A stretch of 64,000 nt of DNA from a virus (IMGVR_UViG_3300033068_001142:48262-112261), one strand, 5' to 3'. Shown: positions 1 through 64,000, counted from the stretch's first letter. Made by a program: numbers and translations. Notes: generated by a model from the sequence alone, not told the origin.

Positions 1-1851
1 ATCAATTTCTTCTAAGGAGGCGTTAGGAGGAATAGATATCATGGTTGCCCAATCATAACCAATATCAGAAACTGCTTGGTTTTGAGTTACTTGACCTTCC
101 ACAAAAGGTTGTTCCATTATAGGTACTATCATATTATTAACCCACTCTATGTAAGGGGCTTCATCTGTAATTTCAATATATATTGAGTCATAGATTGTAG
201 AGATGATTTTAATATGGTCTTGCAACTTCCATTCGTCTATATGATGATGTAACTCATTGATTGTAAGTAACGTTAGAATAGACCAGAACTGAGAGCAGCT
301 GTTAGTGATTGTTCTAATGTCTTTTGAGGGGTTTGAGGACTTAATATAACAACCCAAACCTATATGAAGCTTTTTATCAGCGATGACAGTAGGCATAACA
401 TAAGACTCTCTAAACCTAGTTACAGAAGGGTATAGTTCATTATGATATCGATTAAATATGGTCTCAGCTTCTTCTAACGTACATTTGATTGAAGAAGCTA
501 CTTTGGCAGGATATGCCCCATACTGAAGTCCAAACGATGGGCCTTTACCTTTCTGTCTAATGGCTTTTAGTTCAGGAGTTTCTTCAAGTTTAGATGCATA
601 TAACTTAGCATCTGTTGATAGGTCTCCTGTAAGTTCAATATACTTGCTGATCTCCTCTCTAAAGTAGTATAAGCTATTAACACAATGCCCGTCTAGGTCG
701 TCTTCATATAACTTAATTAAAGTTTGCTCTTTTGCTAGATTTGCGATCACTCTGTTCTCTAAGGCAGAATAATCTATAGCTAGTATTATCTTACCTTCGG
801 GAGCTTTGAAGCATTTTTTTATTGGTTTTGCAAATTTAGACCCAGTAGAAGGCATATTAAGAAGATTGGGACCAGAACTGGTAAGTCTAAAGGTTTTTGT
901 TCCAAATAATTTTAAATTACCGTAAAGTCTGTCGTTTATAGTATATAGGTAAAAGGCATTAATAAAATTATTTTTGATAATAGACCCTGTTGAATAGTCA
1001 ATTAAGGACTGAAATAAGGAGAGTTCATCATCGGATTTAGCTAAATCTTTGAGAGCTTCTATGTTGTCTCTGTCCCAACTGTACTTGTTTTTGGGTTCAA
1101 TTGGTTCAGGTTTTCCATATTTTATATGAGCGTTTAATGCTCGTTCGTACTTTATGTAGGCATCGGTTAGCTTTTCAGACTCGTACCCAAGCAGGTCTGT
1201 TAGTAGTTCGTGCTTTTGGTCAGGACTTGCTGGATTGAATTGAGGGTACTCAATTGAAGTTAGGTTGTTTATGTTGTCGTAAAATTTACGATTATGTATT
1301 TCAGCTTTGTGTGCTGCATACAGGTTCATGGCTTGAATTGCAAATGTGTTAGTAGGGCTGATGTTACCATTTAGCAGGAGAGAGAGTGCTAAGTGGTCTT
1401 GTGACGGCTTTTTGATTTCTTTTGCAGGCCATTTTGGTATTCCAGTTGGTAGTAACTCGTCTGGGGGTTTGATGTCTTTGTCTTTGATGTAGTGGTGCAT
1501 GAAGTAAGAGCGATGGTCAGGGTTTTTACAGTCGAACGGTTTGAGGAAGTGTTCTGGTGGTTTAATTTTTGCTTGTTGTTCATGCAAGTACGTCTTGGTT
1601 AAATGGTTGTAACGAATTGCTAGGTAGTCTTTAACTATCGGATTTGCAGCTAGGTCAGAGGCTACTTTAGCTAATGTTGTGTCTAGGTTTGCTTCTAGTT
1701 CTTGCACTTTTTGCATGTCAATTGGAAGACCGTTGTGCATTATGCGAACGGTATCTTTGATTAAGTGCTTAGCTACGGTTTCATAGAAGTAGCCGTCAGG
1801 AGGACTGACGGTGCTAGGTTCTGGTGCTGGTAAAAGTTGCCAAGGTCTCAT
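1..1851 (-). CDS. DNA polymerase family A (Pol I-like) polymerase domain; partial, C-terminus lies beyond position 1
   Basis: Absent from the ORF track because it runs off the window. Manual minus-strand translation from ATG at 1851 (ATGA overlap with the upstream stop) is open to position 1. It contains LAIDYSALENRVIANL (motif A), RQKGKGPSFGLQYGAYP (motif B, RxxxKxxxFGxxYG) and IYDSIYIEI (motif C). There is no N-terminal 3'-5' exonuclease domain. Confidence 0.8.
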   Translation of the reverse strand, partial: MRPWQLLPAPEPSTVSPPDGYFYETVAKHLIKDTVRIMHNGLPIDMQKVQELEANLDTTLAKVASDLAANPIVKDYLAIRYNHLTKTYLHEQQAKIKPPEHFLKPFDCKNPDHRSYFMHHYIKDKDIKPPDELLPTGIPKWPAKEIKKPSQDHLALSLLLNGNISPTNTFAIQAMNLYAAHKAEIHNRKFYDNINNLTSIEYPQFNPASPDQKHELLTDLLGYESEKLTDAYIKYERALNAHIKYGKPEPIEPKNKYSWDRDNIEALKDLAKSDDELSLFQSLIDYSTGSIIKNNFINAFYLYTINDRLYGNLKLFGTKTFRLTSSGPNLLNMPSTGSKFAKPIKKCFKAPEGKIILAIDYSALENRVIANLAKEQTLIKLYEDDLDGHCVNSLYYFREEISKYIELTGDLSTDAKLYASKLEETPELKAIRQKGKGPSFGLQYGAYPAKVASSIKCTLEEAETIFNRYHNELYPSVTRFRESYVMPTVIADKKLHIGLGCYIKSSNPSKDIRTITNSCSQFWSILTLLTINELHHHIDEWKLQDHIKIISTIYDSIYIEITDEAPYIEWVNNMIVPIMEQPFVEGQVTQNQAVSDIGYDWATMISIPPNASLEEID

Positions 1852-2054
1852 GGCAGTTTCTTTGGTTTTAAGATGTGGTATTCGTTTAAAAGAGAAAGTG
1901 ATATGGCATGAGTTGGTCTTGACTTTAACCATTCATAGCGGTTAGAAATGTCATTAATAGCTTTGTGGAAGAAGACTTGTTTATTAGGGAGTAACTCGAA
2001 AAGAAGAGTAATACCAGTACGATCTTTTACCTCTCGATGATAGTAGAATTTCAT
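1848..2054 (-). CDS. Small protein of the LLKP-tail family (ends ...HILKPKKLP)
   Basis: 68-aa ORF whose stop overlaps the polymerase ATG. The C-terminal ILKPKK motif is shared with at least 14 other small ORFs in this window. Confidence 0.5.
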   Translation of the reverse strand: MKFYYHREVKDRTGITLLFELLPNKQVFFHKAINDISNRYEWLKSRPTHAISLSLLNEYHILKPKKLP

Positions 2055-2057
2055 TAG

Positions 2058-3146
2058 TTACTCCTTTGGGTTGCCATTGTGGTCGCAGTCTCTTAGCCCT
2101 ATTCCTACTGGTTTTAGTGGGATGCCTTTTTTAGATAAGACTTCGTACTCAATTTTGTAAAACTTGTCTCTGTAATGAGTCTCAAAGTTAGCTAAGATTG
2201 CTTTACGTTCTGAGTCTGTACCTTTTGGTTTGACTTTGAACTCTTGTTGGTCAGGTGTAATGCAAGTGAATACTGGGTGACCGTTTTTGTCGATGGAGTA
2301 GGATGTGATTTCGTATTCAGCGTCGTTAGTTTTTTTGTACTTAAGTACTTCTGATGAACGGTGGTTGAATAGGTATTTGGCGTCTAGGTTGTAAATTACA
2401 GTACCTTCGTAGGATCTTGCCATACAACGGTTGTAGTGGCTTTCAATGTCAGCCTCTGTATCACAAATTACTCCAGTTAGGAAGCAGACTTTGTAATATT
2501 CGTAGGTTGAGAAGATGGAAGACAGTTTCTTGTTACGTTCTTGGTAGGTATCAGCTAAGAACGGTGCTTCGAATATGCAGAACATTAGTTGGTTTGACAG
2601 TTCTTTTGGTTTTTTAACTGCAGAGATGATGTCTTCTAGTGGTGTGTTAGGTATGTAAAGTTCTCCGTTTAAGCAAGTTGTGTTCAGCTTTTTCATTAAG
2701 CTTTTGATCCCATCTTCCAAGTGCGGGATTTGGGGAAATGCGTCTCCACCTCTTGAGGTTAGTGTTAGTGTGTCGTCTTTTAGCCAGTAAGTACCATTTA
2801 CTCCATTAAGCTTTGGAGTGGAGATGCAAGGAAATTTTACTAAGTGTTTATTTTCTTGGTAGGGTTTTACTTTTTGAGGTAGTAAGGTTTCGGTGTCACA
2901 TTCGATTGAGAGGCTGTAACCAGATTTAAGTTTGGCATTCCACTTTGATTGGGCTTCAAGTTCTGCTTGTTGAGCTGGTGTGGTTTCATTGGCTTTGCCA
3001 ATGTTTTTACCGTAGCAAGTTGTATGGTAGGACTGTAGCTTTCCGTTTAGCTGTCCTTGAGTTACTATTATTATGTTGTCAGTTACTGTTACAGAGTATT
3101 GTTGGATTGCTCCTGTTTTAGTTTTTTTGTATAGGGTTGGTGTCAT
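2058..3146 (-). CDS. ATP-dependent nucleic-acid ligase (DNA-ligase-like nucleotidyltransferase)
   Basis: Covalent nucleotidyltransferase motifs: I KLNGVNG (KxDG with N at the D position), III LNGELYIP, IV EGTVIYN, V LKYKK. The likely start is the ATG at 3146, preceded by AGGAG. The track ORF extends to 3200 on upstream in-frame codons that overlap the exonuclease stop. Confidence 0.7.
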   Translation of the reverse strand: MTPTLYKKTKTGAIQQYSVTVTDNIIIVTQGQLNGKLQSYHTTCYGKNIGKANETTPAQQAELEAQSKWNAKLKSGYSLSIECDTETLLPQKVKPYQENKHLVKFPCISTPKLNGVNGTYWLKDDTLTLTSRGGDAFPQIPHLEDGIKSLMKKLNTTCLNGELYIPNTPLEDIISAVKKPKELSNQLMFCIFEAPFLADTYQERNKKLSSIFSTYEYYKVCFLTGVICDTEADIESHYNRCMARSYEGTVIYNLDAKYLFNHRSSEVLKYKKTNDAEYEITSYSIDKNGHPVFTCITPDQQEFKVKPKGTDSERKAILANFETHYRDKFYKIEYEVLSKKGIPLKPVGIGLRDCDHNGNPKE

Positions 3147-3148
3147 GG

Positions 3149-3430
3149 TTACTCCTGTATGTAGTTTTGTAGCTCGTTCCATAAGGCGAAGGTTGCACAT
3201 GCGTCAATCGCTGCGTAGTGTAGGACGTGCTCTTCGTACATTTGAGATTGGTTGAAGTCGTCAGCAGAAACTGCCCAAGCTCCGTACTTGTAGCCCATTA
3301 GGTGTTTAAGACCTACTAGTGATTTTTGGTTATCTACATCGTTTAGTATGGTTTTAGCTAAGATCTGAGAATCTTCGAAGTCTTTTGGGAACTTTTGAGT
3401 ATGGTAGTAGACATGTTTTAGGTCGAAACT
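3149..3430 (-). CDS. DnaQ-like 3'-5' exonuclease, exon 2
   Basis: Manual translation gives SFDLKHVYYHTQKF...VLHYAAIDACATFALWNELQNYIQE*. This continues the Exo II motif (HNA|SFD) across the splice and contains Exo III (H-x-A-x-x-D-A). It has no ATG, so it is not in the ORF track. Confidence 0.75.
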   Translation of the reverse strand, partial: SFDLKHVYYHTQKFPKDFEDSQILAKTILNDVDNQKSLVGLKHLMGYKYGAWAVSADDFNQSQMYEEHVLHYAAIDACATFALWNELQNYIQE

Positions 3431-4495
3431 CGTTTATATTCAACAGAAGTCGTTAATTTCTGCCGGTTCTCAGTAAGTATTTACATGAACTCCTGCATGT
3501 TTCCATGCAGACTAGACTATATCAACATCTCAAAAAGAGATGGAACCTGTTTCCTTCCACTTGGAAGTACGAGCATTTCAGCTCTAGTCGTTGGACATTT
3601 ACAGCATAATTGCTGATTTAGTAACAGATTGCCCTCGTCTTTACGTTAGGGGTTTCCTGTTTTAAGGTTCTTTAGACATGAAATCGCTTTCATGAATGCC
3701 TATACTTGATAAAAATTTAACAGTTGTTTTATTAGTTGGAAATACTATTTCAGAATCGGATAGTAAGTTATTATTAGAATGTGGCCAATTCATTAATTTT
3801 ACAAAAGAGTCGTAAGCCTTTGCTGCTTCTATTGCTGATTTAAATGATCCTATTCCGTAATGTTTATGCTCGTAATTTATATGAGCTACCCATAGTGTAT
3901 CATGTATTTTAATTATACCTTTATAACCGGTAGTATTAGTTTTTTTGATTGTACGTTGATTTACTATTTGTATAGAATAATTAACCCATCTACAGTTAGA
4001 TGGTTCATAGTTACCGTCGTTATCTTTACGGTCTATAGTAAGTCCCTCTTGATACCCGTTAGAGATAGCCCAATCATAAAAAGCGTCAAATGAGTTTATC
4101 CATTCTTCACACATAGTGATATTTTTACTAAGGTATGATACTGATCTAGAATCTGTACATTTTAACTTAGTTTTAGTATCTGCCCAAATTCTATAAAGTT
4201 TATGGTTTCTGTTTGGTTTTTTATTTGATGTTCCGTTACATCCTTTACAAAATAATTGATTTTGTGATTTAGTTGTAACTACTGCATCAAAGTGGGATAA
4301 ACAGTTTGTACATTCGAATGTTGCCATTCTTACTTTTTTGTAATAATTTTCCGTTGGTTTTTTCATTCCAAGATCTTTTATGACTTTCATTTTGAAAGTG
4401 TATTCTGTTAAAGGTTTTAGTGCTGCCATAATAATGCTCCTTATATGTTTTAATAAGTATAGCATAATTATGCCAAAATGTCAAGTATTTAGTTA
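3431..4495 (-). ncRNA. Group I intron (IA, T4-like core) interrupting the exonuclease gene; carries an HNH endonuclease ORF
   Basis: Exon 1 ends GCU, followed by an in-frame UAA. The 3' part carries Q-like AAAUCAGCAAUU, R GUCCAACGACUAGAG, S UGAUAUAGUCUAGUCUG and AAUUAACGACU 17 nt before the terminal G. Splicing restores the Exo II motif ...VWHNA|SFDLKH. Confidence 0.75.
3662..4465 (-). CDS. Intron-encoded HNH homing endonuclease
   Basis: 267 aa with an HNH_3-type motif ...DRKDNDGNYEPSNCRWVN... It lies entirely inside intron 1 on the same strand. Confidence 0.75.
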   Translation of the reverse strand: MLYLLKHIRSIIMAALKPLTEYTFKMKVIKDLGMKKPTENYYKKVRMATFECTNCLSHFDAVVTTKSQNQLFCKGCNGTSNKKPNRNHKLYRIWADTKTKLKCTDSRSVSYLSKNITMCEEWINSFDAFYDWAISNGYQEGLTIDRKDNDGNYEPSNCRWVNYSIQIVNQRTIKKTNTTGYKGIIKIHDTLWVAHINYEHKHYGIGSFKSAIEAAKAYDSFVKLMNWPHSNNNLLSDSEIVFPTNKTTVKFLSSIGIHESDFMSKEP

Positions 4496-4882
4496 AGCGT
4501 TGTGCCAGACTTGTTTTATTGGTGTTGTAACTAGCCAGTTTAAGGTGATGTCTCGCATACGTGTGTCTGTGAAAATGATTACGTATGCAGTTGTTTCTGA
4601 TGTTGCTATGGAGCAGTGTGTCATCCTAACGAGTGATGGATGTGAAATACCAGAAGATAGAATGGCTTGGTTTGTTTTATGGTAAGCTAATGAGTTGGGT
4701 GGTAGAGCTGCAAGTTTTAGTTTTAGTCGTTCTTTTTCCTCGTCAGTGTACTTGGATGCAGTTTCAAAGTCACAAGCGATTATTGGGTAGGTTTTTGCAA
4801 TGTCTTGTAGCGTTTGAAGGAGTAGTAATTGGTTAGTTATTACAGTGTAAGTTACTGTTGTTGAGGTAGTCAATGTTTCCAA
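4496..4882 (-). CDS. DnaQ-like 3'-5' exonuclease, exon 1
   Basis: Exo I motif IIACDFETAS. The exon ends ...IKQVWHNA, the first half of the Exo II H-N-A-x-F-D motif, and is immediately followed by a stop inside the intron. The start is an apparent TTG with an AAGGA RBS. Confidence 0.75.
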
Positions 4883-5108
4883 GTTCTGTCCTTAATTGTA
4901 TTTTTGGTTCAACGTAGCGGTATTCTAGTTGTACAGCGTTTAGTAATACTTTGTGAGCTCTTGTACAAGCGACATAGTAAAGATTTAGTTCAGTTTGTTC
5001 TTCCTTTGTTAGTTGGTCGTATGTGATGTTTTTAGAAGCCATAGAGATTTGTACCATTTTTACGGCATTGTTTAAGTCATCAGCAATGTAAACCTCGTCA
5101 TACTCAAG
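4833..5108 (-). CDS. SF1 (UvrD/Dda-like) DNA helicase, exon 2
   Basis: It begins LEYDEVYIADD... immediately after motif V and contains YVACTRAHKVL, the SF1 motif VI. The junction ...TAHSTKG|LEYDEVYI matches the UvrD pattern TLHSAKGLEF. Confidence 0.75.
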   Translation of the reverse strand, partial: LEYDEVYIADDLNNAVKMVQISMASKNITYDQLTKEEQTELNLYYVACTRAHKVLLNAVQLEYRYVEPKIQLRTELGNIDYLNNSNLHCNN

Positions 5109-5389
5109 CATTATGTTCCGTATAAGGCGTTAATTTATACGTGCAGCATTACCTGCAACTATACATTACTGTATAGATCAGACTATATCTTCATCCCAGT
5201 AGGATGCTCCCCGTTTCCACCCACTTGGGTGTACGTGCAAAAGCACTAGTCGTTGAACGTTCCTCGTTATGAGGCTTCGCTGCTGATTGTCCTAGGAGTA
5301 GGATGTCCCAGCAATTAGAGGAGTTTTGATACACATTACTGTGTAAAAGGGCCTATGTAGTTTTATTATGAGTCACTCAACTTAAATTA
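5109..5389 (-). ncRNA. ORF-less group I intron (281 nt) in the helicase gene
   Basis: Exon 1 ends GGU, followed by UAA. Core elements read on the minus strand: P UAAUUGCUGGGACA, Q CAAUCAGCAGCG, R GUUCAACGACUAGUG, S GAAGAUAUAGUCUGA, and AAUUAACGCCU 16 nt before the terminal G. Confidence 0.8.
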
Positions 5390-6625
5390 ACCCTTAGTTG
5401 AGTGAGCTGTTCCTAAATGGAAAGAGCTTGTTAGTCTTTCGTGTTTTTTTGCTTCTTCGTAACAACTAAGTACTCCAGTAACTCTGTATTTTAGAATTAG
5501 ACTGATTGCTGTTGATACTTGCTGGTCTTCTTTATAGAGGTCTTTTAAGTAGTTTAAGTGGTTTCTGTACTTTAAAATTAGTTCTCTATCTTCGTAGTAG
5601 TCGTTGATGTCTTGTTGAATGCTTTTGAATTCAACTGGCATGAAGCCTTTGTTTTTAGAAAGACAAAGTGCTTTCGGTAATGAGAAGATATCATCAGCTG
5701 AACGAGTTAAGGTGTACGGGACTTTTAGTTCGTTTAGTTCCATCATTTTAGAGATTAGTGTTGTGTTTGTTCTTGCAATGAAGGCTTGGGTTTTTGGTTT
5801 GTCTGGTGACTGTTCAGTTCCGTTGAATACCATTTTAGGATCTATGTAAGTTTTACAGTAGCTGTTGACTCTTTCTGCAATTTGAGGTGAAACTCTAAAT
5901 GACTTTGACATTGGGAATTCTACACCAGTTGATTTCATTACGTTGAAGCAGTTAATGGTGTGGTTAAAGCTGTAAATGTTTTGACGAGAATCTCCGACTA
6001 AGAGTTTCTTGGCAGAAGGGATTAGTTTAAAGATTTCTAGTGTTACTGGGTTGATGTCACCAGCTTCGTCAAGAGCAATGAAGTCAAATGGTTGGTAAGA
6101 GATGTGGTCGGTAGCTAAGAGTATATGGAAGTATTTTAGGTAAAATTCGTGAGTACATTCGATGTCACCACTTTCCATTTGATGGATATAGGATTCTAGT
6201 AGTAATAGTTCTTTTTCTGTTATGGGTACTTTTTCTTCTTTGCAGAAGTCTGAGAAATGTAAGTGTTTAGATAGAAAGTACTCTTTTAAGTAGTCTACGA
6301 GTTCACAACGTCTTTCGTATGGAATGTCTTGGTTGATGTTACGGTAATTGAATTTGCCGAGTGTTAAGTGGTTTTTTACTACCGTTGGTCTGTAAGCTAA
6401 TGAATGTACGGTACAGCAAGTTACTGTTTTGGGGAACTTGGATGCAGCTTCGGTTGCAATGCTTTTATTATAAGCTAAGTAAAGAGCGTTAGTAGGGTTA
6501 AGTGCTTTTGCTATTGATACTAAGAGCGCTGTTTTTCCTGCCCCTGCTACGGCATTTACTTTTACGTAGCCATCATTAGATTTTACATGATTTAGTATTT
6601 GGTGTTGTTCGTCTGTTAATTTCAA
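5390..6625 (-). CDS. SF1 (UvrD/Dda-like) DNA helicase, exon 1
   Basis: Walker A AVAGAGKTALL, motif Ia TVHS, motif II ALDEAGD, motif III LLVGDSRQ, motif V TAHSTKG at the extreme end of the ORF. Confidence 0.75.
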
Positions 6626-6760
6626 TAAAAATCCTTAGTGAAGATATTAAAGGTATTAATACCTTTGTAAAGATTTATAGTAGCTAGGAGAGAGATTAGC
6701 TACTATAAAGTTGAAGGGGAGTTAAAAATACGGACTTATACCTGAAGGATGCCGTGAGTG

Positions 6761-7492
6761 TTACTTTCTAAATAAGCTGCCTGCAGGTTTTACTTGTGAC
6801 GCTGGAGCTGTTGATTTAGTAGCTGTAGCATCGTTTGATTTAGCCTTTTTCCAAGCTTCTACATCTTCAGCTGTTAAGTCGTCTAAGTAACGAACAGCAT
6901 CTGCGTAACTTGCTTTGTCTTTTTCAAGTTGAACACCAACTTCAGAGTTGTTAACGATTTCTCTAACAGATGCACCGTCTTCTGCTCTATAAAATGCTAC
7001 TGGTACCATTGATTTTCTGATTTCTTTAGTTGTAGCGTTGATTGAGTATTCTTCTTGTAATCTGATTTTGATTGGTAAGTCTGTGAATTGAGTTATGATG
7101 TTGAACTCTTTTGCTTTTGCTTCTTTACCAACTTTGAATGTTTCTTGTTCTACTTCTAATTCGTCATTGTCACCTAAACCTGCAATAACTCCTAATGAGT
7201 TGATTAATTGCATACCAATTTTTAATGGTTCGTTTTTTGTTGATGTGATGTATGGTCCGTAGATTGTTTGAGCATTACCGTTATACTCGATGTTAAAGTT
7301 AACAGATTGAGCTCCGTTTTTAGATACTTCTACCGAAGCGAATTTGATGATTACGTCATAGATACCAGACTTGCTGATGTATGATGAACCTCCGCTTGAT
7401 TGAATAGCGTCTGAGTTAGTTGAGATTTTAAATAATTTCATTGTGGTCCTTTTTGAGTTGAGATGTATGCAAAATATTGCATAAGAGAGCAC
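6761..7492 (-). CDS. Hypothetical protein (possible ssDNA-binding or annealing accessory protein by position)
   Basis: 243-aa ORF between the helicase and a RecA-like ATPase. No motif was recognised. The real start is probably the internal MKLFKIS. Confidence 0.3.
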   Translation of the reverse strand: MLSYAIFCIHLNSKRTTMKLFKISTNSDAIQSSGGSSYISKSGIYDVIIKFASVEVSKNGAQSVNFNIEYNGNAQTIYGPYITSTKNEPLKIGMQLINSLGVIAGLGDNDELEVEQETFKVGKEAKAKEFNIITQFTDLPIKIRLQEEYSINATTKEIRKSMVPVAFYRAEDGASVREIVNNSEVGVQLEKDKASYADAVRYLDDLTAEDVEAWKKAKSNDATATKSTAPASQVKPAGSLFRK

Positions 7493-7519
7493 TAGGAGAG
7501 GTAGTGCTCTATATGAATA

Positions 7520-8194
7520 TTAAAGAAGGAATTCTTCGAATTCTACAGCTTTTGCTGATAATTGGTCTAAGTGATCTTGAAGAGAGTAGTCTTCAATGTT
7601 TACCGAATCAGGCACGTCTGCTAACGTTGTTCTTGATGGATACTTTAATCCTTTTAAGTGGACTACTAGTTTACTAGATTTAACCTCGATAAAGGCAGCA
7701 TCGTTAACAACAGAAGTCCATGAGCCCGCTTTTGCAAATGCTCCAGTAGCTGGAATAATGTGTCTTGCAGTAGCTTCGTCATATAAAGTGTGGGCAACAA
7801 TAACTACATTGATACCTGCTGGTATAAGCTGTTGTTCAATGAATTGATTGAATGCCATTGTTTCTTGATTGTTTTTGGTGTGGACGTCAAAACCTTTGTA
7901 TTTATCCGAGTTGTACTTTTGCATAGCAGAGTACATTTGAGTAACTGTGTCAAATACAACTGTTTCTGGGTAGTGTCCAAATTTGTCGTGGTATGCTTGA
8001 AGCTTACCTGTAAATTGTTCTAATAGTTTGTCCATACCTTCGTACTCTTTTATGTTAACATGAGGTACTTTAAAACCGTATTCTTTTTGGTCTAAGTTAA
8101 AAATTAGGGGGTTCCTTAGTGCTGAAGTTAGGGTTGATTTTCCTGACTTTTCAAAAGCACATAATAGAAATTTAACTCCTGATTTTGCTGACAT
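7520..8194 (-). CDS. RecA-fold P-loop ATPase (Sak4-like)
   Basis: Walker A FEKSGKST near the N-terminus and a Walker B-like VVFDTV. Size and context resemble phage Sak4-type ATPases. Confidence 0.5.
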   Translation of the reverse strand: MSAKSGVKFLLCAFEKSGKSTLTSALRNPLIFNLDQKEYGFKVPHVNIKEYEGMDKLLEQFTGKLQAYHDKFGHYPETVVFDTVTQMYSAMQKYNSDKYKGFDVHTKNNQETMAFNQFIEQQLIPAGINVVIVAHTLYDEATARHIIPATGAFAKAGSWTSVVNDAAFIEVKSSKLVVHLKGLKYPSRTTLADVPDSVNIEDYSLQDHLDQLSAKAVEFEEFLL

Positions 8195-8255
8195 TATGAC
8201 TCCTTATGGTGATATTTGATTAAGACTATTGAAGGGAAAGGCGTTATACAAGTCT

Positions 8256-8537
8256 TCAGTTTAACGCCCTGGGTTTTAGGAGTTTAATGTTTGGTAATTG
8301 GGTTATTGTAAATCTTTTTCCAATAAGGAAATGGTTCCAAAATCCTTGTATGTGTTCAGCGTAATTATCCGGGGATTTAATTATGTATCCTTGTATTTCA
8401 TCACGATCAGGACGTGCAGGTTCACTGTGTGTAGGATCATATAAAAACGTGTAGTTGTCTAGTCTTAGTTGAAGACCTTGTTTAGCTAAGGTTAAGAATT
8501 CGTCTTTAGTAAAAGTTTTTCTTTGGTTTAGTTGCAT
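8256..8537 (-). CDS. LLKP-tail family small protein (N-domain: KDEFLTLAKQGL type)
   Basis: 93 aa, ends ...QLPNIKLLKPRALN. The N-terminus is paralogous to 8528..8815, 8806..9093 and 26582..26878. Confidence 0.5.
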   Translation of the reverse strand: MQLNQRKTFTKDEFLTLAKQGLQLRLDNYTFLYDPTHSEPARPDRDEIQGYIIKSPDNYAEHIQGFWNHFLIGKRFTITQLPNIKLLKPRALN

Positions 8538-8815
8538 TTACGTGTCCTTAAAAGTTTAAGTTTTGGTAGGGTTACAATAGTAAAGGTGTTAACACTGTCA
8601 AAGAAGTACCAACAAGAGTTAATTGGTACTTCAAGTTCAATGTCTAATAGTTGTATTGTTTGTAAGTATCCTTGGATTGATCCAGTCCTGCTGAAGTTTT
8701 TGTCAGAGTTTTGCTTGTAGTAGTACTTAGAACCTGTTCGTGAGACTACTAGTCCAGCTTTTGCTAGTAGTAGGAACTTTTGTTTTGATAGTGTAATTAC
8801 GTCTCCTACTTGCAT
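8528..8815 (-). CDS. LLKP-tail family small protein
   Basis: 95 aa, MQVGDVITLSKQKFLLLAKAGL..., ends ...LPKLKLLRTRKCN. Confidence 0.5.
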   Translation of the reverse strand: MQVGDVITLSKQKFLLLAKAGLVVSRTGSKYYYKQNSDKNFSRTGSIQGYLQTIQLLDIELEVPINSCWYFFDSVNTFTIVTLPKLKLLRTRKCN

Positions 8816-9093
8816 GTTTTTGCCTTTAGTAGGAAGATGTTTGCAGGTCTTACTACTACAAGTGTTTCGCTAGTAAGAATGCTCCAAAGCCCGTAAATGT
8901 GTTCTACTGGTTTTAGGTCAGATTCTCCGTAGCAGTAGTTCTGTACACCGCCGTAACTAGATTCTGCTTGGATGTGAAACGGTGCGTAGAAAAAGTAAGT
9001 ATCTTGGTCTTTAACTTTTACTGCTAGGCCTTGTTTGGCTAGTCTAATAAATTGCTCTTTTGTTAGTTTAAGCTCGGTTCCGACTGGGTACAT
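8806..9093 (-). CDS. LLKP-tail family small protein
   Basis: 95 aa, ...LKLTKEQFIRLAKQGL..., ends ...ANIFLLKAKTCK. Confidence 0.5.
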   Translation of the reverse strand: MYPVGTELKLTKEQFIRLAKQGLAVKVKDQDTYFFYAPFHIQAESSYGGVQNYCYGESDLKPVEHIYGLWSILTSETLVVVRPANIFLLKAKTCK

Positions 9094-9461
9094 TGCTTGC
9101 TCCTTAGTGGTTTTAAGTAAAGTGGTGTAACTACTATGTAGGTGTTGATATCGTCTAAGACTCTTAGGTCGTAGTTAGATAAGGCAGAAGTTTTGTCACT
9201 ATATGACCAAGAGTACTTCATACGTAGTCCTGGGATTGGTCCTGGGTACTTGTATTTAATAGCTTTTGGATTAAATGAGTATTGAATTGAATTTAACTGT
9301 AGTTTAGCACCTGCTTTTAGGTATTTTAGCATTAGTTCAAAGTTACAAGTTACTGTTGAATTTTGTTTATGTATTGACATGTCTAGCCTTTTGAAGTTGT
9401 GGTCTTTTAAGTTGTTTAACAATGAATGTGTTCTTTGGTCTAAGGAAGTAGTCCCAAACAC
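9063..9461 (-). CDS. LLKP-tail family small protein (divergent)
   Basis: 132 aa, ends ...TPLYLKPLRSKQCTQSEPSLN. It is part of a tandem array with overlapping start and stop codons. Confidence 0.4.
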   Translation of the reverse strand: MFGTTSLDQRTHSLLNNLKDHNFKRLDMSIHKQNSTVTCNFELMLKYLKAGAKLQLNSIQYSFNPKAIKYKYPGPIPGLRMKYSWSYSDKTSALSNYDLRVLDDINTYIVVTPLYLKPLRSKQCTQSEPSLN

Positions 9462-9684
9462 CGCTCATCACTTCAACTCTAGGTATATGTCTGTTAGTAT
9501 TGATGCTTACAATTACTTTATCTATATTGAAACCCTCTGCGTCTAAGTACGAGAATTTATCCTTGTAGTAGAATATAAGAGCACTAGAGTCAGGAATCAT
9601 TAGTATTAGTCCTTTTGGTGCTAAGGTTCTGAATACTTCTTCTGTAAGCTTTTGTACTGGGTATTGTTTTTCTACAGTGAACAT
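9367..9684 (-). CDS. LLKP-tail family small protein (divergent)
   Basis: 105 aa, ...LTEEVFRTLAPKGL..., ends ...IVKQLKRPQLQKARHVNT. Confidence 0.4.
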   Translation of the reverse strand: MFTVEKQYPVQKLTEEVFRTLAPKGLILMIPDSSALIFYYKDKFSYLDAEGFNIDKVIVSINTNRHIPRVEVMSGVWDYFLRPKNTFIVKQLKRPQLQKARHVNT

Positions 9685-9685
9685 G

Positions 9686-10564
9686 TTAGCTCCTTATGAA
9701 TGGATTTGATGCTTTTGGTGGTTGGAATAATCTGAAGTCTTGAGCTAGTAGGTAGCGAAGTTCGGGATGCTCTTTCCAAGTTTTTACTGAATGAGCAATT
9801 AACATTAGTTGGCCTTCAATCTTGTTGTAGTCTTCTTTAGTGAAGGGCTCTTTGAATTCAAAGTGTCTACATGGTAGAGTTTTTGTCGGTCTTGTTACGT
9901 ACTGTAGTTCAATTTGTGAAATTGAGTAGCCTAAGTTTTCTAGTAAGTAGGCGTAGCAGTGGGCTTGTAGTCGGTATTGGTATGAAATGCCAGCAGGTTT
10001 AGTAGAGGCAGTTTTGTAATCTCTAACAGAGTAAGTTCCGTTTCCCATTGGGACTATAGCGTCACATGTACCAGCTAGGTAGATGTTTGGTAGTAACTTG
10101 TGGTAGGCAAAATGTTCAGTAAGAGCTGGTTTTACTTTACCGTTAATGCAACCTGCTATCATTGTATTAGCCATGTCTTTCCATAAAGACTCGATTTCTG
10201 ATCGTTCATCTAGTGTTTGTTTGTCTAGGTAATCAGAAACGTCCTTAAGTGGGTCTTCAGGTTTGATGCCTTTTGAGGCTAGTTCACAGAAGTGGTGTAC
10301 GATGGTACCAAGTACTGTTGAGTCACTTCCGGTAAAGCCAGGCTCATCCATGAAGTTTTCTCCCCACCATTGACGAGTAGATGTAAAGAAGTTAGCCATT
10401 GAAGATGGTGAGATACGGAAGTAGTCAGGTGAACCGTTTATCTCAGTTAGAATTTGTGAGCCGTCATTGTATGAGCCTATCATGCTAGTGCCGTCACAAG
10501 TATGAATATGATTAAGTAGTGTGTTAAGTGATGTGCCATTTGGTCTGCTCCTAGTGCCCACCAA
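9686..10564 (-). CDS. PD-(D/E)XK family nuclease (RecB/Cas4-like exonuclease)
   Basis: ...GTCDAIVPMGNGTYSVRDYKTAS..., the D...D-Y-K catalytic signature of RecB-type nuclease domains. Confidence 0.55.
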   Translation of the reverse strand: MVGTRSRPNGTSLNTLLNHIHTCDGTSMIGSYNDGSQILTEINGSPDYFRISPSSMANFFTSTRQWWGENFMDEPGFTGSDSTVLGTIVHHFCELASKGIKPEDPLKDVSDYLDKQTLDERSEIESLWKDMANTMIAGCINGKVKPALTEHFAYHKLLPNIYLAGTCDAIVPMGNGTYSVRDYKTASTKPAGISYQYRLQAHCYAYLLENLGYSISQIELQYVTRPTKTLPCRHFEFKEPFTKEDYNKIEGQLMLIAHSVKTWKEHPELRYLLAQDFRLFQPPKASNPFIRS

Positions 10565-10881
10565 AAATAAGGTTGAGATGGGTTGAATTTACCTCCTAAG
10601 TTAGGTGAGGCTTTAATACGGTCTACTATGAAGTGAATAGTAAAGTCAAGTAGCGCTAAAAGTGGTGTAAGTATTACAGCTAGTGTGGGTTGACCTAGTA
10701 GAATAAAATACCAAAGAACTATTATAGCTGTTATACAAGCATGAATAGTGGCATGGGCTGCTAGTGGCTTAATCCAGCCAGTAGCTTTCATTTTACCTAG
10801 CATGTATGGAGTTTGAAGTGGGTAGTCAGCTAAAAAGTGTTTTAACTGAAATAGGGTTAGTAATATGAAAATTTCTGTCAT
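10480..10881 (-). CDS. Integral membrane protein
   Basis: 133 aa with about four hydrophobic helices. The 5' end overlaps the upstream ORF, so the real start is probably an internal Met. Confidence 0.4.
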   Translation of the reverse strand: MTEIFILLTLFQLKHFLADYPLQTPYMLGKMKATGWIKPLAAHATIHACITAIIVLWYFILLGQPTLAVILTPLLALLDFTIHFIVDRIKASPNLGGKFNPSQPYFWWALGADQMAHHLTHYLIIFILVTALA

Positions 10882-10974
10882 AGTAGTCCTTTCGATTTTA
10901 GCCAGTGGTAAGTGTACTGGAGTATAAAAATTAGTTGTTGCATTGCTGTTCCTTATATGTGGATACTAGGTAGT

Positions 10975-11313
10975 TCATTTTAATTCCTCTAGCAGTGATT
11001 GGTTGAATTTAACGGCTTTAGTTATGTCGTTTATTCTTGTGTTGTCTCTGTTTAAGTAATCTACTGTTAAGAGACGTTCTAGTAAGCTTTTAGCTGCTGT
11101 AATTTTGTAGTTAATTGCTTGCTCGTACTTCATGTCTTTTAGTGTTTGTAGTGATGTGTCATCAAAACCGTAGTAGTATACGTGCGGTTTAAGTGCTTCT
11201 TTAGTTGAAATCATAGGTTGTCCTTTAGTTGATATACATACTAGAATAGACAAACTCTTTGGTAAGGAAGACGAGTCTATTCGATATGTACATGTTGTTT
11301 GTAGGATTTTCAC
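10975..11313 (-). CDS. Hypothetical protein
   Basis: 112-aa ORF with the coding strand consistent with its neighbours. Confidence 0.35.
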   Translation of the reverse strand: MKILQTTCTYRIDSSSLPKSLSILVCISTKGQPMISTKEALKPHVYYYGFDDTSLQTLKDMKYEQAINYKITAAKSLLERLLTVDYLNRDNTRINDITKAVKFNQSLLEELK

Positions 11314-11440
11314 CTACTGTTAGCTGACTTAGTTTAACTACGGCTATCTGATGGTTTTACGGCTTTGTTCTTCCAGCCAAAGTCTTGTAGTCCTAAGGTT
11401 TAACGTCAATAGGAGTTCCTCTAGGATTGACGTGCTTTAG

Positions 11441-11632
11441 TTAAGCTTCTGGTGAGGGTTCTTCAAGGGGTTTTTGTTTTTTACGTAGTTCCTTGAGGGC
11501 TGCTTCTAAGAAAGGTTTGTAGGCTTTGTCATTTCTTGAGTTTGCACATTTGTACTGGTGAGCTAGTTCTTCTACTGTTAGGTTAGGGAAGTTTTTGATA
11601 GCTTCTTTTATTTGTTCAGGTGTATGTGTCAT
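11441..11632 (-). CDS. Hypothetical small protein
   Basis: 63 aa. Its start overlaps the stop of 11629..12120 (ATGA). Confidence 0.35.
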   Translation of the reverse strand: MTHTPEQIKEAIKNFPNLTVEELAHQYKCANSRNDKAYKPFLEAALKELRKKQKPLEEPSPEA

Positions 11633-12120
11633 GAGTAGTCCTTTACGATTGTGTCGAATACTTTCTTGTTTGGGTGATAACGTGGGTGTGCATCGATTTC
11701 GGAGGTAAAGCTTGTTTGATAGTTGTATTTAGCATCTTCACCAATACCGAAATACTTGATACATTCAATGGCCTTACCAACTCCAGCTGAGCGAGAAACT
11801 CCAGCTCGACATTGAACTAAGAAACGAGAAGTTAAGTTGCCTAAGATGAACTGTTGGAGTTGCTTGCCTTGCTCGTCGGTGATTGGTAAGTAGTTGCCGA
11901 TTTGTTCCTCGATATCCCAGAATTTAAGTTTGATACAAGATTTAAACCTACCAGCGTCAAGGTCTGATATAGCCTCGTCTTGGTAATGCTCGAATAAAGG
12001 CTCAGAGATGCTGATTAAAACTAAGTTAGATGGATCGAATGTTGGGTCAGATAAGAGCTGTCGCATTTCATGACGGCCAATAATAGCTTCGATTGTGGAA
12101 GTAGAGACAGAGTTTACCAT
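11629..12120 (-). CDS. Cys-based (CX5R) protein/polynucleotide phosphatase
   Basis: VQCRAGVSRSAG matches the HCxxGxxR(S/T) P-loop of protein-tyrosine/dual-specificity phosphatases. At 163 aa it is the size of a minimal DSP fold. Confidence 0.55.
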   Translation of the reverse strand: MVNSVSTSTIEAIIGRHEMRQLLSDPTFDPSNLVLISISEPLFEHYQDEAISDLDAGRFKSCIKLKFWDIEEQIGNYLPITDEQGKQLQQFILGNLTSRFLVQCRAGVSRSAGVGKAIECIKYFGIGEDAKYNYQTSFTSEIDAHPRYHPNKKVFDTIVKDYS

Positions 12121-13883
12121 CTTAGTACCTGATTGAGTACTGTGATTTGTAAACGGTCTTGTGGCATGCTGTATAACCAGTAATCGTTGATACGGTTGAT
12201 TAAGTCGATTACTTCTTGTTTTTCCATTTTTAGATCGAAGTAGGCGTATTTAGCTGCCCAAATTAGTTTACGTGAGCCTTCGCCGTCAGCTGCGTTGAAT
12301 GCTGGTGCAAATGTTACTGATTCATTAGCTATTAGTGATTTACGTTGAGCGTCTGAAAGAGTTTTGGCAACAGTTGAGGGTGCGTTTTCAGATGCTTCGT
12401 GGGCTTTCATTAAGTAGTCACGAACAGAAATTGGCGTTGCGTCTGTAACTGAAAGAACAGTACGAGTTGAGTCTTTTTCCCAGTACGAGAAGAAGATTTG
12501 TGATTGCGGTAAATGGTCAACTGTTAGTGATAAGTCTTCAGCAATTGATGTGTAGAAGTTTCTCCAAACAATTGAGTCAACGTCAACTACTGAGTCTAGT
12601 TCTAGTAGTACTCTGAATTTGTATTCGTTGTGTTGGTCAGAACCAAGTGCAATGTGGTGATTGATGTCTGACAGTAGGAGGTGAGCTTCGCTAGCCGTAA
12701 TTAGAGATGAGTCTATGTCTAATACTAGCCATTTTGCACCACTAATGATGTTGGCTTTTCCACGTACTCCGTCCTTGAATTGGAATGGTGAGTATGCAAA
12801 GTTGCCTTGTAGCAGTTGAGCTAAGTCAGCAAATGTTGCAGGTTCACATTCAAATCCATAGGTTGCTGAAGCTGCTACTGACGATTTTAAGTCACGTATT
12901 GTGTCGTAACTAGCGTTTTGTTTAATAGCTTCTAGTAGTTTGTCGTTGTTGATTGGTTTAACTGATACTAAGAGAGAGTCTGTTCGTTGGATACGCTTGT
13001 AGTGGATGTAGACTCCGTCTTCAGAAACAGTGTAGATTCCAAGTTTGTCATAGACAGCAGCTGGTGCTATTAGTTCTTTTAAGCGGGTTTTAGCGTTGGC
13101 TGTTGAAGCTATGAAACCTTTTTTCTTTAAGTTGTGAATGTCAATTGAGGTTTCACCAGTAATGGCATCAACTGAAGATTGCATGTAGTCAGCAAATCGT
13201 TCGTATGGAAGTTTATTTAGTTCCAGTTCGAAAAGTTCCATGTCATGTGATAGAGACTCACAGAATCTAATAGCTTCAATGTAGTGGTCAAGTGTGATTG
13301 AGTCAGCACAGTAGATTAATGCTAGAGCACCTGCTAGTTTGAGGGCTTTCCATTGAAGATGTTTACGAACCAATGCTGAAACAGATGAGGGAGCTAGTGA
13401 TGTTGTTGCTAGTTCTTTGTTGTAACGTTTGTAGACTTTGAATGCGTCGACTACGGCTTTGTCAATTGGTAAAAGTTCACCGGCTTTTGTTAGCTGGTAT
13501 TGAGTGATTTGCTTCATTTCACTAGAGATTGATTCTTGTAGTGAAATAGCGTGGTAGTCAGCACCGTTGTCTGAAGCTAAGAAGGCTTCGATGGAGTCGA
13601 ATTCAGGTTCGCTAAGTGATTCAGGTATGTAGCAAAAGAATGAACGTCTAGCTAGTTTTGACATGAAGGCTAGTTGGAATTTCTTTTTAACAGTCTCGTC
13701 ATACAGGATGTAAGCTGGTGAGCCTACGAAGAATGCTGATACTGGTTGACCTTTGATTTCAGAAGAACGAGAATCTACTCCTTTGGTGTACTTAACCTCT
13801 TTTTCACCGACGTCGTAAACTTCAGCTAAGGTTTTGATGTTTTCAAGAATGTCACCGTTAGTTGCAAGTTCGTCTCCAAGTTC
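12114..13883 (-). CDS. Putative DNA replication protein (primase/primase-polymerase-like), exon 2
   Basis: About 590 aa continuing from exon 1. It contains ...GAKWLVLDIDSS... (a D-x-D motif of AEP/TOPRIM type) and a C-terminal helical region. The exact 3' splice site is inferred from the conserved AAUUAACGACU + 16 nt + G spacing and the reading frame (...LLYAG|ELGDEL...). Confidence 0.45.
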   Translation of the reverse strand, partial: ELGDELATNGDILENIKTLAEVYDVGEKEVKYTKGVDSRSSEIKGQPVSAFFVGSPAYILYDETVKKKFQLAFMSKLARRSFFCYIPESLSEPEFDSIEAFLASDNGADYHAISLQESISSEMKQITQYQLTKAGELLPIDKAVVDAFKVYKRYNKELATTSLAPSSVSALVRKHLQWKALKLAGALALIYCADSITLDHYIEAIRFCESLSHDMELFELELNKLPYERFADYMQSSVDAITGETSIDIHNLKKKGFIASTANAKTRLKELIAPAAVYDKLGIYTVSEDGVYIHYKRIQRTDSLLVSVKPINNDKLLEAIKQNASYDTIRDLKSSVAASATYGFECEPATFADLAQLLQGNFAYSPFQFKDGVRGKANIISGAKWLVLDIDSSLITASEAHLLLSDINHHIALGSDQHNEYKFRVLLELDSVVDVDSIVWRNFYTSIAEDLSLTVDHLPQSQIFFSYWEKDSTRTVLSVTDATPISVRDYLMKAHEASENAPSTVAKTLSDAQRKSLIANESVTFAPAFNAADGEGSRKLIWAAKYAYFDLKMEKQEVIDLINRINDYWLYSMPQDRLQITVLNQVLRW

Positions 13884-15138
13884 CGTGATATTCACATGCA
13901 GTCGTTAATTGCATGCCGTGAGACACTGCTCACTGCTACATGTTTCCATGCAGACTAGACTATATCTTTACCCGTTTAAAGGTTATTTAAGTTACTATAT
14001 GGTACACTACTAAAAATTTTAACAAGGAATACCGATGGAAATATATAAAGACATAAAAAATTATGAAGGAATATATAAAGTATCGAATTACGGTAATGTA
14101 TATTCTTACTACACTGATAAGATACTGAAACCTATCAAATTTAAAACTAACGTAACTACTTATTTAAGAGTAGATTTAGTAAAAAATAAGAAAAAGTGTA
14201 AGCACTCAATACATAAGCTAGTAGCAGAAGCGTTTATAGAAAATATTGATAATAAACCATGCGTTAATCATATTGACAATGATGCTAGTAATAACCGTGT
14301 TGATAACCTTGAATGGTGTACACATAGTGAAAATTTACTACATGCCCAAAAACAAGGGAGGTTATATGAAGCTCAAAGTAAAGGTGGAATAACTACTACA
14401 AATAAACTAAAGAAATTAGCTGTAGAAGATGCTCACTTGATGGTAGATAAGGTTTATGGCACATGGAAAGTATTAGTTCATACAGGAACTAAAACGGTAT
14501 CAAAAATTCTTGAACGTCATACATTTAATTGTAAGTGTGTAAATTGTGGTAGTGAAAAAGAACTAACTAGGGATTACCTTAAAACTGAACCTAAACAATG
14601 TAGAAATTGTGATGCAATTAAGAAATCACATAACAGATATTTAGAAGCAGTTAAAGAATTAGTTAGTAGTAAATTAAATAATTGGACAATTTTAGAAATT
14701 ACTAAACCAACAACTACTATTAGAAGTAGTAAGTTACTAGTTAAGTGTGAATGCGGTCATAATGACGAAATTCCATATGGCAGCATTAGCAAAAAACAAT
14801 TTAAAAAATGTCCTAACTGTAAATTAGGGTAGCTCCTATTTCCCTCCACTTGGAGGTACGTCTTTCGACTAGTCGTTGAACCTTTAACCTGAAAATAGGT
14901 TACTTGGCTGCTGATTGCCCAATCTAATCAATTTTTAACATTCAAGCTCACTCTTACGAGTCACTTTGTAGTTTGATTAGCTCTAAGGGGTTTCCAGCAA
15001 TTAAAGAGCTTCATATTACACATTACTGTGTAAATGGGCTAGTAATATACATTGCTCTTAAATCTAGTAAATAATACTATATCATTTGTCTATTTTCATC
15101 TAATAGTATTTAGTAGATAGCACAAGAATATTACGTTA
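13884..15138 (-). ncRNA. Group I intron in the replication-protein gene, carrying an antisense HNH endonuclease ORF
   Basis: Exon 1 ends GGU, followed by UAA. Core elements: P UUAAUUGCUGGAAACCCC, Q GGCAAUCAGCAGCC, R GGUUCAACGACUAGUCGAAAG 5' of the ORF, S AAGAUAUAGUCUAGUCUG 3' of the ORF, and AAUUAACGACU near the 3' end. Confidence 0.7.
14035..14832 (+). CDS. HNH homing endonuclease (NUMOD4 + HNH_3 type) encoded antisense inside intron 3
   Basis: 265 aa: YKVSNYGNVYSY (NUMOD4-like), VNHIDNDASNNRVDNLEWCTHSEN (HNH), C-terminal CxxC pairs. It is the only plus-strand gene in the 0-44 kb block. Confidence 0.75.
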   Translation: MEIYKDIKNYEGIYKVSNYGNVYSYYTDKILKPIKFKTNVTTYLRVDLVKNKKKCKHSIHKLVAEAFIENIDNKPCVNHIDNDASNNRVDNLEWCTHSENLLHAQKQGRLYEAQSKGGITTTNKLKKLAVEDAHLMVDKVYGTWKVLVHTGTKTVSKILERHTFNCKCVNCGSEKELTRDYLKTEPKQCRNCDAIKKSHNRYLEAVKELVSSKLNNWTILEITKPTTTIRSSKLLVKCECGHNDEIPYGSISKKQFKKCPNCKLG

Positions 15139-15633
15139 ACCTGCGTATAGGAGCCCAGCACCTATAGGGTGTTCTGCGATGTCATTAATATGTTGGATTA
15201 GTCCTGGGCCAGTAGTTGGTGACATGAAGATTGGGGCTGGTTCTTTGTAGAATGGTTTTGGGTCTGTTTCTCCAGCTTCTTGCATTTTCTTACGAGCTTC
15301 TGCTTTAGCTAGGGTAGTGATTCGCTCTTTAATGTCATTGTAGCCTAGTGAGAAACATTTACGAGCTGCACGAACTGAGGAGTCTTTGTGGTCACCAGAG
15401 CCTGTTACTACGAATGAGATTGAGTTAATTGGTACTGGTGTACCATCCCAGTGGTTGATGTTTCTACGGAATTGTGAGGCAAATGTCATTAACTCAGAAA
15501 CAGCTATAGTTAGTTTCATTCGTTCTGGGACGGTTGCAAAAGGGATTGTGTCTGCGATTTTTGAGATGATTGGTGATTGCTCTTTTGAGAATGCACCTTT
15601 GTCTTCAAGGTATTGTTTAGTTAGTTCTAACAA
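15139..15633 (-). CDS. Putative DNA replication protein, exon 1
   Basis: 165-aa ORF ending ...GAGLLYAG immediately before the UAA that opens the intron, the same exon-U|UAA junction as the other three introns. Confidence 0.5.
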
Positions 15634-15905
15634 GGTTTACTCCTTAAGGTTTTAAGTAGTGGTTGGATTAGTTTATTAAAGTGCTCAGTTGACTTTGATG
15701 TCCTCTCAGTAATTGCTGAACTTGCAGAACATCTACGTCCATAGTTAAATGGGCATGTATGGCACTCTATGCCCATGCAGGAATAAGAGATTCTGCGTTT
15801 TGGCTTTCCGTCAACTACTAGTATGTCGATTATGTTTGGTATGTTTGAACGTTTATCAATAGTGGTAAAGTTTATGGTTATGTGGGCATTAAGTGCTTTT
15901 TTCAT
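15627..15905 (-). CDS. Cys-rich LLKP-tail family small protein
   Basis: 92 aa, CMGIECHTCPFNYGRRC cluster, ends ...LIQPLLKTLRSKPC. Confidence 0.45.
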   Translation of the reverse strand: MKKALNAHITINFTTIDKRSNIPNIIDILVVDGKPKRRISYSCMGIECHTCPFNYGRRCSASSAITERTSKSTEHFNKLIQPLLKTLRSKPC

Positions 15906-15906
15906 G

Positions 15907-16167
15907 TTAAGCCTTTGGTTTTAATAGTTTAAATGGTAATTTGTAAAGGTAGTCGTCGTAATCGTCACACTGCCAGCCTTTACCGTTGTTTCTTGGATCT
16001 AACGGACAGTACCTACAATCAGTGAATGTACATCTAGTACGGATTTCATTGTCATCAGTTTTAAATATTAATAAATGTTTTGCATGTCGTGGACTAATAT
16101 CAGGTATTGGTGAACTGAAAAATTCGATAGTGAACCCTTTTAATGTTATTTGTTTAAATTTGCTCAT
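15907..16167 (-). CDS. Cys-rich LLKP-tail family small protein
   Basis: 86 aa, CTFTDCRYCP...WQCDD, ends ...KLPFKLLKPKA. Confidence 0.45.
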   Translation of the reverse strand: MSKFKQITLKGFTIEFFSSPIPDISPRHAKHLLIFKTDDNEIRTRCTFTDCRYCPLDPRNNGKGWQCDDYDDYLYKLPFKLLKPKA

Positions 16168-16418
16168 TGTGGCTTCCTTGGTTTTTGTAGTACGTATAAA
16201 GGTTTGAATGCATTAATGATTAAAGAATCACAAGGCTCTTCGCTACTTCCAAATGGACATTCTGAACAATCTAGTCCTTCACAGTTGAACATACAGTTGT
16301 TATTTTGTAAGTCTATATAAACAGCTAGTACAGGCAAGTCTGTGTAGTCTTCTAGTACGTCTGCGTCTTTAAGAAGTATTACATTTATGGTTTTGTAGGT
16401 AAACTGTTTGAATATCAT
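16164..16418 (-). CDS. Cys-rich LLKP-tail family small protein
   Basis: 84 aa, CMFNCEGLDCSECP...PCDS, ends ...KPLYVLQKPRKPQ. Confidence 0.45.
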   Translation of the reverse strand: MIFKQFTYKTINVILLKDADVLEDYTDLPVLAVYIDLQNNNCMFNCEGLDCSECPFGSSEEPCDSLIINAFKPLYVLQKPRKPQ

Positions 16419-16684
16419 AGTAGTTCTAAAATTTGTGGTTTTATGGCTTGGTATGCTTTTGGTGTTAGCTTTAGTAGAACTGCAAATTGACGGTCTGTTA
16501 GTGCTAGGAAGTACTGCCTGTGTTTAGATGTTAGTAATTGTTTTAATACTAATAGTCTTAGTTGTTGTTGTACTAGTAAACGATTAGTAATATCTAAGGT
16601 TGGGAATAAGGTGGGTATTTGAGACTTTGGTATTGAGTCTGCAAAAGATTGTACTAGTAATTTAGCTGTTTCATAGTCGTTCAT
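16415..16684 (-). CDS. Hypothetical protein
   Basis: 89-aa ORF, translationally coupled to its neighbours. Confidence 0.35.
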   Translation of the reverse strand: MNDYETAKLLVQSFADSIPKSQIPTLFPTLDITNRLLVQQQLRLLVLKQLLTSKHRQYFLALTDRQFAVLLKLTPKAYQAIKPQILELL

Positions 16685-16712
16685 TTTGAGTTCCTTGTAG
16701 TACTAGGGTTGG

Positions 16713-17027
16713 TTACCCTAGTAATGAGTTTGTTAATCTGTCGATTTGTGCTTTTACTTTAGCAGTTTTAGTTTCTAATGAAACTACTTTGTAGTTTGTG
16801 TGTGATGCTTGAGATAAGCTAACACCGTTGGCTTTTAATGTTTTGTTTAATTTGCTAACTGCAAAGCCTTTTTGTAATTGGAAGTTGTTGATTACTCTAG
16901 TTGCTGCGATTCTGTCTGCTGGTAGTTCAGTTGGAATAGAGATTCCTAATTTTTTACACAATACTGTATCAGTGATTGTAGTACCTAATTTTAATTCTGC
17001 GATAAATTTTTTATTTAATTTTTTCAT
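16713..17027 (-). CDS. Hypothetical protein
   Basis: 104-aa basic protein. Confidence 0.35.
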   Translation of the reverse strand: MKKLNKKFIAELKLGTTITDTVLCKKLGISIPTELPADRIAATRVINNFQLQKGFAVSKLNKTLKANGVSLSQASHTNYKVVSLETKTAKVKAQIDRLTNSLLG

Positions 17028-17051
17028 GTTGTTTCTCCTGTTGTAATATTT

Positions 17052-18011
17052 TTAAAAGTCGTCGTCAAATGCAGAGTTGTATCTGCCGTAGTAGTGTTTG
17101 AATCTATGTTTGATGCCTTGGAATTCATCAATGAATTCTTTGTCTAAATCAGATTGGTACAGTTTTGCTTTTATGTAAGTAATTGCTTTATGTACTTGAC
17201 CTTTTGAGTCTACTATGTCAATTGTAGTTTTGTCGTAGTGTACTGGGTAGCCTTCTAGCTGATCTAATCTTTTTAATGTTGTTGGTGGTACTTCGTAAAG
17301 TTCGCCTTTGATGTTGTGACCATCTTTGTGAAGTCCTAGTAAGTAAGGAAATGCCATGTCTTTTCCGATCATTGCATACTTTTCAACCGATGTTCCAGCG
17401 TCGATGAAATCAGCGTTGTACATGTAGTATAAGTTGTTAGAAAACCCTTCTTTTAGTGTACCGTAAACGAATACTAAGGTTGTTTCTTCTTTAACGTGGT
17501 AGTCGTTAGAGTACCAGTTTCCATTTGGATCGTCTATTCCAAGTTTTTTGTTGATTATGTCAACAGTTCCGTTGTTGTTTAAGAAGACTAGTCTGTTGAT
17601 TGTTTCACCAGCAATTATTTTTAATAGTGGTTCGATGTCAGATACTTTTTTGAATTTACAAGTTGAAATTGCTTGAGCTAATTGGTTAGTGTCTGATTCA
17701 ACCGATGTTGAGCATCTTAAGTTGCTGATAGTTCCGTTGTGGAACATTACACCAGTTGGTACTATGAATGGGTGTACGTTAGTTGTACAAGTTGATGTAC
17801 CTACTGTAGCGTTTCTTAAGTGAACTACCATTAGATGGTCTTCGATTGTTGCTAGTCTTGAAATGAAAGTATCAAAATCTAGTGTTTTAAATGTTTGAAT
17901 TCCGTTGTCGTACCAGCTAACTCCGTAGCCGTCTTTGTTTTTCTTTTGAGCTTCTTTGATGAAGTCGTAAGGTATTGTGTTACCTTTAGGTTTTACCATT
18001 ATCCAGCACAT
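17052..18011 (-). CDS. Fusion protein: N-terminal Ntn-hydrolase (class II glutamine amidotransferase-like) + C-terminal gamma-glutamyl cyclotransferase (GGCT/AIG2-like)
   Basis: It begins MCWIM (Cys2, the Ntn nucleophile position as in GATase-II MCGI). The C-terminal half has LVFVYGTLKEGFSNN and LDQLEGYPVHY, the YGSL and catalytic-Glu signatures of GGCT/AIG2. Confidence 0.6.
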   Translation of the reverse strand: MCWIMVKPKGNTIPYDFIKEAQKKNKDGYGVSWYDNGIQTFKTLDFDTFISRLATIEDHLMVVHLRNATVGTSTCTTNVHPFIVPTGVMFHNGTISNLRCSTSVESDTNQLAQAISTCKFKKVSDIEPLLKIIAGETINRLVFLNNNGTVDIINKKLGIDDPNGNWYSNDYHVKEETTLVFVYGTLKEGFSNNLYYMYNADFIDAGTSVEKYAMIGKDMAFPYLLGLHKDGHNIKGELYEVPPTTLKRLDQLEGYPVHYDKTTIDIVDSKGQVHKAITYIKAKLYQSDLDKEFIDEFQGIKHRFKHYYGRYNSAFDDDF

Positions 18012-18301
18012 GTCTCTCCTTTAGTGTTTGTTTTAGGTTTTAATAATTTAATTGGGTATAATTTTACCATTTCAGTGTTCCAGAAGAATTCTTCATCATC
18101 TAAGTTTATGTGAAATGTGTAAGGTCTTGGACCTCCATAACGGCCAGAAGTACGATCTAGCTTAGTTATTACAAATTCTTGTCCTTCATAGTCTAACATA
18201 TCAAAAGCAACACCTAGGTCGTCTCCATTAGGGTCAACGTAATACCTATCAACGTCTAATTGTCGTTTTACTTTGCCTCTCATTCCTATTTTTGGTATCA
18301 T
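17999..18301 (-). CDS. LLKP-tail family small protein (WNTxMV type), inside the ligase cluster
   Basis: 100 aa, ends ...FWNTEMVKLYPIKLLKPKTNTKGETCAG. The tail overlaps the RBS and ATG of 17052..18011. Confidence 0.5.
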   Translation of the reverse strand: MIPKIGMRGKVKRQLDVDRYYVDPNGDDLGVAFDMLDYEGQEFVITKLDRTSGRYGGPRPYTFHINLDDEEFFWNTEMVKLYPIKLLKPKTNTKGETCAG

Positions 18302-18600
18302 TTTGCAGTCCTTGGTTTAAGTATTGTTGTTGGGATTATGTCTACCATTGCCGTATTCCACCACCAAATGCTGTCATCATCGTTAAGAAATTTTATTTTA
18401 AATTCAGATGGATAGTATTTGTCAATTGCACATATCTCTCCGATTTTGTCCCTATATAATATCATGGCTGGGTTGCAATATAATCCTTTGTATTTCTTAC
18501 CAGCTTTTACGGTAGATTTTACTTTAACGTGCATACCAAGTTTAAGTATCATAGTAGTTCCTTTATGGCGTCTCCAACTAGTTGAGTTGTAGTACCGCAT
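18298..18600 (-). CDS. LLKP-tail family small protein (WNTxMV type), inside the ligase cluster
   Basis: 100 aa, ends ...WWNTAMVDIIPTTILKPRTAK. It is a paralogue of 17999..18301. Confidence 0.5.
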   Translation of the reverse strand: MRYYNSTSWRRHKGTTMILKLGMHVKVKSTVKAGKKYKGLYCNPAMILYRDKIGEICAIDKYYPSEFKIKFLNDDDSIWWWNTAMVDIIPTTILKPRTAK

Positions 18601-19274
18601 AGTCCAAAGGCAGTGTTTATTTCCAAGATGTAAAGGTTTTGGTCTTCATCTTCGATTATGTCTACGGCACCATAAGTTAGGTTTAACGCTGTTAAGGATT
18701 TAGTAGCTAAGTCTGGTAGAATTACTGGGAATTCAATGTCGTTTCTAGCGAATATGTAACCGTTAGCACAGTTCCAGATGTATGGTGATCTTTCACCTTC
18801 GAAGTCACGTTTTTTAAGTTTCTTTTTCATGTCTACAACACGGTTGTTGACTACAATTGCACGGTACTCATGTTTTTTCTCAATGAACTTAGTGTATAGT
18901 GGTGCGTTTGGTAGCTCAGATGGCTTACCAACTACGATACCTTCACCTGAGTGACCTGTTACTGTTGTACGAGCTAAGTAGGTTGTTTCTTCTTCAAGTT
19001 CGGTTTTGCTGAAATAGAAGTCTGGTGTAGGAAGCTCAGCTGCTTTTAGTTTTGTAAAGGTTGTGATTTTGTTAGCTGCATCTTTTACTGATTGAAGTGG
19101 GTTAAGGTAACGAGAGTTGTGGACTACGTTAACGTTACCCCAGTTTATGATAGTGTCTGTTGGTTTACCTCTAAATTTGCTGTGTCTGTGTTGGATACGT
19201 TTGATGTTTAGGTAATCAGCTAAGGCTTTTGCAGAGTTTGAAGGTTTGTAAGACTGAACTCTTAAACGTCTCAT
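18549..19274 (-). CDS. ATP-grasp family ligase (RimK/glutathione-synthetase-like)
   Basis: ...GEGIVVGKP..., ...YGAVDIIEDEDQNLYILEINTAFGL..., the C-terminal ATP-grasp signature. The 5' 50 nt of the track ORF overlap 18298..18600, so the real start is probably an internal Met. Confidence 0.6.
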   Translation of the reverse strand: MRRLRVQSYKPSNSAKALADYLNIKRIQHRHSKFRGKPTDTIINWGNVNVVHNSRYLNPLQSVKDAANKITTFTKLKAAELPTPDFYFSKTELEEETTYLARTTVTGHSGEGIVVGKPSELPNAPLYTKFIEKKHEYRAIVVNNRVVDMKKKLKKRDFEGERSPYIWNCANGYIFARNDIEFPVILPDLATKSLTALNLTYGAVDIIEDEDQNLYILEINTAFGLCGTTTQLVGDAIKELL

Positions 19275-20683
19275 CTATAAACCTTGATTTCTGCAATTTC
19301 TGAAGTGTTGATTGTGTAGTTTCCAGAACCTCCAGAAGATCTAACACCTCTAAAGTCTAAGCAAGTTGCACTTTTTTGGAAACTGAAGTGAGATGTGTCG
19401 CCTTGTACTGTAAACGAAAGTCCGTCTTTTAGTACTATTTGTAAAATGTTTGGTAAGTCTTTAACTGTTAGTTTAGAGAACGGTAAAGTTATCTCTTTTG
19501 GTTCTTTGTAGACTACTACGTTTTGGATGTCTTGTTTGAATTCAGTTACTGCTGTATTTAGCTGAGGGTAAGTTGTGATGTGTTTTGCAACGTACTTGAA
19601 GTAGTCTTTTAATGTAACTCTTTTAGCTGCTGGTCTTGTGTATTCAATTAATGAGTCTAAGAATTGGATATAAGTTTTTAAGCTGTTTAAGTCTGTTGTA
19701 GAGTTGAAGATTCTAACTTCGATTGTTGCTTCGTTACCTTCGTTGATTACATTGTATCTGTCCATTGAGATTGGTGCGTTATCTTTAGAGAACACTTTAC
19801 CAATTGGTCTGAATGGGCAATAGTTGTTTAATTTTCTTGTTGCTATGTGCTCTAACAAGTCTTGTGATGAGTATAGCAAGAAGTAGAACATTGCGTAGTG
19901 TTTTTTGTCTTTGAATGCCGTTCTACTGATGTGTACGTGACATCCGTTTGACTCAGACGTTTCAACTGATGTAGTTGCAACTGTGTTTAAGAATGACTTT
20001 TCAGCCATTAACTCTTCGAATGTGTGAGGGTGTGATACTACCTCAGCTCTAAATTGACCACCAGATATTGATGAGTCTGCTTTTAAGTAAACTTCACGTG
20101 AATGTTTTGCCATTACTTTTAGCGCTTCTTTTTTAGAGTTGAATCCGTATTCTAGTTCAATGCCGTAGAACTTTTTGTTAGGTGATTCACCTATAAATGA
20201 AGGAGTTGGTTTGTAACTGTGAGGGTTAACTTTCACTAAGTCTTCTTGACATGAGTCACATAAGTGGAATTCATTTGGAGTATCAATGCTAGCTCCACAG
20301 TTTACACATGAATGGTCGTTTAAGATCATTGTGTTAGTTGTAATGTTAAAGAACATGTTTGGAGTTGTTGTTTTAATGTTTTCAGACTGTAAGAATGGTT
20401 TAGTGTGGTTAAACTCGTAAACAGTGCTATTAATGTTTATACCTTTTATCCAAGATTCGTGGATTGGGTATTCTACGTTTTGGTGTTTAACAAAAATTTC
20501 AACACAGAATGCGTCTTCATTTTTCTTGAAAGTTGTTAATTCTAACTCTCTTGGTGCTGTATCTAAAGCTGAGTCATAAATAACGTAATCTTTACCTTTA
20601 AAGGTTTGTTCTGTTTCAAAGTCGTAAACTTCTTCTAATGTTTGATTAATTTTAGTTTTACTTTTTAATATTAGTTTTATCAT
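19271..20683 (-). CDS. Zn-ribbon + glutamine-synthetase-fold carboxylate-amine ligase (GCS2/YbdK-like amidoligase)
   Basis: N-terminal CVNCGASIDTPNEFHLCDSCQ. The C-terminal half has FYGIELEYGF (GxExE strand) and NGCHVHISR (G-x-H-V-H), as in YbdK/GCS2-type amidoligases. Confidence 0.5.
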   Translation of the reverse strand: MIKLILKSKTKINQTLEEVYDFETEQTFKGKDYVIYDSALDTAPRELELTTFKKNEDAFCVEIFVKHQNVEYPIHESWIKGININSTVYEFNHTKPFLQSENIKTTTPNMFFNITTNTMILNDHSCVNCGASIDTPNEFHLCDSCQEDLVKVNPHSYKPTPSFIGESPNKKFYGIELEYGFNSKKEALKVMAKHSREVYLKADSSISGGQFRAEVVSHPHTFEELMAEKSFLNTVATTSVETSESNGCHVHISRTAFKDKKHYAMFYFLLYSSQDLLEHIATRKLNNYCPFRPIGKVFSKDNAPISMDRYNVINEGNEATIEVRIFNSTTDLNSLKTYIQFLDSLIEYTRPAAKRVTLKDYFKYVAKHITTYPQLNTAVTEFKQDIQNVVVYKEPKEITLPFSKLTVKDLPNILQIVLKDGLSFTVQGDTSHFSFQKSATCLDFRGVRSSGGSGNYTINTSEIAEIKVYR

Positions 20684-20711
20684 AATTCTCTCTCCTATGA
20701 TGTTTTAAGTT

Positions 20712-20990
20712 TTAGTGTTTCCACAGCCTATCTGTAATTTGTTGAAAAGTAGTAGTTTCTAGTTTACCGTTTAAGAATACTGATTTTAATAAGCTATTGT
20801 TTTCTTCTTCCCAACTACAGTTATCCTTTAGTGTCAGTTTGTCATCTATTAATGTTACTTGTAATAAGCCTTGTGCAGATTTTTTAGTTCCATCATCTGT
20901 TATAGGGTCTTTTTGAATGTTAATAGGATTATCATTAATTATAGCAAATGTAGCTTTCATAGCAAATCCAAAAGTATCCCTAGTATTGTA
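20712..20990 (-). CDS. nadV: Nicotinamide phosphoribosyltransferase (NAMPT/NadV), exon 2
   Basis: ...YNTRDTFGFAMKATFAIINDNPINIQKDPITDDGTKKSAQGLLQV...LLKSVFLNGKL... aligns from memory with the C-terminus of NAMPT (…[28 protein letters not shown]…LLHTVFKNGKV…). The exact 3' splice site is ±a few codons. Confidence 0.65.
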   Translation of the reverse strand, partial: YNTRDTFGFAMKATFAIINDNPINIQKDPITDDGTKKSAQGLLQVTLIDDKLTLKDNCSWEEENNSLLKSVFLNGKLETTTFQQITDRLWKH

Positions 20991-22308
20991 CTGGTATGTA
21001 TATGCACATTGTTACTTAGGTATTTTTCCGTTAAGTACGTCCTCAATAAAAAGCTCTGTCGATTCTTTAGTTGAAGTTCTTAATTCTTTATAGTCTAAAA
21101 GAATGCTTTGTTCTAATAGGTATGCATTATAAAGTGTAGTTTCAAAAGTATCAATTATGCTAATGTCACATTTGAACTTAGACTTTAATGCATTTATGCG
21201 TTGTTTTAAATTTATAGTTATTCCAATTTTGAAGTATTGCCCTATTTGTAAATAATATAGGATAGCGGGTTTGTTTTTAAGATCATCACTTCTACTAAAT
21301 ATTGTCTCACAATACCCACCTGGTAGTTTGCCTTCTAGACATAGTGCATCTATTGTACATTTAGGACAACCTTGTCCAGCTATGTGTTTTTGGGCTGATT
21401 TTTTAAATTCTCCATGCACTTCACAGTAACAAGTAATGATTGACTTTTTGTTTATGTAATTACTACATTCGTAAGTATACTTACCGTTATATAAGTTTGT
21501 GGCATAATCAATAAATTCCTTAAACGTATGTGTTTTGATATTGGCTGATGATGCTATACCACATTTAGGACAACCTTTTGTCACATTTTTGCTTAATAGT
21601 GTATGCGGAGATGTTGAGTGTTCCCCATGTACTGGACATACTAAAGTTACTTTAGAATTTATACCAGTATAGTTATCTACTTTGAACTCAAAATTAGAAA
21701 ATTTATGTAAAAGTTTACTTTCTATTTCTTCCCATGTGTATTTTAATGGTTTAAATCCTGTCCGTCCTTTAGATTTTTGAGATCTCCTTAAAATTGCACA
21801 CTCCGGACATCCGTATATAGATGTTAAGTGTTTATCGGGGTTTTGTTCAAATTCACCATGGGTAGGACAAGTAATTATTGATTTTGTTTTAGCATTAGTG
21901 TATATAAACTTACTATAATCATACTTGCCATTATACTTTTTATTTGCTTTTTCTATAAATTTTTCTTTGTTTGTCATATTGTATCTCCTATCACTTATTG
22001 ATAAGTATACAATCTTTGTACTTAATAAATACTTAAGTAACAATGTGGACTATATCATCACCCTATAAAATAGGGGCTCACTGCTTCGACCCTGACAGGG
22101 GCCTACTCTCTTTCGAGATAGTCTCTGAACCTTCTCCTATACGGAGCTTGGCTGCGGATTGACCAATATTATAGATTTTTACTGTACTGTAGATAGTTAC
22201 TCTACACCCTATGCTATATTTCTATGTATAGTTAGTACTATAATATTAACGGAAGTTCCCGCAATTCAATGAGTTTTCGATATGGATTACTCCATAAAGG
22301 GGCCATTA
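20991..22308 (-). ncRNA. Group I intron in the NAMPT gene, carrying a Zn-ribbon/T5orf172 (GIY-YIG superfamily) endonuclease-like ORF
   Basis: Exon 1 ends UUU, followed by UAAUGG. Core elements: P CAUUGAAUUGCGGGAAC, Q GGUCAAUCCGCAGCC, R AGGUUCAGAGACUAUCUCGAAAG, S GAUGAUAUAGUCC, all 5' of the ORF. The NAMPT ORF stops in the middle of the conserved GSGG region. Confidence 0.7.
21012..22043 (-). CDS. Intron-encoded endonuclease-like protein: 3x Zn-ribbon repeats + C-terminal T5orf172 domain
   Basis: Three repeats of CPxHGE(F/H)x(13-16)GCPxC. The C-terminus ...ILYYLQIGQYFKIGITINLKQRINALKS matches the T5orf172/GIY-YIG-like motif. The probable true start is the internal ATG (MTNKEKF), preceded by AGGAGA. 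Confidence 0.6.
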   Translation of the reverse strand: MLLKYLLSTKIVYLSISDRRYNMTNKEKFIEKANKKYNGKYDYSKFIYTNAKTKSIITCPTHGEFEQNPDKHLTSIYGCPECAILRRSQKSKGRTGFKPLKYTWEEIESKLLHKFSNFEFKVDNYTGINSKVTLVCPVHGEHSTSPHTLLSKNVTKGCPKCGIASSANIKTHTFKEFIDYATNLYNGKYTYECSNYINKKSIITCYCEVHGEFKKSAQKHIAGQGCPKCTIDALCLEGKLPGGYCETIFSRSDDLKNKPAILYYLQIGQYFKIGITINLKQRINALKSKFKCDISIIDTFETTLYNAYLLEQSILLDYKELRTSTKESTELFIEDVLNGKIPK

Positions 22309-23727
22309 AAATGTTAACCCAATGCCTAATACTATGTTATCAGAAGCAAACTTTTTGTCTGCTAATTTTTTAAGGATAGTGTCTTGTCTTTCTAATGTGA
22401 TTGAGTCTCCGTAGATTAAGCCTACGTATGGTGATAAAGTTTTGTAACCTTTATCGTTTGTAGTGCCTCCAAATACGTCCCAAAGACACTTGATTGCCCC
22501 TTTAATTTGAGCTTCTGAAAGTAACTCAAAAGTATCCTCATTAATAACTTTGAAGCAGCCTTCTTTACAAGAGATGTAGAAGCTGCCCATATAAGTATGT
22601 TCTGCTGCTTCCTCTAATGTTAAAGTTGGAAACGATTGGTTTATTTTAACGCCGCAAATAACATCTACTGGATTACCTGAGTCAGGTCTAAAGACTACTT
22701 TAGCTAATCCTAGAGCATTTGGTTGACGAGATTCAATGATTGGTTTAAGTACTTTTATACCATATTCCATCATATACCAGAAGTCGAATGAGTCAGCAAC
22801 TATTGAGATAATTCCAGTTGGGTATAACTCTGTTATTAAGTACCAAATGTAAGCAATTTCTGCTAGTCTTTGAGTGTTTATGTGTGTACTGTCATATTGA
22901 AGCATGTCAATTGATAGGATTTTGTTAGCAGGAGTTACCCATTTACCAGTAATATCTAGTGATTGTTGAATGTTAGCAATGTTAGTACACATTACACTAT
23001 GTTCAGTTGCTGGAACAGATGTTCCTACTAATGACTTAGTGTAATCAGCAAAATAGTAGTCTTTTGCTCCTTGGATTGCTAAACAGGTGTCAGTTCCTAC
23101 AAAAGAGAATAGGTGTGATATTTGGTTTTTGTAGGCATCTTCCCTGTTTGATAGTCCTCTAGCAGAGAAATCATGTCCTTGAAATATTACAAATCCTTTG
23201 TCTGCACCAGTTAATTCTGCGTAGTGTTCAAAAGTTTTTCGGTATTCGTAAGCTATAGTAGCGTTTGTTGACATTTTCCATAACTCTGATGACATTACAG
23301 TTTCGATGTAGTTAACTAACCAACTAAATTTTGGGTGCGTATTTACTATAGTTAGTACTGGTATCTTAGCTGGAACTAGTGTGCCTTCTGGTAAAGATTT
23401 GATTTGTAATGGTAGGTATCCTAAGTCATGTAGTTCTTCTACGTGGTCAACTGGTATTGAATCTGGTCCAAGTGTTGAATCCATGAATAGTTTATACGAT
23501 TCTACTACTTCTTTTTTAGGTTTGTTAAAGAATCCTTCATTCCATTCTTTAATTAAGTAGTCCATGATGAAGGCTTGTAACCCTACCCATACAAGCTTAT
23601 CTGATGAGCCTTTATATCTTTTGAAAGATCTTGGTGTAAAGTTAGAGTAGACTAATGTAGTGTTTTGAGGGTACTGTCTTCTATGGTCAGCTTTATAGAA
23701 GTCTATAGCTAATAGTGGGTTAAGCAT
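22309..23727 (-). CDS. nadV: Nicotinamide phosphoribosyltransferase (NAMPT/NadV), exon 1
   Basis: MLNPLLAIDFYKADHRRQYP... is the characteristic NAMPT N-terminus. The ORF ends ...NIVLGIGLTF, truncated at the conserved GSGG block. Confidence 0.75.
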
Positions 23728-24109
23728 GTTGTTCCTTTTTGTAAGTTATTAGTTCTTTTAGTAACTGCATAGACTGCTCTAGTCCTGCTGAATCGTCTAG
23801 TAAGATGTTAAAGTGTGGTTTTCGTTTTTCTGGATTGATTGGAGATTCATTGTAATATGACCAAGTTAACGAAGCTTCTTCCCATTTTGTGGTTACTAGT
23901 GAAGGATTAGTGTTAGCTGTCCAAATACATAGGATGAATCCAACTTTTTGAGCTTCTTGTAGTAAGCTAACTATATCTGGGTAGAGGCTATAGTTGTTTG
24001 ATGAATCAACTAAGGTATAATCAAAATCTACTCCAATTACGATTTGGTGAGCTAATGAAGTAGATTTGAGTTTTTCAAGCCTAGTGCTGTTAAGTCTGTG
24101 TGGGTTCAT
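23720..24109 (-). CDS. Small HAD-like hydrolase/phosphatase
   Basis: IGVDFDYTL matches HAD motif I (DxDxT). Confidence 0.4.
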   Translation of the reverse strand: MNPHRLNSTRLEKLKSTSLAHQIVIGVDFDYTLVDSSNNYSLYPDIVSLLQEAQKVGFILCIWTANTNPSLVTTKWEEASLTWSYYNESPINPEKRKPHFNILLDDSAGLEQSMQLLKELITYKKEQHA

Positions 24110-24933
24110 AGTACTACCAATTCATTACAAGTATGGACTTGAGGTACTGAATTAGTAGTAATAAATTTGCTGATACCTGCTTCTTTCAGTTTGTTAAAGC
24201 CAGAGTTAAAGAAGCCATGAGTTACGTATAAGTGGATGTTACAAGAAGGTTCGATAGCTTTGATAGTTTTAGCAAGTTCCTCAAAAGTACGTCCATTTTG
24301 ACATATATCGTCTATGATTAAGACTGTTTTGTCTTTAAGTTGATCTGCTGTAGCAAAGACTTGAGTATCAAGAATTTTACCATTACTAACGTCTCTGATT
24401 TTGTCAGCTCTAATCATGGGTATATTGAATTGTTGAGAACAAGCAAATACTTTCTTGTTAGCACCGGCATCTGGAGAAACGAAGTAATCGTACTCTCTTA
24501 ACTTGATAGTATATTGTGCATCTAAAAGCAGTTGGTGAACTGGGACATTATAGCAGTTGTTTATCAATGCTGTCGATACATCACTGTGGTTATCGAAAGT
24601 TGTAACTTTAATGAAATTACAAGAGTTGATTAGGCTAGTGAATACTTTCAAACTAAATGATTCACCTTGGCTGCATCTACGGTCTTGGCGAGAATAAGCA
24701 CAGTATGGCATGACTAAGTTGATGCTAGAAGTGTTCCAATGGTGGTTGATAGCTTCAACTAAAAGTAGAAGTTCCATTACGTGATCTGAGCTAAGAATTG
24801 AGCCAGTGATAGTTACAGGGTAAACTCTAGCTGCATGTGGAGCTGTATCTAAAGTTACTTGAATCTCACCTGACGGGAATTGCATAACTGAGTATGAGCT
24901 TGATGATAGTTTAAAATTTGGTGTTAATTTCAT
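24106..24933 (-). CDS. prs: Ribose-phosphate pyrophosphokinase (PRPP synthetase)
   Basis: ...VMPYCAYSRQDRR (PYxxYxRQDR), VSPDAGANKKV, TVLIIDDICQNGRT (PRPP-binding loop). Confidence 0.65.
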   Translation of the reverse strand: MKLTPNFKLSSSSYSVMQFPSGEIQVTLDTAPHAARVYPVTITGSILSSDHVMELLLLVEAINHHWNTSSINLVMPYCAYSRQDRRCSQGESFSLKVFTSLINSCNFIKVTTFDNHSDVSTALINNCYNVPVHQLLLDAQYTIKLREYDYFVSPDAGANKKVFACSQQFNIPMIRADKIRDVSNGKILDTQVFATADQLKDKTVLIIDDICQNGRTFEELAKTIKAIEPSCNIHLYVTHGFFNSGFNKLKEAGISKFITTNSVPQVHTCNELVVL

Positions 24934-25247
24934 TAGTTTGTACCTTTTGGTTTTAAAAGTGTTTGATATAGTATGTCAAATGAGTACCTTGAGTTGTTTG
25001 CTCGATATGAACGTCTAACTGCGGTAAAGTCGTAGCCCATACCTACTTGTTTAATGTTTTTAATTGCAGCTGAAATTCCTTTAGCTTTTAATATTTCTGA
25101 TGTTACAGATGCTGACAGTATTATGTAAATTTTATTATTATGAATTGTAGCATACCAGTAGGGATTTCCCTCGTCTTTGAATTCTATTAGGGTGTTTTGT
25201 GGGATTAGGTTGTTTTCAAGTTTGTCAACAAAGTCAGTAAATGTCAT
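24933..25247 (-). CDS. Hypothetical protein
   Basis: 104-aa ORF, ATGA-coupled to the prs gene. Confidence 0.35.
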   Translation of the reverse strand: MTFTDFVDKLENNLIPQNTLIEFKDEGNPYWYATIHNNKIYIILSASVTSEILKAKGISAAIKNIKQVGMGYDFTAVRRSYRANNSRYSFDILYQTLLKPKGTN

Positions 25248-25248
25248 G

Positions 25249-25479
25249 TTAGTTCTCGCATTTTAGTAAGTATTTGTTATTGATAACTTTAAATGAAAGT
25301 TGTGATGTTAACGACTTGTAAACTCTTCCTTCTGATACTGTGTTTGGGTTCATTGACTCTGTGGCTACATGTTTTAGTAGTTCTCTTAGTGTTAAGCTAA
25401 GTTGGTTAAAGTTTTCGTTTGTTATTGGTACATGTTTTAATAAGTTATCGATTTTTCTAATTGTTACGAGTTTTCTCAT
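25249..25479 (-). CDS. Hypothetical protein
   Basis: 76-aa ORF. Confidence 0.3.
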   Translation of the reverse strand: MRKLVTIRKIDNLLKHVPITNENFNQLSLTLRELLKHVATESMNPNTVSEGRVYKSLTSQLSFKVINNKYLLKCEN

Positions 25480-25659
25480 TGTATTATTTCCTTTTCTTTG
25501 TATTTTACCATTGGTTGGTGGAATAGGTTATTAACTACAAGAAGATTTCCAAAAGGTTGGAAACCCTTACTTATGTAGACGTTAACACTTCTTTCAAGGC
25601 TACGTATATCTGTTCGTATCGCTACGTAGTAGTCAATGATTACTTTATCATTCATATTA

Positions 25660-26592
25660 TTACTCTAATATGTAGGATATACTAGTAAAACCTTCTTCCA
25701 GTACTGGTATTACAAAGGATTTTGACATTTGGTGTAGAAGTTCTGGTTGTACAGTTTTATCTTGTCTTGTTTTGTTGCATTCTAGCACTTTTGAGTATTG
25801 TGGTAAGAATACAATGGCTTTGAATTGGGCATGGTTGAAACGAGACATCATTGACCTTCTTGATTTTAGTGATAGCATTGTCATGTCAATTACTAGGTCG
25901 GATTGGGTTTTAGCTAGTTTAGTGATTAAGTGGTCAAAGTCTCTGTTAAAAAGTTTTAGTGTTGTAGGATTACTGTGGACTAAGGTGTAAGCTTCGTTGT
26001 AGCTAAGGTTTGGGTACTTGTCTGTTAGTAGGTTGTCCCTAGAAATAATGTCTGTGTTTAGGGTTTTAGCGTAAGTTGATTTTCTAGTACATGGGAGACC
26101 AACTAGTAGAGTTACTGTATGTGTTGGGTTTGATGTAGGTGTTGTGAACTTACGAGGTTCGTAGTCTTTACGTGGGTCTTTGTCAGTGATTCTTCCGTAA
26201 GAGTCTGCTTTTCTGAACATTGACAAGTATGGAACTGTTAGTTGAGCTATGTTTACTCCGTGTAGGGAGATTACTCTTAGTATGTCGATTTTTTCTTGTT
26301 CTGTTAAGTCGAAGATTGGAAGAATGTCTGTTGCTAACATTGTTGATACTCCTTCGTGTGATTTGAAAGAGGTCCTACCGTCAATAATTTCAGCTGTGTA
26401 ACACTTTCCAATGTCGTGTAGTAAGGCTGAAATTAGCAGTACTTTGTTGTTAGGATGAAGTGCTAAGACATGTGAGTAAACCATGCAAGTATGTGTCCAA
26501 ACTGAGCCTTCTAGGTGGTAAGAAGAGTCGTGGTAAGTTGATTGCATAAGTTTAACAAGTTCTGGGTAGTGGTGCATGAATTTAGTTATCAT
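25660..26592 (-). CDS. HD-domain phosphohydrolase fused to a P-loop kinase-like domain
   Basis: N-terminal H...LLHDIGK (HD motif). C-terminal VTLLVGLPCTRKSTYAK (Walker A). The architecture resembles nucleotide/polynucleotide kinase-phosphatase enzymes. It may function in the NAD-salvage block. Confidence 0.45.
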   Translation of the reverse strand: MITKFMHHYPELVKLMQSTYHDSSYHLEGSVWTHTCMVYSHVLALHPNNKVLLISALLHDIGKCYTAEIIDGRTSFKSHEGVSTMLATDILPIFDLTEQEKIDILRVISLHGVNIAQLTVPYLSMFRKADSYGRITDKDPRKDYEPRKFTTPTSNPTHTVTLLVGLPCTRKSTYAKTLNTDIISRDNLLTDKYPNLSYNEAYTLVHSNPTTLKLFNRDFDHLITKLAKTQSDLVIDMTMLSLKSRRSMMSRFNHAQFKAIVFLPQYSKVLECNKTRQDKTVQPELLHQMSKSFVIPVLEEGFTSISYILE

Positions 26593-26878
26593 TGGTTGCC
26601 TTTCTAGTTTTAAGTAACTTTCCAGTTTTTGGTAGTTCTATTACTGTAAATGTTCCTGGGAATCTATACCAAAAACCCATGATTGGGGCTTGTGGTTCTG
26701 ATGTTGAATAGCCATATACGTAACCTGGAATTTTCTTAGGGTTTGAGGTTTCTGCAAATCTTTCTATTGATTTAGGGGAGTAGAAAAAATACAGATGGTT
26801 AGAAGAAACTACTAGCCCTTGCTTAGCTTTTACTAAGAATTCTTCTTTAGTTAGTGTGATCACATCACCTACTTTCAT
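26582..26878 (-). CDS. LLKP-tail family small protein
   Basis: 98 aa, MKVGDVITLTKEEFLVKAKQGL..., ends ...ELPKTGKLLKTRKATNDN. Confidence 0.5.
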   Translation of the reverse strand: MKVGDVITLTKEEFLVKAKQGLVVSSNHLYFFYSPKSIERFAETSNPKKIPGYVYGYSTSEPQAPIMGFWYRFPGTFTVIELPKTGKLLKTRKATNDN

Positions 26879-26898
26879 GTTTGTCCTTTATATTAAGA

Positions 26899-26975
26899 TG
26901 GAGCGCATAGAGGAATTCGAATCCCCATAGTCAAGCTTCGCGGGCTTGGTCATTGTCCAGTTATGATATATGCGC
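26899..26975 (-). tRNA. tRNA (77 nt with encoded CCA); anticodon loop CCGCGAA, apparent anticodon GCG (Arg) with C at position 33
   Basis: Manual cloverleaf on the minus strand. Acceptor GCGCATA/TATGCGC (7 bp), U8, D stem TCAT/ATGA with GG in the loop, anticodon stem CAAGC/GCTTG, 5-nt variable loop, T stem GGGGA/TCCTC, T loop TTCGAAT, discriminator T, CCA. Confidence 0.6.
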
Positions 26976-27292
26976 AATCGTCCCTGTGAAGGGACTGTGG
27001 GAAGTCTTACCAAAGTAGCATAGTAGTACAATGTAAGGCAGTAACGAGCCTGTAAACTATTGGTCTATGGTTTTATCTAAGTTTGATGGTTGAGACTTAA
27101 GTGTTAAGCACTAGCAAGAGTACTAGTGAATTAAAGTTTGAACTTATAAGCTTTAAACTGTAAAAGTTAAGCTTTTTAGGATCTTGTATAATTTTAAAGT
27201 AAGATTCACCAATCTAATATTAGTAGCTGAAATTTACCGTTCAGCTGTCGGTGGAACTTTTAACTTGTTACACTTTAGTAAGACTGAGGAGG

Positions 27293-27892
27293 TTAGATTT
27301 CGATTTGAGTTAAAGCGTTGCTTTCACTAAGTGCGTAATCAACATTAGACATGAAGTCTAGTATTTCGTCTGATAGTTCTTGGATGATTGAATCTATAGC
27401 TAATGGGTCTTCTAGTCTTGGTTCGTTTCTGTCTAAGAAAGGTTTAACAATTGCATCTGTTTCATCGCTTTTTGTTTTAGAGTCTTTACCGAAGTTTGCT
27501 TCTAAAAGTTTGTCTAATCTTTCTTGTGTTTTTTCGTTAAGTTTTGAGATTTCATATTTAACTGATTGTTGTTGTGATTTTAATTTTTGTAATAAGGTTT
27601 GTTTGTATGCAATTGTTTGTTTAGTTTCAATTGCTTCTATTACTAGCATTTCTTTTTTACCAATTGTTACTTTTGTAGTAGCATTTGATTTCATAATAGC
27701 TGCTTTTAGTAAGGCTCTACGTTCGATTAAGTCAGTAACTGATTGTAAAGACTCTTTTGGTGTAAACGTTGATACAGCTAGTTTTTTGTTAACTGAGTAA
27801 GTTATGTAGTTATTTTCGTTAATTGTTTTTTCAATTCTTTTGTCTAATAGCTTTAGTTCAGCTAATGCTCTTGTGATTGTAAGTTTTTCCAT
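27293..27892 (-). CDS. Hypothetical protein (coiled-coil rich)
   Basis: 199-aa ORF. Confidence 0.35.
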   Translation of the reverse strand: MEKLTITRALAELKLLDKRIEKTINENNYITYSVNKKLAVSTFTPKESLQSVTDLIERRALLKAAIMKSNATTKVTIGKKEMLVIEAIETKQTIAYKQTLLQKLKSQQQSVKYEISKLNEKTQERLDKLLEANFGKDSKTKSDETDAIVKPFLDRNEPRLEDPLAIDSIIQELSDEILDFMSNVDYALSESNALTQIEI

Positions 27893-27901
27893 TGTTAGTC
27901 C

Positions 27902-28465
27902 TTAGATTGAGCAGTTACTTAATTGCTCTATAATTTTTTTAGCTTGACTCTCTTTATCTCTAATAGCTAGCTCTTGTCTTAGTATTTCTCTTTGTTTTTC
28001 TAAATACTGAGGTAAAGTAGACACCAATTCTTGAAATTGTTTTTGTGTGATATTACTAAGTCCTTGAATGGATACCGTAGTTTCTGAACAAGAATTAATC
28101 AGTTTATGGTAGTATTCGTGAGCGTTGTTTAAAAACAGGGTTTTACCTGATAAAGTAATCATCCTGTTTGAGTTACCTCTGTGTTCTTTAACTTCTTTTC
28201 TTAATGTAAACAAAAGTTTTAAAGTTTTTAGATGTTTAGTGATAAATTTTACTGCATAGTCGTAAATGATTGGGTAATCGTCTTTTTTAAGTGTTGTAGT
28301 ACCTGTGTACATAACTTTACATAATGTTTGACCACATGGACCAGTTAGGTAAACAGTTTTACTTACATGGCTTATAGCTAAGTCTGGTAATTGTTTAGAA
28401 GCAAAAAACTCACTTAATGCAAGTTGTAATGTTAATGGGGAAGTAATTTCTGATACTTTTTTCAT
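27902..28465 (-). CDS. Hypothetical protein
   Basis: 187-aa ORF. Confidence 0.35.
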   Translation of the reverse strand: MKKVSEITSPLTLQLALSEFFASKQLPDLAISHVSKTVYLTGPCGQTLCKVMYTGTTTLKKDDYPIIYDYAVKFITKHLKTLKLLFTLRKEVKEHRGNSNRMITLSGKTLFLNNAHEYYHKLINSCSETTVSIQGLSNITQKQFQELVSTLPQYLEKQREILRQELAIRDKESQAKKIIEQLSNCSI

Positions 28466-28630
28466 TATTAGTCCTTTTGTGGTGGTGTAACTGAGATGTA
28501 GCTAATTGGAACTAGTCTGTATTTGTTTCCAGATTTTTCTTCAGCTAAGGTAATTACTCCTCTTTTGTTAAAAGAAGTTTCTTGTGTTGTTTTACCTGTT
28601 CTTACCCAGATTTCTTTTTTAGTTGCTGGT

Positions 28631-28855
28631 TTAGTTTTGTTCATGAGGCTCTCCTAATATTGTAGATAAATTTTTTTGAATTTCAATACCTTTTGATATG
28701 TCAGCTGTTAATTCAGCAACTTTGTCTTCTAACTCTAATTTTTCTTCAGTTTTTTCTTTTGTGAATTGTTTTAATTCTTCAAGAGTGTCTCTGAATGTTT
28801 TAGTGATGTCTGCTAATGATTTTTTAGCTGTTTGTTTTAGTGTAAATGATAACAT
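28631..28855 (-). CDS. Hypothetical small coiled-coil protein
   Basis: 74-aa ORF. Confidence 0.3.
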   Translation of the reverse strand: MLSFTLKQTAKKSLADITKTFRDTLEELKQFTKEKTEEKLELEDKVAELTADISKGIEIQKNLSTILGEPHEQN

Positions 28856-28874
28856 TTTGTTCCTTTGTATGAGT

Positions 28875-29342
28875 TTAGATTTCTACTTGTTTATTGTTTA
28901 GTATTTCACATACTTTTTCCGCTACGTGTTTTGGCATATAGACTACACCTAAAGCCCTCCAGTCTGAATTAGAGCTGATTGTATAAGTTTCACTAGGGTA
29001 GTCATAAAAAATCATAAACTTATTACTATGCCTATGTGTAAAATCTATTTTGGTTTTGTAGTTAGGGTCTATTTGTTCAGCTAATGCACCAATGCACATA
29101 AGTTCTTTTTGTAATTGGAAGTCTGCATCAGCATTTGATTCAAGTTGTCTGTATCTGAAATTTTCTAAATTAGAAGGGTCTGCTCCTGAAGTTTTATGAG
29201 CTACCCAGTTAGTACCGATGAAAGATGTTTCCGTATCAGTATATCTAAATTTAAACTTATCTACCTTTGATAATTCTGCTTTTAGTCCAGCTAGTTCTGA
29301 TTCTAGTGCTTGGATTCTTTGGTTAATTTTGTCGTGATTCAT
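28875..29342 (-). CDS. Hypothetical protein
   Basis: 155-aa ORF with an N-terminal coiled coil. Confidence 0.35.
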   Translation of the reverse strand: MNHDKINQRIQALESELAGLKAELSKVDKFKFRYTDTETSFIGTNWVAHKTSGADPSNLENFRYRQLESNADADFQLQKELMCIGALAEQIDPNYKTKIDFTHRHSNKFMIFYDYPSETYTISSNSDWRALGVVYMPKHVAEKVCEILNNKQVEI

Positions 29343-29396
29343 TTTTAATCCTTAGTATTGATTCTTGTAGGTAAGATGGTAGTGTTATTTCTATTT

Positions 29397-29783
29397 CTAC
29401 CAATCTATGTTTATTTTATACTCACCAGCTTCTAGTAGGCCTTTTTCGTGTAAATCGTTTATAATCATTGATACGTCTGGGTAGAAGTTCCTACACCACC
29501 ATAAATCTGTTGATAGTTGGTTTCTGTCTGGTAGCAATTTACTTGGGTCTCTTTCAAGCCAAGCTTTAAAACTAACACCCATATCATCATGGTTTACGAT
29601 TTCTGGTAATGTGTTATTTTTATAGTCGTTTGGGTGAGGTTCCGGTACTTTTATATTTACTAACTGTCTTTCTTTACATCCATCTTGTTGTTGAAATTGG
29701 TAGGGCTTGTTATAAGTTTTTCCTACTAATTTATCGAAGTCTTCTACTTCTATAATTTTAACTTCTCGATATGCTATACTCAT
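29397..29783 (-). CDS. Hypothetical protein
   Basis: 128-aa ORF. Confidence 0.35.
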   Translation of the reverse strand: MSIAYREVKIIEVEDFDKLVGKTYNKPYQFQQQDGCKERQLVNIKVPEPHPNDYKNNTLPEIVNHDDMGVSFKAWLERDPSKLLPDRNQLSTDLWWCRNFYPDVSMIINDLHEKGLLEAGEYKINIDW

Positions 29784-29846
29784 TTGATTAAGCCTTTGAT
29801 TGAGTTAAGCCAAGAAGTTTGGCGTTGTTGTTTTGTTGTTGTCATA

Positions 29847-30506
29847 TTAATCCTTTAAATGTGATGGTAGTTCGCCAAAGAAAGGTTCGCAATACTTATA
29901 GTAAGCACCTAGTGCTTTTGAACCATTCGGGTAAGTAGCAAAATATTTGCCATCAGAAAACTCTTGAAGTTGCGAAAGTACTGGAATACGGTCTTTTTGC
30001 ATAAACCAACACCATTCACCTGGTTTAGGCTGCCATTTAATTGCTTTTTCTACTGAGATGCTATTACTATACTTATCATAGTAGTAATCAGATTCTACTC
30101 TATGTACTTTAATAGTAAAGTTACCTTGTCTAATCCAATCACTAACTTTAAATTTTGGTTCTTCTGGTTTGATTCTATAGTTGTTAGGATGGGCTCTGTC
30201 AGATAAAATTCCGATCGATAAATCTATATCTTTCCAAGTGTTTGGAAAATCTTTTTTATTCAAGCCATAGTTTCCAAAGTTATACTGAACAGTCTTACCT
30301 TCAGAGAGAGCTTTTCTGAATTCAACATACTCATCGTTGATAATATAAGCTATGTTCTCATTATCCCAAAGAGCATTTTTATCTATTGGTTGCCAATCGA
30401 CAGCGTATCCGTTTAGCTTATTCTTAATCGGACAAGCTAGTACTTCCTTATCATTTAACCAATGGTCAAATTCTGTTTTGTACTTAAGTATTAATTCTTT
30501 GTTCAT
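29847..30506 (-). CDS. Hypothetical protein
   Basis: 219-aa Trp/Tyr-rich ORF. Confidence 0.35.
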   Translation of the reverse strand: MNKELILKYKTEFDHWLNDKEVLACPIKNKLNGYAVDWQPIDKNALWDNENIAYIINDEYVEFRKALSEGKTVQYNFGNYGLNKKDFPNTWKDIDLSIGILSDRAHPNNYRIKPEEPKFKVSDWIRQGNFTIKVHRVESDYYYDKYSNSISVEKAIKWQPKPGEWCWFMQKDRIPVLSQLQEFSDGKYFATYPNGSKALGAYYKYCEPFFGELPSHLKD

Positions 30507-30542
30507 TTTACTCCTTTAAATTAAGATAAGTAAGGGAATCCC

Positions 30543-31184
30543 TTACTTTGCTGTACCAACATTGATGATTGGTTGAGCTGTTGTTTTAGCTATTTCAATT
30601 CTTGCTTGTCTTTCAGAAGCAATTGTTGTGTTTAATGTAGAAATTTGTTCGTTTAAGAATTCAATTTTTGCATCTTTAGCATCTAACTCTGCTTTCATTT
30701 TTGCAGTTTCTGCTGAGTTTGTTAATTCAAGCTTAGTAACTGCCATTGAATGTTCTTTTGTTAACTCAGTTCTAGCACTTGTTACTGCTTTTGATACTAT
30801 TGAATCAATTGATTGCTCAACTTCTTTTAACTTTGCTTCTAAGTTTGGAACTACGTCTGCTGCAACTACTATTGCACCTCTTGATTTTGCTAACTCGTTT
30901 AACGTTTTTTCTTCGTTTTCTTTTAACCTAAGTTTCAAGTCTACGCTTGCAGCTCTTTCTTTTTCTGCTATTGTAGTGTCGATTTCTTTCTTTTTATGGT
31001 CTAATTTTATATCTAAATTGACTAACTCGTTTGTTTTGATGTTTACTTGCTCTGTTAAACTTTCAACTTGCTCAGAGTAAATAGCTAATGTTTCTGCTAC
31101 TTTACTTAGTGAAAGGACAGCAGTTGTAATTGCTTTTGCTGATTTTTGTGATACATCTAAAATTATTGCTTTTTCTTGTGACAT
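30543..31184 (-). CDS. Hypothetical coiled-coil protein
   Basis: 213 aa, Ala/Glu/Lys-rich heptads. Confidence 0.35.
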   Translation of the reverse strand: MSQEKAIILDVSQKSAKAITTAVLSLSKVAETLAIYSEQVESLTEQVNIKTNELVNLDIKLDHKKKEIDTTIAEKERAASVDLKLRLKENEEKTLNELAKSRGAIVVAADVVPNLEAKLKEVEQSIDSIVSKAVTSARTELTKEHSMAVTKLELTNSAETAKMKAELDAKDAKIEFLNEQISTLNTTIASERQARIEIAKTTAQPIINVGTAK

Positions 31185-31247
31185 TGATTCTCCTGATGAT
31201 TGTAATTAAAATACTACTGTTAGTACTTTATGATACAATCAAGAAGA

Positions 31248-31559
31248 CTAGTTGTCTTCTTGAGGTAATCTTTCAACTATTATTAAGGCAATTCCATAAA
31301 GTGCTGCTGTAATAAAATGACTGCTAAGTATAAATACGAATAGTAATGTTATTTTTAGCAGTTTGTTAAGTAATGATTGTGGTTTTCTTGGTTTTAGCAG
31401 TGATGCGTTTCCAGTAATGTATAGTATTGTGAATGCTACTATGAAAATTACTGAAATAGCAGAGTAAAAGTAAACTAACCCCATTGATACGAATGGTATG
31501 TTAGCTATTACTAGTATTGATACTATTAGTAGTACTAGTGGTGGTAAGTATGTTTTCAT
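31248..31559 (-). CDS. Small integral membrane protein (possible partner of the SPFH protein)
   Basis: 103 aa with three hydrophobic helices. It is ATGA-coupled to the SPFH gene and contains an internal LLKPRKPQ. Confidence 0.4.
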   Translation of the reverse strand: MKTYLPPLVLLIVSILVIANIPFVSMGLVYFYSAISVIFIVAFTILYITGNASLLKPRKPQSLLNKLLKITLLFVFILSSHFITAALYGIALIIVERLPQEDN

Positions 31560-32419
31560 TTAGCATCCTTTCTGATGTCCATTAATACGTTAGTTCCTTG
31601 TCCAATTCCTGTTGTTAAGTAACTTCCGTTCCAGTTTTGAGCTTTAGTTAGTTCGATTATAAGTGGGTTTCCTTGTAATGCTCTTCCTTTAGCTTCGATT
31701 GATTTAGCTTCTGCTTGACCTTTTAAGCTAATTGCTTCGGCTTCTGCTGTTGCTTTTAGTTTGATTGATTGAGCTTCTGCATCTGCTGTGTTAACTGCTC
31801 TTTGTGCTTCTAGTTTTTGTTTCTCAAGTTTGAATACCTCAGCGTCTGCTAAGTTCTTTTCAGTTTGTTTAGTTTCGATTGACTTTAAGTAGTTAGCTGG
31901 TAACTCAATGTTTTCTATGTTAATTGCAGAGATTTCAATTGGTAAATCTCCGATAGATTGAATTAAGGCGTCTTTTACTTTTAGTGTTACTAAGTCTCTT
32001 TTAGAGATTGTGTCTTCTGCTTTGAATTTAGCTACTGACTCTTTTACAATTGCTCTAAATCTTGGATCTATTACTCTTTGCTCAAATTGGTCTAATGAGC
32101 CGTAGTCTTTGAATAAGTTTAGTACATCTGATTTCTTAGCTGTCCAGTTCATAGATGCTACTACCTGTACTGGCATTTGTTCTGAAGTTGCAGCTTGCAT
32201 TTCTTCAGAATTTTTTCTTGTTCTAACTTCAATTGTTGTAGTAGTATCTACTAGAGGGATTTTGAAGTTTAGGCCTGGTTCTGTTGTGTAAGTTGCTTTA
32301 CTGAATCTCTTTACTACATCCACATGTCCTTCAGGCGTTATAAAAGCGCCTAAATAAACTAATACTATTCCTGAGAATACGGATATAAATCCCATTCCTA
32401 CTTTTGTTTCTATTTTCAT
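31556..32419 (-). CDS. SPFH/band-7 domain protein (HflK/C-stomatin/prohibitin-like)
   Basis: N-terminal TM helix followed by ...VVKRFSKATYTTEPGLNFKIPLVDTTTTIEVRTRKNSEE...MPVQVVASMNW..., then a long Ala/Glu coiled coil, as in SPFH proteins. Confidence 0.55.
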   Translation of the reverse strand: MKIETKVGMGFISVFSGIVLVYLGAFITPEGHVDVVKRFSKATYTTEPGLNFKIPLVDTTTTIEVRTRKNSEEMQAATSEQMPVQVVASMNWTAKKSDVLNLFKDYGSLDQFEQRVIDPRFRAIVKESVAKFKAEDTISKRDLVTLKVKDALIQSIGDLPIEISAINIENIELPANYLKSIETKQTEKNLADAEVFKLEKQKLEAQRAVNTADAEAQSIKLKATAEAEAISLKGQAEAKSIEAKGRALQGNPLIIELTKAQNWNGSYLTTGIGQGTNVLMDIRKDAK

Positions 32420-32522
32420 AATTCCTCCATTATTTTTGTTAAGTTATCTAATACATCTAAGCTATAGCATTCAAAGCATCCACCAAATTTTAACAAAGGG
32501 GTGGTTGCAATCATTGATTTTT

Positions 32523-33104
32523 TTACGTAATTTTCCATATTTCTCCTTTTGGTTTGATTATAGTTATGTCTTTTTTAAAATAAGTAGCAATTGCTTCTAA
32601 TCCTTTTAATATGTAGTTTCTCTCATTATCTGGTACGTATAGTTTAAAGCTGTCGAAATATGCTGCTCCTCGAAACAATACTTTTATGTTTACGTCGTTA
32701 TCCTTAATTTGAAAATTAATACGTTGACTTAAGTATTGGTTATATTTTTTTAATCGGTTGAGGTTAGATATATAAATAGATTTAACTAAAGTATGTTCTG
32801 ATGAGGCTTTAGTTTGTGGTACAACATGGTGGTTTATTGGGAAATGATTGCCAATATTATCAGTATAGATTAGTATTCCGCCAGACCCTGGTAATTTTGT
32901 TGATGGGTCTGTTAAATTAAATGCTTTACGCAGTGCTTGATTAGCTAATCTTAGTTTATGTTTTTGATTTTCAATGTCCTCTAGTTGGTACACTTTTAGT
33001 AATGGGTTTTTAATGTTTTCATTAGCTATTAATGTATTGTAAAGCTTGTGTTGTTCTTTTATTAAACGGGTAGCTTTTAGTTTAGCTAGGTATTGAGTTA
33101 TCAT
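32523..33104 (-). CDS. Hypothetical protein
   Basis: 193-aa ORF. Confidence 0.35.
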   Translation of the reverse strand: MITQYLAKLKATRLIKEQHKLYNTLIANENIKNPLLKVYQLEDIENQKHKLRLANQALRKAFNLTDPSTKLPGSGGILIYTDNIGNHFPINHHVVPQTKASSEHTLVKSIYISNLNRLKKYNQYLSQRINFQIKDNDVNIKVLFRGAAYFDSFKLYVPDNERNYILKGLEAIATYFKKDITIIKPKGEIWKIT

Positions 33105-33702
33105 TGCTAGTCTCGAAGAATTCTAGGTTATCGTTTAGTATGTCTTTTAGCTGATGAGTACATTTTAGTAAATCATCAGTTGGTACTGATAATCTCTTTG
33201 TTGCTGTTGATACTTGTTGTACTACAGTGGATAGTTCAGAAGAGATGTTATCTAACTTACCTTTTTCTGAATATATCTCGGTAATGATTGGATGTAAATG
33301 ACGGCAAGTTTTTTCTGTAGCAGTAAGTACGTCATGATGTAATTTTTGTACTGAGTCGTAGTCGTTTTGAACTTTAGTTTGAATTAAAGCTATCTCATTT
33401 TTTAAGTCCTGTATCAATGGGTTTAACTTATTGGTAAAATCTTGACGAACTTTATTAAATTCGTTATAGAAAGTAGAATTTAAGTGTCGTTCTTGTGCTT
33501 CTTTGACTATACTATCTACTAATGTGTTTTTATGATTTTGGTATTTGTTTAAGCTTTCAGTTAAAGCTGATATAAGTTTTACTGTAGCTTCTGACTCTGT
33601 ACCGTTTTTCCATACTACTGCATCTGATTTTAAGTATAAAATGTTATCTAAAGGTATTACAAAACCTTCTGTTGTCGTATAAGTAGATAGGTTTGGCGTC
33701 AT
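33082..33702 (-). CDS. Hypothetical protein
   Basis: 206-aa ORF. Confidence 0.35.
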   Translation of the reverse strand: MTPNLSTYTTTEGFVIPLDNILYLKSDAVVWKNGTESEATVKLISALTESLNKYQNHKNTLVDSIVKEAQERHLNSTFYNEFNKVRQDFTNKLNPLIQDLKNEIALIQTKVQNDYDSVQKLHHDVLTATEKTCRHLHPIITEIYSEKGKLDNISSELSTVVQQVSTATKRLSVPTDDLLKCTHQLKDILNDNLEFFETSNDNSIPS

Positions 33703-33989
33703 TTTAATGCTCCTAATCCTGATGGGTTTAATTGAAATACGTTGTTATTATCTTTGTAGAGTAGTATACCATTTGGTAATTCTATTATACATGTATTATG
33801 CTTAATGTGCATAACCTTTGGAGGAATAGCTAGTTCTAGATCTGCTATAGGAATCCATCCAACTTTTTCGAGATAAGCCAGCGTTTTAGTGTGATCTATT
33901 TCTAATACATGAGAAGAGGTGTTAAGTTTTTTACAGTGTACGTAATTACCTTCTTTGATTGAATGAGGGTTGTCGTTATCTCTGTCCAT
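33699..33989 (-). CDS. Hypothetical protein
   Basis: 96-aa ORF. Confidence 0.3.
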   Translation of the reverse strand: MDRDNDNPHSIKEGNYVHCKKLNTSSHVLEIDHTKTLAYLEKVGWIPIADLELAIPPKVMHIKHNTCIIELPNGILLYKDNNNVFQLNPSGLGALK

Positions 33990-33991
33990 TG

Positions 33992-34999
33992 TTATTTCTC
34001 GCTATATTGTGATATTAAGGTGTTAGATGCTTCTTCACGTTTTTTATTCATTGTTAAATGAAGTTGTGTGATTTGATTGTAAGAATCTATGATTTTGGTT
34101 TGAGTCTTTTTAGCTAACTCTTGTATCTTTTCTTGGTGTTTGATGTCTGCTTGTGCTGATGCTTCAAGTTGTTTAACGTCGATTCCTGTATTAGCTAAGA
34201 GTTCCATTGATGAATAGATTGTTTGATGAATTGAGTCTTTAATTTTAATACTAACTTCAGATGTTAGCTCTGTGATGTCGTTAGTCATGTCAATTAAATC
34301 TTGTAGGTTTTGTTGTGCTACTTTGTCACCCATTTCTCCAAGTAAGTCTGATTCGATTGTTGGAATGATGTTTTGTACTTTTTGAACAGCTAAGGTAGCT
34401 GTCATAATGTACGGTTCAATTCTTGAATGAATTTTTGAGTAAAGCTTTTCAATTGAAATTTGAGTAGCTGATGCTAATTGTTGTGCATCTAATGTTTCTC
34501 TTGCTGATAGGTTTGGTTGTTTTAAGAAGTCTAGTACTTTAGTGTTGATTATTTCTAAAGTCATTACTCTTTCTACAGCTCTTTCTCTAATTGTAGTTAG
34601 TTCTTCGATGATATTAATTACTTCTGCTCTTTTAGTTTGGATAGATGTAATTACGCTATTCACTACTTCTGTAATTGATTTTTGTTTGATAGCTTCTATT
34701 CTTAATTCTTCTGATTTAACTCCAAGCCATTTTGATAGTTTTGAGCCACCTGGGATAGCTGATAAAGCTTTTGATGTAATTGAGCTAGCTGTTGATTGCT
34801 CTTTTCCTTTTGATGCTAATTCAGCTATTTGTGCAGCTGCAGTTGCTATTTGGTCTTTTACATCGTCTAAACCTTTTAAGGTAAAGTTGTTTGTTAGCTT
34901 TGATGTGTCTATTTTGTCTTCAGCTTTAGTTTGTTTAAATAGGTTTTCTAGCTCTGATAGAGAGATTTTTGAATTAGTTTCTGTAGTTTCGATCATCAT
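33992..34999 (-). CDS. Hypothetical coiled-coil protein
   Basis: 335 aa, largely helical and repetitive. Confidence 0.35.
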   Translation of the reverse strand: MMIETTETNSKISLSELENLFKQTKAEDKIDTSKLTNNFTLKGLDDVKDQIATAAAQIAELASKGKEQSTASSITSKALSAIPGGSKLSKWLGVKSEELRIEAIKQKSITEVVNSVITSIQTKRAEVINIIEELTTIRERAVERVMTLEIINTKVLDFLKQPNLSARETLDAQQLASATQISIEKLYSKIHSRIEPYIMTATLAVQKVQNIIPTIESDLLGEMGDKVAQQNLQDLIDMTNDITELTSEVSIKIKDSIHQTIYSSMELLANTGIDVKQLEASAQADIKHQEKIQELAKKTQTKIIDSYNQITQLHLTMNKKREEASNTLISQYSEK

Positions 35000-35155
35000 T
35001 TGTTGTATCCTTGTTTAGTGTGGAATATTACGTTAGCTATTGCTTCTTTTGACATTGTTTCTTGTTCTAGTAGTTCTAGTACTATTTGAATGTTTTTTCT
35101 TGCAGCTTCTTGAATTTCTTTTGGTTGTTTTAGTAGCATTTTGTTAATGGTTGCA

Positions 35156-35341
35156 TTAAAAGTAGCGATTTCCATTTAGTTCTCCTGAAGGCATGTTGAT
35201 ATAGTAAATAATAATAGGATGAGTATCTCTAGTAGTTGGAGATTTTCCATTCTGTGTCCTTGTGATTAAGTTTGAAGTGGCAATGTAAATGCTAATGAAG
35301 ATTGATAAAGTAACTAGGATAGCTAAGTAAATTAGTTTCAT
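35156..35341 (-). CDS. Small membrane protein
   Basis: 61 aa with a single TM helix, ATGA-coupled to 35338..35925. Confidence 0.3.
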   Translation of the reverse strand: MKLIYLAILVTLSIFISIYIATSNLITRTQNGKSPTTRDTHPIIIYYINMPSGELNGNRYF

Positions 35342-35925
35342 TCTTGCAACCTTTTTAGTATTAAGTGTTTTAGTTTGATTGTGTAAGGTACTAGGTAGTT
35401 GTACTTTTGTTTTTCAATACCTTTGTACTTTTTGATTGCTTGTTTTTGGGTTTGTGTTTCTTTGTAGTAGTTGTAAATTTCAATACAAGCTGCTACTGAG
35501 TTAATTTCAATACCTTTTTCTAATAAGTAAGTTTCCCAAAATTCTGGTACTACTCCACAAATACCTTCAGCTTGAGAGTTGTGGTCAATGTTGTAGTTCC
35601 AAGAAGATTCTGTCCAAGCTAATGCAAGGCCTAAGGCTACTTCTTCGGTGGAATAGTCCTTTAGAGTTTCTTTAATGCCTGAAAGTTTTTGATAAAAGAG
35701 CATTTCGTTGTAAGTGTCTTCTAACAGGAATTCCATTTTGTTTAGTTGTAATGTGGTTTGTTTTTGTTCTTCAATAGCTTGTAGAGCTATGTGTTGAGTT
35801 TGCAAAGTTACATAAGTTAAACGATTAAGTTGTTTAGTGTGTTGATATGAGTCGTAAAAATACATAGCAAGCACTATTAGTAGGGTGTAAATTGAGCCTA
35901 CTGCTATGATGTCACTTCGTTTCAT
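35338..35925 (-). CDS. Putative lytic transglycosylase (SLT-like) with an N-terminal membrane anchor
   Basis: N-terminal TM helix. ...ALAWTESSWNYNIDHNSQAEGICGVVPEF... resembles the SLT E-S...G-LMQ core. Confidence 0.4.
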   Translation of the reverse strand: MKRSDIIAVGSIYTLLIVLAMYFYDSYQHTKQLNRLTYVTLQTQHIALQAIEEQKQTTLQLNKMEFLLEDTYNEMLFYQKLSGIKETLKDYSTEEVALGLALAWTESSWNYNIDHNSQAEGICGVVPEFWETYLLEKGIEINSVAACIEIYNYYKETQTQKQAIKKYKGIEKQKYNYLVPYTIKLKHLILKRLQE

Positions 35926-36112
35926 CTGTATCTTCTTGGTCTATTGTTACATCAGGGGTAGTTGCTATTTTGTGGATAGTGATGATGTAGTTTGTGTTTG
36001 GTTGTAATTGTTTTGATGGATCAATTAGAGTTAGTCCTCCACCTTGGGCTACGATTTGGTTTGCTTGGTCTGTGAATGTTTTGCAAGCAAATTCAGTTAT
36101 TTTTACTATCAT
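35912..36112 (-). CDS. Hypothetical small protein
   Basis: 66-aa ORF. Confidence 0.3.
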   Translation of the reverse strand: MIVKITEFACKTFTDQANQIVAQGGGLTLIDPSKQLQPNTNYIITIHKIATTPDVTIDQEDTDETK

Positions 36113-36122
36113 GTTTATTCCT

Positions 36123-36779
36123 TTAAGTTAAGTTGGTGTGTGTTTCAGGAATTCCACCTGAATAGGCTTCTTTAGCTTTTAGAAAGTTTACTACTGTTTG
36201 CTTAAACTCTTGTCCTTTGTAGATAGTATCACATAAGTCAATTACTGATGTTAGTGTTTCAATTGAGAATTCGTTTAATGCTCTGTTGAATACTTCTACT
36301 GTTGTAGAAATTTCACCTTTATCAGCTGCAACAGTTTGTGAAATAAAAGCTTGATTGATGTCTGCATAGAAATGTTCCCATTTAATGTTACCGGCTTCAG
36401 TTGTTTCAATGTTAAATTCTTTTCCTACTTTTCTTTCATTGATTAAGAAGACTGAGCTAATTGCATGAGTTTTTACGAAGTTATGCATTTTGTTAGTTAC
36501 TGTTTGGTATGGTTCAGGTAATCCTTGCACATTCCATATTGTGTCAATTTCATTGTCTATTACACTAACAACTGCTCCAAGGTTTTTAATAAAAGAGTAA
36601 CAAGTATTACATTCGTGCTCTTTTCTCATTCTGAAAATTTGATTATGTTCAGATGGGTAAGCATCTTGATAAGTTTGCCATAGAGCTTCTTTTGATACGT
36701 TTAATTTTAGTAAAACACCTGTTGCTGATAATGTTAAAAATTTGCTGTTAACAGCGTCTGCGAATTGTTTGAATGCCAT
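36123..36779 (-). CDS. Hypothetical protein
   Basis: 218-aa ORF. Confidence 0.35.
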   Translation of the reverse strand: MAFKQFADAVNSKFLTLSATGVLLKLNVSKEALWQTYQDAYPSEHNQIFRMRKEHECNTCYSFIKNLGAVVSVIDNEIDTIWNVQGLPEPYQTVTNKMHNFVKTHAISSVFLINERKVGKEFNIETTEAGNIKWEHFYADINQAFISQTVAADKGEISTTVEVFNRALNEFSIETLTSVIDLCDTIYKGQEFKQTVVNFLKAKEAYSGGIPETHTNLT

Positions 36780-37036
36780 TTTGGATTATCCTTATGATAG
36801 TTTGTTTGATTTTCTTAAGTAGTCAACTACTTCGTTTGATACTTGTAGAATTTTTTGAGTTTGTATATTTATTATTTTTATAAAATCTTGTGCATGATTA
36901 AATTCAAGAATTTCATACATTGTATAAATCCTTTTTGTATTTTGGTTTTCTTGGTGGGTACTTCTTTTTTGAAGGGATAGAAGATTCTCCCATGTTGATT
37001 TCTTTTCTATATGATTTTTCTATAGCTTTGTCTCTT

Positions 37037-37345
37037 TTAGTTTTTCCCATTTGAGTATTCCTTTGTTTTAAGTAATTTATATGTAATTTTAACTGGTCGG
37101 AAGGTTGAATAATTTGCTAGTGCATAATAACGCTCATAATAATCTATACTACTAAATGCAAGATGTGCATATTTATAGCCAACTATTGTTCTGTAAAGTA
37201 CAAAAGGGAATCCGTGATGACTTCCCCAATTACTAATGTCTTTTTTAACTAACTGGTTTAGTCGGTTTAACTGATGTTGAGAGCTTATTACTACTACTGA
37301 GTCAAATTCTAAAGTTGCCCATTGTTGCGGTGTGATTGTCTTCAT
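37037..37345 (-). CDS. LLKP-tail family small protein
   Basis: 102 aa, ends ...VKITYKLLKTKEYSNGKN. Confidence 0.45.
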   Translation of the reverse strand: MKTITPQQWATLEFDSVVVISSQHQLNRLNQLVKKDISNWGSHHGFPFVLYRTIVGYKYAHLAFSSIDYYERYYALANYSTFRPVKITYKLLKTKEYSNGKN

Positions 37346-37614
37346 TCTTGTTTCCTTGGTTTTAGTAATTTAGTATGAAATATGTCTTCATAGGCTACTT
37401 TAGTGCAGTTACCTATGTCCTGTTCTTCCCAGAAGTACATGAACAATATTGAACCACCCGCGTCATACAAGTAAGTTTTAGAAAGTCTGTGAGGTGGTAT
37501 AAATGTAGCATTAGACTCAACTCCTTCTGTATAGAGTACTACTTTTTTGTATTCTTCCACTGTCCAAGGCTTGCCACTTCGCTTGTAGAAAGCTAAGTTA
37601 CGTACTTTCTTCAT
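37342..37614 (-). CDS. LLKP-tail family small protein
   Basis: 90 aa, ends ...DIFHTKLLKPRKQE. Confidence 0.45.
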   Translation of the reverse strand: MKKVRNLAFYKRSGKPWTVEEYKKVVLYTEGVESNATFIPPHRLSKTYLYDAGGSILFMYFWEEQDIGNCTKVAYEDIFHTKLLKPRKQE

Positions 37615-37892
37615 TTTAACTCCTTTGGTTTTAGTGTTGTAGTTACTAGTGTGTATAAAGGTAAATGGTCATACAGAGCCATGTAGTATTTTATATTAGA
37701 ATAAATAATGGACTTTAAAATTGTGTCAAGGTATAGTACGTTTTCTGTCTTTACAAGGAGAATGGAATCTCCTGTGGCTAGTTTATATCCAATACGGTCA
37801 AGAGTTTTAACGGTATGTGGTGCCGCTAATACACAAACTAATGAGCTGTTAGTTTCTTTTAATTGAGCTAGTGTTAATGGTAATAATTCCAT
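37611..37892 (-). CDS. LLKP-tail family small protein
   Basis: 93 aa, ends ...LYTLVTTTLKPKELK. Confidence 0.45.
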   Translation of the reverse strand: MELLPLTLAQLKETNSSLVCVLAAPHTVKTLDRIGYKLATGDSILLVKTENVLYLDTILKSIIYSNIKYYMALYDHLPLYTLVTTTLKPKELK

Positions 37893-38334
37893 TTTTTGTT
37901 TCCTTTTTATTAGTGAATATTATGTTACGAGTATCCCAAGATAAGTAGTCTGTAATGGTGTTTGGGTAGCCATAAGTATCGTGAAAAGCTTTGTGGCAAA
38001 TGTTGCATAGAGTTCGTAAGTCTTCAATTGGTTCATTTGGAATTAGGTTGTAACCTGCATCATGATGTACATGTAAATTTCTTGTAGATCCACAACTAGT
38101 ACAAGCATGGTTGTCTCTAGCTAGTACGAGTCTTCGTTTTTGGTGCCAAGTATCGCTTTTAAGGTATTCTAGCTTTTTGTTAATGAAGAGCTTTCTTAAG
38201 TATGTTTGGTTTTCTTCAGTTGTTACATTGTCTGGTATATAAGAAGGTTTAGGTTGCTCTTTTTCTTCTTTGTAAGGGTTAAAAATAAAAAGATAGAGTA
38301 AGCCAAGTATGGTAACAATTGTTATTAGTTCCAT
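37849..38334 (-). CDS. Membrane-anchored HNH nuclease-like protein
   Basis: N-terminal TM helix (ITIVTILGLLYLFIF). C-terminal CTSCGSTRNLHVHHD...NLIPNEPIEDLRTLCNICHKAFH (HNH with two Cys pairs). It is a paralogue of 38991..39425. Confidence 0.55.
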   Translation of the reverse strand: MELITIVTILGLLYLFIFNPYKEEKEQPKPSYIPDNVTTEENQTYLRKLFINKKLEYLKSDTWHQKRRLVLARDNHACTSCGSTRNLHVHHDAGYNLIPNEPIEDLRTLCNICHKAFHDTYGYPNTITDYLSWDTRNIIFTNKKETKNGIITINTSSIKRN

Positions 38335-38623
38335 GGCTACTCTTCTTTTTTAAGTAATGCTGTTAAAGTATTTTGTTTTACAGTCCTTGAATAATCTGAC
38401 ACTAGTTGAATAACCTGTCCTCTTGGTTTGCAAGCTATGTGTTTTGGTTTAGGTATAGTTCTACCTAATTGCTCAAGTTGTGCTTTTGTAACTTTAATAT
38501 GCATTTTGTTTCCTTTATCTTTTTAGTTAGTTTTACCTTTTAAACTGTTGGTTTTGGTATGTTAAGAATTGTCATTCTTGTTATTTTTTAAAATTTTAAA
38601 TGTATGTTTTAGTCTTGGATTTT

Positions 38624-38658
38624 AGAAAAAAAAAAAATAAGTAAGGCCTATGCCTTAC
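38624..38658 (-). terminator. Rho-independent terminator (minus strand)
   Basis: A perfect 7-bp hairpin GTAAGGC-CTAT-GCCTTAC (38641-38658), followed on the minus strand by a 13-nt U run (A13 at 38626-38638). It overlaps the stop codon of 38648..38935. Confidence 0.6.
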
Positions 38659-38935
38659 CTAATATTTTAATTTGTCTAATCCTTTTTAATGTTTCTGAAT
38701 AACCTAATTCAGCAGGTTTGTAGTACTCTACAATATCAGCTTCAAACTGAATAACTAACCTATTTCTATTATTTCTAACATTACGGTCTAGTAATCGATG
38801 GAGATTAGCGTTGATCTCTACGTGACAGTGAGTTCTTTCGAATTCTGCTGTCTCGCCTTGTACATTAGTAAGAAGTACTAATTCCTTACTTCCTACTCTT
38901 CGTAAATTTAGTCCTATTATTGCTGTGAATTTCAT
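38648..38935 (-). CDS. Hypothetical protein
   Basis: 95-aa Arg/Asn-rich ORF ending at the terminator. Confidence 0.35.
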   Translation of the reverse strand: MKFTAIIGLNLRRVGSKELVLLTNVQGETAEFERTHCHVEINANLHRLLDRNVRNNRNRLVIQFEADIVEYYKPAELGYSETLKRIRQIKILGKA

Positions 38936-38990
38936 TTTTTTCCTTTAATTAAGATAGTACTATAGAGCTTACCAATGTAAACTCTAACTA

Positions 38991-39425
38991 CTATATTGGG
39001 TAGTTTGTATTATAGTCATATCCATGTTTATCATGGATAGCTTGGTGACAATTACGACATAAGCTAACTAAGTCAGATAATTGTTCATTGCCAAAGTTTT
39101 GGTATGTGATGTGGTGAACTTCTAGTGGAATTCCATTGGTGTTACATGACTGGCATGTGTAGTCATCACGATTAAGAATCTTGGATTTTAGGGTTTTCCA
39201 TTCAGGTGATTTAAGGTATTGCTGTTTCCATGGTTTGTAGTGGTTAAGGTTTATCTTATCAGGTTGAATGTCTTGCTCAACTGAGGTTTGAGATTGGTTG
39301 TGTTTACGGGTTTCAGAGTCTTTACTGGCATATAGTATTACAAGCAGGAGTACCCAAACTAATGGGAAGAATAGTCCCGCTATGAATATACTAATTAGCA
39401 GTAGGTGTTGTAGTATCTTGACCAT
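38991..39425 (-). CDS. Membrane-anchored HNH nuclease-like protein
   Basis: N-terminal TM helix (LLLISIFIAGLFFPLVWVLLLVIL). C-terminal CQSCNTNGIPLEVHHITYQNFGNEQLSDLVSLCRNCHQAIH. Confidence 0.55.
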   Translation of the reverse strand: MVKILQHLLLISIFIAGLFFPLVWVLLLVILYASKDSETRKHNQSQTSVEQDIQPDKINLNHYKPWKQQYLKSPEWKTLKSKILNRDDYTCQSCNTNGIPLEVHHITYQNFGNEQLSDLVSLCRNCHQAIHDKHGYDYNTNYPI

Positions 39426-39669
39426 CTTTAGTCTTTGGCTGTTCAGTTGTAGAGTTATACGCTTTGCTTAAGGTATCAGGTATGTCTGAGATAGCTGATG
39501 CTATATCTCCTATTTCATCTGCTGCGTAGCCTAAAGCTTTACCTGTAATTTCTGCGGTTTCTCTAATTAACCATCCTAACATATTTGTCCTTTGTGATAA
39601 TATAGTAGAGCAGTTGAGTATCGTGTACTGTAGGAGTAACTGCTCTATAATAGTATCAAACATACACAC
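39391..39669 (-). CDS. Hypothetical protein
   Basis: 92-aa ORF. Confidence 0.3.
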   Translation of the reverse strand: MCMFDTIIEQLLLQYTILNCSTILSQRTNMLGWLIRETAEITGKALGYAADEIGDIASAISDIPDTLSKAYNSTTEQPKTKDGQDTTTPTAN

Positions 39670-39691
39670 TGAAGTGTATGTTTATGTTTAT

Positions 39692-40018
39692 TTAGATTAA
39701 AACTTGTAAAGAGTTCAGCATTTCTGCTTCACTTGCTACATCGGGAAAGCTATTACGATATTCTAAATCTAATCGTTGTTGCGCATCAAGTTTACTGAAT
39801 GCAACAAGATCTTCAACATACCATCTTTGCCCTTTAAGGAATTGCTTCCAGTCATCGTGTCCCTCTTTCTCAGCTTTAAGTTCTGCTAAGAATTTAACCA
39901 TTGCATCTATATCCTCCTCAGACATATCAGAAGTTATCTCTAACTCCTTAATCTTAATGGATTTAGCTACTGCTCTTCTATAAGCCATTGCTAAGGCTTG
40001 TTCGTTTTTGTCTGTCAT
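39692..40018 (-). CDS. Hypothetical acidic protein
   Basis: 108-aa ORF. Confidence 0.35.
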   Translation of the reverse strand: MTDKNEQALAMAYRRAVAKSIKIKELEITSDMSEEDIDAMVKFLAELKAEKEGHDDWKQFLKGQRWYVEDLVAFSKLDAQQRLDLEYRNSFPDVASEAEMLNSLQVLI

Positions 40019-40204
40019 GTCTCTCCTTGTAAGTGAATTCTTTCACAGAACATCAGCTTGTCTGATGTAAATGATGGGTGACGACCTAGGTCGACAATAT
40101 CCGTGAGATGATATTGATAATTTAAATTGAGAATTGTGATTCAGAATACGTCGTGCGTATCTAAATACACAGTCAGAGACTCCTAAGAGTCCCTTGCTGT
40201 ATAC

Positions 40205-40675
40205 TTAATTATGTGTCTCAGCTGCTAATAAGGCACGCTGCTCACCTACAAGTTGAGTCCATTCAGTTTGAAGTAACTCTCCATCAGATCTAAAAGGTAG
40301 AACCATATATGGGTTTAATCTATAGATACCTCTAGCTACTTTTAATAGCATTTGTTCTTTAACCATAGCACTAAGGACAGTATTTACTTTAGACTTAGCA
40401 CACCCTAAGGACTGGGCTAAATTTGTTGCAGAAATTACACACTCGATTCGAGCATAAGTAAACTGTCTTTTAATTTCCAATAATATGGTATAGTCTAGCT
40501 TTGAATTTATGATATTAGCTACTGCCTCCTCATAACTTTTATAGTACATAGCAAATCCTCCTTTTATTCGTTTACGTTCTTTTTCAGCCCTAAACACCAC
40601 TTCCTCTAAAGAGCCTGAAGCTTCGTTTAAGACTTTTTTTGTTATACTTTCACTGGTCTTATAGTATTCCATCAA
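40205..40675 (-). CDS. Winged-helix DNA-binding protein (putative transcriptional regulator)
   Basis: ...VISATNLAQSLGCAKSKVNTVLSAMVKEQMLLKVARGIYRL... is a helix-turn-helix plus wing pattern. It lies immediately downstream of the RNAP gene. Confidence 0.45.
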   Translation of the reverse strand: MMEYYKTSESITKKVLNEASGSLEEVVFRAEKERKRIKGGFAMYYKSYEEAVANIINSKLDYTILLEIKRQFTYARIECVISATNLAQSLGCAKSKVNTVLSAMVKEQMLLKVARGIYRLNPYMVLPFRSDGELLQTEWTQLVGEQRALLAAETHN

Positions 40676-40816
40676 TATCCTTTCATGTAGTTAGTCCTCT
40701 GACACAGGACTAAGTGTATTTTAGCAAAGGACTACTTAAATACGTCTTAAGTCCGATAATATCGGGTCTCCTTAAGGTTTTCTAACTTTCGTCTATATAT
40801 AATATATATGTATAAT

Positions 40817-40861
40817 ATTACTCCCTAACTTTAAGGGAGTATTAGTAAAATTACTCCCTAA
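40817..40861. promoter_or_regulatory. Repeat cluster: two direct ATTACTCCCTAA copies flanking an inverted TAAGGGAGTA copy; candidate operator/promoter upstream of the winged-helix gene
   Basis: 40817-40828 and 40850-40861 are identical 12-mers. 40834-40843 is the inverted core. They are preceded by an alternating AT tract (40790-40816). Not found elsewhere in the window. Confidence 0.4.
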
Positions 40862-40947
40862 ATACAATGGTATGAAAACTGCCTCTAAGTCCCATGAAAT
40901 CGGAACTTTCCCTATTCTTAAGAATATATAGAGATACTTAACTCTGA

Positions 40948-43080
40948 TTAAGGAGCTAAGTAGTAGTGAGAGTTGATGATCATATCTTTGCTAGCATCTC
41001 CATACGTTAAAGTTGGTAGCTGTGGAGCTAAACCACTATAGTTAGTTACGATATCGTTCATTGCTGCTTCATAACCTTTGAAATCGTATTCAGCTAATAG
41101 GGCTTGTCTGTATGCTTGTCTAACTGTAGTCATTGTTCCAGGTACTAGGAAGTTATCATGTTTCCATAGACCTCTACCGTTAGTTGCTCTGATTACGTCT
41201 CTTAGTGCTGTTGCATCAATTGAGTGAGTGATGTTAGCATATAGACCTCTGTTCTTAACAGAACCTCCTACTTTCAGTTTATCTTTAGATGACCCTCCAC
41301 CGTAAACTAGTTCACCTTTAGCTGATTTAAGCAAAGGCATGTCTTTGTGTAATAGTAGTTGTCCCCAACCTTGTTGGTTTCTCTCAGCTATGAATTTAAC
41401 TGTTAGTGGAACTGTTTCCACATATGCTATAGATTGAGCGTTGAATCCGTCTCTTGTTTTCCATAGTAGTGATGTGTTGCTGTTAGTTGCAATTGCTACT
41501 CCCCAATCCGCTATTCTTTCAATGTTAAGAACTGATTTACCATAAGCTTTAACAATGAATTCCTCTGCCTCTCTAACTGAGCATCCTAATACAGATGCTA
41601 GTGTGTTCATTGATGAACCGTGTAGAAGTGGTTGATGAGTGTCTTTAGCTGTGTCTCTTGAAGCTAATCCTAACAGTTGTTGTAGATTACCGTGTGAGTC
41701 TAGCTGTTCAGGTGCTCCACCTACATTAGCTGGAATCATCATCTCTTTAGAGTGGAATCCAATACCTCCGTGTTGTAATCCACCGTTAGTTGCATCTTCC
41801 GATAATAGGAAGTGAGTCTCTGTACCGTTGTAGTAAGAATCGATAGCATCTGCAAGTCTAGTGTTGTATAGCCATTCACCTAACTCGTCTACACTAGGAG
41901 TTTCTGATAGCGGTTTTCTCAGTTGTTCCATGTAGTAGTCTTTGTTAGCATTGAATTTGTCAATTGCTTCATGGTGAGGCATTCTGCCATCTATTATTAC
42001 CGCAGCTGAATATAAATATTCATTGATATCTGTAATTGTATAAGCTTCTGCAGCTTCAAATAGGCAAGTTTCGAATTGTTTACCATGAGGATTAAATCCC
42101 ATCTCTGTTAAGTGGTAGTACATTCTTGTTCGGTAATCTAACCACATAGGTAAGTAGAATCCATCAAGTGATTCCATTCTAGAGTATTTTCCTAGTGCTT
42201 CATATACTAGTTCGTCTGCTTGGATTTTATCCATAGCAACTCTGCCAGCTAGTACGTCTAAGTACCAAGGTGATACTTTGATATATGTCTCTAGAATGTC
42301 TAGAGGTATAGATACTAGTCTTAGTTTGAATGATGAAGCTAATCTTAGTAAGTCTTTCTCTACTTTGTTTAGCTTTCTAGCTTTACCTCCAGCTTGAATT
42401 TTGTATTCTTTTTGGATAACTGTTCCTGGTTTCATTGAAATTCCAGATACTATGTATGGGTTTGACTTAGCTGCTTTACCGAATGATAGAAGTTGTTGTA
42501 ACTTCCATTCTGATTTACCTGAGTCTTCATCTACAACATATGTTAGCTTTTCTACCATGTCGATGTATTTAAGGTCTATCATTGTTGAAATGATTTGAGC
42601 TGCCATATAGATTCTAACTAAGTTTAGATCGAACTGTTTGTTAGTTGGAAATGTTGGCATGTCTAGTCTGTCTGATAGTTTACCCACTATTACTGCATAG
42701 TAATCTCTCTCAGCTGATAAGCTGTTTAGTGTGTGAAGTAGTTTGTCTGGGTTGTAAGCTCTTAGTGCTTCTAATGCTAGCTTTAAGTTAGGGTCAATGT
42801 TTGGTTTGCTAATCCAGTTGTTAACTTGTTTACCTACTGTGAAATATGATCCAATTTCAGCAATATCTTGAGCATCTAAGAATGCTTCCCTAACTGGTTG
42901 TTCGAATAGTTGTGCAACTGATTCTTCAGTTACAGGTTTGATTCTTTTGTACTCTTTGATTGATACTGATATATCTTTAGCTGGATAGTTGTGTCCTGAT
43001 TTAGTTGTTTTAGCTGGTACTGTGATGTTTAATTGTCTTTTCATTTGGTATCTCCTACAGATATTAGTGGTTGAATCCAC
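40948..43080 (-). CDS. Single-subunit (T7-like) DNA-dependent RNA polymerase, short form (710 aa)
   Basis: LLSEDATNGGLQHGG (motif A; T7 has FDGSCSGIQH), RDTAKDTHQPLLHGSSMNTLAS (motif B, RxxxKxxxxxLxYGS pattern), WKHDNFLVPG (motif C; T7 has IHDSFG). Confidence 0.8.
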   Translation of the reverse strand: MDSTTNICRRYQMKRQLNITVPAKTTKSGHNYPAKDISVSIKEYKRIKPVTEESVAQLFEQPVREAFLDAQDIAEIGSYFTVGKQVNNWISKPNIDPNLKLALEALRAYNPDKLLHTLNSLSAERDYYAVIVGKLSDRLDMPTFPTNKQFDLNLVRIYMAAQIISTMIDLKYIDMVEKLTYVVDEDSGKSEWKLQQLLSFGKAAKSNPYIVSGISMKPGTVIQKEYKIQAGGKARKLNKVEKDLLRLASSFKLRLVSIPLDILETYIKVSPWYLDVLAGRVAMDKIQADELVYEALGKYSRMESLDGFYLPMWLDYRTRMYYHLTEMGFNPHGKQFETCLFEAAEAYTITDINEYLYSAAVIIDGRMPHHEAIDKFNANKDYYMEQLRKPLSETPSVDELGEWLYNTRLADAIDSYYNGTETHFLLSEDATNGGLQHGGIGFHSKEMMIPANVGGAPEQLDSHGNLQQLLGLASRDTAKDTHQPLLHGSSMNTLASVLGCSVREAEEFIVKAYGKSVLNIERIADWGVAIATNSNTSLLWKTRDGFNAQSIAYVETVPLTVKFIAERNQQGWGQLLLHKDMPLLKSAKGELVYGGGSSKDKLKVGGSVKNRGLYANITHSIDATALRDVIRATNGRGLWKHDNFLVPGTMTTVRQAYRQALLAEYDFKGYEAAMNDIVTNYSGLAPQLPTLTYGDASKDMIINSHYYLAP

Positions 43081-43510
43081 GATGTTGATGCTCCTACGCC
43101 ACCTTAGTTTAAAGACGTTTCGGTCTAGAGACTGTTAAGGTCTTTCCTTCGAGCTTGCTTGTCCAATTATTGCAGGTGACATCACCTGTGTGATGAGTGA
43201 TTGCAATGTGTATTAGACATCGTACTCCTTAAGTTTAATTTGAGCTACCGAAGTAGTACTCAATAAGAGAGTCGAATGACTCCCCTATGAACACTATTTA
43301 CAACATACGAAAGATACTTTACGTTTCTCGTCATATACTACGGCTTCACATTTGTTATTGCTAACTAGTCGGAAACCTCCTATTAGTCTTCCTCTACTAA
43401 GCAGTTTAATCCATTCGTGTCTTTTTACTTTAATCTTTACCATTTTGTTTTCCTTTAATTTAATTTGAGTTAGTACTCAGTACAGCCCTCCGAAGAGAGC
43501 TGAGTGAATA

Positions 43511-43903
43511 CTAGTAACCTTTAGCTTTAAGGTCTGCTAAGGCTTTATCTAATGCTTCATTAGCGTCTGATAAGTATGTAGCTGATGATGCTTTACGACC
43601 TAATGTAACCCCTGCTTGCTTCACTGTACCACCGTTAGATTTGATAACCTGATCTACTGAAGTACGTGCAGATTTGATTGATTCAGAGTGTTCTGCTTCA
43701 ACTGTTTTAGCTGCGAGTTGTCCTGCTTTAAATGTAGCTGTTAAGATGTCTTTAGCAAATGTAGCTGTGGCAACTATACCTATTGCTGAAGTATCTCTGA
43801 TAACTGAGGCTTGTAAGTCTCTGTTTTCTTTTGATAGTTGTTTGAAGTAGGCAATGATTGCAACTAAAACTAAAACTGTGATGATTATTGATAAAATTGA
43901 CAT
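43511..43903 (-). CDS. Small membrane-anchored protein
   Basis: 130 aa with an N-terminal TM helix (ILSIIITVLVLVAIIAYF) and an Ala/Lys-rich helical remainder. Confidence 0.4.
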   Translation of the reverse strand: MSILSIIITVLVLVAIIAYFKQLSKENRDLQASVIRDTSAIGIVATATFAKDILTATFKAGQLAAKTVEAEHSESIKSARTSVDQVIKSNGGTVKQAGVTLGRKASSATYLSDANEALDKALADLKAKGY

Positions 43904-44003
43904 GTATATCCTTTAAATTAAGATTGGGTATCTAAACTGGCTGGGTTTAGGTTGCCTACACATTAGCCACCATATAGGCTGTGTAAGCGCAAGAGTTAGA
44001 GGT

Positions 44004-44576
44004 TTACTTAGCTCTGTACTTTTTAAGTACTACGCCTTTCCATGGGTGCGATCTAAGTCTATATAACGGTGCAAATAGTATAAATTTAATAGGAGACATA
44101 ATCTCTTTTGCATACCTCATAGTTTGTACGTATGCGTATCTCCTAGCATCCTTTTCTACATGCTGTCTGATATATCCTCTATAGTCATCCTCAGGTTTGA
44201 TATATCCTTTAAAACAGTTACGGTTTCTTTGCTCTTGTTGATAATGTCTATCTTCGTGGAATAGTGTATCTACAAGGTCTATGCCTTTAATCTTGACGTT
44301 AACAATAATTCTGCCTGCTCGATAATACCCTGCACATCTATCACCTATCCAGGAAGCTGGGTACTCGGTAACATTGCTGCAATGTAGCTTTGTTGTTACT
44401 TTGTTCTTTAGGTTTTCTCGTGCTATTTCTTTTTGTTGAAGCTTTGCGGCTATTTTACTTTCTATATAAGATGCAACACCTAATCTTTTTAAAACAACGT
44501 ATATTATCCATGATGGTAGTAACATTATACTAATAACTTTACCGATAATTCTTTTAGTACTTCTTTTCATTTTCAA
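44004..44576 (-). CDS. Putative membrane-anchored Zn-metallopeptidase-like protein (HExxH)
   Basis: N-terminal TM helix and an LFHEDRHYQQE (HExxH) motif. It is the first gene of the minus-strand block. Confidence 0.4.
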   Translation of the reverse strand: MKMKRSTKRIIGKVISIMLLPSWIIYVVLKRLGVASYIESKIAAKLQQKEIARENLKNKVTTKLHCSNVTEYPASWIGDRCAGYYRAGRIIVNVKIKGIDLVDTLFHEDRHYQQEQRNRNCFKGYIKPEDDYRGYIRQHVEKDARRYAYVQTMRYAKEIMSPIKFILFAPLYRLRSHPWKGVVLKKYRAK

Positions 44577-44826
44577 TCCTTTATTTAATGTTAGTAGCTA
44601 CCGTGTGTTCCGCTGAGGTGACTGGTAGCGTCAATAGTTTAGAGTCGTTGCGGACTAGAAATAAGGTAGCTTCATTGAAGACTACCGGGGGGTAGATGGT
44701 TCAAGTTGGTTCTCCATCCCCTATACTGCCCCGCTACTAAATATAACAAAACCAATACAATTCTTAAGCTAGTATTAAGGGTACTAGTAGTATACTAGTA
44801 GTATAATATTATAAGGAGTGTAGTAC

Positions 44827-44979
44827 ATGAGTGTAGAAGTAACTACCGTAAAAGTAAGAAAGACTACCGTAGAGTTGTTAAAAGCGATAGCTGATAAACG
44901 AGGTAGAAGAGAGTCATTAGAGCAGGTAATACTAGAGTTAGTAGAGAAGTATGTAGGTAAGGTGCAAGATGCTAATTAA
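44827..44979 (+). CDS. Ribbon-helix-helix (Arc/CopG-like) DNA-binding protein
   Basis: Below the ORF-track cutoff (50 aa): MSVEVTTVKVRKTTVELLKAIADKRGRRESLEQVILELVEKYVGKVQDAN, a beta-strand followed by two helices. It is the first plus-strand gene after the divergent region, preceded by AAGGAG. Confidence 0.5.
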   Translation: MSVEVTTVKVRKTTVELLKAIADKRGRRESLEQVILELVEKYVGKVQDAN

Positions 44980-45199
44980 GAAAGTGATTGTGACTTGTAG
45001 TGAGTGTGGTACAGTTAATGATAGTGATGCTAAGTTCTGTAAGGAATGTGGGTGTGGTAATTCGGAGAAAGAGACAACTAGGTTAGCTGATCTTAGGGCT
45101 TTACCAAGAACTTGGAGATGTACTAGGTGTAAGAATGAAGTAGGTGCTCCAGGGTTGTGTGTTTACTGTAGAGAGAATAGTCGTGCCTACATTGTTTAA
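44969..45199 (+). CDS. Zn-ribbon protein
   Basis: 76 aa with CSECG...CKECGCG...CTRC...CVYC (four Cys pairs). Its start overlaps the RHH gene stop. Confidence 0.45.
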   Translation: MLIKKVIVTCSECGTVNDSDAKFCKECGCGNSEKETTRLADLRALPRTWRCTRCKNEVGAPGLCVYCRENSRAYIV

Positions 45200-45545
45200 G
45201 ATTAGTAGGAAAGAGGTAGAGACCGGGAAAGGTATTGTGTACTTGTTAGTGGTTAGGTTAGAGGATGGTACTGAAGCTTACAAGATTGGGATTACTACTA
45301 GAGATATTAGTGATAGAGTGGAAGAAATACTTACTAGTATATGGAAGAAGTTGAGGTACTATCCTTACTGTAAACCTAAGAGGTATAGGAGTACCGAGAA
45401 CTATTTTGAGAAAGAACAAGCAATACATAAAGAACTTGAAGAGTTTAGATGGGATGGATTAGCTAAGACATCAGGTGGAAATGAGTGGTTTAGTGGTGTT
45501 AGTCTTGAGCATGTGGTTGAAGTGTATGAAAGAATTGTATGTTAG
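45144..45545 (+). CDS. T5orf172 (GIY-YIG superfamily) domain protein
   Basis: ...GKGIVYLLVVRLEDGTEAYKIGITTRDISDRVEEI... is a T5orf172-type motif. The true start is probably internal. Confidence 0.5.
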   Translation: MLQGCVFTVERIVVPTLFKISRKEVETGKGIVYLLVVRLEDGTEAYKIGITTRDISDRVEEILTSIWKKLRYYPYCKPKRYRSTENYFEKEQAIHKELEEFRWDGLAKTSGGNEWFSGVSLEHVVEVYERIVC

Positions 45546-45587
45546 ATTGCTTAGCTGATAGTGAATGTTTGTTGGAGGAGTTAGAGT

Positions 45588-46448
45588 TTGAGTACTGTTT
45601 ACCGAAATGGGCTTGGACTAGTAGGGAATGGAATAGGTATAGCTTTAAAAAGTTGGAATATTTGGTTAGTATTAAAGAGTATAAGGAGTATAGAATGTTA
45701 TGTAATAAGTATAAAGATGAGGATGGGATTAATGAGTAGTGTAATTACTGTTGAACAGTTGAAGAATAGTATTCCTAGTAGGAAAGGAAGTATAACGGAA
45801 GAGTTGGTTAATGTTATTAATGAAGCTAATACAGAACCAGAGTTTCAAGGGGTTAGCTTATTTGAGACATTAGTTACATATGAGAATTTAATGATTAAGA
45901 ATAAAGCTGGGATTAGGGAGTTTGTGGATGCTTCTAGGTTTTGTGCTTACTTAGTTAGTATGGAGGATAACTATACAGAGGCGTTTAAGAAGACGTTTAG
46001 TTATAGGGATTTTGTTAAGAATAGAATGAATGCTACTTCTGGTACGAAAGAGTACAATGAGTTGACAAATGCAGCAAGTAGGTATCGAAGGGAGAATAAA
46101 TTAGTTGTTGATATGTTGACGTATAGTCAAGTACCAATTAGGATGTTTTTCCTAGGTGCTAGGTTTGAGGCTGTAAACGTGCTGATAAAAGAAATGAAGA
46201 CAGCTCAATATTCGAGAGATAGAATTGCAGCTGCTAAGGAAGTGCTGTTAGCTTTAAAAGAGCCGGAGAATGTTAAGATAGAGTTGGATATTGGAGTTAA
46301 AGAAAATAGCGCAGTTCAAAATCTAAATGCACAGTTAGCCGAATTTGCTAGTAATAGCTTAAAGCATTTAGAAGCTGGGACTACTGACTTAGCTAAGTTA
46401 GGAAGTATGAAAGCTAAAGATGATGTGATTGATGCGGAGGTAGAGTAA
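45588..46448 (+). CDS. Hypothetical protein, possible terminase small subunit by position
   Basis: It ends with an ATGA overlap onto the large terminase start. The likely real start is ATG 45732 (MSSVITVEQLK...). No diagnostic motif was seen. Confidence 0.3.
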   Translation: MSTVYRNGLGLVGNGIGIALKSWNIWLVLKSIRSIECYVISIKMRMGLMSSVITVEQLKNSIPSRKGSITEELVNVINEANTEPEFQGVSLFETLVTYENLMIKNKAGIREFVDASRFCAYLVSMEDNYTEAFKKTFSYRDFVKNRMNATSGTKEYNELTNAASRYRRENKLVVDMLTYSQVPIRMFFLGARFEAVNVLIKEMKTAQYSRDRIAAAKEVLLALKEPENVKIELDIGVKENSAVQNLNAQLAEFASNSLKHLEAGTTDLAKLGSMKAKDDVIDAEVE

Positions 46449-48022
46449 TGAGTAGTGCGTATATTCCAAGTCATGAGGCGTTAAAGTTTATAGCATTTGT
46501 TAGGGCTACAGGAAATGAGGAGTTTAGTTCTCCTGAAGTACACTATAAAATGGCGGATAGGTTGTTTAGTAGTAATCCACTGGATAAGAACGTGCTGATT
46601 GAGTGTACTAGGGGAGCTGGAAAATCTACGGTTGCCGAGTATGCTGTTATCTATGCAGCAGTGTTGGGAGAGTGGCCTGGGTTTGGTAAATGTCCGTTTA
46701 TAGTGTTTTTGGGTGCTAGTGCTGAAGGGAATGTTAGACAGTTTATGAAAAATGTTGCTAGTAAGGTTTCTAATTCAGAATTGCTTTCTTCATTAGTTGA
46801 GGTTAGAAGGCAGACTGATAAAGAGTTAGAACTGGTTAATAAAGATGGTGTAGAAATGTTTATCGCTGGTAAAGGGATGAATGTAAACTGGAGGGGTGCT
46901 AGAAGTCCTAATGGAGATAGGCCAAGTTTGTTGTTAGCGGATGACGTTTTACATAATGACTCTGCGACTTCTGAGGCTATTAGGAATACTATCGATACTA
47001 ATTGGTTTGCTAGTGCGTTACCTGCTTTAGCCCCTAGGCATAAAATTATATACATTGGTACTCCAATAAGTGAGGATGATTTGTTGCATAAGTTGAAGAA
47101 TAGTGGCGCCTATTCAGTGGTTAAGTTTCCACTATGTACTAAGTATCCGTGTAGAAGGGACGAGTATGATAGTATTTGGCCTGATAGGTTTACATATGAG
47201 TATACGGAGAGCATGTTTAAGCAGTTTGAGTCGTCAGGAAAAACTCAGTTGTTTTACCAAGAGTACTTGTTGGAAGTGGTTGACTTAGCTACCCTATTAG
47301 TTGATGAGGACGATATCAAGTGGTATGATCCTAGTATAGTGTTGAAAAATAAGGGATGGTATAACTTTTACATTAGTACAGACTTTGCTACTAGTACTAA
47401 GAAGAGTGCGGACTATAGTACGATTGGTGTATGGGCAATTAGTCATAATAACGATTGGCTGTTAGTTGATGGGCAATGTAAGAGGCAGACAATGCAGGAA
47501 AATATTGAGGACTTGTTTGGGTATGTTAGAAAGTGGAAACCGTTAAGTGTTGGTATTGAAAGTAGTGGACAGCAGGGAGGGTTCCTTAGCATTATAGAGG
47601 AAATGAAAGTTCAAAGAAATGTATGGTTTCAGTTTGCTAAGAAGCCTGGTAGTAAAGAGGTTGGTATTAGGCCTATCAAGGATAAGGTTCATAGGTTTGT
47701 TACAGGAGTACAACCAAAGTTTAAACAGAATAAAATCTGGCTACCTAAGCCTGAGTTACTGAAGAGCAGTAATCCTAGGTTACTTGAATTGGTTGAAGAG
47801 TTAGTGGCTGAGTTGAGTAAGTTTACGTTAGCTGGTGGTGTTAGTTCACTTAAGCATGATGACTGTATTGACTTGTTGAATCAGTTAAGTGAGATGGAGA
47901 TCTATACACCTAGTGAAGATATTATACAGGAGAAGTCAATAGTTACGGAAGGTGGGTTGATATGGACTGGTATTTGGGAAGAGGATGATAGTGATGAGTA
48001 TGGAGGAAGTACCATTTTTTAA
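46448..48022 (+). CDS. Terminase large subunit
   Basis: Walker A ECTRGAGKST, Walker B-like PSLLLADDVLH, a C-terminal nuclease-like acidic region, 524 aa. Confidence 0.7.
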   Translation: MSSAYIPSHEALKFIAFVRATGNEEFSSPEVHYKMADRLFSSNPLDKNVLIECTRGAGKSTVAEYAVIYAAVLGEWPGFGKCPFIVFLGASAEGNVRQFMKNVASKVSNSELLSSLVEVRRQTDKELELVNKDGVEMFIAGKGMNVNWRGARSPNGDRPSLLLADDVLHNDSATSEAIRNTIDTNWFASALPALAPRHKIIYIGTPISEDDLLHKLKNSGAYSVVKFPLCTKYPCRRDEYDSIWPDRFTYEYTESMFKQFESSGKTQLFYQEYLLEVVDLATLLVDEDDIKWYDPSIVLKNKGWYNFYISTDFATSTKKSADYSTIGVWAISHNNDWLLVDGQCKRQTMQENIEDLFGYVRKWKPLSVGIESSGQQGGFLSIIEEMKVQRNVWFQFAKKPGSKEVGIRPIKDKVHRFVTGVQPKFKQNKIWLPKPELLKSSNPRLLELVEELVAELSKFTLAGGVSSLKHDDCIDLLNQLSEMEIYTPSEDIIQEKSIVTEGGLIWTGIWEEDDSDEYGGSTIF

Positions 48023-48078
48023 GGTAGTGTAAAGGTGATTTACGCTACCATATCGAGTTTATATTATAGGAGAGAAGA

Positions 48079-48690
48079 ATGACTGGAAGACAAATAATAG
48101 ATTTAGCTAAGACTAGTCAGTTAGAACAGCTAGGTAAAAAGAATGATGATGCTGCTATCCTAGGTTACCTAAATTTAGGAATGGTAGAGTTGTACAAAAG
48201 GTTTCCTCTTAAAGTTGAAGAGTATTTGATTGAGTTAGTTGATGGGCAAACTGTATATACGTTGCCAAGTGACTGTATGTATTTAACAGCAGCGTATGGA
48301 GAAGTTGAGGAAAATTCAGAAAGGTTTGTAGCTGTGCTACCGATTAATGAAGAAGATGACCCGTTAAGTATTAATACGATTAGTTGGAATAAGATTCAGA
48401 TACCAGTGTCAGTTAGTGGGGCTTACATAAGTTTGATTTATGTAGCTAATCCGACATGGATAGATTTAGCAGATATTGGTGAGGAAGTTGAATTACCCTT
48501 GCAGTTAGTTGAAGCTATGTTATGTTACATTGGGTATATGGCTACGGCGGCATTAGGTGCAGAAGAGCCAGAGAATAATATCCACTATCAACGATTTGAG
48601 GCAAGCTGTAAGAGGGCAGAAGTGTTAGGTGTTACAACTAGAAATGATGTAGCAATGACAGAAAGAGTTAAAACAAGAGGGTTTGTGTAA
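48079..48690 (+). CDS. Hypothetical virion-associated protein
   Basis: 203-aa ORF between the terminase and the tail fibres. Confidence 0.3.
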   Translation: MTGRQIIDLAKTSQLEQLGKKNDDAAILGYLNLGMVELYKRFPLKVEEYLIELVDGQTVYTLPSDCMYLTAAYGEVEENSERFVAVLPINEEDDPLSINTISWNKIQIPVSVSGAYISLIYVANPTWIDLADIGEEVELPLQLVEAMLCYIGYMATAALGAEEPENNIHYQRFEASCKRAEVLGVTTRNDVAMTERVKTRGFV

Positions 48691-50717
48691 TGAGAAGTAC
48701 GACGTTATTGAATGTGGGAGCTAGTGCTATTGAGAGAGAGATAGGCAGTAAGTACGATGTGGTTAAGGCTGTTAGCGAGAAGCTAGTGGAGATTGAGGCA
48801 GTAGCTGGGATTAATGTTGAAGAGTTGTTAGCTGAGTTGCAAGATGCTCAAGACTTTAGTGGCATTAGTGTTGTTACTGGTGAAGTAGCTGGATGGGACC
48901 CTGTTACTAAAGTTATTACTGTACCTACTGTTAAAGGTGATAAGGGAGATAAAGGTAACACTGGAGATGTAGGTGCAGTTGGGCCACAAGGTCCGATTGG
49001 TCCGAGAGGGTTAACTGGTCCAGCAGGTAGAGATGGAGTTGATGGGACTAATGGAGTTAATGGTGTAGATGGGATTGACGGTGTAGACGGAATTGATGGT
49101 AGAGATTTGACTATTGAGCAGATTACGTACGATGGTAGCAGTGGTAAGTTTACGTGGCATTTTAGTGATGGTACAACGTATGTAACTCCGGACTTAAGAG
49201 GAGAGAAAGGTGCTACTGGTAGTAAGGGTGATAAAGGTGATACAGGTACAAGCGTTCACCATTTAAAGGGGACTAGTACAACTAATGCCAATGGTGATTT
49301 TGGTGTAAGTCCATTTAAAGATACATATACACTATATGGGGATCCTAGTGAGACGATAGTGTTAGGATACTTTACAGTTGCTAATGGTGTTAGTGATGGT
49401 ATGAGTTCGTCCGTGTATGATGCTAATAGTAATGGTATTGTAGATAATAGTGAGAGGTTAGGAGGTGAGCTACCTAGTCATTACGTTAATGTTAGTAGTG
49501 CTCAAAGTATTAGCGGTGATAAAACGTTTGTAGATGATGTTGTGGTTCAAGGTAACTTTACTGTTAATGGGGCTATGGTTACGGTTAATGTTGAGACTGT
49601 TGAAGTTCAGGATAACTTAGTTGTGATTAATAGTGGTGAGGTTGGTCCTGGTGTTACAGCAGGTGAGGCTGGGATTATAGTTGATAGAGGAACAGCTACT
49701 GATTACAAGTTTGTGTTTGATGAAGCTAGTGATAGTTTTAAGGTTGGGGAAGCTGGAAGTTTACAAAAAGTAGCGACTAGAGAAGATGCTCCAATTAGTG
49801 GTGGAATAGCTGTTTGGGATGGTGCTGTATATAAGTTTGTAACTACTAAAGACCCTAGTGTTAATTCAGTTAGTGTTGGTGGACATTCAGTTAGTTGGAA
49901 TAACGATGAAAGCACGTTAGATGTTAGCTTAAATGGTGCTACACTACAAGTTGGACAAGAGCAGTTGATTAGAGTTAGAAATAGTAGTGGAGTTAGCATT
50001 ACTAATGGTATGGCTGTAATGGCTACTGGTACAATTGGTAATAGTGGTAGAATAACTGTTGCTAAAGCAAACTTGACTCAAGCTAATGCAAAGTATATAT
50101 TAGGTGTTGTTACTGAGACGATTGCTGCTGGTGCTGATGGGTTTTGTACTACCTTTGGTAAGGTTAGAGGGGTTCAAACAAATGGAGCTCAGTACGGAGA
50201 GACTTGGTTAGACGGTGATGTATTGTACGTGAAGGATAGTGGTAATGGTGCATTGACTAAGGTAGTTCCTACTGATAGTCAAGTTAAATTGCCCGTAGCT
50301 ATTGTGGTTAATTCACATGCGACTAATGGAACATTATTTGTTAGGGTTAACAGTATTGATGAAAATCATGCTAAGGTAGAACTAGCTGGTAAAGTAGATA
50401 AGAATATGCCTATTACTGGTCGTACTGCTACAAAGGTTACTTATGATGCTAAGGGATTAGTTACTAGTGGGACTACGTTGGTAGCTAGTGATATACCTAG
50501 TTTGGATGTAAGTAAAATAACTACCGGTGTACTGCCTGTTGTTAGAGGGGGTACTGGGACTAGTACTTCTACTGGATCAGGAGATGTAGTGTTGAGCGCT
50601 AGTCCTACATTTACAGGTACACCAATTGCACCTACTGCTAGTGTTGGTACTAGTACAACACAAATAGCGACTACAGAGTATGTAGTTGCTGAGATTAATA
50701 AGATTGAGGAGTGGTAA
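48690..50717 (+). CDS. Tail fibre protein with collagen-like Gly-X-Y repeats
   Basis: GDKGDKGNTGDVGAVGPQGPIGPRGLTGPAGRDGVDGTNGVNGVDGIDGVDGIDGRD, then GEKGATGSKGDKGDTG, then a long Gly/Thr/Val-rich beta region. Confidence 0.7.
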   Translation: MRSTTLLNVGASAIEREIGSKYDVVKAVSEKLVEIEAVAGINVEELLAELQDAQDFSGISVVTGEVAGWDPVTKVITVPTVKGDKGDKGNTGDVGAVGPQGPIGPRGLTGPAGRDGVDGTNGVNGVDGIDGVDGIDGRDLTIEQITYDGSSGKFTWHFSDGTTYVTPDLRGEKGATGSKGDKGDTGTSVHHLKGTSTTNANGDFGVSPFKDTYTLYGDPSETIVLGYFTVANGVSDGMSSSVYDANSNGIVDNSERLGGELPSHYVNVSSAQSISGDKTFVDDVVVQGNFTVNGAMVTVNVETVEVQDNLVVINSGEVGPGVTAGEAGIIVDRGTATDYKFVFDEASDSFKVGEAGSLQKVATREDAPISGGIAVWDGAVYKFVTTKDPSVNSVSVGGHSVSWNNDESTLDVSLNGATLQVGQEQLIRVRNSSGVSITNGMAVMATGTIGNSGRITVAKANLTQANAKYILGVVTETIAAGADGFCTTFGKVRGVQTNGAQYGETWLDGDVLYVKDSGNGALTKVVPTDSQVKLPVAIVVNSHATNGTLFVRVNSIDENHAKVELAGKVDKNMPITGRTATKVTYDAKGLVTSGTTLVASDIPSLDVSKITTGVLPVVRGGTGTSTSTGSGDVVLSASPTFTGTPIAPTASVGTSTTQIATTEYVVAEINKIEEW

Positions 50718-53554
50718 TGAGGATAAATCGTCACGACACAAACGGAACTAAACCCTTACTAGGTAAGGGTGAGTTAGGGTATGATGACTACGTTGCAGGT
50801 GGTGATGTAGGTAGAGTGTATGTTGGTACTGGGAGTGAGAATATAGCATTAGCAGAAAGACTTGAGTCTAATATGATGACAAAAGCTCAGTTTAATGCTT
50901 TAGCAGAAGAAAGAAAAACTAATAGAGCTGGGAGTGGTTTTGATGAGTGGGGTAAGCACACCAATAATAATGTAACTCTATTAAATGTAAATGAGGGTAT
51001 ATATACATTTAACGCTTCACCAAACACATTTGTTATGGGTAGAAAAAATGCAGATACTATGGGTACTTCCAAGACTACATATCCTGTAGTATGTGTTAAT
51101 GGTGTTTTGCAAAAGTTAGACACAATAGGCTTATTAAATACCTATGCTGTTAATACTATAACATTACCAACAGCACCAAACATATATCCATACGATACAG
51201 TTCTAACATCAGAACAAATAGCAAGTGGTGTAATAAAACACGCAGATGCTAGTAATAGTGGGTTGATTGTTAATGGTAAGTTTGATACTGATACGAGTGG
51301 ATGGACTTTATCTAATGGAATTTGGGATAATGGGTCACTCAGAGTAGGACCTGAAGGAATACCAAACTACACGGACATTAATGTAGTGGTAGGTAAAACA
51401 TACAGAATAGAATATGACTACTTTAATCAAACAGGAAATAGAGTAGTGCTAGGAATATCTTTTAATGGAGGTACTACGCTTACTTGGTATGATGATTATA
51501 GTAAGTCTGATGGAAAATATTATGCTACTGTCACAGCTACATCAGCTACTATGAGAATAGATTTTAGAGCAAGAGGAGGTAATTCGTATGCAAATATAGA
51601 CAACATAGCAGTATACCCAGCAGATGCAATATCTCGTTCAGATTTAGTATTCCTAGAATCTTGGCACGAAGATGTAAGTGAAAAGAACTTTGTATATCCA
51701 TTAGGAAATGTTCAATATTTAGGCGGAAATACAGATGGTTTGACTGGAATTGCTAATAGTAGCTTTAGTGGATTTGAAACATATTCGCTATTCGGAAATT
51801 TTCAAGCTTCAAGTGCATTAATAGGTAAAGGTTATGTATGGAGTTCATTAACAGAAGCACAAAAGAAAGCTTTTATAGCTAATCCTGAAAATAATTGTTA
51901 CTTAGATGGCGATAAAACTATTCAGGTTAGGTATAGAGTTAGAGTTGTACTAGGTGAAGATTCAAATTCTATGTCAAGAGCGACTGTTCAGGGTAAAGCA
52001 GTAATTCCATCAACAGTATTATTTACTGTTCCAACTACAACAGTTGATGCAGGATTATATTCAAATACATCAGTTACATACACTTATGCAGGAACAAGCA
52101 CAAGTGCTATTAGTATTGCTAATGTGTCAAGAAAAAATCAAGGAATTAGCCACCCTACTTATAACCCAAATGGTAGTAAGAAACTTAGTGATGGGAACTT
52201 TTGGTATAACACTAGTATACCAATAAACAGTACGATGGGCTGCTTTGATAGTTCAAAAATGCTAACAGCAAGTGGGTACATTGGAACAGTTAGTGGTAGA
52301 CCAGACGGATTATTCTATGACCAAGTACACGAAGGTGATATTACTGATTTAAGAAATAGTAGTAAGAAAGTAGAAGATTACAATAGATTAATTAGTAGAG
52401 AGTTTAATAAGTTAGTTGCAGGGACTACAAGGGGTAAAGAGGGTGAAAAAACAAGTATCTACTGTCCAACTACTATGACTGTTCAACTTGATACTTGGAT
52501 TACAATTACAAGTTTTGGAGCAACTAGTAGGCAAGTCTATTCAGGAGCATCTCAAGTTTCATCAAATGTGTTTTATCAAACAAAACAAGCTGGTGGTATA
52601 TATGATGCAATATTTGCTAGGAATACTATATCAGGAAATGTATATAAAATATTAGGTGTTAAATATTATCCGAATGGTACTTATATACATTTTGACCATT
52701 CACATGGCACGGTATTTACGGATACTACAAGTACCTATGACATTTTGCTGATTAGTAGTACAACAAGAACTAAGTCAAATACATTACTTCATTGCGACAT
52801 CATAGGTAATCCAACTAATTATCCAACAGCTTGGAAGCAAAATGGAGTATTTGGAACACCTTTGATAGTTGCAGAAGATGGGACAAGTTTATTACCAGAT
52901 GGTGTGAAAGATACATTCAAGCTAAGTAGAAAAGCAAATGCTACACCTTTATTATGTTTAAGAAGTACAGACAACGGAGCAACTTGGACGAGTTTTACTC
53001 CAACATTTAGCACAACAACAAATGAAATAACTTTGACAAATGAACCTGCTGGAAACTTAGTAATGGTTTATTACCAAACAAAAACAACTATGGCTGTTCC
53101 AGTTGTCAATAGTGAAGTGTTGGAGATTGGGGATGTGTTTGCATCAAATGCACACTCTAACCCGCTTTTGAATACCTTAATTAATAAGAATGGCATTGTA
53201 TCTGGTGTATACGCATCAGGATTTTTAGGGAAGCCAATAAGTTTTAATTTTATAGAGCAGAGCAAATTAAATCATAATGCACTTTATTATCCTACAAATA
53301 CTCCTATTACTCTAGGCGGTGGAACAGCAGGTGTTCCTACAGTTAAAATATTGCCTTACCTAACAAGAACAAATGGTAAAGCATTTCTAAATCTAGTATT
53401 CAAAGAAATGAAACATAATGGTACTTCTTGGGGAGATTCAAATAAATTTGAAATTGTAGATAATGTCTCAACTACTACAGATAACAATGCACAAACAGTA
53501 TTGATTGGGCAGAAAACTGTGGAACTAAATGTATTCATTGGAAATGATGAGTAA
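50711..53554 (+). CDS. Large tail fibre/receptor-binding protein (947 aa)
   Basis: Its N-terminus ...LLGKGELGYDDYVAGGDVGRVYVGTGSENIALA resembles the conserved N-terminal anchor motif of many phage fibres. The rest is a long Thr/Ser/Asn/Gly-rich beta region. Confidence 0.6.
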   Translation: MVMRINRHDTNGTKPLLGKGELGYDDYVAGGDVGRVYVGTGSENIALAERLESNMMTKAQFNALAEERKTNRAGSGFDEWGKHTNNNVTLLNVNEGIYTFNASPNTFVMGRKNADTMGTSKTTYPVVCVNGVLQKLDTIGLLNTYAVNTITLPTAPNIYPYDTVLTSEQIASGVIKHADASNSGLIVNGKFDTDTSGWTLSNGIWDNGSLRVGPEGIPNYTDINVVVGKTYRIEYDYFNQTGNRVVLGISFNGGTTLTWYDDYSKSDGKYYATVTATSATMRIDFRARGGNSYANIDNIAVYPADAISRSDLVFLESWHEDVSEKNFVYPLGNVQYLGGNTDGLTGIANSSFSGFETYSLFGNFQASSALIGKGYVWSSLTEAQKKAFIANPENNCYLDGDKTIQVRYRVRVVLGEDSNSMSRATVQGKAVIPSTVLFTVPTTTVDAGLYSNTSVTYTYAGTSTSAISIANVSRKNQGISHPTYNPNGSKKLSDGNFWYNTSIPINSTMGCFDSSKMLTASGYIGTVSGRPDGLFYDQVHEGDITDLRNSSKKVEDYNRLISREFNKLVAGTTRGKEGEKTSIYCPTTMTVQLDTWITITSFGATSRQVYSGASQVSSNVFYQTKQAGGIYDAIFARNTISGNVYKILGVKYYPNGTYIHFDHSHGTVFTDTTSTYDILLISSTTRTKSNTLLHCDIIGNPTNYPTAWKQNGVFGTPLIVAEDGTSLLPDGVKDTFKLSRKANATPLLCLRSTDNGATWTSFTPTFSTTTNEITLTNEPAGNLVMVYYQTKTTMAVPVVNSEVLEIGDVFASNAHSNPLLNTLINKNGIVSGVYASGFLGKPISFNFIEQSKLNHNALYYPTNTPITLGGGTAGVPTVKILPYLTRTNGKAFLNLVFKEMKHNGTSWGDSNKFEIVDNVSTTTDNNAQTVLIGQKTVELNVFIGNDE

Positions 53555-53607
53555 GATGGTTAAAAATTTGGTATAATATCAATAAAAGGAATTTAAAATG
53601 AAATTTA

Positions 53608-53844
53608 TTGATATTACTAATAATGTATATGGTAGTTGGGGAGGTAATGAAGGCTAATGATTTGTTAGCACTTCCTGCTCCAACCCCTGATGTAGCTATA
53701 TTCAAATCTCCTGAGGGAGAAGTTTCAGTAAATGGTGGAGATTTTTTTAAAGTAATATTTAATAAAGTGTCCTTTATTCAACCAAACTCAACGTATATCT
53801 TTGATAGAGATGTATTGATAGCTTGGGGAAAATTAATTAATTAA
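53608..53844 (+). CDS. Hypothetical small protein
   Basis: 78-aa ORF. Confidence 0.3.
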   Translation: MILLIMYMVVGEVMKANDLLALPAPTPDVAIFKSPEGEVSVNGGDFFKVIFNKVSFIQPNSTYIFDRDVLIAWGKLIN

Positions 53845-53855
53845 TAAGGATAAAT

Positions 53856-54197
53856 ATGTCAACATTAATACAAAAAATAGGAGATAGTATTACATGGAAA
53901 ATCTCTTATAAACAATCTGATGGGATAACCCCAGTAGATTTAACAGGATTCATTATTGATGTAGATGCTTATGAGAAAATTACTAAATCTATATTATTTA
54001 ATGTAGTCTCAAATGCACCTACACAAAATATGTACATAACAACAGATACTCTAAATATTGGGGAGTTCTCAGTAATTATAAAAGATACTACTACATTTAA
54101 AATAGGTAATTATGATGTAGATATTGAGTATATTGACCCAGATGGATTTCAAAAGTCTTCTAAATCTTTTGGGATGAAGGTAGTAGAAAGGCTATAA
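53856..54197 (+). CDS. Hypothetical protein
   Basis: 113-aa ORF, TAAATG-coupled to the next gene. Confidence 0.35.
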   Translation: MSTLIQKIGDSITWKISYKQSDGITPVDLTGFIIDVDAYEKITKSILFNVVSNAPTQNMYITTDTLNIGEFSVIIKDTTTFKIGNYDVDIEYIDPDGFQKSSKSFGMKVVERL

Positions 54198-54632
54198 ATG
54201 GACACTATAGTTAATATAGAAACTTCTAATATTGAAGTTATAAATAGTCCTGACATTATTAGTATTAATATAGAAACTTCTAATATTGAAGTTATAAATA
54301 GTCCTGACATTATTATTAATACACTACAACCAAACGAAACAATGATAACTATCTTAGACTCTAACCCTACTGAATTAACTTTTACAGATGTAGGAGTTCA
54401 AGGTATTAAAGGGGCTCAAGGTTTTGGTTTAAATTATCAATGGTCAGATACTAATTTAGGTATTAAGAGAGAGGATGAGACTGTATTTGTTTATCAAAAC
54501 TTAAAGGGAGCTACAGGAGACCCTTTGGAGTTTGAAGATTTAACAGAACAACAAAAACAAGAGTTAAGAGGGGATGTTGGGGATACTTCAACAAATTACA
54601 CAAATATATTTCTTAACTCTATATTATCATAA
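54198..54632 (+). CDS. Hypothetical protein with an internal tandem 18-aa repeat
   Basis: INIETSNIEVINSPDII occurs twice consecutively, and the underlying 54-nt DNA unit is duplicated almost exactly. Confidence 0.4.
   Translation: MDTIVNIETSNIEVINSPDIISINIETSNIEVINSPDIIINTLQPNETMITILDSNPTELTFTDVGVQGIKGAQGFGLNYQWSDTNLGIKREDETVFVYQNLKGATGDPLEFEDLTEQQKQELRGDVGDTSTNYTNIFLNSILS
54211..54318 (+). repeat. Near-perfect 54-bp tandem duplication (2 copies) inside a CDS
   Basis: 54211-54264 and 54265-54318 are 50/54 identical (TTAATATAGAAACTTCTAATATTGAAGTTATAAATAGTCCTGACATTATT + 4 nt). Confidence 0.85.
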
Positions 54633-54641
54633 GGATTTAAA

Positions 54642-56213
54642 ATGAGTATGGATTCTAATTTACAAAGTGCTTTTACAGCGGTTGGGAACGCTGTAAAAGG
54701 AAAGATTTCGAGTTCTGAAAAGGGACAACCTAATGGTGTTGCAACACTAGACGGAACTGGTAAGATACCATCAGGTCAGTTACCGAGTTATGTCGATGAT
54801 GTTGTAGAATACGATAATTTAGCTGAGTTTCCTGTTACTGGTACTGCGGGAGTATTATATATCGATTTAGACACAAATAAACAATACAGATGGGCTGGTT
54901 CATCATATCAACAAATTACATCAGGCGCAGTTGACTCTGTTGCTGGAAAAACAGGAGTTGTGTCTCTTGTTAAATCTGATGTTGGGTTAGGCTCTGTAGA
55001 CAATACTGCCGATTCGACTAAGAATGTTTTTAGTGCGACTAAATTTACGACAGCTAGGACGTTAACAATAGGTTCTACCGGAAAACCTTTTGACGGAACA
55101 ACGAATGTTTCTTGGTCTTTATCCGATATTGGTGCTCAAGCAGCTGGTAATTACCAACCTCTCGATTCAGATTTAACTGCAATCAGCTCACTCGTTGGGT
55201 CATCTGGATTTTTAAAGAAAACTGCCGCAGATACATGGACGCTCGATACGAATACATATGTTACTAGTTCAGGAGTTACAAGCGTTTCCGGAACAGCTCC
55301 AATATTGAGTTCTGGTGGCAGCACACCAACTATAAGTATGTCTGCAGCAACAACATCATCACCAGGTTATATGAGCGCACTGGATAAAACCAAATTAGAC
55401 GGAATAACAGCAGGAGCCAATATAAATGTTACGACTGATTTAAGCACAACATATAATGCTGGAACTGTTGTTATTGTGAGTTCTGATGGAACCGACGCCA
55501 CAATAAATGCAGCAACGACTTCATTAGCAGGAGTTTTATCTAGTGCAGATAAAACAAAATTAGATGGATTAAATAATTACTCATTACCTAACGGAAGTTC
55601 AAGTACACTTGGGGGTGTGAAATTATATAGTGATGTTGTCCAAACAATAGCAGCAAATAACGTTACAGCAACAACATCTAGAACTTATGGTGTTCAGATA
55701 AATTCTACTGGACAAGCTGTTGTGAATGTCCCTTGGATTGATACAAACACAACATATAGTGACGCCACAACATCCACGTCTGGTTTGATGTCGAATACAG
55801 ATAAAACTAAACTAGATGGTATTGCATCTGGCGCGACTTCGAATGTTGGAACTGTTACGAGTATATCGACGAGTGGTGCAATAACTGGGGGAACAATAAC
55901 TGATTCAGGTACTATTTCGCATAGTACAGCTGATGGATTTTTACATGTGCCCGCAACCGGTACAACTAATGCCGGTAAAGTGCTCACTGCAGGTTCGACC
56001 CCAGGTAGCCTAAGTTGGTCAACTATTGAAGCAAACTCTGTTACGAGTGTAGCAGGAAGAACTGGCGATGTCGTTTTAAATATATCTGATATTAGTAATC
56101 TTCAAAGCGTATTAGATGGTAAAGCAACCACAGCTACAGTGACTACGTTATCAAATAACATAGGCGCTACAAATACTGATTATCTTGCTGTTTTTAACGC
56201 AGCTTTATTATAA
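54642..56213 (+). CDS. Tail fibre protein with Phage_fiber_2-type repeats
   Basis: The N-terminal fibre motif EKGQPNGVATLDGTGKIPSGQLPSY. Three repeats of (S/T)xGxxSxxDKTKLDG(I/L). Confidence 0.7.
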   Translation: MSMDSNLQSAFTAVGNAVKGKISSSEKGQPNGVATLDGTGKIPSGQLPSYVDDVVEYDNLAEFPVTGTAGVLYIDLDTNKQYRWAGSSYQQITSGAVDSVAGKTGVVSLVKSDVGLGSVDNTADSTKNVFSATKFTTARTLTIGSTGKPFDGTTNVSWSLSDIGAQAAGNYQPLDSDLTAISSLVGSSGFLKKTAADTWTLDTNTYVTSSGVTSVSGTAPILSSGGSTPTISMSAATTSSPGYMSALDKTKLDGITAGANINVTTDLSTTYNAGTVVIVSSDGTDATINAATTSLAGVLSSADKTKLDGLNNYSLPNGSSSTLGGVKLYSDVVQTIAANNVTATTSRTYGVQINSTGQAVVNVPWIDTNTTYSDATTSTSGLMSNTDKTKLDGIASGATSNVGTVTSISTSGAITGGTITDSGTISHSTADGFLHVPATGTTNAGKVLTAGSTPGSLSWSTIEANSVTSVAGRTGDVVLNISDISNLQSVLDGKATTATVTTLSNNIGATNTDYLAVFNAALL

Positions 56214-56222
56214 AGGCGTATA

Positions 56223-57332
56223 ATGAGTTTAGCAACGGCAATAAGTGATGTAGTTACTGCAATCGGTCAAGCAATAAAAGGTAAACAAGACAAGTTAGTA
56301 TCAGGTACTAATATAAAAACTATAAACAGCACGAGTATATTAGGCTCTGGAGACATAACTATTTCTGGAGGAAGTCCTTCTGGAAATACAGGAAGTATTC
56401 AGTACAATAATGCAGGCTCTTTTAAAGGAGCTACAAACGTTAAAATAGATAACGGAGACATAGTTATATCGGAAAATTCTTCCCCTAGCGCACCTGTAAC
56501 AGGGAATGTTAAGATTTTTGCTAAATCTTATGGAAAAACGAGAATGTTACCTGCCTTTGTTGATCCATCTGGAATGGATGTTGCTGTTCAACCAGCTATG
56601 TGGAGACAAAAAATTGGATTCTGGAATGCATCTGGAGGAGTGGCCACTGTACCCGGAATATTTGGTTTCCCTGCTTTTACAGCTGTAGGTACAGCAACAG
56701 TCAGAGCTTTTGCTACCACAAATCTATTTACTAGAATGAGTAGGATAGGCTATGTTAGTGGAGCGACTAAAGGGGCACTAACGTCATTATACCATACAGT
56801 AGCACAATTCACGACCGGTACTGGTACTGGGTTAGGTGGATTTTATTTTGAAACAACCTTTGGATATAGTGACCCTGCCTCTGTTGCTACGGCAAGGAGT
56901 TTTATCGGAATGAGCAGTTTAGTATCTGCTCCTACAAACATTGAGCCAAACACAATGACTAACTGTATAGGTATAGCTCAATTATCAACAGATGGTACAC
57001 AACTATATATAGTATATGGGGGAAGTACAGCACAGACTGCAATAGCATTAGGGGCTGGGTTTCCTCCTTATAATGGAACAGTTGGTATTACTACGGGAGT
57101 GCCTTACAGATTCTCAATATGGAGTCCACCAAGCGTAAACGGTGAAGTGAATTGGCAAGTTGAGCGACTTGATACTGGTACTAAAACATCTGGTACACTC
57201 ACTGGTGTTGTAGGAACAGCTATTCCTGCTAGTACAACATTAATGGCTATTAGAGCTTGGCGGACTAATAATACTACTGCTGCTGCTGTTGGTATGGATG
57301 TAAGTCAATTTTATACAGAAACAGATTATTAA
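56223..57332 (+). CDS. Tail fibre/tail spike-like protein
   Basis: Its N-terminus MSLATAISDVVTAIGQAIKGKQDKL parallels the preceding fibre N-terminus. The rest is a Gly/Thr/Ala-rich beta protein. Confidence 0.5.
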   Translation: MSLATAISDVVTAIGQAIKGKQDKLVSGTNIKTINSTSILGSGDITISGGSPSGNTGSIQYNNAGSFKGATNVKIDNGDIVISENSSPSAPVTGNVKIFAKSYGKTRMLPAFVDPSGMDVAVQPAMWRQKIGFWNASGGVATVPGIFGFPAFTAVGTATVRAFATTNLFTRMSRIGYVSGATKGALTSLYHTVAQFTTGTGTGLGGFYFETTFGYSDPASVATARSFIGMSSLVSAPTNIEPNTMTNCIGIAQLSTDGTQLYIVYGGSTAQTAIALGAGFPPYNGTVGITTGVPYRFSIWSPPSVNGEVNWQVERLDTGTKTSGTLTGVVGTAIPASTTLMAIRAWRTNNTTAAAVGMDVSQFYTETDY

Positions 57333-57358
57333 ACTTACCAAAATATAAAGGAAGATGA

Positions 57359-57757
57359 ATGATGTACAAAACAGAAAATGAACTAAGAGAGGTTATCTCT
57401 CTTGGTAAACCAGAAGAAGTAATTGATATATTCCTTGAATCGTACTTACAAGGCTTAGAATATAACAAATGGAAAGAGGATAAAGACCTTGAAGCAACCG
57501 AAGAAGTAATAACAGGGCAAGATGAAGATGGTAATGATATCGTTGAAACTAGACTTGTAAATGTTTACGAGTTAGTTGATGTATCTGAGCAGATGGAGCA
57601 ATGGAAATTAGATAATTACCAAATACTTAGACAACCACTTTATCCAAATATGGCAGAGTATGTTGATGCATGGGTAAAGCAAGATGAAGATGAAATGGAA
57701 AATTATAGAAAGAAATGCTTAGAAGTTAAAGAAAAATATCCTAAGGAAATAATATGA
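57359..57757 (+). CDS. Hypothetical acidic protein
   Basis: 132 aa, Glu/Asp-rich. Confidence 0.35.
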   Translation: MMYKTENELREVISLGKPEEVIDIFLESYLQGLEYNKWKEDKDLEATEEVITGQDEDGNDIVETRLVNVYELVDVSEQMEQWKLDNYQILRQPLYPNMAEYVDAWVKQDEDEMENYRKKCLEVKEKYPKEII

Positions 57758-58137
57758 CTTTAGAAGAGTTTAACAAAGTTTATAGATATAAAAAAGATAT
57801 TGATAAATTTGGGTTTAATGAAGTTTGGGAAGTACCAAAAATTGAAGATGATGGATATGTATATGGAGATTGTGAGTCTTATTGTAGGTATCTTAAAAAG
57901 AATATTGAATGGTTCAAGGACTGGGAGTATTGGTATTGCAAGTTAAATGGTAATGGTCATTGTGTACTGATTAAAGATGGGATGATTATTGATTGTAATG
58001 TTAAAGATGTAATTAGTTTAGATACTTACTGTAAAATGTATACTGTTAGTGGGCTTAAAAAGTATAGTTTGTTTACTATAGGTGCAAAAGTAATGGTTAG
58101 TTGGGGGTACCTGTTATGGAAAAAATTATTAGGATAA
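57754..58137 (+). CDS. Hypothetical protein
   Basis: 127 aa, Trp/Tyr/Cys-rich. Confidence 0.3.
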   Translation: MTLEEFNKVYRYKKDIDKFGFNEVWEVPKIEDDGYVYGDCESYCRYLKKNIEWFKDWEYWYCKLNGNGHCVLIKDGMIIDCNVKDVISLDTYCKMYTVSGLKKYSLFTIGAKVMVSWGYLLWKKLLG

Positions 58138-58355
58138 TGAGTTCGATTGAGCATGATAAATTGTTACATAGTTTCTATGGGACTTTACTGTTTGCATTGA
58201 TGTTAATTGTAGTTCCTGTATGGAGTGCATTTGGAGTAGTTGTAGTTGTGGCTATAATGAAAGAAGTGCATGACCAATGGAAGTATAAGGGATTTGACTG
58301 GAAAGATATTGTGGCTACGATAATAGTTCCACTAGTATTTGTAATGGTGATTTAG
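58101..58355 (+). CDS. Small two-TM membrane protein (holin candidate)
   Basis: 84 aa with two hydrophobic helices and a charged C-terminus. It lies in the lysis-gene neighbourhood. Confidence 0.35.
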   Translation: MGVPVMEKIIRIMSSIEHDKLLHSFYGTLLFALMLIVVPVWSAFGVVVVVAIMKEVHDQWKYKGFDWKDIVATIIVPLVFVMVI

Positions 58356-58991
58356 GTGATTGATTGGTTGATAAGCAAAATGGGGTTAAAGTCATGTAAG
58401 ATTGATGAATACTTCTTAGTACTAGAAAATAGGATGGATAAGCTAGTTGAAAGATGTGGTAATATTGAGCGTAAGTTAGAGAGGGAGCTAAAAGACTTAA
58501 CATTAGAGTTAGAGTTTTATAAGATAATGTTACACACAGTAGCGAATACTGTTCCCGACATGATGTGGGCTAAAGATACTAATGGTAAGTACTTGTATGC
58601 TAATAAGGCTATAAGAGATGGGTTACTATTTGATAAAGATCCTAGAGGTAAGACAGATGTGGAAATGGCTCTAGCAGCTAAGAAAGTATTTGGGTCACAT
58701 AATCATACATTTGGTGAAAAGTGTGCTAATAGCGATGCAGTAGTTATTAATAAGTGGAATGCTGGAGATTACATTGAACAAGATGGTAGGTTTCTGGAGA
58801 GTGGTAAAGTTAAAGGTAAAATGAAATATTTAGAAGTATTTAAGGCGCCTTTAGTTGTAGATGGTAAACTAGTTGGTGTTGTTGGAACTGGAAGAGATAT
58901 GACTGAGTATGTTGAGGCATACAGAGAGCATAACTGTAATGGATGTGATAAGATGACAGATATATTTACAAAGTATGAGTTTGAGGAGTAA
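58356..58991 (+). CDS. Hypothetical protein
   Basis: 211 aa with an N-terminal coiled coil. Confidence 0.3.
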   Translation: MIDWLISKMGLKSCKIDEYFLVLENRMDKLVERCGNIERKLERELKDLTLELEFYKIMLHTVANTVPDMMWAKDTNGKYLYANKAIRDGLLFDKDPRGKTDVEMALAAKKVFGSHNHTFGEKCANSDAVVINKWNAGDYIEQDGRFLESGKVKGKMKYLEVFKAPLVVDGKLVGVVGTGRDMTEYVEAYREHNCNGCDKMTDIFTKYEFEE

Positions 58992-58993
58992 GA

Positions 58994-59263
58994 ATGGCTA
59001 CTGGGCATGAGTGGGATGGAGTTGAGAGAAGAAATGATCAAGACTGGTTACAATATAAAAGAAAGATAATATCAGATATTGAAGATACAAAAGATGATGT
59101 TGAGAAGATTAAAGAAGAAATAACTAGTATTAAAATGCTAATGACTGAAATGAAAATGGAACTTAAGAGTATCGTTGGTAAGAGTAGTGCAATAACAAGT
59201 ACAGTAGTAAGTGTTGTTGTAAGTGTTGTTGGCGGAGTAATGCTAAATTTTTTATCTAAGTAA
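58994..59263 (+). CDS. Small C-terminally membrane-anchored protein (holin/spanin candidate)
   Basis: 89 aa with a coiled coil followed by a C-terminal TM helix (ITSTVVSVVVSVVGGVML). Confidence 0.3.
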   Translation: MATGHEWDGVERRNDQDWLQYKRKIISDIEDTKDDVEKIKEEITSIKMLMTEMKMELKSIVGKSSAITSTVVSVVVSVVGGVMLNFLSK

Positions 59264-59272
59264 GGAGAAAGA

Positions 59273-59791
59273 ATGATACCAATATTAACTGGAATTGTTA
59301 GTATGTTAGCTGATAAGGGACTTAGTTTAATTAGTGGTGCTATTGACGGTGGTGCAGAGAAAGCTAAGGAATTTATTGAAGAAAAGACAGGAATCAAGTT
59401 AGATAAAGGCCTAACTGATGAGCAAGTTATGGAGTTAAAAAAGTTTGAAGCTGAGAATGAGTTAGAATTAAAGAGATTAGCTTTGTTAAATAAACAAGAA
59501 GATAATAGACATGAGGAAGCGTATGTAAATGCTCAAGTGTCTGAGTATGCTAATGCAAGAGATATGCAGAAGACTGCACTACAACAAGATGATGTATTTA
59601 GTAAAAGATTTGTTTACTACCTAGCGTCATTCTGGAGTGTAGTAGCTGTAATATATATATTCGCAATTACATTCATAAGTATACCTGAAGCTAGTGTTAG
59701 GTTTGCTGATACTACATTAGGATTTGTATTAGGTACAGTAATTGCTACAATAATTGGGTATTTCTTCGGAGCAAGTGTTAAAAAAGGATAA
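59273..59791 (+). CDS. Membrane protein (lysis-cassette neighbour)
   Basis: 172 aa with two C-terminal TM helices. Confidence 0.3.
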   Translation: MIPILTGIVSMLADKGLSLISGAIDGGAEKAKEFIEEKTGIKLDKGLTDEQVMELKKFEAENELELKRLALLNKQEDNRHEEAYVNAQVSEYANARDMQKTALQQDDVFSKRFVYYLASFWSVVAVIYIFAITFISIPEASVRFADTTLGFVLGTVIATIIGYFFGASVKKG

Positions 59792-59793
59792 AT

Positions 59794-60348
59794 ATGGCAA
59801 GTATAGAAGAAGCATGGGGTAAAGTAGTTAGTTTGGAGTTTAATTCTCCAGCTAATGCGTTACATTATAATGAAGGTGAGAAAGGGTATACGTTTATGGG
59901 TGTGTATCAATTTGCACATCCGTCGTGGGAAGGTTGGCGTAAAATACTGACTGTAGTCAGAAATAGTAAAACAATTAGTGAAGCAAGTAAATTATTGTAT
60001 AAAGATGAAGAACTAATTAAGTTAGTTAGAGATTTCTATAAAACTGAGTTTTGGGATAAGATGAAGTTAGACCAAGTAACTAGTCAAAAGATTGCTGAAG
60101 AGATGATGGTGTTTGGTGTAAATGCTGGAATTGGGTCTGCAGTCAAAGCTGCACAGAAAGTAGTTGGTGTAGTTTCTGATGGAGTTATTGGTAGTAGAAC
60201 AATTGCTGCATTGAATGCGTTTGATCCTAAAGTATTTAATGTTGAGTATGATAAAGCTGAAATTGCTCATTATGAAATGTTAGTATCAAAGAATCCTTCA
60301 TTTATTAAGTTTATTAATGGGTGGAGAAATCGAGCAGTGGCTGTTTAA
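59794..60348 (+). CDS. Putative endolysin with a C-terminal PG_binding_3-like domain
   Basis: C-terminal ...VSDGVIGSRTIAALNAF...W-x-x-R motif, as in PG_binding_3. The N-terminal domain is possibly GH108-like (E-x-GY...). No signal peptide. Confidence 0.45.
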   Translation: MASIEEAWGKVVSLEFNSPANALHYNEGEKGYTFMGVYQFAHPSWEGWRKILTVVRNSKTISEASKLLYKDEELIKLVRDFYKTEFWDKMKLDQVTSQKIAEEMMVFGVNAGIGSAVKAAQKVVGVVSDGVIGSRTIAALNAFDPKVFNVEYDKAEIAHYEMLVSKNPSFIKFINGWRNRAVAV

Positions 60349-60408
60349 GCTACTGTAAAGATAATGTATTGTATAATAGACGATATATAAAAACTAATAG
60401 GAACTGTA

Positions 60409-62544
60409 ATGGTAAAGAAAAGTGAGCTATTAAATAGACTTAAGGACGACCTTAGGGCAGCAGACCGTTTAAGGCAGGAGTGGTTTAATAAGATACATGA
60501 ATGGAGAAACGAGACTCAAGGGAAACCTTACGGGAATGAAGTAAAAGGAAAATCTAAAATAGTATCAGCCGATATTCGTAAACAATTAGAATGGATGCTG
60601 CCTACATTAGCTGATCCGTTTTTGAGTACACCAGATATTATTAAATGTAATCCAGTAACGTTTGAGGATGTTCTAGCAGCTAGACAAAATGAGTTGATAT
60701 TGAATACTCAGTTTTGTAGAAAGTTTCCAAGATATAATTTCTTGATGAAAGCATTAAAAGTATTAGCTACTGAAGGAACATTAGTTATTCAGACTGGTTG
60801 GGATTATGAAGATGAAGAAGTTGATACTATGGTAGAAACTGTTGGTATTCATCCTATAACTGGTGAAGATACTATTGTTATGAGTAAAGAGAAAGTAACT
60901 AGGATTAAAAAGAATCAACCTACTGCTGTTGTATGTAGAAATGAAGACATATATTTAGATCCTACTTGTATGGATAATATGGATAAATGTCAATTTGTTA
61001 TTCATAGATATGAGACAGATTTAAGTACATTAAAAGCTGATGGTAGATATAAAAATCTAGATAAAGTTGCTATGGAAGATGGTGGTAAGTATGATTATGG
61101 ATTTATTCAGCAAGATCATACATTCTTCAAGTTTAGTGATAAAGCTAGAAAGAAAATGCTGGTATATGAATACTGGGGTAATTATGATATTGATGAAGAT
61201 GGATTTGCTGAACCGATTGTGTGTGCTTGGATAGGTAACACGATTATTAGATTGCAGAGTAATCCGTATCCAGATAAAAAACCTCCGTTTATCGTTGTCC
61301 CATTTAATGCTGTTCCATTCCAAATGCATGGAGATAGTTTAGCTAGCATAATTGGAGATAATCAGAAAGTTAAGACTGCTATTATCAGAGGTATTATTGA
61401 TAATATGGCACAAAGTAATAATGCACAAGTTGGTATGAGAAAAGGTGCGTTAGATATGACTAATAGGAAGAAGTTCCTAGAGGGTAAGAACTTTGAATAT
61501 AATGGAACACCTAATGACTTCTGGCAAGGAAGTTATAATTCAATACCAAGTAGTGTGTTTGACATATTGACGGTTATGAATAATGAGATTGAGAGTCAGA
61601 CTGGGGTTAAGAGTTTTAGTGGTGGAATAACTGGTAGCTCATTAGGTAGTACAGCTACAGGAGCTAGAGGTGCATTAGATGCAACTGCAACTAGAAGGAT
61701 TAGTTTAGTTAGAAATATTGCAGAGAATTTGATTAAGCCCTTGATGAGAAAATGGATGGCTTATAATAGTGAGTTCCTAGAGGAAGAAGAAATTGTTAGG
61801 ATAACTAATGATGAGTTTGTTCCAATCAGAAGAGATGACTTGAATGGTAATATTGATATAGATATTAGTATTAGTACAGCTGATGATAATGCAGCTAAGT
61901 CACAAGAGTTGAGTTTCCTACTACAAACAATGGGACCAAATCAAGATTTTGAGATTAATAAGATGATAATGGCAGAGATCGCTAGATTAAGTAGAATGCC
62001 TGAATTAGAAAAACAAATTAAAGCACATCAACCTCAACCAGATCCAATGGAAGAGCAAGCTAGACAGTTAGAGATGGCTAAAATGCAGTTAGAATTAGAA
62101 CTAATGAAAGCTGAAATTGCTGATAAACAAGCTAGAGCTGGTGAAAATGTTATTGATGCTGAAGTTAAGAAAGCTAAAATGCAAGTTGAGATGGCGAAAG
62201 CTAGAAAACTTGGAAGTGAAGCTGATGGTTTAGATTTAGATTTCCTAGTTAAAAATGAGTCTGGAATAGGTAATGATACTAAAGACCAAGATAAGTATGC
62301 TCATGAGATGAATATGAAAATGATGGATAGACAACATAAATTAGAAGATGCCTCTATAAATAGAGAACATGATTTAAATAAGTTTATTATCGATAGACAG
62401 TTCAAAGATCAGGAAGCTGAGAAAAATAGAGAGCATGAGTTAATGAAGTTATCTGCTGAAAGAGTACATCAAGTTCAAGATGATGATGTTGCTAGAGAGC
62501 ATGAGTTAGAAAAATTGAATAGACAAAGAAGAGGAGATAAATAG
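60409..62544 (+). CDS. Portal protein (T7 gp8-like head-to-tail connector) with a C-terminal coiled-coil/REHEL-repeat extension
   Basis: The N-terminal LNRLKDD...LPTLADPF region, the mid DIDEDGFAEPIV and GDNQKVKTAIIRGIIDNMAQSN blocks parallel T7 gp8 (recalled). The C-terminal ~150 aa are Glu/Lys/Met-rich with 3 REH(E/D)L repeats. Confidence 0.7.
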   Translation: MVKKSELLNRLKDDLRAADRLRQEWFNKIHEWRNETQGKPYGNEVKGKSKIVSADIRKQLEWMLPTLADPFLSTPDIIKCNPVTFEDVLAARQNELILNTQFCRKFPRYNFLMKALKVLATEGTLVIQTGWDYEDEEVDTMVETVGIHPITGEDTIVMSKEKVTRIKKNQPTAVVCRNEDIYLDPTCMDNMDKCQFVIHRYETDLSTLKADGRYKNLDKVAMEDGGKYDYGFIQQDHTFFKFSDKARKKMLVYEYWGNYDIDEDGFAEPIVCAWIGNTIIRLQSNPYPDKKPPFIVVPFNAVPFQMHGDSLASIIGDNQKVKTAIIRGIIDNMAQSNNAQVGMRKGALDMTNRKKFLEGKNFEYNGTPNDFWQGSYNSIPSSVFDILTVMNNEIESQTGVKSFSGGITGSSLGSTATGARGALDATATRRISLVRNIAENLIKPLMRKWMAYNSEFLEEEEIVRITNDEFVPIRRDDLNGNIDIDISISTADDNAAKSQELSFLLQTMGPNQDFEINKMIMAEIARLSRMPELEKQIKAHQPQPDPMEEQARQLEMAKMQLELELMKAEIADKQARAGENVIDAEVKKAKMQVEMAKARKLGSEADGLDLDFLVKNESGIGNDTKDQDKYAHEMNMKMMDRQHKLEDASINREHDLNKFIIDRQFKDQEAEKNREHELMKLSAERVHQVQDDDVAREHELEKLNRQRRGDK

Positions 62545-62931
62545 ATGGATGTATTAAGTCAAGTTGCACAGAATAATGCTGCTAGAACTGAAGCAGCTAA
62601 GTATAATGCAGATAGGAATGCCGTAGCACACTGGAATGCAATTCAAGATGCTAGGAGAGCTGAGGCAGGTAGAGTACTAAATCAAGGTACTCCTACTCCT
62701 AATGGTTTGGCTGGATTAAGAGCTGAAGCGTATGCTGAAGGACTAAGTCCGGAAGATGCATATAGAATTTCACAGGTTAAAGTAGCACAAGATGCAAACT
62801 ACGATAGGGCTGTAGAGCAAATGAGAAATGCTCAAATAACTAATGGCAAGATTGATCCAGTATATTGGGAAGCAGCTCAGAAAGCTAGTGATTATGAACT
62901 TAGTGGATTAGCTGGAAGAGGGATTAAGTAA
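62545..62931 (+). CDS. Hypothetical protein (scaffold-position gene)
   Basis: 128-aa Ala/Gln-rich helical protein immediately after the portal, TAAATG-coupled. Confidence 0.3.
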   Translation: MDVLSQVAQNNAARTEAAKYNADRNAVAHWNAIQDARRAEAGRVLNQGTPTPNGLAGLRAEAYAEGLSPEDAYRISQVKVAQDANYDRAVEQMRNAQITNGKIDPVYWEAAQKASDYELSGLAGRGIK

Positions 62932-63206
62932 TGAATGAGGAAATAAGTCAAGGACTTGCTTCACATTCTACAAGAAATCAGCCAAGTATTGATGATGTAG
63001 TTCAAATGTTAAAGCAAGGCATGCAACCAGAGGAATTAGTTCAGTCAGGAATTCCTGTTGAGCTGGTTCAAGCAGCTGTTCAAATCTTAATGGAAGAAAT
63101 GGGACAAGCTGGTGGAATGCAACCACAAACACAGAGTGCACCTCCTCCTGAAGGATTAGCTGGAGCTAGAGTTCAGAGTGTGACTGATCCTAAGGTTGGT
63201 ATGTAA
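62931..63206 (+). CDS. Hypothetical Gln-rich small protein
   Basis: 91-aa ORF. Confidence 0.3.
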   Translation: MNEEISQGLASHSTRNQPSIDDVVQMLKQGMQPEELVQSGIPVELVQAAVQILMEEMGQAGGMQPQTQSAPPPEGLAGARVQSVTDPKVGM

Positions 63207-63321
63207 TGGAAGGATTAGCTGCAATGGGTGTGACTAATACATATGGGGATGGTAAAGATAATACTATTAAACATTCTTATGGTGGAACCATAAATAAATC
63301 TAAAAAGAAAAAGGATAAGTA

Positions 63322-63714
63322 ATGGCAGGATTAGCTAAAAGTGAAATGAAAGATTGTGGACCAGATATTGCTAAAGCGATAGGAATAATATTCATGAGTA
63401 GGACTTACGGGCATACTATGCACCTGAAGACTAAGAGTTATGCTCAACATAAAGCATTAGATGAGTTCTACACTGAGATAATAGATCTAGCTGATAGTTT
63501 AATTGAAGCTGCTCAAGGTCAGTATGGGGTACTAGATATTCCGTTTGTAAATATTAGTGGTAGTAGTACTGATCCAATTAGTGGATTACAAGGACACTTA
63601 AAGCAGTTAGATGCGGTGATGGCTAATTGTGATGAAGACTACTTGATGAGCTCGTATCAAGAAATTCAAAGCCTATATAGATCAACGTTGTATAAACTAA
63701 TTAATCTTTCATGA
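63322..63714 (+). CDS. Hypothetical protein
   Basis: 130-aa ORF. Confidence 0.3.
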   Translation: MAGLAKSEMKDCGPDIAKAIGIIFMSRTYGHTMHLKTKSYAQHKALDEFYTEIIDLADSLIEAAQGQYGVLDIPFVNISGSSTDPISGLQGHLKQLDAVMANCDEDYLMSSYQEIQSLYRSTLYKLINLS

Positions 63715-63844
63715 GGACTTAAAGATGGCATGTAAACCAAAGAAAAAATAATTAAGAATAGATTAAGGTAAAGTGTTATATAATGACATCAAGAATTAGT
63801 TGTTAAAAGCTAAATTCAATATCAATAACTTAGGAGGACTTGCA

Positions 63845-64000
63845 ATGTCAAGCAACCAAATAGCTGAAAATGAATTAACAGCAGAAATGTTAGAGGAGTA
63901 CAACTACTACGTTGGACAAAAACAAGCTTTAGAAAGATTAGAATCAAATCCTGATTTTAAGAAAGTAATCTTAGATGGGTACTTTAAAGATAAAGCGGTA
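63845..64000 (+). CDS. Partial CDS running off the window (possible scaffold/capsid-region gene)
   Basis: ATG at 63845 is preceded by TTAGGAGGA. It is open to the window end (MSSNQIAENELTAEMLEEYNYYVGQKQALERL...). Confidence 0.35.
   Translation, partial: MSSNQIAENELTAEMLEEYNYYVGQKQALERLESNPDFKKVILDGYFKDKAV

Follow-up and report, generated by a model that had tools for sequence, protein, structure and literature searches.

A group I intron with a zinc-ribbon/T5orf172 endonuclease gene in a NAMPT-family gene of a tailed phage

Why does a NAMPT-family gene of this phage stop short of the end of its family, and where is the remainder? The window (IMGVR_UViG_3300033068_001142:48262-112261, a stretch of 64,000 nucleotides) comes from a tailed phage, as it encodes a large terminase, a portal, a tail fibre, a primase and an RNA-polymerase-like protein. 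No close sequenced phage was found; the best phage NAMPT match is 49% identical. Gene callers annotate three separate ORFs at the locus. The first is a NAMPT-family ORF at 22306..23727 (minus strand; 473 aa), whose C-terminal end reads ...DNIVLGIGLTF*; the second, of 321 or 343 aa depending on the start codon, lies at 21012..22043 (minus strand), and the third is an 82-aa ORF at 20712..20960 (minus strand). A first-pass annotation had interpreted the arrangement as a group I intron carrying a zinc-ribbon/T5orf172 ORF inside an NAD-salvage (NAMPT) gene. The Rfam match, the in-frame join of the exons, the covariation among eight variants and the uninterrupted homologues described below all bear out the intron.

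A group I intron divides the gene within a conserved serine codon

The Pfam family NAPRTase (239 positions) is distributed over two ORFs: 22306..23727(-) covers positions 1-175, and the frame of 20712..21011(-) covers 178-238. The family profile is therefore cut cleanly in two, and the missing NAMPT C-terminus lies downstream, where it had been expected. Rfam RF00028 (group I intron) matches 22026..22326(-) over its full length (model positions 1-253; 70.9 bits, E 3.5e-17). The curated gathering score of this model is 50 bits; the match was listed only in a permissive 4-kb run, and the whole-window run in gathering mode omitted it despite a score above the threshold. The gene is composed of the following parts.

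22317..23727, minus strand: exon 1 of the NAMPT-family gene, 1411 nt; 3' end ...GGC ATT GGG T at the 5' splice site; NAPRTase 1-175 of 239 plus NAMPT_N
21005..22316, minus strand: group I intron, subgroup IA type, 1312 nt; P7.1 and P7.2 present; splice sites from the P1 U·G pair, the omega-G and the reading frame
20712..21004, minus strand: exon 2, 293 nt including the stop codon; NAPRTase 178-238 of 239; gapless junction alignment to PDB 9w5x

The boundaries were set from both sides. In P1, exon GGGU and intron UA pair with UGGCCC, which fixes the U·G pair and thus the 5' splice site after 22317. At the other end, G21005 is the only G that restores both the frame and the family motif, so that the intron spans 21005..22316; the limits given earlier, 20991..22308, are corrected on the grounds of P1, frame and omega-G. 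Since the 5' splice site follows GGGT at 22317, the LTF* tail of the first ORF is encoded by the intron. The ORF does end at ...GIGLTF, as had been noticed, but this is not the end of the family, and the interrupted block, previously given as GSGG, is G-I-G-S in the family.

The insertion point is the Ser codon of the conserved GIGSYTYQ motif, between its first and second base. Exon 2 begins with CA TAT ACA, and the codon is completed as T|CA. Joining 22317 to 21004 gives 1704 nt and a protein of 567 aa, with a predicted nucleotide junction of ...GGCATTGGGT|CATATACATACC. The ligation is in frame (GIG-S-YTYQ), and its product has the same length as the uninterrupted homologue P0123 (567 aa). 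Across the junction the spliced protein reads ...GIGSYTYQYNTRDTFGFAMKAT..., which aligns to GIGSFTYQYNTRDTFGFAMKAT of PDB 9w5x without a gap; a longer stretch, NIVLGIGSYTYQYNTRDTFGFAMKAT against NVVFGIGSFTYQYNTRDTFGFAMKAT of 9w5x, is likewise gapless. The whole spliced protein matches the NAMPT structure 9w5x with E 3.3e-135 and NCBIfam NF006629 end to end (505.8 bits, cutoff 405; model positions 5-461 of 465). Comparing the concatenated exons with NAMPT, a check proposed at the outset, thus reveals homology running through the junction, and the NAMPT-family assignment of the host gene is secure.

The first-pass annotation had also considered that the downstream ORF might lack NAMPT homology, or that homologues might naturally end at GIGLTF. 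Neither is the case: exon 2 is homologous to NAMPT, and related genes continue past this point. Uninterrupted relatives are P0123 (locus L018; syntenic, the closest at full length and exactly 567 aa), P0121 and P0124-P0129.

The same intron with its endonuclease gene was found at the same NAMPT-family codon in L003-L016 and L020. Nine variants of the intron are available, all in NAMPT-family genes and all from metagenome assemblies. Close homologues of the endonuclease (P0001-P0004, P0006, P0011 and P0012; 50-91% identity) all lie between a NAMPT exon-1 ORF and an ORF of ~82 aa. In every variant the 5' splice site reads GGGT|TAAC and the 3' splice site (A/G)TG|CATA; the omega-G (G21005) is invariant, and so is the exon-2 CAUA that follows it. 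In all of them the exon join restores G(I/L)GSY(T/S/A)Y(Q/N).

Wider searches were made with the locus, the intron core and the P1 pattern. When 50,697 phage records were searched by megablast and blastn, the locus and the intron core matched nothing beyond short stretches of the universal core in other introns, such as those in the Pseudomonas phage HPP-Temi RNA polymerase genes. Scanning IMG/VR for the P1/P2 pattern gave zero matches. With a looser P1 pattern, two true copies came to light in JGI metagenomes, which added L020, and no true copy in GTDB genomes; its other 10 matches were due to chance. As far as these searches reach, the intron is absent from the 50,697 phage records, IMG/VR and GTDB genomes. 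Neither the literature nor the annotated phages that we searched contained an intron in nadV/NAMPT. Elsewhere in the window, a split terL was suspected from a PHROG match that starts at profile position 273; this candidate was dropped, as that ORF carries a Walker A motif of its own and no intron lies at the site.

The intron RNA has a conserved fold

Eight full-length variants, each flanked by 12 nt of exon at both ends, were aligned, and pairs were counted on the complete model. The model comprises P1, P2, P3, P4, a branched P5 extension, P6/P6a, the P7 pseudoknot, P7.1, P7.2, P8, a long-range P9 and one hairpin.

22300..22320, minus strand: P1, GGGU + UA (22320..22315) with UGGCCC (22305..22300); U22317·G22303 wobble at the 5' splice site
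22281..22296, minus strand: P2 hairpin with a GUAA loop; compensatory changes in 2 of 6 pairs
22077..22273, minus strand: P3, 22273..22267 with 22083..22077; 2 compensatory pairs; encloses P4 to P7.2
22263..22258 with 22158..22153, minus strand: P4; invariant
22257..22159, minus strand: branched P5 extension; 16 compensatory pairs
22152..22129, minus strand: P6/P6a; 2 compensatory pairs
22123..22119 (5' strand) with 22052..22048 (3' strand), minus strand: P7 pseudoknot; invariant
22118..22107, minus strand: P7.1; 2 compensatory pairs
22103..22088, minus strand: P7.2; 3 compensatory pairs
22075..22061, minus strand: P8; included in the pair counts over the eight variants
22030..22046 (5' strand) with 21006..21022 (3' strand), minus strand: long-range P9.0/P9; 17 pairs, 98.5% of cells paired, 5 compensatory
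21987..22005, minus strand: hairpin CUUAUCA/UGAUAGG over the Shine-Dalgarno sequence (UAGGAG) of the endonuclease gene; 7 pairs, 96% paired, 1 compensatory

Over the 107 proposed pairs, 98.1% of cells are paired in the eight variants, and 35 of the 107 pairs show compensatory changes. In shifted controls, with the 3' partners slid by 1-3 columns, the corresponding values are 32-43% and at most 5 compensatory pairs. All six pairs of P1 are invariant and formed in 8 of 8 variants, with no covariation. As P1, P4 and P7 never vary, they are neutral evidence. The presence of P7.1 and P7.2 between P7 and P3' places the intron in subgroup IA, the usual group I type in phages.

The 5' strand of the long-range P9 begins one base past P7, and its 3' strand lies directly before the omega-G at 21005. 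The two strands are CACATTG.../...CAATGTG in the window and CATTTAGTTACTTTAATA/TATTAAAGTAACTAAATG in L013. Rfam aligns a local hairpin at 22039..22019 as P9; this candidate was rejected for want of any compensatory change. With the long-range pairing, the endonuclease gene sits in a P9 loop of ~1 kb, and the 3' strand of P9 contains the last codons of that gene and its stop codon (ATA CCT AAG TAA), 7 nt before the splice site. Read from the sequence, the first three bases of exon 2 can pair with G22304, U22305 and A22306 to form P10, and these pairs are invariant.

By analogy with the intron ORFs of T4, the hairpin over the Shine-Dalgarno sequence may prevent translation of the endonuclease ORF from the precursor. 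A different hairpin at the same ribosome-binding site was rejected, as it showed no compensatory change. Directly upstream of the accepted hairpin is a conserved TATACT (22013..22008, minus strand), with TGn in some variants. That it might act as an internal promoter for the endonuclease gene is a weak idea: TATACT was not listed in the consensus scan, and the total matches of that scan did not exceed those in shuffled sequence.

The fold bears directly on a second reading of the locus, in which a free-standing endonuclease gene has split the NAMPT gene, leaving two fragments with separate translation and an intron-like RNA that survives as a relic. The three separate ORFs of the gene callers would fit this reading, and functional phage genes in pieces are known, for example Aeh1 nrdA (cited in PMC10448857). 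However, the ribozyme core is kept by compensatory changes in the eight aligned variants, and the exons make poor genes of their own. The longest independent ORF of exon 2 starts at the Met in FAMKAT and thereby loses the conserved SYTYQYNTRDTFGFA; this Met is Ile in L006, so that no independent exon-2 ORF exists there, and no Shine-Dalgarno sequence precedes it. Exon 1, for its part, would carry three intron-encoded terminal residues. We therefore regard separate translation of the fragments as extremely improbable.

The endonuclease gene in the P9 loop

The ORF inside the intron had been described as 343 aa long, starting at TTG 22043. This ORF is present. The start is most likely ATG 21977, giving 321 aa, since homologues are 319-323 aa long and begin with MT(N/R)K, and since indels upstream are not multiples of three. 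TAGGAG precedes this ATG.

21012..21977, minus strand: homing endonuclease gene, 321 aa plus stop codon; ATG start
21798..21869, 21561..21638 and 21357..21425, minus strand: three zinc modules, CxxH...CxxC
about 21045..21272, minus strand: T5orf172/GIY-YIG-like domain, C-terminal

The three repeats reported for the protein were all recovered (CPTHGE..GCPEC, CPVHGE..GCPKC and CEVHGE..GCPKC). Its C-terminus likewise belongs to T5orf172, of the GIY-YIG superfamily, with both T5orf172 (PF10544; 27.7 bits, cutoff 20) and MUG113 (PF13455; 27.6 bits, cutoff 22.3) above the Pfam cut-offs. DUF723 matches in two stretches (54.3 bits), and DUF4379 (22.3 bits) and CapR (20.3 bits) match below their cut-offs. 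The protein also matches PHROG 681, 'endonuclease', at 1.2e-46.

The full-length model of the endonuclease has a pTM of 0.37, with zinc modules and nuclease domain in no fixed mutual orientation, and the C-terminal domain was for this reason modelled alone. Foldseek of the full-length model against the PDB gave no match at E < 0.1, and the alignment profile of the endonuclease against PDB sequences gave a weak zinc-ribbon match to RPA12 alone. A GIY-YIG fold of the nuclease domain (beta-beta-alpha-beta-alpha, with conserved Tyr, Arg and Glu) is weakly supported.

Homologues of the protein number 2019 at E<=1e-10. In 40 homologues the three CxxH...CxxC sets are invariant, as are I253, S306 and F310 together with Y241, K250, G252, R260, E289 and E308. 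The gene is under purifying selection, with dN/dS of 0.09-0.20 across the whole ORF.

These data also address the possibility that the intron splices but is immobile, its ORF being an inactive or domesticated relative, such as a CapR-like DNA-binding regulator or a splicing helper. The invariance of the last six of these residues and the low dN/dS over the whole ORF argue against it. So does the occurrence of alleles with and without the intron among genes ~95% identical, with a recombination tract at the site, as active homing predicts. We consider an immobile element very unlikely, and the protein is presumably an active endonuclease that cuts near the insertion site.

Mobility of the intron, the host gene and comparison with known systems

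The intron is patchily distributed among related genes. The NAMPT protein of intron-less L017 is 91% identical to that of the window (534 aa), and that of intron-less L018 is 76% identical. The most similar intron is that of L007, with 98% nucleotide identity in the core and 91% amino-acid identity in the endonuclease, while its NAMPT is just 70% identical over the 223 aa available. L007, which has the intron, and L018, which does not, are ~95% identical over 285 nt of flanking exon, except for the bases at the site.

The window gene itself is a mosaic, mapped at the sites where L017 and L018 differ. It follows L017 over nt 4-1035 of the spliced CDS, then L018/L007 over nt 1041-1390, and again L017 from nt 1411 to the stop codon.

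about 22324..22687, minus strand: foreign tract of exon 1, spliced CDS nt about 1041-1404, ~360 nt; ends at the insertion site

On one side the tract stops within about 20 nt of the insertion site, and it includes ~96 nt (32 aa) absent from L017. We read it as co-conversion left by homing, the footprint expected of double-strand-break repair, in which the intron and the exon upstream of it would have been copied from a lineage-B donor into a lineage-A gene. The tract, in data that are assemblies, proves recombination at the site and not the enzyme responsible. As it is found upstream only, it suggests a cut site in exon 1. The junction is GGG T|CA TA in all intron-bearing alleles, compared with GGT TCT and GGT AGC in the two intron-less alleles (insertion sites ATTGTACTAGGAATAGGTTCTTATACTTACCAGTAC in the L017 type and GGCCAAGGTAGCTACACATACC in the L018 type). 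The difference could reflect either the pairing that P1/P10 require or co-conversion.

The tract could instead be an assembly chimera of co-occurring strains, or the product of recombination unrelated to the endonuclease; the intron would still be real, and the evidence for recent homing weaker. All data are short-read assemblies, related phages recombine often, and nothing obvious marks the far end of the tract, at about nt 1041. On the other hand, the near end is closely tied to the insertion site, two contigs, one of 205 kb from JGI and one from Logan, encode the identical exon-1 protein, and the intron polymorphism between L007 and L018 is independent of the assembly of the window. On balance a chimera or ordinary recombination seems very unlikely. 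Mobility of the intron is indicated by its absence from close NAMPT relatives, by the location of the nearest intron in a more distant gene and by the mosaic tract at the site. Comparison of these alleles thus supports a recent move of the intron between related phages, probably carrying a piece of the gene along.

Together, our results suggest that the element is, very probably, a mobile IA-type group I intron with a homing endonuclease gene in a NAMPT-family gene of a large tailed phage. We then propose a model for its working. After transcription, the ribozyme core from P1 to P9 would fold, and free guanosine would attack just 3' of U22317, the U in the U·G pair. The 17-bp long-range P9.0/P9 helix would place the omega-G (21005) beside the core, and splicing of the 21005..22316 intron would ligate the exons into an mRNA for the 567-aa enzyme. 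The gene in the P9 loop would provide the endonuclease, in which a T5orf172 (GIY-YIG-type) nuclease comes after three zinc-ribbon modules for DNA binding. Upon co-infection with an intron-less phage, this endonuclease would cut the uninterrupted allele near the insertion site, and repair of the break from the intron-bearing copy would copy in the intron and flanking exon sequence.

What the interrupted enzyme does was considered from its gene neighbourhood. In NARP1, Adps and Namat rebuild NAD+ from ADP-ribose and nicotinamide, which defeats NAD+-depleting defences, and the criterion is a Namat homologue no more than 10 genes from a Prs/Adps-family gene (bioRxiv 10.1101/2024.02.11.579819). The NAMPT-family gene has such a neighbour well within this distance.

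24106..24933, minus strand: Prs-like gene, two genes upstream; Pfam Pribosyltran_N and Pribosyltran, with Pribosyl_synth weak

With this Prs-like neighbour two genes upstream and on the same strand, we lean towards the host gene being a Namat (a nicotinamide ADPR-transferase with an anti-defence role). The host gene may otherwise be a classical nicotinamide phosphoribosyltransferase that makes NMN from PRPP, for salvage or NARP2, and the best PDB and NCBIfam matches are indeed named NAMPT or nicotinate phosphoribosyltransferase. The Prs-like neighbour counts against this second assignment, which we hold to be the less probable one, if a serious contender. The original label of an NAD-salvage (NAMPT) gene therefore holds for the family and is questionable for the classical salvage role.

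Phage group I introns and T5orf172 homing endonucleases are already known; as far as we have searched, an intron in a NAMPT gene is new, and so is a T5orf172 endonuclease gene within a phage intron. Neither the host gene nor the location of the T5orf172 gene alters the known working of such elements. The locus has practical consequences nonetheless. In at least nine metagenomic phage lineages gene calling breaks the gene into a truncated NAMPT and an orphan ORF of ~82 aa, so that its count or size will come out wrong in surveys that depend on such calls, be they of NARP1/NARP2 or of 'auxiliary metabolic genes'. The alleles with and without the intron, together with the mapped co-conversion tract, form a natural set, and the recently recognised T5orf172 family with zinc-finger arrays is found here in the classical intron-encoded position with a predictable target site. 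The natural co-conversion tract and the anti-defence context are of some added value. As genes directed against NAD+-depleting defences are conserved enough to offer homing sites, selfish introns can carry pieces of such genes from one phage to another. It is tempting to go further and take the anti-defence Namat/NAMPT gene as the safe harbour of this intron family, each homing event swapping several hundred bases between lineages, and the protein as the first phage intron-encoded T5orf172 endonuclease to be demonstrated; this larger claim we find doubtful. If the safe-harbour reading were true, a selfish element would be a recurrent shuffler of a counter-immunity enzyme.

Among known systems, the T4 introns are the classical reference. 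The td (I-TevI), nrdB and nrdD (sunY) introns of T4 are IA-type and self-splicing; their homing endonucleases are expressed separately, and homing co-converts the flanking exon. Their ORFs are silenced by a hairpin over the ribosome-binding site, and in the nrdD intron the ORF lies downstream of the core. The present intron resembles them in combining an IA ribozyme with a GIY-YIG-superfamily endonuclease that has a modular DNA-binding region. It differs in its host gene, which is of the NAMPT family whereas the T4 hosts serve nucleotide synthesis, and in the position of its ORF, which is in the P9 loop with the stop codon inside the 3' strand of P9. The nuclease belongs to the T5orf172 branch and has three zinc ribbons, in contrast to the zinc finger and helix-turn-helix of I-TevI. 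A non-HNH endonuclease had been thought unusual for a phage intron; this does not hold, as I-TevI and I-TevII of T4 are GIY-YIG enzymes. T5orf172 endonucleases, too, have been described before (PMC10448857, PMC10151680).

The domain plan is that of the T5orf172 homing endonucleases of ICP1 and other phages, which join repeated CapR/DUF723/DUF4379 zinc fingers to a T5orf172 nuclease (Barth, Dunham and Seed 2023, PMC10448857). Such genes are present in multiple copies in phage genomes and are found at boundaries of genetic exchange, comparable to the mosaic tract here. They are mostly free-standing, and the ICP1 terL case adjoins an intron and is not inside it (PMC10448857), whereas the gene reported here is within the intron. 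In the Ulva plastid, the psbA-750 group I intron, of the 'derived B1' class and about 750 nt long, encodes a T5orf172 protein (PMC10151680). Compared by description, it shares with the phage intron an ORF with a T5orf172 domain and differs in its chloroplast genome, host gene and 'derived B1' class, and it is much shorter. Finally, the close Prs-like and Nampt-like genes on one strand recall the Adps and Namat pair of NARP1, and the NARP1 paper mentions no intron (bioRxiv 10.1101/2024.02.11.579819).

Additional group I introns and intron candidates in the window and in a Pseudomonas phage

Two further Rfam matches to group I introns lie in the window in addition to the nadV intron, the group I intron that splits the NAMPT-family gene:
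5159..5398, minus strand: second group I intron, 98.3 bits, ~240 nt, without an ORF
3493..3721, minus strand: third match to the group I intron model, 78 bits

The second intron splits a UvrD-like SF1 helicase, with flanking ORFs at 5387..6625 and 4833..5111. The upstream exon (ORF 5387..6625) ends in ...HLGTAHSTKG, and the ORF downstream of the intron (4833..5111) gives a weak UvrD_C match. The third match overlaps a 267-aa ORF (3662..4465) and extends just downstream of it. This ORF has a weak AP2 match and may encode an endonuclease of the HNH/AP2 type. On either side of the intron match are a 129-aa ORF (4493..4882) with an exonuclease-like motif and an ATP-dependent DNA ligase gene (2058..3200).

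The gathering-mode Rfam scan of all 64 kb did not report the nadV intron, despite its score of 70.9 bits against a threshold of 50, and the intron was recovered only by an Rfam search of 4 kb in evalue mode. Further introns of this phage could have been overlooked by the whole-window scan in the same way.

Outside the window, a 61-nt segment of the 303-kb Pseudomonas phage HPP-Temi (119813..119873) is 87% identical to the nadV intron core. The segment falls within an unannotated gap between two ORFs, both annotated as RNA polymerase beta subunit, and the match suggests that this gap holds an unannotated group I intron.

Length variation and gene neighborhood of the NAMPT-family protein

Aligned to the solved NAMPT structure 9w5x, the spliced NAMPT product contains two insertions of ~45 aa each:
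~22846..22980: insertion 1, aa 250-294
~22516..22650: insertion 2, aa 360-404

An intron-less relative (L017) lacks 32 aa of insertion 2, and the same 32 aa fall inside the transferred tract, the part of exon 1 derived from another NAMPT lineage. Across the intron-bearing relatives, the length of exon 1 ranges from 407 to 731 aa.

A gene cluster directly follows the NAMPT-family gene:
19271..20683 and downstream (L002 4788..8419): Amidoligase_2, an ATP-grasp/RimK-like protein and a GATase_4 + GGACT protein

This cluster, which is also kept in the intron-less relative L018, resembles peptide-ligase/tagging gene sets.

Zinc-ribbon arrays and candidate free-standing homing endonuclease genes

Among the listed homologues of the intron-encoded endonuclease are many proteins of 430-550 aa that have the zinc-ribbon array (DUF4379 + DUF723) in common with it but no T5orf172 (for example P0010, P0014-P0017 and P0064). 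One such protein is labelled a Vsr-type endonuclease by its source. These homologues suggest that the same DNA-binding array is paired with different nuclease domains.

Two candidate free-standing endonuclease loci are present in the window:
~12.9-13.7 kb (L002 10639..11436), strand opposite to its neighbors: 265-aa ORF with NUMOD4 and HNH_3 domains
44969..45545, plus strand: small zinc-ribbon ORF (CSECG...CKECG), followed by a 133-aa T5orf172-type ORF

The former adjoins the primase gene and probably represents a further homing endonuclease gene of the free-standing type. The latter pair lies just upstream of terL (46448..48022), and its 133-aa ORF carries the T5orf172-type motifs ...YKIGITTRD...R...NEWF. 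The pair has the appearance of a T5orf172 endonuclease gene, either free-standing or decayed, that adjoins the terminase genes, an arrangement also described for ICP1 (PMC10448857).
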